24,000 nucleotides of DNA. It comes from Sulfolobus sp. S-194. Lineage in GTDB: Archaea > Thermoproteota > Thermoprotei_A > Sulfolobales > Sulfolobaceae. The position numbers were made by a program, and so were the translations under genes. The notes under the pieces were generated by a model that searched no databases, had not been told where the DNA came from, and saw only the letters and a program-made list of their open reading frames with translations. Location of the stretch: positions 2,606,945 through 2,630,944 of the forward strand of contig NZ_CP035730.1 in the NCBI RefSeq assembly GCF_012222305.1, given 5' to 3'. Below, one piece after another: positions 1 to 24,000 of this stretch; positions within the stretch are counted from its first letter, which is position 1, and each line of letters begins with the position of its first letter.

Positions 1-1645
1 AAGCTATTAGGTCAATAATATTTAGGTTAATTTGTGGTATTATAATATCTAATGGCGTCTTTATATTAAGTTTCTCTGAAGTGAAGGGACAAAGAGTGAT
101 CTCAGCATTTATTTTACTAGGTGTATCTTTATTGTTTAGTAAATCAAGAAAAGCAAAACTACATTTACTTGGTTTTATTTTCTTTTCCAACTCTCTAAAA
201 TAACAAGGTATGTGCAACTTATTTTTATCAATTTCGATTTCTGGTATCACATAATTTTCTATATAATCTATTTCTAAAACTGAATATCGTTTTAAGGGTT
301 GTAAATAATAATACTCTTCTGGTGTAATAGCGATTATTAAATTTATTCCACTAAGCTGATTAGATAGTGATTTCCAGTCAATTTGGTTTTTAATAAGTCT
401 TTGAATATCAAGGTCTATATATTTTAATCCAACTCTTATCCCTTTAGAATATAAATACAATAATGATTTGAGTATTCTTTCTTCAAATCTACTACTTATA
501 GGAGTAATTAATATTACCTTTTCTGACTTCAATTCTTTGAACTTATTTTCTACCTTAACCTTGCTAATATCATAAGTTGCAGATTTAGAGATATCAGAAA
601 TTATATCTAGATTAGCGGGACATACGTCTACACATTTTCCGCACATATGGCAATTAATTTGAACTGATGATCCTAGACTCTGTAAAACATAAAACCCTAA
701 TGGAGAGTAAATTTTCGATTTTGTGTATTCAACGTAAGGACATACATCTACGCATTTTCCACACATTATACAACCATTTAAATTATTTTCACTAGAAGTA
801 TCTGAAAAGTTTGTTAGTTCTACATCTGGAGGAAAGCTAAGAGAAGTATTGGAATAAACAGAGAAATAAACTCTGTTAAAACTAATTCTGAGATATGCTT
901 CGATCGAGTTTGTAATCTGATCTTTAATTTTATATAAATTTTCAATTGTTGTTGTACCAAAATACCGATATTTATGAGGAAAACTAAGATCTTCATAAAT
1001 TATTTTTCCATCAGATAGATCAGTAATAAATTTCTTTAATAATTCCTCTCTTAATTTCGGATAAGCAGCACTTAGCTCAAATTTTCCATCTTTCCAAACT
1101 AATGTTATATCCCTAAATGCTGGTATACCACTACTAAACCATGATTTTAACTTATAGTAGATAACATCAAATTCTTGGCTTGTTAAACTTTTTACTATTA
1201 ACTCTTTACTTTCCTTCTTGACTAGGACTGCATATATTATACCTCCTTTGTATCTTCCAGTATACTTCTCTCCGTTCAAATAAGCTTCTACCTCAACTCT
1301 ATCTTTGATAAATCTAAACTCATTAAACCCAAAGCCTGCATCACTATACTCGACGGATCCTCCAACGGAAAAATTCAAATTACCAAATAATTCTGGTTTA
1401 AACCCTACAACTTCTCTCCATAATGTACCAGACAATATTCTTAGTTTATCATCTTTTTCTTCTATCCCCCTTAATGAAGTTAAGTCTACAATAACTTTTC
1501 CCTCTACACCCCTTGTATATTCATATCTACCTATGCCCTCAGTGATATTTTTCAAATCTTCCTCTGACTGTATAGTTATTACTTTTTCTGGAATTAATAG
1601 TGATCTTCTAGTTAAAGAGAGTCTTGAGTAAAATAAGTTTAACAT
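1..1645 (-). CDS. Fe-S oxidoreductase with two 4Fe-4S ferredoxin-type cluster motifs (GlcF/GlpC/HdrD-like). It is partial, and its 3' end lies beyond the window start
   Basis: This gene is not in the ORF track. I translated the minus strand from the ATG at 1645-1643 (MLNLFYSRLSLTRRSLLIPEKV...). I checked every codon from 1320 down to 2 by hand and found no stop, and the remaining stretch (1320-1645) read open in a first-pass translation. Two CxxCxxCxxxCP motifs are present: NGCIMCGKCVDVCP (about 740-780) and NCHMCGKCVDVCP (about 620-655). The C-terminal part has scattered Cys (IPCY, KCSF, LCPF) but no clean CCG motif. A TATA-like CTTATATTAAA sits about 20-28 nt upstream of the ATG. Confidence 0.65.
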   Translation of the reverse strand, partial: MLNLFYSRLSLTRRSLLIPEKVITIQSEEDLKNITEGIGRYEYTRGVEGKVIVDLTSLRGIEEKDDKLRILSGTLWREVVGFKPELFGNLNFSVGGSVEYSDAGFGFNEFRFIKDRVEVEAYLNGEKYTGRYKGGIIYAVLVKKESKELIVKSLTSQEFDVIYYKLKSWFSSGIPAFRDITLVWKDGKFELSAAYPKLREELLKKFITDLSDGKIIYEDLSFPHKYRYFGTTTIENLYKIKDQITNSIEAYLRISFNRVYFSVYSNTSLSFPPDVELTNFSDTSSENNLNGCIMCGKCVDVCPYVEYTKSKIYSPLGFYVLQSLGSSVQINCHMCGKCVDVCPANLDIISDISKSATYDISKVKVENKFKELKSEKVILITPISSRFEERILKSLLYLYSKGIRVGLKYIDLDIQRLIKNQIDWKSLSNQLSGINLIIAITPEEYYYLQPLKRYSVLEIDYIENYVIPEIEIDKNKLHIPCYFRELEKKIKPSKCSFAFLDLLNNKDTPSKINAEITLCPFTSEKLNIKTPLDIIIPQINLNIIDLIA

Positions 1646-1693
1646 TCTACATAAGAGGTTTAATATAAGCATATAATAACTTTTCTACGAATT

Positions 1694-3910
1694 TTATACT
1701 ATTGGATTTCCAAATAAGTCTTCTTCTTTGTTAACGTTAATTACTCTATTTTCTTTTAAAAATTTTATAAGTCTAAAGGATTTTTTCCTAGATAAATATT
1801 TATTATTATTACCACAGTAAGGGCTATAAATACATTTAGGGCATCCATCCTCACAATCACACTTACCAGTTATATCTAGTGAAATATCATAACTTTCTTC
1901 TAGCCTATCAAATAAAAGTTTGCTAACGCCACTTCCACCTATGACTGAATCGTAAATAATTACATGGCCACTAGGATAACTTATACCGGCTAAATCAGTT
2001 AGTGAAGCACCAGCAGTAATTCTGGCTGCACTAATTAAAACATGTTCTGTGGCATGAAAAGCTTCAACTGCATCAAACTCATTAAATTCTGCTAGAATTG
2101 GATGCTTAATTATAATCCCTTTTGTTTGATAAGAAAATTTTATCGGTTCTTTGTAATATCTCTCTTCTTTAGGTTTGTTCTTCCTACTCATTATGTCATA
2201 AACTACAAAACCATCAACTGAAATCATGATCTCAATTTCACCGTATTTTACTGGTAAACCTAATACTTCTTTACTTTCTATTTCTTTAAACGAAAGGAGA
2301 TGTGTATTGTATAAAGGTTTTGTATAATATGTTATATCATCCGAAATTCTCTTAACTTTAACAGTTAAATGAGATAGATCAATGCTTTCTACTGTATAAG
2401 TCCTTTTAGATATGAGATAAATAGCCTCTGGATAAAGATCATAAAGCGCAACTGGCAGTTCCCTTTCCCCAATCTTTTTATCCCCATCGTATATTTTTAC
2501 TATAGGACCAGTAGATCTTATTGAAGTAGATTTAACAAATTTAACAAGTTCTGGTGTAGAGTAAGCGTAATCTCCAGTTATTTTTACCGGTAAAGAGCTA
2601 AGTGCCTTTACCCAAAGTTTAGGGAGCGATGAAATTTTAACCTTTCCCTTTTCTACAACTAATGCTGCCGCATGGACTTTTATAACTTCCATATTTGTTG
2701 TGTCGAATGGCAAAGGAGTGAGCTTCCTGTTAAAGAACTCTTGAGGCTTACGATTGTAATATGCATCAATTGGATCTTCTCCCAGAAGGGTAAAAACATA
2801 ACCTATCTTATTCCTTCTCCCGGCTCTCCCTGCCCTTTGTAAATATTTAACGTAATTAGGAGGATTCTCAGCCAATATAACAGCGTCCAAATCCCCTATG
2901 TCTATTCCTAGCTCTAAAGTAGGTGTAGCAACTACACCCATTATTTTTCCTCTTTTAAAATCCTCCTCAACCTTTATCCTCTCTTCTGGGTTAATTCCGG
3001 CTCTATGCACTGGAATATCAAATCCGAATCTCTTTATTATTTTTCCTAAAACTTCTGCCATTTGTTGAGAGTCAACAAAGATTAAAACCTTAAGTCCTTT
3101 TTTCATTAAGAGTGAAGCTAAATAGGCAGCAATGGTCCATCTACTTAAAGAACCTATATCTAAAAGAACATGAAAAGCAACACCTTTTCTTCTATTAGTA
3201 CCTTGAATTATTTCTCCTTTTACACCAAATAGTTCCTCAAACAAATAAGGAGACGCACCTATAGTAGCACTAGAGGCTACAACATGATAATCGCCAAATT
3301 CCCTAATTCTATCGCTAATCATTCTAAGATGCGAACCTAATACACCTTCGTAAACGTGAACTTCATCAAAGACAAAATGTTCTGCTGTTCTCAATAATCT
3401 CCTAAATCTGTTGCTTAATGCTAATCCTATATGAATCATATCAGGATTAGTTATTAGAATATCAGGTGGATTTTCATATAATCTCTCCCTCTCTTTTTCT
3501 GGTGTATCTCCATCAAAAACACCAACAGTGATGCCTAATTCGGTTGTAAACTTAAGAATTCTTTCAAGTTGGTCTCTAGCTAAAGCTTTTGTAGGGTAAA
3601 CTAAAACGCTCCTTTCTCCTCTTAAAGAAAATTCAAGAATTGGTATCATGAAAGCTTCAGTTTTCCCTGTCCCTGTGCCAGATACTATCATAACGTTTTT
3701 TTTATCTAAAATTTTATGTAAAGCTTCTTCTTGATACTTATAGAGTCGTTCAATTCCTTGTTTTTTAAGGCTATCCTTTATTTTACTACCAATGTTGAGA
3801 GTATCTACAAAATTACCGAATTCTGGGTCAAGCGCAGTTTCCGTGTAAACATGACTAATTTTAACGTTAAAGTAGTCTAAAGCATTCTTTACTTCATCAA
3901 TTATATCCAT
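1694..3910 (-). CDS. Superfamily-2 DEAD/DEAH-box helicase with a C-terminal DUF1998 (MrfA-type Zn-binding) domain, MrfA/YprA/Hrq1-like
   Basis: The track ORF is 1694..3955. Helicase motifs are present: [11 protein letters not shown] (I), FDEVH (II), SSAT (III) and QRAGRAGRR (VI). The C-terminal Cys cluster is [27 protein letters not shown] prefer the internal ATG at 3910 ([11 protein letters not shown]...) because the first 15 codons ([15 protein letters not shown]) look like read-through and 3910 is well spaced from the shared A/T box at 3932-3950. The alternative start is 3955. Confidence 0.85.
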
Positions 3911-3931
3911 AAATAACAAGATTGAAATAAG

Positions 3932-3950
3932 AAAATTTATTTTTAAATCC
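3932..3950. promoter_or_regulatory. Shared A/T-rich TATA-like box between the divergent helicase and GAT-QueC genes (putative bidirectional promoter)
   Basis: The sequence is aaaatttatttttaaatcc. Its TTTATTTTTAAA core lies 18-29 nt upstream of the GTG at 3965 (+ strand) and 26-37 nt upstream of the ATG at 3910 (- strand). It is the only intergenic sequence available to both genes. Confidence 0.35.
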
Positions 3951-3964
3951 TCCATTATACGGAT

Positions 3965-5347
3965 GTGTGTAGTGTAACTGGGGTACTAATAATTAAACCA
4001 GAAAATTATGAAAAAATAGAAAAGAAGTTTATTCAGATTCTTAAGAGAGCAGAGGATAGAGGAAGAGATAGTTTTGGTGTTATAGTCATAGAGAAAGATG
4101 GAAGTATAAAAAAAGTTAAAGCTTTAGGGAGGCCGTCAACTCAAGAAGAGAAGTTATATGGCATATTAGATGAGAATTCCAAGGTAATAATAGCTAATAA
4201 TAGAGCAGAACCAACCACAGAATATGTAAGACAAAAGACAGAAGAGGATATTCAACCCTTTGAAGGAGAAAGATATATACTTACTCATAACGGAATAATC
4301 GCTAACGACTTGGAATTAGAGAAAAAATATAATGTGGTAAGAAGGACTAAAATAGATAGTGCGGTAATTCCACCGATTTTAGATAAATACTGGGATGGAG
4401 AAATAGAAAAATTAAGGAAAATACTAAATGATATTAAAGGGAGTTTTGCATTTATAATAGGTGATAAGAAGAAGCCTGATAGAATCTACATTGCTCAGAA
4501 TTTTAAGCCAGTGTATATGATGTATGATAGAGAGTTAGGTGCTATATTCTTTACATCACTTGATGATTACTTTGATGCCTCTCCATTTGATTCAGTAACA
4601 AAATTAGACCCTTACTCGATAGTAGAAGTTAATGATAAAATGGAAGTTAAAAAAGTTCAATTACTCGATAGTAAGATTAAAAAGGTTCTTGTAATTGCAA
4701 GTGGCGGACTAGATTCCACTGTAGCTGCAACATACTTACTAAGGCAAGGGTATGAAATCACTCTTTTACATTTTAATTATCATCATAAGGCTGAGGAGAG
4801 AGAAAGAGAAGCTGTAAAGAAGATTTCAGAATACCTACAAGTACCATTAATAGAGATTAACACTGACTTGTTTAAAATTATAGGACACACCACATTACTC
4901 AAGGGTGGTGGAGAAATTGTTAAAGAAAGATTTGGGGAGGAAGGTGCGGAATTTGCTCATGAATGGGTACCAGCTAGGAATCTGATTTTCTATTCGGTTG
5001 CTTTGGCATTAGCTGAGGCTTACGGGTATGACGCTATAGCATCTGGAATAAATTTAGAGGAAGCTGGAGCTTATCCAGATAATGAAATGGAGTTTGTAAG
5101 ATTATTTGCTAAACTATCTCCTTATGCTACTGGGCCTAATAAAAAAGTTGAAGTGATGATGCCAGTAGGCAATTTAGTAAAGCATGAAATTGTGAAACTC
5201 GGTGTTGAAATAGGTGCTCCGCTTCATCTAACATGGAGCTGTTATGAAGGTGGGCAAAAACATTGTGGGAAATGTGGGCCTTGTTATATGAGGAAGATGG
5301 CGTTTAGGATCAATGGACTTAAAGATCCAGTTGAATATGAAAGCTAG
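3965..5347 (+). CDS. queC: GAT-QueC fusion: an N-terminal class II (Ntn) glutamine amidotransferase domain fused to 7-cyano-7-deazaguanine synthase (QueC)
   Basis: A GTG start gives the N-terminus MCSVTG, where Cys2 is the nucleophile position of Ntn amidotransferases, and an HNG motif follows. The C-terminal half has the PP-loop [13 protein letters not shown] and the QueC zinc motif [21 protein letters not shown]. This two-domain architecture matches the crenarchaeal GAT-QueC family, which has been proposed to act in archaeosine synthesis. Confidence 0.9.
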
Positions 5348-5541
5348 CCTTGGTAATAGAAATATCTCCCTTTTCTTATAACTTTATTCTCTCTCATTAG
5401 TTGAACTAGTGCTGAATTAACTTCAGAAGCTGGGAAATTAACATATTTTATTAAATCGCTAAATGTTATCCATTCTCTTTCTTTTAATATTTTTTCAACA
5501 ATGTTTTTTATTTCCTCATTTTTACTTGAATCCATACCCAT
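5344..5541 (-). CDS. Small (65 aa) winged-helix-like DNA-binding protein, hypothetical
   Basis: This is a track ORF. The stretch [39 protein letters not shown] looks like an HTH plus wing. Its stop overlaps the queC stop by 4 nt (CTAG). Confidence 0.55.
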
Positions 5542-5622
5542 CTAATCTGTTCCGTTCCAAATAAATTTTGTGCCAAGTTGAAGAAGCAACAAGAATATAT
5601 ACTGTGTATTAAAAATATTCAT

Positions 5623-5988
5623 ATGAAGTTATTTATTCCCATGATAGGTAGTGCTATAGTACTGTCTATAGGTGGAATTTTACTCATAAATAAGGTTCCT
5701 CTCATTATATCTCTAGGTACTTTAATAGCTGTTTTATTATTTCTTATTTCATTCCTTCTCATCTATAAGGAGTATAAAGCCGGTTATTATCTTGGTCTAG
5801 TTCTTAGTATTTTAGCTATATTATCTTCTGTAACTTCAACGACTCATGATAAGGCTTTATTAGCCTTTGGTTCTTCTTTATATATTTCTATTTTAGACAT
5901 ATTAATGCTATTAGGTTTCTATCTTTTCCCAGTTCTTTATATTATACTTTTTGCAAAAAAGTTAAAAAGGAGTATGACAAATAAGTAA
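5623..5988 (+). CDS. Small integral membrane protein (about 4 predicted TM helices), hypothetical
   Basis: The track ORF is 5578..5988 and starts at a TTG. I prefer the in-frame ATG at 5623 (MKLFIPMIGSAIVL...). The sequence is hydrophobic throughout. The gene ends 4 nt before the next gene. Confidence 0.55.
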   Translation: MKLFIPMIGSAIVLSIGGILLINKVPLIISLGTLIAVLLFLISFLLIYKEYKAGYYLGLVLSILAILSSVTSTTHDKALLAFGSSLYISILDILMLLGFYLFPVLYIILFAKKLKRSMTNK

Positions 5989-5992
5989 AGTA

Positions 5993-6475
5993 ATGCAGAC
6001 TCAAGTACCTATACTGTCACCTTCAGCTAGAGTAGCAGATCTGTTAGGCTTATTAACAGTATTATATAATAGCTTTGAAGGTAAGACAGATATTTATTTA
6101 CTAGAGAAAGAATTGGAAGTAGATATAGATGACTTTATGCCTATAGTTTATGCTGCTAATACTCTGGGATTTGTAACAATAGGGGACGGGGATATAATAA
6201 TAACAGATAAAGGAATAGAATTTTTAAAAGGAAATATAAGAAAAAGAAAAGAATTATTGAGGGAGTCTTTACATAAAATTGAACCTTTTGCTACAGCTAA
6301 AGAACTTAGAAAGTTTAAAATTGATGAACTACTAAGGAAATTAGAAGAAAAAGGAATTACAGCTTATTCTGGTCCTACTGGATATCATGATTTGCAAGTT
6401 ATTTTAGCAGAATGGGGTGTATATTCTGGATTTCTAAAGTTAGTTGATGATGAATATGAGGTAACAATTAGTTAA
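5993..6475 (+). CDS. Stand-alone protein resembling the 'C-terminal AAA-associated domain' of NitT/TauT-type ABC ATPases (winged-helix-like), function unknown
   Basis: This is a track ORF. The N-terminal half (ARVADLLGLLTVLYNSFEGKTDIYLLEKELEVDIDDFMPIVYAANTLGFVTIGDGDIIITDKGIEFL) matches my recollection of that domain's pattern. No ATPase domain is present. It appears to be co-transcribed with the upstream membrane protein. Confidence 0.45.
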   Translation: MQTQVPILSPSARVADLLGLLTVLYNSFEGKTDIYLLEKELEVDIDDFMPIVYAANTLGFVTIGDGDIIITDKGIEFLKGNIRKRKELLRESLHKIEPFATAKELRKFKIDELLRKLEEKGITAYSGPTGYHDLQVILAEWGVYSGFLKLVDDEYEVTIS

Positions 6476-6533
6476 TTTACGATATGGCGTAATCCAAGAA
6501 TGTTTTATAAGGTTTTGTTAAAAACTGTAAATC

Positions 6534-7277
6534 ATGGAGAATGAGAATTTAGAAGAACCAGTGCTACACTATACTCATGAAGCTGATGTATTTAGAACTA
6601 GAGTATTTGGTATCCAAGACGGACTTATTGGTGTAGGTGCTATAGCTCTAGGTGCAGCTGGGTATTCTCAAGACCCCTTGCTTGTATTAGTTACTGGATT
6701 GATAGCAACTATAGCCCAAGCTTTCTCAATGGGTATTGGTGAATACATATCCACAAGGGTAAGAAATCAAATAATAGAAAATGAAATACGGAAAGAACGT
6801 TATGAAATTGAAAAATATCCTGAAAAAGAGAAAGAAGAACTTAAACAGTTTTACTTGAGTAAAGGATTACCAGAAAAGGAAGCTGAAGAAATTGCTGAAA
6901 GGCTAATGAAAAATAAAGATGTTGTACTCCATGAAATGATGATCCATGAACTAAAACTATTTCCGGAAGAGTTTGAGAAACCAGTGAAATTAGGCTTTAT
7001 TATGGCTTTATATTTGATTATCGGTGGGTTAATTCCCTTAATTCCATTCATTTTGTCATTATTTATAAAAATTCCTTTTGTATTCTCTATAGTTTCCTCT
7101 ATTATTCTGGTTTTATTAACACTAGGTGTATTTGGTTCAATGACTAGTAAATATACTGGTTTAAATAAACTTAGAGGTGCATTCGAGCAAATAGGAACTG
7201 GATTATTAGCACTCATTGGCAGTTACATTGGTGGTGTAATAATTGGTTACTTTTTACCAATTCATGTTGCTATTTAA
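6534..7277 (+). CDS. VIT1/CCC1-family Fe2+/Mn2+ transporter
   Basis: This is a track ORF. The signature [17 protein letters not shown] is present, with an acidic cytoplasmic loop ([17 protein letters not shown]...[11 protein letters not shown]) and C-terminal TM helices. A TATA-like gttttataagg lies about 19-29 nt upstream. Confidence 0.8.
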
Positions 7278-8200
7278 TTATCTCCGGCATGTAATAATTT
7301 AGCTAATCCTCTAGGAATCGTAGCTGGTTTGTTTTCTTTTTTGAATAGTTCCCTTCTATGAGCTTCAAGTAAATTTGGTTCTATCCCTAAATATTCAGCA
7401 GCTGAGATTACTTTAACTCCAAAATCTTTTGCTACATCTTTTACTGGTTTCAATACATTTTCATAATTTAAATCCCTTAATACGTGATGATCGATTATAG
7501 CATATTGTAGTCCGTTCTTGACTATAGACTCCATATTTTTTATTGATTTATCTAAATCTTCTTCTGATAAAGCTCTACCTAATAAATAACTTAGCGGTCC
7601 GTCTATTATAATAAAATTAGGTGAGATTTTTTTGGTAAAATCCAGATGTTGTTCCTTTGGAGCTCCCTCGATATCAGATGTAAAAAGTACTGTACCATCT
7701 TTGTCGTTTATACCCAGCTGAATAACATAACCCAGTCTTTCATCTGCTCCATGAGGTACGGCGTTTGAAAAAATTAATTTTGTTGAACCAAAAACAAATT
7801 CTTTTCCGTCAGCTATTTCTATTTTTCTAGGAGTGTCTTTCAATGCTCTAAGAAACTTAGGTGCTCTTCTATATTTCTGACTATTATTTATGTTGTTTGT
7901 GGGATCTTTAATAAAGACCATTTTATTACTATATATCTCGATTGGAATAACGTATCCGGGATCATGATGATCATAATGATAGTGAGTTATGACTATAATG
8001 TCTATATCCTTAGATATTTCATAGATTTTTTTAGCTAATTCGATCAGCTTGTCTACTTCTAATTGGTGAGGAGGAAGTCCATATCTTCTTGGTGCTAAAG
8101 ACACTGCAGGATCAATTAGAATTCTAACATCCTTGGTTTCAACCAAGGTTGCTTGTGATCTAACTCCTAAGCTCTCAAATGCTAATGGTGTAACTTTCAT
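7274..8200 (-). CDS. Metallo-beta-lactamase-fold protein, archaeal UPF0282 family
   Basis: This is a track ORF. The MBL histidine motif [12 protein letters not shown] is present. The N-terminus [21 protein letters not shown] resembles UPF0282 proteins of Sulfolobales as I recall them. Confidence 0.75.
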
Positions 8201-8210
8201 CTTTTCACAA

Positions 8211-8459
8211 TTATAATCTTATGCTACTAATGTCTAATATTGCTTCTCTTAATCTTCTCCTAAATTCTTCTAAATCTTGATATGCTAATCTAAGTCCATA
8301 ATTTGTACTTTTCTTTTCCATGTATTTTCCTACTCCATATAATGTTAAACCAGTTATCGTAGTCAGATGGAATGGATCATCAAGTCCAAAAGCTATAAAC
8401 TTTCCCACAGCTTGTAACGTTTTTCCTTTTGGTTCGTAATCACCTAAAATTTCTTTCAT
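8211..8459 (-). CDS. Hypothetical small protein (82 aa)
   Basis: The track ORF is 8211..8525 and begins at a TTG with an odd hydrophobic leader. I prefer the in-frame ATG at 8459 ([13 protein letters not shown]...). I recognise no motif. It ends 10 nt upstream of the UPF0282 gene. Confidence 0.4.
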
Positions 8460-8539
8460 ATAAAATAAATTTTGTTTTAGTAGATATAAGAGGTATGGGA
8501 ATATAATATGGTATTTGCTTGTCAAAAACTATTTGAGTA

Positions 8540-9601
8540 TTATATGATGAAAATCTCTTCTTTCTGTAAATTATTCATCATCACAGCCTTATTATTAACA
8601 TAAACCATGTCTTCTATTCTAATACCAAATTTCTCTGGGAGATAAATTCCGGGTTCAATAGTAAATACCATATTTTTCTCGATCTTTCTCTTATAATTTG
8701 GAGCAATATAAGGTTCCTCATGCACATCAATACCAATTCCGTGTCCAGTTCTATGGATGAAATATTTGCCAAAACCATAGTTTGATATAACTTGTCTTGC
8801 AACTTTATCTATCTCACAAGCCTGTATATTTTCTTTTATCATGTCTTCTGCCTTTTGTTGTGCTTCCTTAACTATTTCAAAGATTTTTATTATTTCTTCA
8901 TTAGGTTTTCCAATACTAGCTACCCTAGTAGTATCAGTAGAATACCCCTTATATTTTACTCCAAAATCAAAAATTAGTATATCTCCTTGTTTTATTTCTC
9001 TAATGGTAGATCTCAAGTGTGGCATAGATGTATTGGGTCCAGAAGTTACTATTGGCTCGAAAGACACACTATCGGCACCATTATTTAGGAATTCATCCAC
9101 TAACATTTTAGCTATTTTCTTCTCATTCAAACCTGGCTTTATCTGATTTATAGTATTGATAAATGATTTCTCAGCTATTCTAACTCCTTCTTTCATTATT
9201 TCAATTTCTTCATCTTGTTTAATTATTCGTAATTCCTTCATTATTTCATTTGCCTTAATAAGTTGTGAAGGTGAAAAATTATTTATTATGTCTATTGTAA
9301 ATGAGGACCAAAGAGTGTCATCAATTGCAATACTTTTCCCTTTTTCGATGTTCAATTTCTTGTAAGGATTTTCATCATCAGAATAACTTACAACTGGTAT
9401 GTTAAAATGAGATAATTGTTCTTCATAGAGTTTTGGAGCTAAAAAGTAAACGTTCCAATTATCTATTACGAGAAATAATGGTCTTTCCATCTGTTCTTCA
9501 GTAAATCCGGTTAAATAAAACATGTTGCTACCAGGTCCAAGAATTATGTAATCAATCATTCTCTCTTTCATTAACTGTCTTAATTTCGCTATCCTCTTCA
9601 T
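8540..9601 (-). CDS. pepQ: Xaa-Pro dipeptidase / M24B-family aminopeptidase
   Basis: This is a track ORF. The M24 metal-ligand motifs are present: DFGVKYKGYSTD, HRTGHGIGIDVHEEP, FTIEPGIY and IRIEDMV. A creatinase-like N-terminal domain precedes them. Confidence 0.9.
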   Translation of the reverse strand: MKRIAKLRQLMKERMIDYIILGPGSNMFYLTGFTEEQMERPLFLVIDNWNVYFLAPKLYEEQLSHFNIPVVSYSDDENPYKKLNIEKGKSIAIDDTLWSSFTIDIINNFSPSQLIKANEIMKELRIIKQDEEIEIMKEGVRIAEKSFINTINQIKPGLNEKKIAKMLVDEFLNNGADSVSFEPIVTSGPNTSMPHLRSTIREIKQGDILIFDFGVKYKGYSTDTTRVASIGKPNEEIIKIFEIVKEAQQKAEDMIKENIQACEIDKVARQVISNYGFGKYFIHRTGHGIGIDVHEEPYIAPNYKRKIEKNMVFTIEPGIYLPEKFGIRIEDMVYVNNKAVMMNNLQKEEIFII

Positions 9602-9638
9602 ATATAGCTTTTTTAAGCAAAAGCCCTATATAACTTCT

Positions 9639-10628
9639 GTGTCTTTAATACCAATAATTTATTCAGATGTTTATTTATTACATAAGCCCAAATATACGCA
9701 TTCAGAGAATCCAGATAGGATAAAACGCGCTCTGGCAGAGTTAAAAGATTATCCCATAATTTCCCCGCAAAAGGTATCTGAAGAAGAAGTTAAATTAATT
9801 CATGATGAAGATTATATTAACCTAGTTAAATCATCTAGCAAAAAGGAGAGCATGATCGATCCCGATACTTACACTAGCAAAGAAACATTTGATGTAGCAC
9901 TCTACGCTCTAGGTGGGGCATTAAAAGCATTTGAGACTAATGGGTTCGCTTTGTTAAGACCTCCAGGTCATCATGCTGGTAGGTTCGGAAGGGCATTCAG
10001 TGCTCCAACACTAGGTTTTTGTATTTTCAATAACATCGCTTTTCCTATAAGAAAATACGCCTTAACGAGAGTATTAATTATCGATTTCGATGTGCATTAC
10101 GGTAACGGGACTCAAGATATATTCTGGAACGATTCAGAGATTGTGCATATAGATATTCATCAAGATCCAAGAACCATATATCCTGGTACTGGCTTCCCTG
10201 ATATGATCGGAGGAAAAAATGCTGAAGGCACAAAGATTAATCTATTAATTCCACCATTAGGAGGAGACGATTTATATGAAGAGTTAATACCTATCATACA
10301 ATCTATAATTGACGACTTTAAACCTAAAATAATAGCCTACTCTGCTGGTTTTGATGCTTTTGAAGGCGACGGACTTGCTAGTGTAAGGGCCACTGAGTGG
10401 ACATATTATAATATGGGTTTGCTTTCAAATAGGTTTGAAAGGAAATATGGAGTCCTTGAAGGCGGTTATAGCGTAGGTCTAATAAGGGGACTTAAGGCGT
10501 TTATATACGGATTACAAGGAGAAAAGAAGGTGTATTCTAAGAATACATCATCAGATGCTGTTAAGAGTAGATTCAGAAATTATGTATCTGAAGAAAAGAG
10601 GATATTAAGAGAATTCTGGAAAATTTAG
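9639..10628 (+). CDS. Histone deacetylase / acetoin-utilisation (AcuC) / acetylpolyamine amidohydrolase family protein
   Basis: This is a track ORF with a GTG start. HDAC-family motifs are present: RPPGHHAG, DFDVHYGNGTQ, GFDAFEGDGL and LEGGY. Confidence 0.88.
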   Translation: MSLIPIIYSDVYLLHKPKYTHSENPDRIKRALAELKDYPIISPQKVSEEEVKLIHDEDYINLVKSSSKKESMIDPDTYTSKETFDVALYALGGALKAFETNGFALLRPPGHHAGRFGRAFSAPTLGFCIFNNIAFPIRKYALTRVLIIDFDVHYGNGTQDIFWNDSEIVHIDIHQDPRTIYPGTGFPDMIGGKNAEGTKINLLIPPLGGDDLYEELIPIIQSIIDDFKPKIIAYSAGFDAFEGDGLASVRATEWTYYNMGLLSNRFERKYGVLEGGYSVGLIRGLKAFIYGLQGEKKVYSKNTSSDAVKSRFRNYVSEEKRILREFWKI

Positions 10629-11458
10629 CAAGTATAATAGCACTTTAATGCTAAATTATATGCAGCATTAAAGTCTCTATCTGCTTTGAATCCGCATGCT
10701 GGGCATACAAATAAAGGTCCTAAGACTTCTCCTTTTTTGAATCCGCAGTTTGAGCAAATTTTACTTGTATTATAAGGATCAACTAACTTATACTTTATAC
10801 CCCTGGAGTATAATTGTTGTTCTAGTTCTATTTCAATATTTCTTAAAGTATTTCCAACCTTATTTTCAAATATTCTTAAATCTTCTAAAGCTACGATCTT
10901 AGGGTTTAATTCATCAATGAAATTTACTATATCGTTTATTACCTTTCTAACCTTACTTCTAATGTTTTTTATTTCACTAACTCCTTGAGGATCTCCTAGG
11001 ATTTTAATCATTTCATCAGTGATCAGTTCTTTTCCCCAAAACCTAGTCTTCCATAGTTTTCCATTTCTCAAAGCTACAATTGTAATTAGATGTCTTACTC
11101 CAATATCTACCCCCACAATAGATCGAGGTTTTTCATATGCTAAGTAAACCTTAATGTTGTTTGTAAAATCGATAACCGCATATAGTGGTATCTCTTCTCT
11201 TTCACTTTTTACTATGGCATTTATTCCTTTTAATTTGTAAGGATTATTACCTATTATTTCTATTGGTCCGTATTTCACTTCATTAGAATTTAACGCTAAA
11301 TAATACAGTTCTTTTGGTATATTATGTGGTGGTGGTCCTACATCTTGTCCTTTCATTTTCAAAATTTTAGAATATTGTCTTATAAATTGGACTTCCTTAT
11401 ATAATTCCCTCAATGTTCCGTAATCTATAATTTTAGCTTCAACTAATTCCTCATTCAT
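10625..11458 (-). CDS. tnpB: Compact solo TnpB-like (IS200/IS605 OrfB-type) RuvC nuclease with a zinc ribbon
   Basis: This is a track ORF of 277 aa. The candidate RuvC triad is GVDIG (D118), ALEDL (E192) and DRDFNAAYN (D260/D262). A CxxC...CxxC zinc ribbon (CSNCGF...CPACGF) sits between E and the last D, which is the order typical of TnpB/Cas12. No tnpA is adjacent, and there is no flanking non-coding DNA that could hold IS ends. Confidence 0.75.
   Translation of the reverse strand: MNEELVEAKIIDYGTLRELYKEVQFIRQYSKILKMKGQDVGPPPHNIPKELYYLALNSNEVKYGPIEIIGNNPYKLKGINAIVKSEREEIPLYAVIDFTNNIKVYLAYEKPRSIVGVDIGVRHLITIVALRNGKLWKTRFWGKELITDEMIKILGDPQGVSEIKNIRSKVRKVINDIVNFIDELNPKIVALEDLRIFENKVGNTLRNIEIELEQQLYSRGIKYKLVDPYNTSKICSNCGFKKGEVLGPLFVCPACGFKADRDFNAAYNLALKCYYTC
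10642..10674. repeat. Perfect 11-bp inverted repeat (hairpin with an 11-nt loop) inside the last 50 nt of the TnpB-like ORF, 14 nt past the deacetylase stop
   Basis: The left arm actttaatgct (10642-10652) is the exact reverse complement of the right arm agcattaaagt (10664-10674). The loop is aaattatatgc. I verified this base by base. Confidence 0.8.
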
Positions 11459-11477
11459 AAATATAAATTTGATTATC

Positions 11478-11485
11478 TATTTAAA
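11478..11485 (-). promoter_or_regulatory. TATA-like box for the TnpB-like gene
   Basis: The minus-strand sequence TTTAAATA lies 20-27 nt upstream of the ATG at 11458, within the 31-nt gap after the upstream gene's stop codon. This spacing is consistent with an independent, near-leaderless transcript. Confidence 0.4.
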
Positions 11486-11489
11486 TGTT

Positions 11490-12209
11490 TTAGCCAGATA
11501 TTTCATTAATTGAGCTAAAACTTAATTCTTCAACATTCTTACCTAAATAGTATCCAACAGTAGATGAAAATATATAGTTCTCATATCTATAAAGTTTATA
11601 ATATTCTTCAATTTCCTTCATTCTATTTTTATTATAATAATATCCAACAAGTATTCTAGGTCCTTCTTGGTTATTAAAAGTCAATAATGCAGAATTAAGA
11701 CTAGAGGCGTACTGAGAAAGAGCACTTAACGTTTCCAAGTAAGCAGTTTTAAAATCATTCTTCGAAGTATAGTTCCTTATTATTTCTAGGAAAAACAAAT
11801 AACTATCAGTTGAAGGGTAGTTAGGCTCGGAAAATGCCTTTCTGTTTATAGAGCCATTATGTGCGAAATATAAGTCGTGTGTAGGTAATCTATAATAGTA
11901 GGGATGATTATGTCTTACACCTAGAAGGAAGTTTTTCCCTGCTTTCCTAGCATGAAATATAGCATATATTTCATCTCCCTTAAGCAAATTCAGGTAATCA
12001 AAAAATAAAGGATCTTCATAAATAGGCTCATTAGTCTTATAATAAAGTACTTTCCACTTACTATTTTTTGAAATAAGCGATACAAATCCCCAGCCATCTG
12101 AATGTGAACCATATTTAAAATATACATCATTCTTGCTGGCGCTTAGAAAAGCTTTCAAAACCTTAAGATTTGGCTCTCCTTTTGCTTTAAAAGCAAGAAT
12201 TCTACACAT
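11490..12209 (-). CDS. Class II (Ntn-type) glutamine amidotransferase-domain protein, YafJ-like, stand-alone
   Basis: This is a track ORF. The N-terminus is MCRILAF, with the nucleophile Cys at position 2. The motifs FHARKAGKN...RHNHPY and FAHNGSI are typical of the GATase class II fold. Its start overlaps the upstream MBL gene by 8 nt. Confidence 0.7.
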   Translation of the reverse strand: MCRILAFKAKGEPNLKVLKAFLSASKNDVYFKYGSHSDGWGFVSLISKNSKWKVLYYKTNEPIYEDPLFFDYLNLLKGDEIYAIFHARKAGKNFLLGVRHNHPYYYRLPTHDLYFAHNGSINRKAFSEPNYPSTDSYLFFLEIIRNYTSKNDFKTAYLETLSALSQYASSLNSALLTFNNQEGPRILVGYYYNKNRMKEIEEYYKLYRYENYIFSSTVGYYLGKNVEELSFSSINEISG

Positions 12210-12900
12210 CTACCATCATACCATCATATGCTATAATATAACCCTTTGCTATTTCTTTAACTTGATTTTCTATTTGGGCTGGAATATGTGTTATAATTAA
12301 TTTATTGCGATCATACATATTTATGAGTTGCTTCAGTGAAGTATGTCCATATTGCTTGCAATCGTCTACACAACTACCTTCATGTATAATAAGGTCTGCA
12401 TCTTTTGCTTCATCTAATATAGCCTCGCAAGGTTCTAAAGTATCTCCAGTGTAAATAATCTTCTTTTTGCCGTCTGTTATTATATAAGAAACAGCATAAA
12501 TACTATGACATGCTTTAACGGAGTATATTTCTAGATCTCCAATTTTAGCTTTTGGAAGTTCGCTTTCTATCATATTTGCTGAAATGTTGTTACCACTTTT
12601 AACATATGAATCTAAGACTTTAAGAATTCCTGGTGGTGAATAAACTTGTATTTCTTTCATTCTTAATATTTTTCTTTGAACTAAATGGTCAAATAATCCA
12701 TTTATATGATCTATATGAAGGTGTGTAATGAAGATTGCTTCAAAATCTAAGAGGTTTAAATCCTCAATCTTAAAATTCGCCCCTGTGCCTAAATCTAATA
12801 ATACAGAAGTTCCTTCATTACTTTTGATGTATATAGAAGATTTAACCCTTTTTGAACCAAAAGTTGCCCCTGCACCCGTACCTATAAATATAATCTTCAT
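12202..12900 (-). CDS. Metallo-beta-lactamase-fold hydrolase (short RNase Z/ElaC-like)
   Basis: This is a track ORF. The motif FITHLHIDHINGL is present, and further His/Asp ligands lie downstream (ACHS, GDT, HEGS, GHTS). An SD-like GAGGGATGA sits 5-14 nt upstream of the ATG. Confidence 0.75.
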   Translation of the reverse strand: MKIIFIGTGAGATFGSKRVKSSIYIKSNEGTSVLLDLGTGANFKIEDLNLLDFEAIFITHLHIDHINGLFDHLVQRKILRMKEIQVYSPPGILKVLDSYVKSGNNISANMIESELPKAKIGDLEIYSVKACHSIYAVSYIITDGKKKIIYTGDTLEPCEAILDEAKDADLIIHEGSCVDDCKQYGHTSLKQLINMYDRNKLIITHIPAQIENQVKEIAKGYIIAYDGMMVDV

Positions 12901-12998
12901 AGGTCATCCCTCTCATTGACATCAACTAGGTCGTCACAACAAAGACCTACACATTCATGTTCCTCTGCTTCTTTTTCTTCATTTTTGTTAATTCTCAT
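12897..12998 (-). CDS. Speculative 33-aa acidic, Cys-containing micro-ORF (MRINKNEEKEAEEHECVGLCCDDLVDVNERDDL)
   Basis: This ORF is hand-translated and not in the track. The ATG at 12998-12996 lies 8 nt inside the 3' end of the kinase gene. The TGA at 12899-12897 overlaps the ATG of the MBL gene (ATGA). It exactly fills the only gap (87 nt) in an otherwise overlapping operon. It has no convincing SD and I know of no homolog. Confidence 0.25.
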   Translation of the reverse strand: MRINKNEEKEAEEHECVGLCCDDLVDVNERDDL

Positions 12999-13863
12999 TT
13001 TCTTCTTCAATTAAATCCTTCACCTCTTCATATTTAGGTCCTAAAGCTCCAATAATTGTAGTTGAATATGAAGCTAACTTATTTGCTATTCTTACAGCTG
13101 TTCTAAGATCATAATTTTTCTCTAGATATACGGCAAGAGTAGCATTGAACACGTCTCCTGCACCAGTTGTATCAACAGGATTTACCTTTATAGTTGGTAC
13201 TAAAATTTTTTCATGCTTAGTTGCTATTAGTGCACCTCTTTCTCCAAGTGTAATTATAACTGCTTTTTTTACTTTCTTTAGCAATAATTGAATTCCAGAT
13301 TCAATATCATCACTATTTGTAAGCTCCTTAAATTCTATCTCGTTAGGGGTTAGAATGTCAACATAATCTAAAATTGAAAAATCCTTAAGTATTGCTGGTG
13401 CAGGATTTAATATTCTTATTCCATTAAATTCCTTAAGTGCTTTTTTCACAACTCTTTCGTCTATCTCAAGTTGAGTAAGTAAAATATCTCCAGACAATGC
13501 ATTATCTATATCCTCTTCATTTAAAAGAGCATTAGCACCCCTATTTACAACTATCATATTTTCTCCTCTTGAATTTACAATTATGTATGCTGAACCAGTT
13601 ACACTATTTTTTATTTTTACATACGCTGTATCAATTCCCTCATCTTCCCAAAATCTTATTGCATTCTTTCCAAATTCATCATTACCTATTGCAGCTATTA
13701 TTCTAACTTTAGCCTTAAGTCTTGATGCAGATACTGCTTGATTCGATCCTTTTCCGCCATGATTTATATAGATTTCTTTTGCAAACACTGTTTCTCCTTC
13801 ATTTGGAAATTCTTCCACTTTAAGAATAAAATCTACATTATAACTTCCAACAACTGTAATCAT
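12988..13863 (-). CDS. PfkB-family carbohydrate kinase, ribokinase-like
   Basis: This is a track ORF. The motifs HGGKGSNQAVSASRL and DTTGAGDVFNATLA (the PfkB signatures) are present. The start overlaps the thiDN stop by 4 nt. Confidence 0.85.
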   Translation of the reverse strand: MITVVGSYNVDFILKVEEFPNEGETVFAKEIYINHGGKGSNQAVSASRLKAKVRIIAAIGNDEFGKNAIRFWEDEGIDTAYVKIKNSVTGSAYIIVNSRGENMIVVNRGANALLNEEDIDNALSGDILLTQLEIDERVVKKALKEFNGIRILNPAPAILKDFSILDYVDILTPNEIEFKELTNSDDIESGIQLLLKKVKKAVIITLGERGALIATKHEKILVPTIKVNPVDTTGAGDVFNATLAVYLEKNYDLRTAVRIANKLASYSTTIIGALGPKYEEVKDLIEEENEN

Positions 13864-15068
13864 GACTCGTTAATCCTCCTAAGTTTTTGTAAAATCTCGT
13901 CTACGGAATCTCCTACTAAATAAACTCCGCCATCAAGCATTACAATATCACTATCTAAGCCACTCTCAGATATTTTTAATAACCCTTTTTCTGATGCATC
14001 AAGAACCTTTTTAGTTAAAGCAATAGAAACACAAACTCTTTTATTAATCTTTCTTACCTTTGTACTTACATCATTTTCTATATTAATTAAAATAGGTCCG
14101 TCTAATTTAATCTTATTTAGATATTTGATTATTCCTCCAGCCAACGTAGCAACATCTTTATAATCAGTTAAAAATGCAACATTGATTTTAGTGTTGTCTT
14201 CAATCATTTGTAAAATCAATGATGGATCTTTCTCAAATTCCCAAAGTAATCTCTCAAGTTCTTCTCTTGCAAATTCCCTTTGTAATATTCTGTCTACTGG
14301 TGCAAAAGGATCTACTGGACCGTGACCTTGACCTAAATCTAAGGAGTATTTTATGCTTAATGTAACATATTCTTTAGCTTTTATCAATGCATCTTCTAGT
14401 TTTTCTCCTTTAGCCAAATACGCTGTTAAAGAAGCAGAAAATACATCACCACTTCCATGTGTATTTTTTGTATTTATAGGTTCTCCTTTTAGCTCTAACT
14501 CTTTTCCATCTACTATTGCGAAATCAAATCCGTCAAGATGGCTTCCTCCTTTTACTACTACATTCACGTTGAACATTTCATAAAGTTTCCTAGTTGCTTC
14601 TATGAGTGTTTTCTTATCAGTTATTTTTATTCCAGACAATTTTTCAGCTTCAAATTTATTTGGAGTAATTATTAGTGAGTGCTTAATGAGCTTCTTTAAT
14701 GCATCAGCAGTATCCTCAGTGACTAGAGGTGCACCAGATTTAGCTATCATAACTGGATCTAACACTAGAGATATATTATATTGTATGATTTTATTCATGA
14801 CAGCATTAATTACCTTACTAGAAGCTAACATTCCAGTTTTTGCATATTTTGGTTTTAAATCTACCATTACTGCGTCAAATTGTGCTTCAATAAACTTAGC
14901 TGGAACTTCTAAAACATTGGTAACGGAAAAAGTATTTTGTGCTGTTAACCCCGTTACAATAACAGTTCCAAAGACGCCTAGACTAGTAAAGGTTTTGAGA
15001 TCTGCTTGAAGTCCAGCACCACCACCTGAATCACTACCAGCTATTGTCATTGCTACTGGTCTAATCAT
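13860..15068 (-). CDS. thiDN: Bifunctional ThiDN: hydroxymethylpyrimidine/phosphomethylpyrimidine kinase (ThiD) fused to an archaeal ThiN-type thiamine-phosphate synthase domain
   Basis: This is a track ORF of 402 aa. The ThiD N-terminus is MTIAGSDSGGGAGLQADLKTF, with THGSGDVFSASL further on. A C-terminal extension of about 135 aa occupies the position of the ThiN domain. Confidence 0.85.
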   Translation of the reverse strand: MIRPVAMTIAGSDSGGGAGLQADLKTFTSLGVFGTVIVTGLTAQNTFSVTNVLEVPAKFIEAQFDAVMVDLKPKYAKTGMLASSKVINAVMNKIIQYNISLVLDPVMIAKSGAPLVTEDTADALKKLIKHSLIITPNKFEAEKLSGIKITDKKTLIEATRKLYEMFNVNVVVKGGSHLDGFDFAIVDGKELELKGEPINTKNTHGSGDVFSASLTAYLAKGEKLEDALIKAKEYVTLSIKYSLDLGQGHGPVDPFAPVDRILQREFAREELERLLWEFEKDPSLILQMIEDNTKINVAFLTDYKDVATLAGGIIKYLNKIKLDGPILINIENDVSTKVRKINKRVCVSIALTKKVLDASEKGLLKISESGLDSDIVMLDGGVYLVGDSVDEILQKLRRINES

Positions 15069-15101
15069 GAGATAAGAATAAGAATAAAAGAATATTTGTT
15101 T

Positions 15102-15713
15102 TTATTTATTTCTCTTGTAGGGGCATACAGAGGAATAGACGCAATAACTACATTCCCAGGGATACCTAGGTACTTTAGTTCTTTTTAGCGTCTCTTCAGC
15201 TAGTCTGATTACTCCTACCTCGTCTGCTGGTTCATTTACTTCATATTCAGTTACTCTGTCTGGAGTTATATACACTAGTAAACCTCTCTTTATTCCAGTC
15301 ATCCAAAGGTAAATTTGTAATTGAACTTTATGATGCTCATGTGGTAATCCCTTATCAGCCCTAGCACTTTTTATTTCAATTACTACTTTTTCTCCGTTAA
15401 TTTCGGCTATTGCGTCAATTCTTCCTTTTATCTTTACTTGTTTATTATTTATTGGAATTTCTTTTTCTATCTCAACCTCAACTTGAGAATTACTAAAGTT
15501 ATTTTTAATGAAGTTTTCTAATCCCTCATGTACCATATCGCCTAAAATCGTAGAGGGTGTGAAGACCTCTGAAATTGCTAGTTCTTTATACGTTTTTTCA
15601 TACTGGAGTTTTAGGGGACATCTTATTAAGTCTGTGACGTAAAGTGTATTATCATCCTTTGTATGCGTTAGATAATCTTCCAATTTCTTTTTAAAAATTT
15701 TTTCCACTAGCAT
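15102..15713 (-). CDS. cas4: Cas4-family (DUF83) PD-(D/E)xK exonuclease with a 4-Cys Fe-S cluster signature, stand-alone
   Basis: This is a track ORF of 203 aa. It has an N-terminal Cys (DLIRCPLKLQY), GRIDAI (motif II Asp), VIEIKS (ExK), VQLQIYLW (QhxxY) and a C-terminal CSYCVYSSVCP (CxxCx5C). No cas genes or CRISPR array are in the window. Confidence 0.8.
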   Translation of the reverse strand: MLVEKIFKKKLEDYLTHTKDDNTLYVTDLIRCPLKLQYEKTYKELAISEVFTPSTILGDMVHEGLENFIKNNFSNSQVEVEIEKEIPINNKQVKIKGRIDAIAEINGEKVVIEIKSARADKGLPHEHHKVQLQIYLWMTGIKRGLLVYITPDRVTEYEVNEPADEVGVIRLAEETLKRTKVPRYPWECSYCVYSSVCPYKRNK

Positions 15714-15717
15714 GTTT

Positions 15718-16902
15718 TCATCTCCCTATCTCTGTAAAAACCCTTCCGCTTCTTTCTGTTTTAACCCATATTCTGGGTCTTCTAGTAATTTCTAAGAGCA
15801 AAGCCGTTATATTAAGTAAAACTATGAAATTCATGTATATTAGTGATAGTATTGAGTATGGAAATTCAATTAAGTGCCTCTTTGAAATAGCTAAAGCGGT
15901 GATGAAGCTTACAAATGAGGCAGCAGATACAAACACTGTTGCAACTATAAATAGAGAGGTCGGATAAATTAGAATTAGGGAATAATTAACCAGGTTTAAT
16001 ACCATGAAGATAGGAGTTAAAACTATAAGAGCACCATCTATTATTCTTAGATCTATCTTACTTCCCCTTAATTTTAGATTAACCTCAAAGTGTCCCCTGT
16101 ACCATCTTAATCTCTGTTTTATTAGCCATCTTAAACTTATTGGTACCTCTCTCCATGCCATAATAGAGGGTACATAAACTATCTTATAGCCTTTTGACAC
16201 TAATCTAATGCTTAGGTCTAAATCTTCAGTCAGACTGTATTCATTCCACTCTCCTACTTCTTGTACGACTGATTTTCTTATAAATGTGCAAGTTCCTTCA
16301 AGTGGTACAAATAATCCTAATCTTGCTCTTCCGGCTATAGAATACTCGTAATATAACTCTTCAAGACTAGCAAATCGAGTAATTATATTTTCTCTAACGT
16401 TAATAGGTATCAACTTTCCTTGTACTCCAGCTACTTGTGGGTCACTAAACACTGAAGAAGCGTAACTTAGTACATCTAATCTTGGAACAGTATCAGCGTC
16501 AAATATTCCAATGATCTCATGCTTAGCTACTTTCATGGCATAATTTAGAGCCCTACTTTTACCGTTTGGAACATTTGATGGAGTTAATTTTACACAATGA
16601 ACTAGATTATCATAAAGGTTTTCGTATTGCTTGCAAACTTGATACGTGTTATCTGTTGAACCATCTTCAACAACAATTATTTCATATTTTGATTTATCAT
16701 ATTCTTGGTTTACCATCCTATCTAATAGTCTCCCCAGTACTTTCTCTTCGTTTTTAGCCGGTATAATTATAGAAAAAGTTTTATCTGAGAAATCTTTGGT
16801 TTCAATTTTATTCCATGTGATCCCATAAATTGCCAAAAATGAGTTGTAAACACTCCAGGATGATACTAAAATACTTATGAATGCTATTATTTCATCTAAC
16901 AT
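15718..16902 (-). CDS. Membrane-embedded family-2 glycosyltransferase with a processive-synthase signature (D, DxD, TED, QxxRW)
   Basis: This is a track ORF. It has an N-terminal TM helix, then IIIPAKNEE, VVEDGSTDNT, FDADT, LTEDLDLS and QRLRWYRG, followed by 3-4 C-terminal TM helices. A TATA-like TTTAAAAAA lies about 20-30 nt upstream. Confidence 0.8.
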   Translation of the reverse strand: MLDEIIAFISILVSSWSVYNSFLAIYGITWNKIETKDFSDKTFSIIIPAKNEEKVLGRLLDRMVNQEYDKSKYEIIVVEDGSTDNTYQVCKQYENLYDNLVHCVKLTPSNVPNGKSRALNYAMKVAKHEIIGIFDADTVPRLDVLSYASSVFSDPQVAGVQGKLIPINVRENIITRFASLEELYYEYSIAGRARLGLFVPLEGTCTFIRKSVVQEVGEWNEYSLTEDLDLSIRLVSKGYKIVYVPSIMAWREVPISLRWLIKQRLRWYRGHFEVNLKLRGSKIDLRIIDGALIVLTPIFMVLNLVNYSLILIYPTSLFIVATVFVSAASFVSFITALAISKRHLIEFPYSILSLIYMNFIVLLNITALLLEITRRPRIWVKTERSGRVFTEIGR

Positions 16903-16947
16903 TATGTAAAAATAGATACTCTTTTTTAAATTTCTTTTCTAAAGAGA

Positions 16948-18084
16948 TTAAACTCTATCCCACGCTGATTTTAATATTTTAACCCCTTTTTTAATTTCGT
17001 CCTCAGTAGCAACGGATATACTTAGTCTAGCCATAGTATCTCCTCCCCTTAAAAAGAAAGGCTTGGCTGGAACAAAGCTTAAGCCCATTTTTATTGCCTC
17101 ATTGAAGACTTTCCAACTGTCTTTCTTTAGATTAAGAAGTAAGAAAAATCCACAAGACGGTTTGTTAAAATCAGTAAAACCGGCATCTAATAGAGAGTCT
17201 GTTAAAATTTTCATCTTATTAGCATAATGCTTGTAGAGATAATTCATTCTTTCCTTTACTATTCCCTTTTTTAACAATCTAGCTACTACATACTGATTTA
17301 TTGTTGAAGTAGAGAAATCCATTTGTTCGATAAGAGATATTTTTTCTGCAATTTCTTCATTTGCTAGTATAAAGCCTATTCTTAATCCTGGCACAATAAT
17401 CTTGCTAAAGGAACTTATGTAAATCACCCTTCCACTTTTATCAAAGTATTTTATAGGTTTAGGAGTCTCTCCAGCTATAGGCTTATATGGATCATCTTCT
17501 AATATGTAGAAATTGTAATTATCTGCAAGTTCAATCAACCTTTTCCTTCTATCTTCACATAAATTAACTCCCGCTGGATTATGGCAATTAGGTATTACAT
17601 AAAGTAATTTGATTTTTACAATTTTTAGTAATGTCTCTAATTCATCAACAATAATTCCTTTTGAATCAAGACCTATAGGAAGAATAACATTACTTCTTAA
17701 CTTTAATGGTGTAAAAGTTTCTATGAATGTAGGATTTTCAACGGCTATAGTATCATTTTCTAGAAAATATTTGGATAAAAGCTCAATCGCGTGTTGAGCA
17801 CCACTTGTGACTACAACTCTGTTTCCATTTAAAGTTAAATTAAGACTAGGTACATAGTTCTCTATTTCCTTTATAAGTTCCTCTTGTCCTCCTGCACCAG
17901 GATAAAAAAATACTTTGCTACCATATTCTTCAATAATCTCGTTATAAGCTTCTTTTATTTCTTTAATAGGCATAACTTTAGGATCTGGAGTGCCACTGGC
18001 AAGATTTATTTCGACCTTTTTTGCAACTTGTGAGGCTAATTCTACTGGAGAAATTTCTATTTCCCTGCCTATCCGGGAGACCAT
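16948..18084 (-). CDS. PLP-dependent aminotransferase, class I/II (AspC/2-aminoadipate transaminase-like)
   Basis: This is a track ORF. The motifs NCHNPAGV and SSFSKIIVPGLRIGF (PLP lysine) are present. The start overlaps the upstream OCD-family gene by 16 nt. Confidence 0.8.
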   Translation of the reverse strand: MVSRIGREIEISPVELASQVAKKVEINLASGTPDPKVMPIKEIKEAYNEIIEEYGSKVFFYPGAGGQEELIKEIENYVPSLNLTLNGNRVVVTSGAQHAIELLSKYFLENDTIAVENPTFIETFTPLKLRSNVILPIGLDSKGIIVDELETLLKIVKIKLLYVIPNCHNPAGVNLCEDRRKRLIELADNYNFYILEDDPYKPIAGETPKPIKYFDKSGRVIYISSFSKIIVPGLRIGFILANEEIAEKISLIEQMDFSTSTINQYVVARLLKKGIVKERMNYLYKHYANKMKILTDSLLDAGFTDFNKPSCGFFLLLNLKKDSWKVFNEAIKMGLSFVPAKPFFLRGGDTMARLSISVATEDEIKKGVKILKSAWDRV

Positions 18085-19016
18085 TTTCCTCTTATATCAA
18101 TCTCACTTCCTATCCCATATTTCTTTGCTTTCTCATAAAGTAACTTGAGTATTGCTACATCTTCAAGTCCTATCCCCATGGATTTGAAAACTGTTATCTC
18201 ATCTTCATTATTCCTTCTTACCTTTCCAGCAATAATTTCAGAGATAGGCTTTACTTTATTCCAATCTAACATATTCATCTTTTCAGCCATTATTAAATCG
18301 CCAGCTTCTTCCTTAGCCTGCTCTAAATCTTCAACCGCTATAATTGATGCGTTTTTTAAAACCTCTGGATATAATTCAACTCTTTCAGGCAAGTTAGAGC
18401 CTAAAGCATTTATATGTGTTCCTTTATTTAAGAACTCGTACTTAATAAAAGGATCTTTTGAGTTTGTGATCGTTACTATGACATCAGCATTGCAAACATC
18501 CTTGTAATCTTTTGCTTTTTCTATTTTTATTCCTTCTTGGATAATTTTCCGAGCATCTTCTTCTAGTTTTTCTTTGCTAAAAACTTTTATTTTTACTCCT
18601 GGCTTTAATTCATAATAAGCTTTCACTTGGTATTTTCCTTGTTTTCCAAGGCCAATAATTCCCACAACAGAATAGTTAGATTTTGCAAGAAAATCTGAGG
18701 CCAATACTGAAATTGCTCCAGTCCTAATTCTCGTTATTAGATCTGACTCAGCTAAAAGTAATGGTTCTCCACTATCATCAAAAAGCATCGAGAAAAAAGT
18801 ACCCTTAATAAATACTTTAAATCCTAAGTAGTGATCTAATCCTCCGGCCTGATAAGTTAAAACACTTCCATGAAATGAAGTTCTTACTCTTTTTGTATTA
18901 GTAGCTAGCTTTTGATAAAGTAGTATAAAAGAGTCTTTTAATGTCTCATATGCATCTTTGAAATTTAATACTTTCAGCACTTCATTTTCCCTTAATAGAA
19001 GCACCAATGTTATCAC
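18069..19016 (-). CDS. Ornithine cyclodeaminase / mu-crystallin family NAD(P)-dependent enzyme
   Basis: This is a track ORF. It has the Rossmann motif VGIIGLGKQGKYQV. The length (315 aa) and the N-terminal pattern ENEVLKVLNFKDAYETLKDSF are typical of the OCD/mu-crystallin family. Confidence 0.75.
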   Translation of the reverse strand: MITLVLLLRENEVLKVLNFKDAYETLKDSFILLYQKLATNTKRVRTSFHGSVLTYQAGGLDHYLGFKVFIKGTFFSMLFDDSGEPLLLAESDLITRIRTGAISVLASDFLAKSNYSVVGIIGLGKQGKYQVKAYYELKPGVKIKVFSKEKLEEDARKIIQEGIKIEKAKDYKDVCNADVIVTITNSKDPFIKYEFLNKGTHINALGSNLPERVELYPEVLKNASIIAVEDLEQAKEEAGDLIMAEKMNMLDWNKVKPISEIIAGKVRRNNEDEITVFKSMGIGLEDVAILKLLYEKAKKYGIGSEIDIRGKWSPG

Positions 19017-19068
19017 TATCTCTTATGCCCTAGAGTTTAAAAGCAAATATTTACATAAGCTAAAGAAT

Positions 19069-19383
19069 ATGGAGCTGACACCACGTCTTCAAGATATAAT
19101 TTCTATTTTAAAAGAAAAGAAAGAAATTAATATAAAAGACCTTGCATTAGAATTGAAAATCTCTCCTAAAACAGCAAAGGGTTATGCCAGAGAACTTTAT
19201 CGTTTAGGGTTCGTGGAATTAGATAATGATAATATTAAACTGAAGAACTCTCAACCAGTCTCAAGCGATGAGTTAAAGAAAATATTAGATGCTCATGAGG
19301 CCGAGATTGCGAATTTGAAAAAAGAAATAGAATTATTAAAGGAAGAATTAGCTAAAATCAAGAAATCAAGAAGTAAAGCCTAA
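19069..19383 (+). CDS. Small winged-helix DNA-binding protein with a C-terminal coiled coil, putative transcription regulator
   Basis: The track ORF is 18958..19383. I prefer the in-frame ATG at 19069 (MELTPRLQDIISILKEKKEINIKDLALELKISPKTAKGYARELYRLGFVEL). The longer form would overlap the divergent OCD gene, and a TATA-like gtttaaaag lies about 26-34 nt upstream of 19069. The C-terminus EIANLKKEIELLKEELAKIKK is heptad-like. Confidence 0.6.
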   Translation: MELTPRLQDIISILKEKKEINIKDLALELKISPKTAKGYARELYRLGFVELDNDNIKLKNSQPVSSDELKKILDAHEAEIANLKKEIELLKEELAKIKKSRSKA

Positions 19384-20073
19384 TGATAACTTTAAAACAT
19401 ATACAAACCAACTGAGAATTTTTTCACTTCCTAACTTACTTTTCCCCTTACTTCTATCCCTAAAAGTTATAGGCACTTCAACTATCCTTAGCCCAGCCCT
19501 CTTAACTTTATATACTGCACATATCTGAAACTCGTACCCATCTGCGTTTTTACAATTTTTAACTACTTCGATAGCACCTTTAGAATAAACCCTATACCCC
19601 GAAGTATTATCCTTAACATTGATTCTAAGTAAAGTTCTAGCTAACATATTTGCCCCTTTACTAATAATTCTTCTCTTTAAGGGCCAGTTTTCAATTTTTC
19701 CACCTTCTACATATCTAGAACCTATAACTAAATCAGCCTTTTTCGCTTCTTCAAACATTCTTGGCAAATAGATAGGATCATGACTTAAGTCAGCATCCAT
19801 AGTTGCTAAGTATTCAAACCCTAATTCTAATCCTTTAAGTAGCCCGAACCTTAATGCACTTCCAAGACCCTTCTCACCTTTTCTTACAAAAACTATAGCA
19901 TCCAACTTTCTAGCTGTTTCTGCGGTACTATCTTCACTATCATCATCTACTATAATGATTTTTGCGTCTGGTAGATACTTCCTAATTCGTGGTATGAGTT
20001 CTTTTATATTTTCCGCCTCATTATACGTTGGAACTAGAACCCCTCTCATTGCACATTTCCCATATTTCGTCAT
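19366..20073 (-). CDS. GT2 polyprenol/dolichol-phosphate mannosyl(glycosyl)transferase, DPM1-like
   Basis: This is a track ORF. The motifs VLVPTYNEAENI, IIIVDDDSEDST and ATMDADLSHDP are present, and there is no C-terminal TM bundle. The alternative start is the ATG at 20049 (MRGVLVP...). The 3' end overlaps the convergent wHTH gene by 18 nt. Confidence 0.85.
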   Translation of the reverse strand: MTKYGKCAMRGVLVPTYNEAENIKELIPRIRKYLPDAKIIIVDDDSEDSTAETARKLDAIVFVRKGEKGLGSALRFGLLKGLELGFEYLATMDADLSHDPIYLPRMFEEAKKADLVIGSRYVEGGKIENWPLKRRIISKGANMLARTLLRINVKDNTSGYRVYSKGAIEVVKNCKNADGYEFQICAVYKVKRAGLRIVEVPITFRDRSKGKSKLGSEKILSWFVYVLKLSLGFTS

Positions 20074-20500
20074 TAAGATAATGTAAATTTATTCCAAACT
20101 TTCCTTTTTTCTCACTTAAAGCTTTTTCTTTATCCATAATAACTTTTATAATTGCTATTGGAATATTTGTCTTAGTCTTTACTAAAACAATATCACCTTC
20201 TTTACAATTGCAGTTATATTCAACAATACCTGGTACAAAAAGATCAGCACCATTTACAATATGCTTTACTGCACCTTCGTCAACCGTTACAGAAGGAAGC
20301 TGTAAATTATATTTTCTTATAAAACAAAGTGTGGGAATTAGTTCTTCTGAAAAAAACGAGAGTAAACCATCAACAAAGTAGTATACTTGCTTTTTCTCCT
20401 TTCCAATTTCAATTTTTCCTTCAATTTCAATTCCGTATTTATTTTTTATTTCAGAGATTAGTTTTTTACTATCCTTTTCAGATAAAAAGTGCCTTTGCAT
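20021..20500 (-). CDS. PUA-domain RNA-binding protein (pre-PUA + PUA, MCT-1/Tma20/Nip7-like)
   Basis: This is a track ORF. The stretch VDEGAVKHIVNGADLFVPGI...GDIVLV...IAIIKV...HYLNDEIW fits the PUA pattern. The start ATG overlaps the stop of the upstream molybdoenzyme gene (TAATG). Confidence 0.65.
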   Translation of the reverse strand: MQRHFLSEKDSKKLISEIKNKYGIEIEGKIEIGKEKKQVYYFVDGLLSFFSEELIPTLCFIRKYNLQLPSVTVDEGAVKHIVNGADLFVPGIVEYNCNCKEGDIVLVKTKTNIPIAIIKVIMDKEKALSEKKGKFGINLHYLNDEIWEMCNERGSSSNV

Positions 20501-22620
20501 TAACTAACCAACTCCTCAAATTTAACTGGCATTTTAGTTATTCTCTTTTTAATACATTGTTCTACAGCATTTATTATTGTCGGTGTAGCCGCTATTGCAC
20601 CAGCTTCGCCAATCCCTTTGCTTCCCGTAGGATGAGTAGATTTTCCTAAAATCTCATAATACCAATCTATCTTCTCGGGTATTTCTACTGCTGTAGGGAT
20701 AGGATAATCTTGAAAATTAGTAGTCAACAATTGTCCATTTTCGTTAAAGAAAGCCTCCTCTAATAACGCTTGTGCCATCCCTTGTACAATACCGCCTATA
20801 GCTTGTCCTTCTGCAAGTAAAGGATTAATAACATTTCCTATATCATCTATTGCAACATATTTCTTTACAAATACCTTCCCTGATTCATCCACTTTTATTA
20901 GTGCTAGATGAACACCGTAGGGAGTAGTAGGAGGTTGTCTAACATTATAGATAGCTGTTACATCCAGACTTTCTCCTATCTTAAAAGCATTCTTTACGAT
21001 CTCGTTGAAAGTAACTTTATTACCGTTCTTCTTATGTGTGATATTTCCTTCTTTATATTCAACCTCCTCTTTGTCAGCATTTAGTATTTTAGCGCCAATT
21101 TCAATTAACTTATCCTTAAGCTTTTGAGAAGCCAATAAAACTGCAGAACCACCTATAGTTACAGTCCTACTCCCCCATGTTCCGATACCATCTTCAATTA
21201 TTTCTGTATCACCCCATCTAACCTCGATCTTTTCAATTGGTAACTCTAGTATGTCAGCTGCAATTTGAGCAAACGCAGTTGCATCTCCTTGACCATGAGG
21301 ACCAGTACCGGTCACTAACGTAATTTTGCCATCATATTTAACAGAAATTCTAGCAACTTCCCAAGGCCCAAAAGCAGTTATTTCAATATACGAAGAAACA
21401 CCAACACAGCCATCCTCTTTCTTTAGCTCATCATAATATTTCTTCCCAATTTCTAAAAGTTTCTTCACATTTCCAGAATCATAAGTAATACCAAAAATAT
21501 TGGTATATGGCAGTGTGTCAATAGCATTTTTCAACCTTATCTCATACTGATCTATTCCTAATTCATTTGCTACAATATTTACTATTCTCTCTATAAAGTA
21601 TATTCCTTCTGGCCTACCAGCACCTCTATATGATTGTGTAGGGGTTATATTTGTATTAACTGCAAAGGCATCAATATCAGCACCAATTATCTTATAAATA
21701 CCAGGTAACATCCTTATGGCGCTCTTAACGTTTCCAGATTCATCATCATTAGCATCTGGGTAAGGAGCTCCTAAGTTTGCTATCAAAGTTCCTCTTATTC
21801 CTAAAATTGTTCCATCTTTTTTAACAGCAACTTCAAACCTTAGTTTTTTATCCCTACCATGCCCAGCTGACATAAATTCTTCTGTTCTTGTAGGTACCCA
21901 TTTTAGTGGTTTCCTTAACATTATTGCTAGTTTAGCTAAAGCGTATTCCTCCGGGTGGGCAATAATTTTACTACCAAATGCACCTCCAACATCAGGTTGA
22001 ATTACCCTAATGTTTTCAAATCCGAGGAAGTCAACAAGATTTCTTCTCAAATAGTGAGCTGATTGTGTAGAAGAGTAAAATGTAAGCTTATTCCCATCAA
22101 AATAAGCCAAAGAACCTCTGGTCTCTAACGGTGAAGCTATTACCCTTTGGTTAACTAAGGTATCAGAAATTGTTAAATCAGCCTCGTTAAACGCTTTTTC
22201 TATATCTCCTCCTTTCCATCTCTCATGATAATATATATTTGAAGATAAACCACTATACACCTTCACTTTATCTTCTAATGCATTTTCTGGGTCTAAAACG
22301 TAGTTTAATTCTTCGTACTCTACTTCCACAGATTCAATTAGATCATAAGCCTCATACCTATCTTTTGCAATAACTATAGCTATTGGCTGTCCAACGTAAG
22401 TAGTTTCTTTAGTTGCCATGGGGAAATCTTTTCCAGGGTTTATATCTTCACCAGTAAATATTCCTTCTCCTTTTTTAACTTTAATCCTTGCATGAGGATA
22501 TTTGCTTCTTACGAATGCTACAAATAGTGTTCCTGGTATTTCAATATCATCAACGTATGTACCTTTTCCAGTAATAAGCCTTAAATCCTCAATCCTTTTT
22601 ATCGGCTTACCGATATACAT
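20500..22620 (-). CDS. Xanthine dehydrogenase/aldehyde oxidase-family molybdopterin-binding large subunit (CoxL/CutA-like, not form-I CO dehydrogenase)
   Basis: This is a track ORF of 706 aa. The N-terminus is MYIGKPIKRIEDLRLITGKGTYVDD, and the active-site loop region is QSYRGAGRPEG. No 2Fe-2S or FAD subunit gene is adjacent. Confidence 0.85.
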   Translation of the reverse strand: MYIGKPIKRIEDLRLITGKGTYVDDIEIPGTLFVAFVRSKYPHARIKVKKGEGIFTGEDINPGKDFPMATKETTYVGQPIAIVIAKDRYEAYDLIESVEVEYEELNYVLDPENALEDKVKVYSGLSSNIYYHERWKGGDIEKAFNEADLTISDTLVNQRVIASPLETRGSLAYFDGNKLTFYSSTQSAHYLRRNLVDFLGFENIRVIQPDVGGAFGSKIIAHPEEYALAKLAIMLRKPLKWVPTRTEEFMSAGHGRDKKLRFEVAVKKDGTILGIRGTLIANLGAPYPDANDDESGNVKSAIRMLPGIYKIIGADIDAFAVNTNITPTQSYRGAGRPEGIYFIERIVNIVANELGIDQYEIRLKNAIDTLPYTNIFGITYDSGNVKKLLEIGKKYYDELKKEDGCVGVSSYIEITAFGPWEVARISVKYDGKITLVTGTGPHGQGDATAFAQIAADILELPIEKIEVRWGDTEIIEDGIGTWGSRTVTIGGSAVLLASQKLKDKLIEIGAKILNADKEEVEYKEGNITHKKNGNKVTFNEIVKNAFKIGESLDVTAIYNVRQPPTTPYGVHLALIKVDESGKVFVKKYVAIDDIGNVINPLLAEGQAIGGIVQGMAQALLEEAFFNENGQLLTTNFQDYPIPTAVEIPEKIDWYYEILGKSTHPTGSKGIGEAGAIAATPTIINAVEQCIKKRITKMPVKFEELVS

Positions 22621-22640
22621 GAATTAAATTATACACGAGA

Positions 22641-22655
22641 ATTTTATAAATATTT
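22641..22655 (-). promoter_or_regulatory. TATA-like box upstream of the molybdoenzyme gene
   Basis: The plus-strand sequence attttataaatattt lies 21-35 nt upstream of the ATG at 22620, inside a 55-nt intergenic gap. Confidence 0.35.
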
Positions 22656-22675
22656 GTACAAGGAGAAAGTATTTG

Positions 22676-23188
22676 TTAAAAACTTAACATCTTAAGTCTC
22701 GTGTTTATAGTTGGATGGGAAGAGAATATACTAGACTCTACATCTCCATACTTTTTAATGACTAGTTTAAGTTCATCTCCAACTATAGAATATGCAAGTC
22801 TATCAGCCTGGATCTCTTGCCTTTTACTTACAAATTTTTGCAGTAAAAAGACCAAAATCAAGGAAATTAGTGAAAGTACAATATTGAACTGAAATAGAAA
22901 TAGTGAAAATATTAACCCCACAGCTACAAGTATTTTCATTTTTAGATAATGGTTAAGTACCATGTGTGACATTTCGTGAGCTAATATTGCCCTTTGTTCT
23001 GATTTATCTAGTCTTAGAAAACCCTTGGTTATTACTAAGTTCTTACCTATTATATACGCATTTATACTCTCATTATCATCGAGAAATACTTTTATTCCTT
23101 CTATAGTAAATAAAGATTTTAACCTCTTTAGCTGTATGCGATCTCCTATAAATACGAGAGGGAGTATGGCGAAAATAATTAAGTTCAC
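22676..23188 (-). CDS. Small membrane-bound M48-family (HtpX/Ste24-like) zinc metalloprotease
   Basis: This is a track ORF. It has HEMSHMVLNH (HExxH), a downstream EIQADRLA and SSHPTINTRL, with hydrophobic helices between them. Confidence 0.75.
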   Translation of the reverse strand: MNLIIFAILPLVFIGDRIQLKRLKSLFTIEGIKVFLDDNESINAYIIGKNLVITKGFLRLDKSEQRAILAHEMSHMVLNHYLKMKILVAVGLIFSLFLFQFNIVLSLISLILVFLLQKFVSKRQEIQADRLAYSIVGDELKLVIKKYGDVESSIFSSHPTINTRLKMLSF

Positions 23189-23275
23189 AATAACTATTAC
23201 GTGGAAATACTATATATCTCTTTTAGTTTCACCTAAGAAGAAAGAGATTTATTTTAGGCTCATTACTAACAACTT

Positions 23276-24000
23276 GTGAAAGCTGTACTTTTAGAGAATG
23301 GAAAGGTTGTAATTAAGGAGATACCTAAGCCTATAATTAAGGATAAAGGTGATGTTATAGTTAAGATGAAAGCCTGTGGATTATGTGGCACAGATGTTGA
23401 AAAAATTTGTGGACAATATACGGCATCTCAACCAATACTAGGGCATGAGCCTGCTGGAATAATAGACGAATCCAGTGTAGATTTCTTAAAACCCGGACAA
23501 AGGGTCTTTGCTCATCACCATGTCCCATGCTATGAGTGTTATTATTGTACTCACGGTAGTCCTACCATGTGCCCTTATTATAGGAAAACAAATCTTGACC
23601 CCGGCGGATTTGCTGAGTACTTTAGGGTACCAGCTTGGAATGTAGTAAGGGGAGGAATTTTAATTTTACCAGACTCTGTATCTTTTGATGAAGGAGCTTT
23701 TATAGAACCATTAGCTACTGTTGTGAGAGCGCAGAGAAGGGTAAAAATAAACAAAGGAGATAGTGTCTTAGTGGTTGGTGCTGGACCTATGGGTTTATTA
23801 CACGTCATGATGGCTAAGGCTAATGGAGCAAGTACTGTTATAGCATCTGATGTATCAGATTTTAGAATCGAATATGCTACAAAAGTAGGAGCAGACTACT
23901 CATTAAATGCGAGAAAGACTGATATATCGAGTGAAGTTAAGAAATTAACAGATGGTAGAGGAGTTGATTTAGCAATAATAGCCTCAGGGTCTCCTTCGGC
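23276..24000 (+). CDS. Zinc-dependent medium-chain alcohol/threonine/sorbitol dehydrogenase. It is partial, and its 3' end lies beyond the window end
   Basis: This gene is not in the track. I hand-translated it from the GTG at 23276: VKAVLLENGKVVIKEIPKP...ACGLCGTDVEK...GHEPAG...PCYECYYCTHGSPTMC (structural Zn CxxCxxCx7C)...VVGAGPMG (NAD fold). The frame stays open to the window end. A TATA-like atttatttta lies 20-29 nt upstream. Confidence 0.85.
   Translation, partial: MKAVLLENGKVVIKEIPKPIIKDKGDVIVKMKACGLCGTDVEKICGQYTASQPILGHEPAGIIDESSVDFLKPGQRVFAHHHVPCYECYYCTHGSPTMCPYYRKTNLDPGGFAEYFRVPAWNVVRGGILILPDSVSFDEGAFIEPLATVVRAQRRVKINKGDSVLVVGAGPMGLLHVMMAKANGASTVIASDVSDFRIEYATKVGADYSLNARKTDISSEVKKLTDGRGVDLAIIASGSPS

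What the first reader, a model, noticed from the sequence alone, without database searches (positions are those of the whole stretch)
10625..11458. Unusually compact (277 aa) solo TnpB-like RuvC protein, apparently fixed in a housekeeping context
Seen in sequence:
- The ORF has the TnpB/Cas12 arrangement RuvC-I (GVDIG), RuvC-II (ALEDL), CxxC...CxxC zinc ribbon and RuvC-III (DRDFNAAYN), with all three acidic residues intact.
- It is only 277 aa long. Only about 115 residues precede the first catalytic Asp and 17 follow the last.
- It has its own TATA-like box.
- It sits 31 nt after the upstream gene, and its stop overlaps the convergent deacetylase gene. There is no tnpA and no space for IS200/IS605 left or right ends.

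Established: TnpB proteins are omega-RNA-guided nucleases, typically about 350-550 aa (ISDra2 TnpB is 408 aa). Some bacterial TnpB derivatives have been domesticated as RNA-guided regulators.

Inference: this is either a miniaturised, immobilised TnpB relative with a host function or a decaying IS remnant. The intact triad and the promoter argue against simple decay.
Basis: partly seen in the sequence, partly recalled or inferred. Interest (0 to 1): 0.7.

Follow-up and report, generated by a model that had tools for sequence, protein, structure and literature searches.

The report
Domesticated mini TnpB nuclease of Sulfolobaceae
This gene encodes a 277-residue, immobilised relative of the transposon nuclease TnpB that all Sulfolobaceae archaea inherit as a conserved single-copy gene; it keeps its cutting site but has no detectable guide RNA next to it, and the clade was already described in 2023 as "GATase-TnpB" with unknown function.

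Summary
ORF 10625-11458 (-) encodes a 277-aa TnpB-family protein with an N-terminal WED-like lobe, RuvC D118/E192/D262 and a CxxC...CxxC zinc ribbon. It has its own TATA-like box, lies 31 nt after a class II glutamine amidotransferase gene, and overlaps a convergent deacetylase gene by 4 nt.

It is not a decaying IS relic.
- Full-length 272-285 aa orthologues occur once per genome across Sulfolobaceae.
- 21 of 26 distinct loci keep the GATase gene immediately upstream.
- The triad and zinc-ribbon cysteines are invariant in 32 orthologues.
- dN/dS is 0.03-0.10, and dN is lower than in the three neighbouring genes in nearly every pair.

It is not new. Altae-Tran et al. 2023 (PNAS, PMC10691335) describe this clade as "GATase-TnpB". 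They note the size (~280 aa), WED plus active RuvC only, no room for a downstream RNA gene, and possibly RNA-independent action.

This work adds that the last 240 nt of the ORF show no conserved RNA structure and no synonymous constraint. The GATase subfamily has the same Sulfolobaceae-only distribution, yet five lineages keep the nuclease without an adjacent GATase.

The best guess is an active RuvC nuclease that works without a cis-encoded omega RNA. Its cellular role is unknown.

The parts
10625..11458 (-). Complete ORF of the compact TnpB-like protein (277 aa), a member of the 'GATase-TnpB' clade
   Evidence: Identical to QIW25109.1. 40 full-length orthologues of 272-285 aa.
11123..11458 (-). 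N-terminal lobe, residues 1-112. Order: beta-strand 3-12, two helices (16-35, 49-57) that look like the remnant of REC, then a five-stranded WED-like beta region 62-109.
   Evidence: AF2 models: whole protein pLDDT 88.6, lobe alone pLDDT 93.7. The top three Foldseek PDB hits are the ISDra2 TnpB N-lobe, TMq 0.51-0.55, but with weak E-values of 0.26-0.6. No sequence-profile match to canonical TnpB before residue 91.
11105..11107 (-). RuvC-I catalytic Asp, D118 (GVDIG)
   Evidence: Invariant in 32 orthologues. Aligns with the invariant D188 of canonical TnpBs.
10883..10885 (-). RuvC-II catalytic Glu, E192 (ALEDL)
   Evidence: Invariant. Aligns with the invariant E277 of canonical TnpBs.
10694..10756 (-). 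TNB zinc ribbon: C235-x2-C238 ... C252-x2-C255
   Evidence: PF07282, E 1.5e-17. All four Cys are invariant.
10673..10675 (-). RuvC-III catalytic Asp, D262 (DRDFNAAYN)
   Evidence: Invariant. Aligns with the invariant D359 of canonical TnpBs.
11478..11485 (-). TATA-like box TTTAAATA, 20-27 nt upstream of the ATG. It implies the gene has its own promoter and probably a leaderless mRNA.
   Evidence: Sequence read directly. An A/T-rich TATA-like motif sits 20-35 nt upstream of the ATG in nearly all orthologous loci. Promoter function is inferred, not shown.
11490..12209 (-). Upstream co-directional class II (Ntn, N-terminal Cys) glutamine amidotransferase, the partner gene that gives the clade its name
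   Evidence: PF13230 at its cut-off. Immediately upstream, or separated only by a small ORF, in 21 of 26 distinct loci. This subfamily is restricted to Sulfolobaceae.
12202..12900 (-). Short RNase Z/PhnP-like metallo-beta-lactamase-fold hydrolase. It overlaps the GATase start by 8 nt, so the two are a likely operon.
   Evidence: Stays with GATase and the TnpB-like gene in rearranged loci L012 and L019.
9639..10628 (+). Convergent HDAC-family deacetylase whose stop overlaps the TnpB-like stop by 4 nt. It is context only, not a constant partner.
   Evidence: It is replaced by other genes in S. acidocaldarius, Metallosphaera, Aramenus and L032.

Best explanation
The ORF is the Sulfurisphaera (Sulfolobus sp. 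S-194) orthologue of the published 'GATase-TnpB' clade. This is a TnpB gene that lost its transposon, was cut down to about 280 aa, and has since been inherited vertically as a single-copy host gene throughout Sulfolobaceae.

Shown:
- The protein keeps a WED-like beta lobe, the complete RuvC D-E-D site and the TNB zinc ribbon.
- REC is reduced to two helices and the C-terminal tail is gone.
- The gene is under strong purifying selection.
- No conserved omega-RNA-like sequence or structure lies in or after its 3' end.

Inferred:
- It is transcribed from its own TATA box, probably as a leaderless mRNA.
- It acts as a metal-dependent RuvC endonuclease that does not use a cis-encoded omega RNA.
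- Its substrate is recognised by the protein itself (WED plus zinc ribbon, possibly as an oligomer or with a partner such as the co-distributed GATase/MBL pair).
- Its role is a conserved cellular nucleic-acid transaction, not transposition or defence.
For: Family identity:
- PF07282, E 1.5e-17.
- PDB sequence hits are Cas12f and TnpB.
- Foldseek top hits are AsCas12f and ISFba1 TnpB, E about 1e-11.
- hhalign probability 99.9 against canonical TnpBs, with the triad aligned.

Distinct tight clade:
- An exhaustive HMM search finds only 7 cluster representatives at E < 1e-30, six of 247-285 aa plus one 101-aa fragment.
- The next hits drop to 1e-19 and match the RuvC half only.

Vertical, single-copy inheritance:
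- One locus per Sulfolobales genome.
- Conserved order GT2-Cas4-PfkB-PfkB-MBL-GATase-TnpB-like.
- Divergence correlates with that of the neighbours, r = 0.80-0.90.

Selection:
- D118, E192, D262 and the four Cys are invariant.
- dN/dS is 0.03-0.10.
- dN is below that of GATase, MBL and HDAC in all but two near-tied pairs.

No cis guide RNA:
- The downstream neighbour varies and usually abuts the stop codon.
- Synonymous sites vary freely along the whole ORF.
- RNAalifold on the last 240 nt of 22 orthologues gives -1.19 kcal/mol, 7 pairs and no compensatory change.
- Rfam finds nothing.
- The folding z-score is not conserved.

Against: - No experiment exists on this protein.
- Absence of a cis omega RNA does not exclude a guide encoded elsewhere.
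- The RNA tests have limited power. A canonical Sulfurisphaera TnpB 3' region reached only z about -2 in the same test. I had no set of canonical orthologues to serve as a positive control for RNAalifold.
- The N-lobe assignment to WED rests on weak fold matches, E 0.26-0.6.
- All characterised members of the superfamility with an intact RuvC site are RNA-guided, so an RNA-free mechanism would be an exception.
Confidence: 0.55

Rival explanations
1. It is still an RNA-guided nuclease, but the guide is encoded in trans. Candidates are omega RNAs of resident IS200/IS605 copies or another small RNA. The protein might work as a dimer, as Cas12f does, to make up for the missing REC lobe.
For: Every characterised active TnpB, Cas12 or Fanzor is RNA-guided (PMC10691335, PMC10640517). 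The closest structural matches are Cas12f proteins, which act as dimers. Sulfolobales genomes carry many canonical TnpB elements, for example the 394-aa copy in L032. The protein is basic, pI 8.9.
Against: REC, which holds the guide-target duplex in TnpB, is reduced to two helices. No conserved RNA lies at the locus. The gene is retained in every lineage, whereas IS content is highly variable. The authors of the clade description themselves doubt RNA binding.
Confidence: 0.25
2. It is the toxin or effector half of a two- or three-gene module with the GATase (and MBL) gene. That would be a defence or toxin-antitoxin-like system in which the nuclease is kept in check by its neighbour.
For: The GATase gene is directly upstream in 21 of 26 distinct loci. 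The GATase subfamily has the same Sulfolobaceae-only distribution. PMC10691335 notes that some exapted active TnpBs look like toxins.
Against: The distribution is universal, vertical and single-copy, unlike the patchy pattern typical of defence and TA modules. The TnpB-like gene has its own promoter-like box. Five lineages keep it without an adjacent GATase: L016, L020, L029, L034, L037. GATase and MBL have no meaningful PADLOC hit: none for GATase, and only a marginal LmuA match (E 0.0023) for MBL.
Confidence: 0.1
3. It is a nuclease-independent DNA- or RNA-binding regulator, like the bacterial TldR proteins.
For: Domesticated TnpBs are known to act as RNA-guided repressors (PMC10705468).
Against: TldRs have an inactivated or truncated RuvC site and a long 3' non-coding guide region. 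Here the triad is invariant in 32 orthologues and there is no such region.
Confidence: 0.06
4. It is an ordinary decaying IS200/IS605 remnant, a truncated tnpB pseudogene.
For: It is shorter than any canonical TnpB. Databases annotate it as 'transposase'.
Against: Orthologues are full-length and of constant length over the whole family. dN/dS is 0.03-0.10 and the catalytic residues are invariant. Genuine loci show no frameshifts; the split match in L021 is a run of N. There are no IS ends and no tnpA.
Confidence: 0.02

Closest known systems
'GATase-TnpB' clade of Sulfolobaceae (Altae-Tran et al. 2023, PNAS; PMC10691335)
   Same: Everything that defines the clade is the same: Sulfolobaceae host, about 280 aa, WED plus catalytically intact RuvC, a position next to a glutamine amidotransferase gene, no room for a downstream RNA gene, and non-mobile status. 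The window gene is a member.
   Different: Nothing differs in kind. This work adds a test of the point that paper left open, namely an omega RNA overlapping the CDS, and the result is negative. It also adds quantified selection and shows that GATase adjacency is frequent but not obligatory. REC is not wholly absent: two helices remain.
Canonical IS200/IS605 TnpB (ISDra2 TnpB, 408 aa; Sulfolobus islandicus SisTnpB1, PMC10640517)
   Same: RuvC D-E-D triad, TNB zinc ribbon and WED-like N-lobe. hhalign probability is 99.9 over residues 91-272.
   Different: About 110-130 aa shorter. About 67 residues are missing from the N-lobe (REC), the helical insert between RuvC-I and RuvC-II is shorter, and there is no C-terminal tail. 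It has no omega RNA, no LE/RE ends and no TnpA. It is single-copy and vertically inherited. It scores 63 bits against a cut-off of 100 for NCBIfam guided_TnpB.
Cas12f (type V-F effectors, 400-530 aa)
   Same: These are the best structural and sequence matches in the PDB. They too are miniature RuvC plus zinc-ribbon proteins derived from TnpB.
   Different: There is no CRISPR array and no cas adaptation genes nearby. The protein is much smaller and lacks the REC and zinc-finger elements that Cas12f uses for dimerisation and guide binding.
TldR, the TnpB-like nuclease-dead repressors of bacteria (PMC10705468)
   Same: A domesticated, immobilised TnpB derivative fixed next to host genes.
   Different: TldRs are bacterial, have an inactivated RuvC site and carry an adjacent guide RNA. 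This protein is archaeal, has an intact triad and has no adjacent guide.
Other short non-mobile TnpBs with an apparently active RuvC, such as the Halobacteria-specific branch mentioned in PMC10691335
   Same: Lineage-fixed, short, apparently active TnpB derivatives of unknown function.
   Different: A different clade and host group. No GATase association is reported for them. I did not compare the sequences.

Membership tests
TnpB superfamily (RuvC/TNB fold) | Split RuvC nuclease with a D-E-D triad in the order RuvC-I, RuvC-II, zinc ribbon, RuvC-III | tested here: met
   D118, E192 and D262 are invariant in 32 orthologues. They align to the invariant D/E/D of canonical TnpBs.
TnpB superfamily (RuvC/TNB fold) | CxxC...CxxC target-nucleic-acid-binding zinc ribbon (PF07282) | tested here: met
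   PF07282 scores 63.9 bits against a cut-off of 26.3. The four Cys are invariant.
TnpB superfamily (RuvC/TNB fold) | N-terminal WED beta-barrel interrupted by a helical REC domain | tested here: inconclusive
   The topology fits: strand, two helices, then a beta region. The top fold hits are the ISDra2 N-lobe at TMq 0.51-0.55, but E is only 0.26-0.6. REC is reduced to about 45 residues. No profile match before residue 91.
Transposon-borne OMEGA TnpB (IS200/IS605, IS607) | Omega RNA encoded at or overlapping the 3' end of the gene | tested here: not met
   No non-coding space downstream. No synonymous constraint. No conserved structure in the last 240 nt across 22 orthologues. No Rfam match. 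The power of these tests is limited.
Transposon-borne OMEGA TnpB (IS200/IS605, IS607) | IS context: LE/RE ends, an associated TnpA, and multiple mobile copies | tested here: not met
   No transposase in the window. No flanking repeats or hairpins. One syntenic locus per genome.
Transposon-borne OMEGA TnpB (IS200/IS605, IS607) | Reaches the curated NCBIfam score for the RNA-guided endonuclease TnpB family | tested here: not met
   NF040570 scores 63.1 bits against a cut-off of 100, and only residues 171-271 match.
GATase-TnpB clade (PMC10691335) | Sulfolobaceae host, about 280 aa, non-mobile | tested here: met
   277 aa. Orthologues of 272-285 aa occur in Sulfurisphaera, Sulfolobus, Saccharolobus, Stygiolobus, Sulfuracidifex, Acidianus, Metallosphaera and Aramenus.
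GATase-TnpB clade (PMC10691335) | Adjacent class II glutamine amidotransferase gene | tested here: met
   The GATase_4 gene ends 31 nt upstream. The same arrangement holds in 21 of 26 distinct loci.
GATase-TnpB clade (PMC10691335) | Catalytically intact RuvC and no room for a downstream RNA gene | tested here: met
   In the window the stop codon overlaps the convergent gene by 4 nt.
TldR (nuclease-dead TnpB-like repressors) | Inactivated or truncated RuvC site plus an adjacent guide RNA | tested here: not met
   The triad is intact and invariant. No adjacent RNA was found.
Cas12f / type V CRISPR effector | Adjacent CRISPR array | tested here: not met
   No array-like repeats in the 24-kb window.
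Active RuvC endonuclease (function) | Metal-dependent nucleic-acid cleavage that needs D118/E192/D262 | not testable with these tools
   Inferred only, from invariance of the triad and from mutagenesis of the equivalent residues in SisTnpB1 (PMC10640517).

The most novel reading that the evidence does not exclude
The protein would be the smallest natural TnpB-family nuclease that has abandoned the omega-RNA guide altogether, or takes a guide in trans. It would serve a core, Sulfolobaceae-wide nucleic-acid transaction such as repair, recombination or RNA/DNA end processing. It would be functionally coupled to the equally lineage-restricted Ntn-amidotransferase and RNase Z-like hydrolase encoded upstream. 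That would be a first case of an RNA-guided nuclease scaffold reverting to a protein-only housekeeping enzyme.
Probability: 0.3. Interest if true: 0.7.

Novelty: already known. Interest (0 to 1): 0.4.

Why it matters
The gene shows that a TnpB scaffold can be fixed in a whole archaeal family for a host function while staying catalytically intact and shrinking to about 280 aa. That is well below any TnpB or Cas12f shown to work.

If it cuts DNA without a guide, it marks a reversal of the RNA-guided lifestyle. It would also define the minimal WED + RuvC + zinc-ribbon core.

If it does use an RNA, it would be the smallest RNA-guided nuclease known, and thermostable, which interests genome-editing work.

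Both outcomes can be tested directly in S. acidocaldarius or S. islandicus, which are genetically tractable. The clade and its oddities are already in the literature (PMC10691335). The value here is confirmation plus narrowing of the RNA question, not discovery.

Tried and rejected
1. Omega RNA overlapping the 3' CDS or lying downstream: rejected as a conserved feature.
- Synonymous sites are free.
- RNAalifold is essentially empty.
- Rfam finds nothing.
- The good fold of window 10475-10775 (-), z = -3.4, is strain-specific.

2. Thermodynamic z-score scanning as an omega-RNA detector: a canonical TnpB control reached only about -2. I treat this test as weak.

3. IS relic: rejected.

4. CRISPR association: rejected.

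5. Essentiality from the S. islandicus Tn-seq study (PMC6249222).
- The stored supplementary tables are truncated and the gene's row could not be found.
- From those tables I inferred that the MBL neighbour is Saci_0271/SSO0006/ST2327/SiH_2058.
- The TnpB-like gene is then probably Saci_0269/SSO0008/SiH_2056. This assignment is unverified.
- Literature searches on these tags found nothing relevant. My first guesses (Saci_0257, Msed_0205) were wrong.

6. Other short TnpB-like hits of 259-306 aa in the exhaustive search: most look like N-terminally truncated metagenomic fragments. I did not pursue them.

7. The upstream 312-aa gene in divergent locus L034 is not a GATase.

I could not measure the geometry of the triad or test whether C273/C277 form an extra metal site.
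Full report
**Observation.**
The minus-strand ORF 10625..11458 is an ATG-to-TAA frame of 277 codons. Its product is identical to QIW25109.1 of Sulfolobus sp. S-194 and differs at five residues from the Sulfurisphaera tokodaii protein, so the window comes from a Sulfurisphaera-group genome.

- Pfam finds only the Cas12f1-like TNB zinc ribbon (PF07282, E 1.5e-17).
- NCBIfam's RNA-guided TnpB model matches only residues 171-271, at 63 bits against a cut-off of 100.
- The best PDB sequence matches are Cas12f and TnpB chains, again over the C-terminal ~100 residues.

The positional claims also hold. The gap to the upstream gene is 31 nt. It contains TTTAAATA at -27..-20. The stop codon overlaps the convergent deacetylase ORF by 4 nt. 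The rest of the window is housekeeping, with no transposase, no CRISPR array and no terminal repeats around the gene.

Two small corrections: 117 residues precede D118 and 15 follow D262.

**What it is.**
A word-indexed search of 5.8 billion proteins returned 40 relatives, 38 of them full-length at 272-285 aa, from every cultivated Sulfolobaceae genus. Identity runs from 98% down to 44%, then falls abruptly to E about 1e-6 for ordinary 355-363 aa TnpBs.

An exhaustive profile search of 1.84 billion cluster representatives gave the same picture. Seven representatives scored E < 1e-30: six of 247-285 aa and one 101-aa fragment. The next hit was at 1e-19, and the canonical TnpBs matched only profile positions ~100-273. 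The first ~100 residues are therefore specific to this clade at the sequence level.

In an alignment of 32 orthologues, D118, E192, D262 and C235/C238/C252/C255 are invariant. A profile-profile comparison with 13 canonical TnpBs (probability 99.9) aligns residues 91-272 with canonical 158-369. It puts the three acidic residues on the invariant D/E/D columns. Mutation of the equivalent residues abolishes cleavage in Sulfolobus islandicus SisTnpB1 (PMC10640517).

The AlphaFold2 model is confident (pLDDT 88.6). Its order is:
1. a beta-strand;
2. two helices (16-35, 49-57);
3. a beta region (62-109);
4. the RuvC fold with a two-helix insert;
5. the zinc ribbon;
6. a final helix that ends the protein.

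Foldseek places the whole model with AsCas12f, other Cas12f proteins and ISFba1 TnpB at E about 1e-11.

The N-lobe modelled alone (pLDDT 93.7) finds the ISDra2 TnpB WED/REC lobe as its three best PDB matches. TMq is 0.51-0.55 but E is only 0.26-0.6, so the WED assignment is plausible and not proven.

Compared with canonical TnpB, the protein lacks about 67 N-lobe residues (most of REC), part of the inter-RuvC helical insert and the C-terminal tail.

**Immobilised and under selection.**
Loci from S. acidocaldarius, S. islandicus, Metallosphaera sedula and 14 further Sulfolobales genomes or MAGs carry one copy each. Almost all keep the order GT2 - Cas4-like - PfkB - PfkB - MBL - GATase - TnpB-like that the window shows on its minus strand.

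The downstream neighbour is not constant:
- a convergent HDAC in Sulfurisphaera, Saccharolobus, Stygiolobus and Acidianus;
- a metallophosphoesterase in S. acidocaldarius;
- an M24 peptidase in Metallosphaera and Aramenus;
- inserted IS elements in one metagenomic contig.

Identity of the TnpB-like protein to the window copy tracks that of five neighbouring proteins (Pearson r = 0.80-0.90), as expected for vertical descent.

Among seven Sulfurisphaera-group sequences, dN/dS is 0.03-0.10 where dS is not saturated. dN is lower than for GATase, MBL and HDAC in all but two near-tied comparable pairs, and dS is similar. The relic hypothesis is excluded.

**The guide-RNA question.**
Canonical omega RNAs start inside the 3' part of tnpB and run into the right end of the IS. 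Here there is essentially no 3' non-coding DNA, and what follows differs between genera. The remaining possibility, which the published description left open, is an RNA wholly inside the CDS. I tested it three ways.

1. Among the seven close sequences, 71-100% of conserved degenerate codons in every 30-codon window show synonymous variation. There is no dip in the 3' third.
2. RNAalifold on the gap-free last 240 nt of 22 orthologues gives -1.19 kcal/mol, seven pairs and no compensatory change.
3. Folding z-scores along the sense strand are unremarkable in nine orthologues.

The one exception is the window itself. The orthologous stretch has z = -1.4 in S. tokodaii and -1.8 to +1.5 in fifteen other loci. 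It looks like a strain-level accident of codon choice: an FNAA/LALK palindrome plus two convergent gene ends.

Rfam finds nothing at either threshold.

There are caveats. A canonical 394-aa TnpB from a Sulfurisphaera contig reached only z about -2 in the same scan. I had no canonical orthologue set for an RNAalifold positive control. I conclude that there is no conserved cis-encoded omega RNA. A trans-encoded RNA is not excluded.

**The GATase link.**
The upstream gene encodes an Ntn-type (MC...) class II amidotransferase (PF13230). Its start is overlapped by a short RNase Z/PhnP-like MBL hydrolase gene.

This GATase subfamily has the same distribution as the nuclease. It is found in Sulfolobaceae only, at 43-95% identity, and then drops to 31% paralogues. 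That is some support for a shared origin or function.

Against a tight coupling:
- The nuclease gene has its own TATA-like box in nearly all loci.
- In five loci a conserved 87-89 aa ORF with no known domain sits between the two genes.
- At least five lineages keep an intact nuclease gene without an adjacent GATase: L029, L016, L020 (HS-7), L034 and L037.

The whole ~10-gene block is syntenic, so adjacency alone is weak evidence.

**Comparison with what is known.**
Altae-Tran et al. 2023 (PNAS, PMC10691335) describe a 'GATase-TnpB' clade. They state that it is found in Sulfolobaceae and lies next to a glutamine amidotransferase gene. It has not enough room for a downstream RNA gene. It is unusually small (~280 aa) and consists of wedge and catalytically active RuvC only, so RNA binding is uncertain. 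[quoted passage not shown]

The window gene meets every feature of that description. In the searchable library no other paper mentions the clade, and I found no experimental follow-up.

The gene is not a canonical OMEGA TnpB: it has no omega RNA, no IS ends and no TnpA, and it scores below the NCBIfam cut-off. It is not a TldR, because the triad is intact. It is not a Cas12f, because there is no array.

**Mechanism, committed.**
The most likely mechanism (about 0.55) is a RuvC endonuclease expressed from its own promoter that works without a cis-encoded guide. It would recognise its substrate through the WED-like lobe and zinc ribbon, possibly as an oligomer or with a partner, in a conserved cellular process.

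Shown:
- family membership;
- an intact and invariant active site;
- immobilisation and vertical inheritance;
- strong purifying selection;
- absence of a conserved cis RNA.

Inferred:
- nuclease activity;
- RNA independence;
- promoter use;
- a housekeeping role.

The rivals are:
- a trans-encoded guide, perhaps with dimerisation (0.25);
- a GATase-controlled toxin or defence module (0.10);
- a nuclease-independent regulator (0.06);
- an IS relic (0.02).

**Verdict.**
The finding is already in the literature as a computational description, so novelty is 'already known'.

Interest is moderate (0.4). The protein is an intriguing, uncharacterised, minimal TnpB derivative in genetically tractable archaea. 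This analysis confirms and slightly sharpens an existing description; it does not reveal something new.

Noticed in passing
L010:5711-5980, L012:5671-5937, L013:725-988, L011:~5727-5978, L021:~5711-5977 (absent from the window): A conserved 87-89 aa ORF sits between the GATase and TnpB-like genes in five lineages (Aramenus, Acidianus-like and Sulfuracidifex-like). It has no Pfam, NCBIfam or PADLOC match and could be a lineage-specific third component of the module.
   Followed up: partly
window 15102-15713 (-): A stand-alone Cas4 (TIGR00372, 155 bits) with no CRISPR array or other cas genes in the window. It lies four genes upstream of the TnpB-like gene in most Sulfolobaceae loci. It is probably the orthologue of the characterised S. 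solfataricus SSO0001; that inference rests on gene order and my memory and was not verified.
   Followed up: partly
window 10475-10775 (-): The convergent 3' ends of the TnpB-like and deacetylase genes fold unusually well as RNA in this strain only: z = -3.4, with 0 of 100 shuffles as good. The fold includes a hairpin made by the FNAA/LALK codons. It is not conserved even in S. tokodaii (z = -1.4).
   Followed up: yes
window 3965-5347 (+): A 460-aa fusion of a class II glutamine amidotransferase domain (PF13537) with QueC (PF06508), that is, a 7-deazaguanine pathway enzyme with its own GATase domain.
   Followed up: no
window 1694-3955 (-): A 753-aa DEAD/Helicase_C protein with a C-terminal MrfA-type zinc-binding domain (PF09369), a repair-type helicase.
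   Followed up: no
L032:4220-6592: In one Sulfurisphaera-like metagenomic contig, the deacetylase gene downstream of the TnpB-like gene is replaced by a DDE transposase fragment and a canonical 394-aa TnpB. The compact gene next to them is untouched.
   Followed up: partly
L029:2833-3001: One Sulfurisphaera-like contig lacks the GATase gene between MBL and the TnpB-like gene, leaving a 167-nt gap, yet keeps an intact 279-aa nuclease ORF.
   Followed up: partly
window 12202-12209: The MBL-fold hydrolase ORF and the GATase ORF overlap by 8 nt, which suggests translational coupling. The same overlap recurs in the orthologous loci.
   Followed up: no
window 10625-11458 (-), residues 273 and 277; residues 158-159: Two further features are conserved and unexplained. 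The C-terminal C273 and C277 (motif KCYYTC) are nearly invariant. A Q158-G159 pair is invariant in the least confident loop of the model, between the two helices of the RuvC insert. The possibility of an extra metal site or a lid-like element could not be tested without model coordinates.
   Followed up: no
PADLOC model PDLC01039: A PADLOC profile named 'Csx1' matches residues 100-270 of the TnpB-like protein at E 2.6e-17. It looks like a TnpB/Cas12-like model carrying a misleading name.
   Followed up: no
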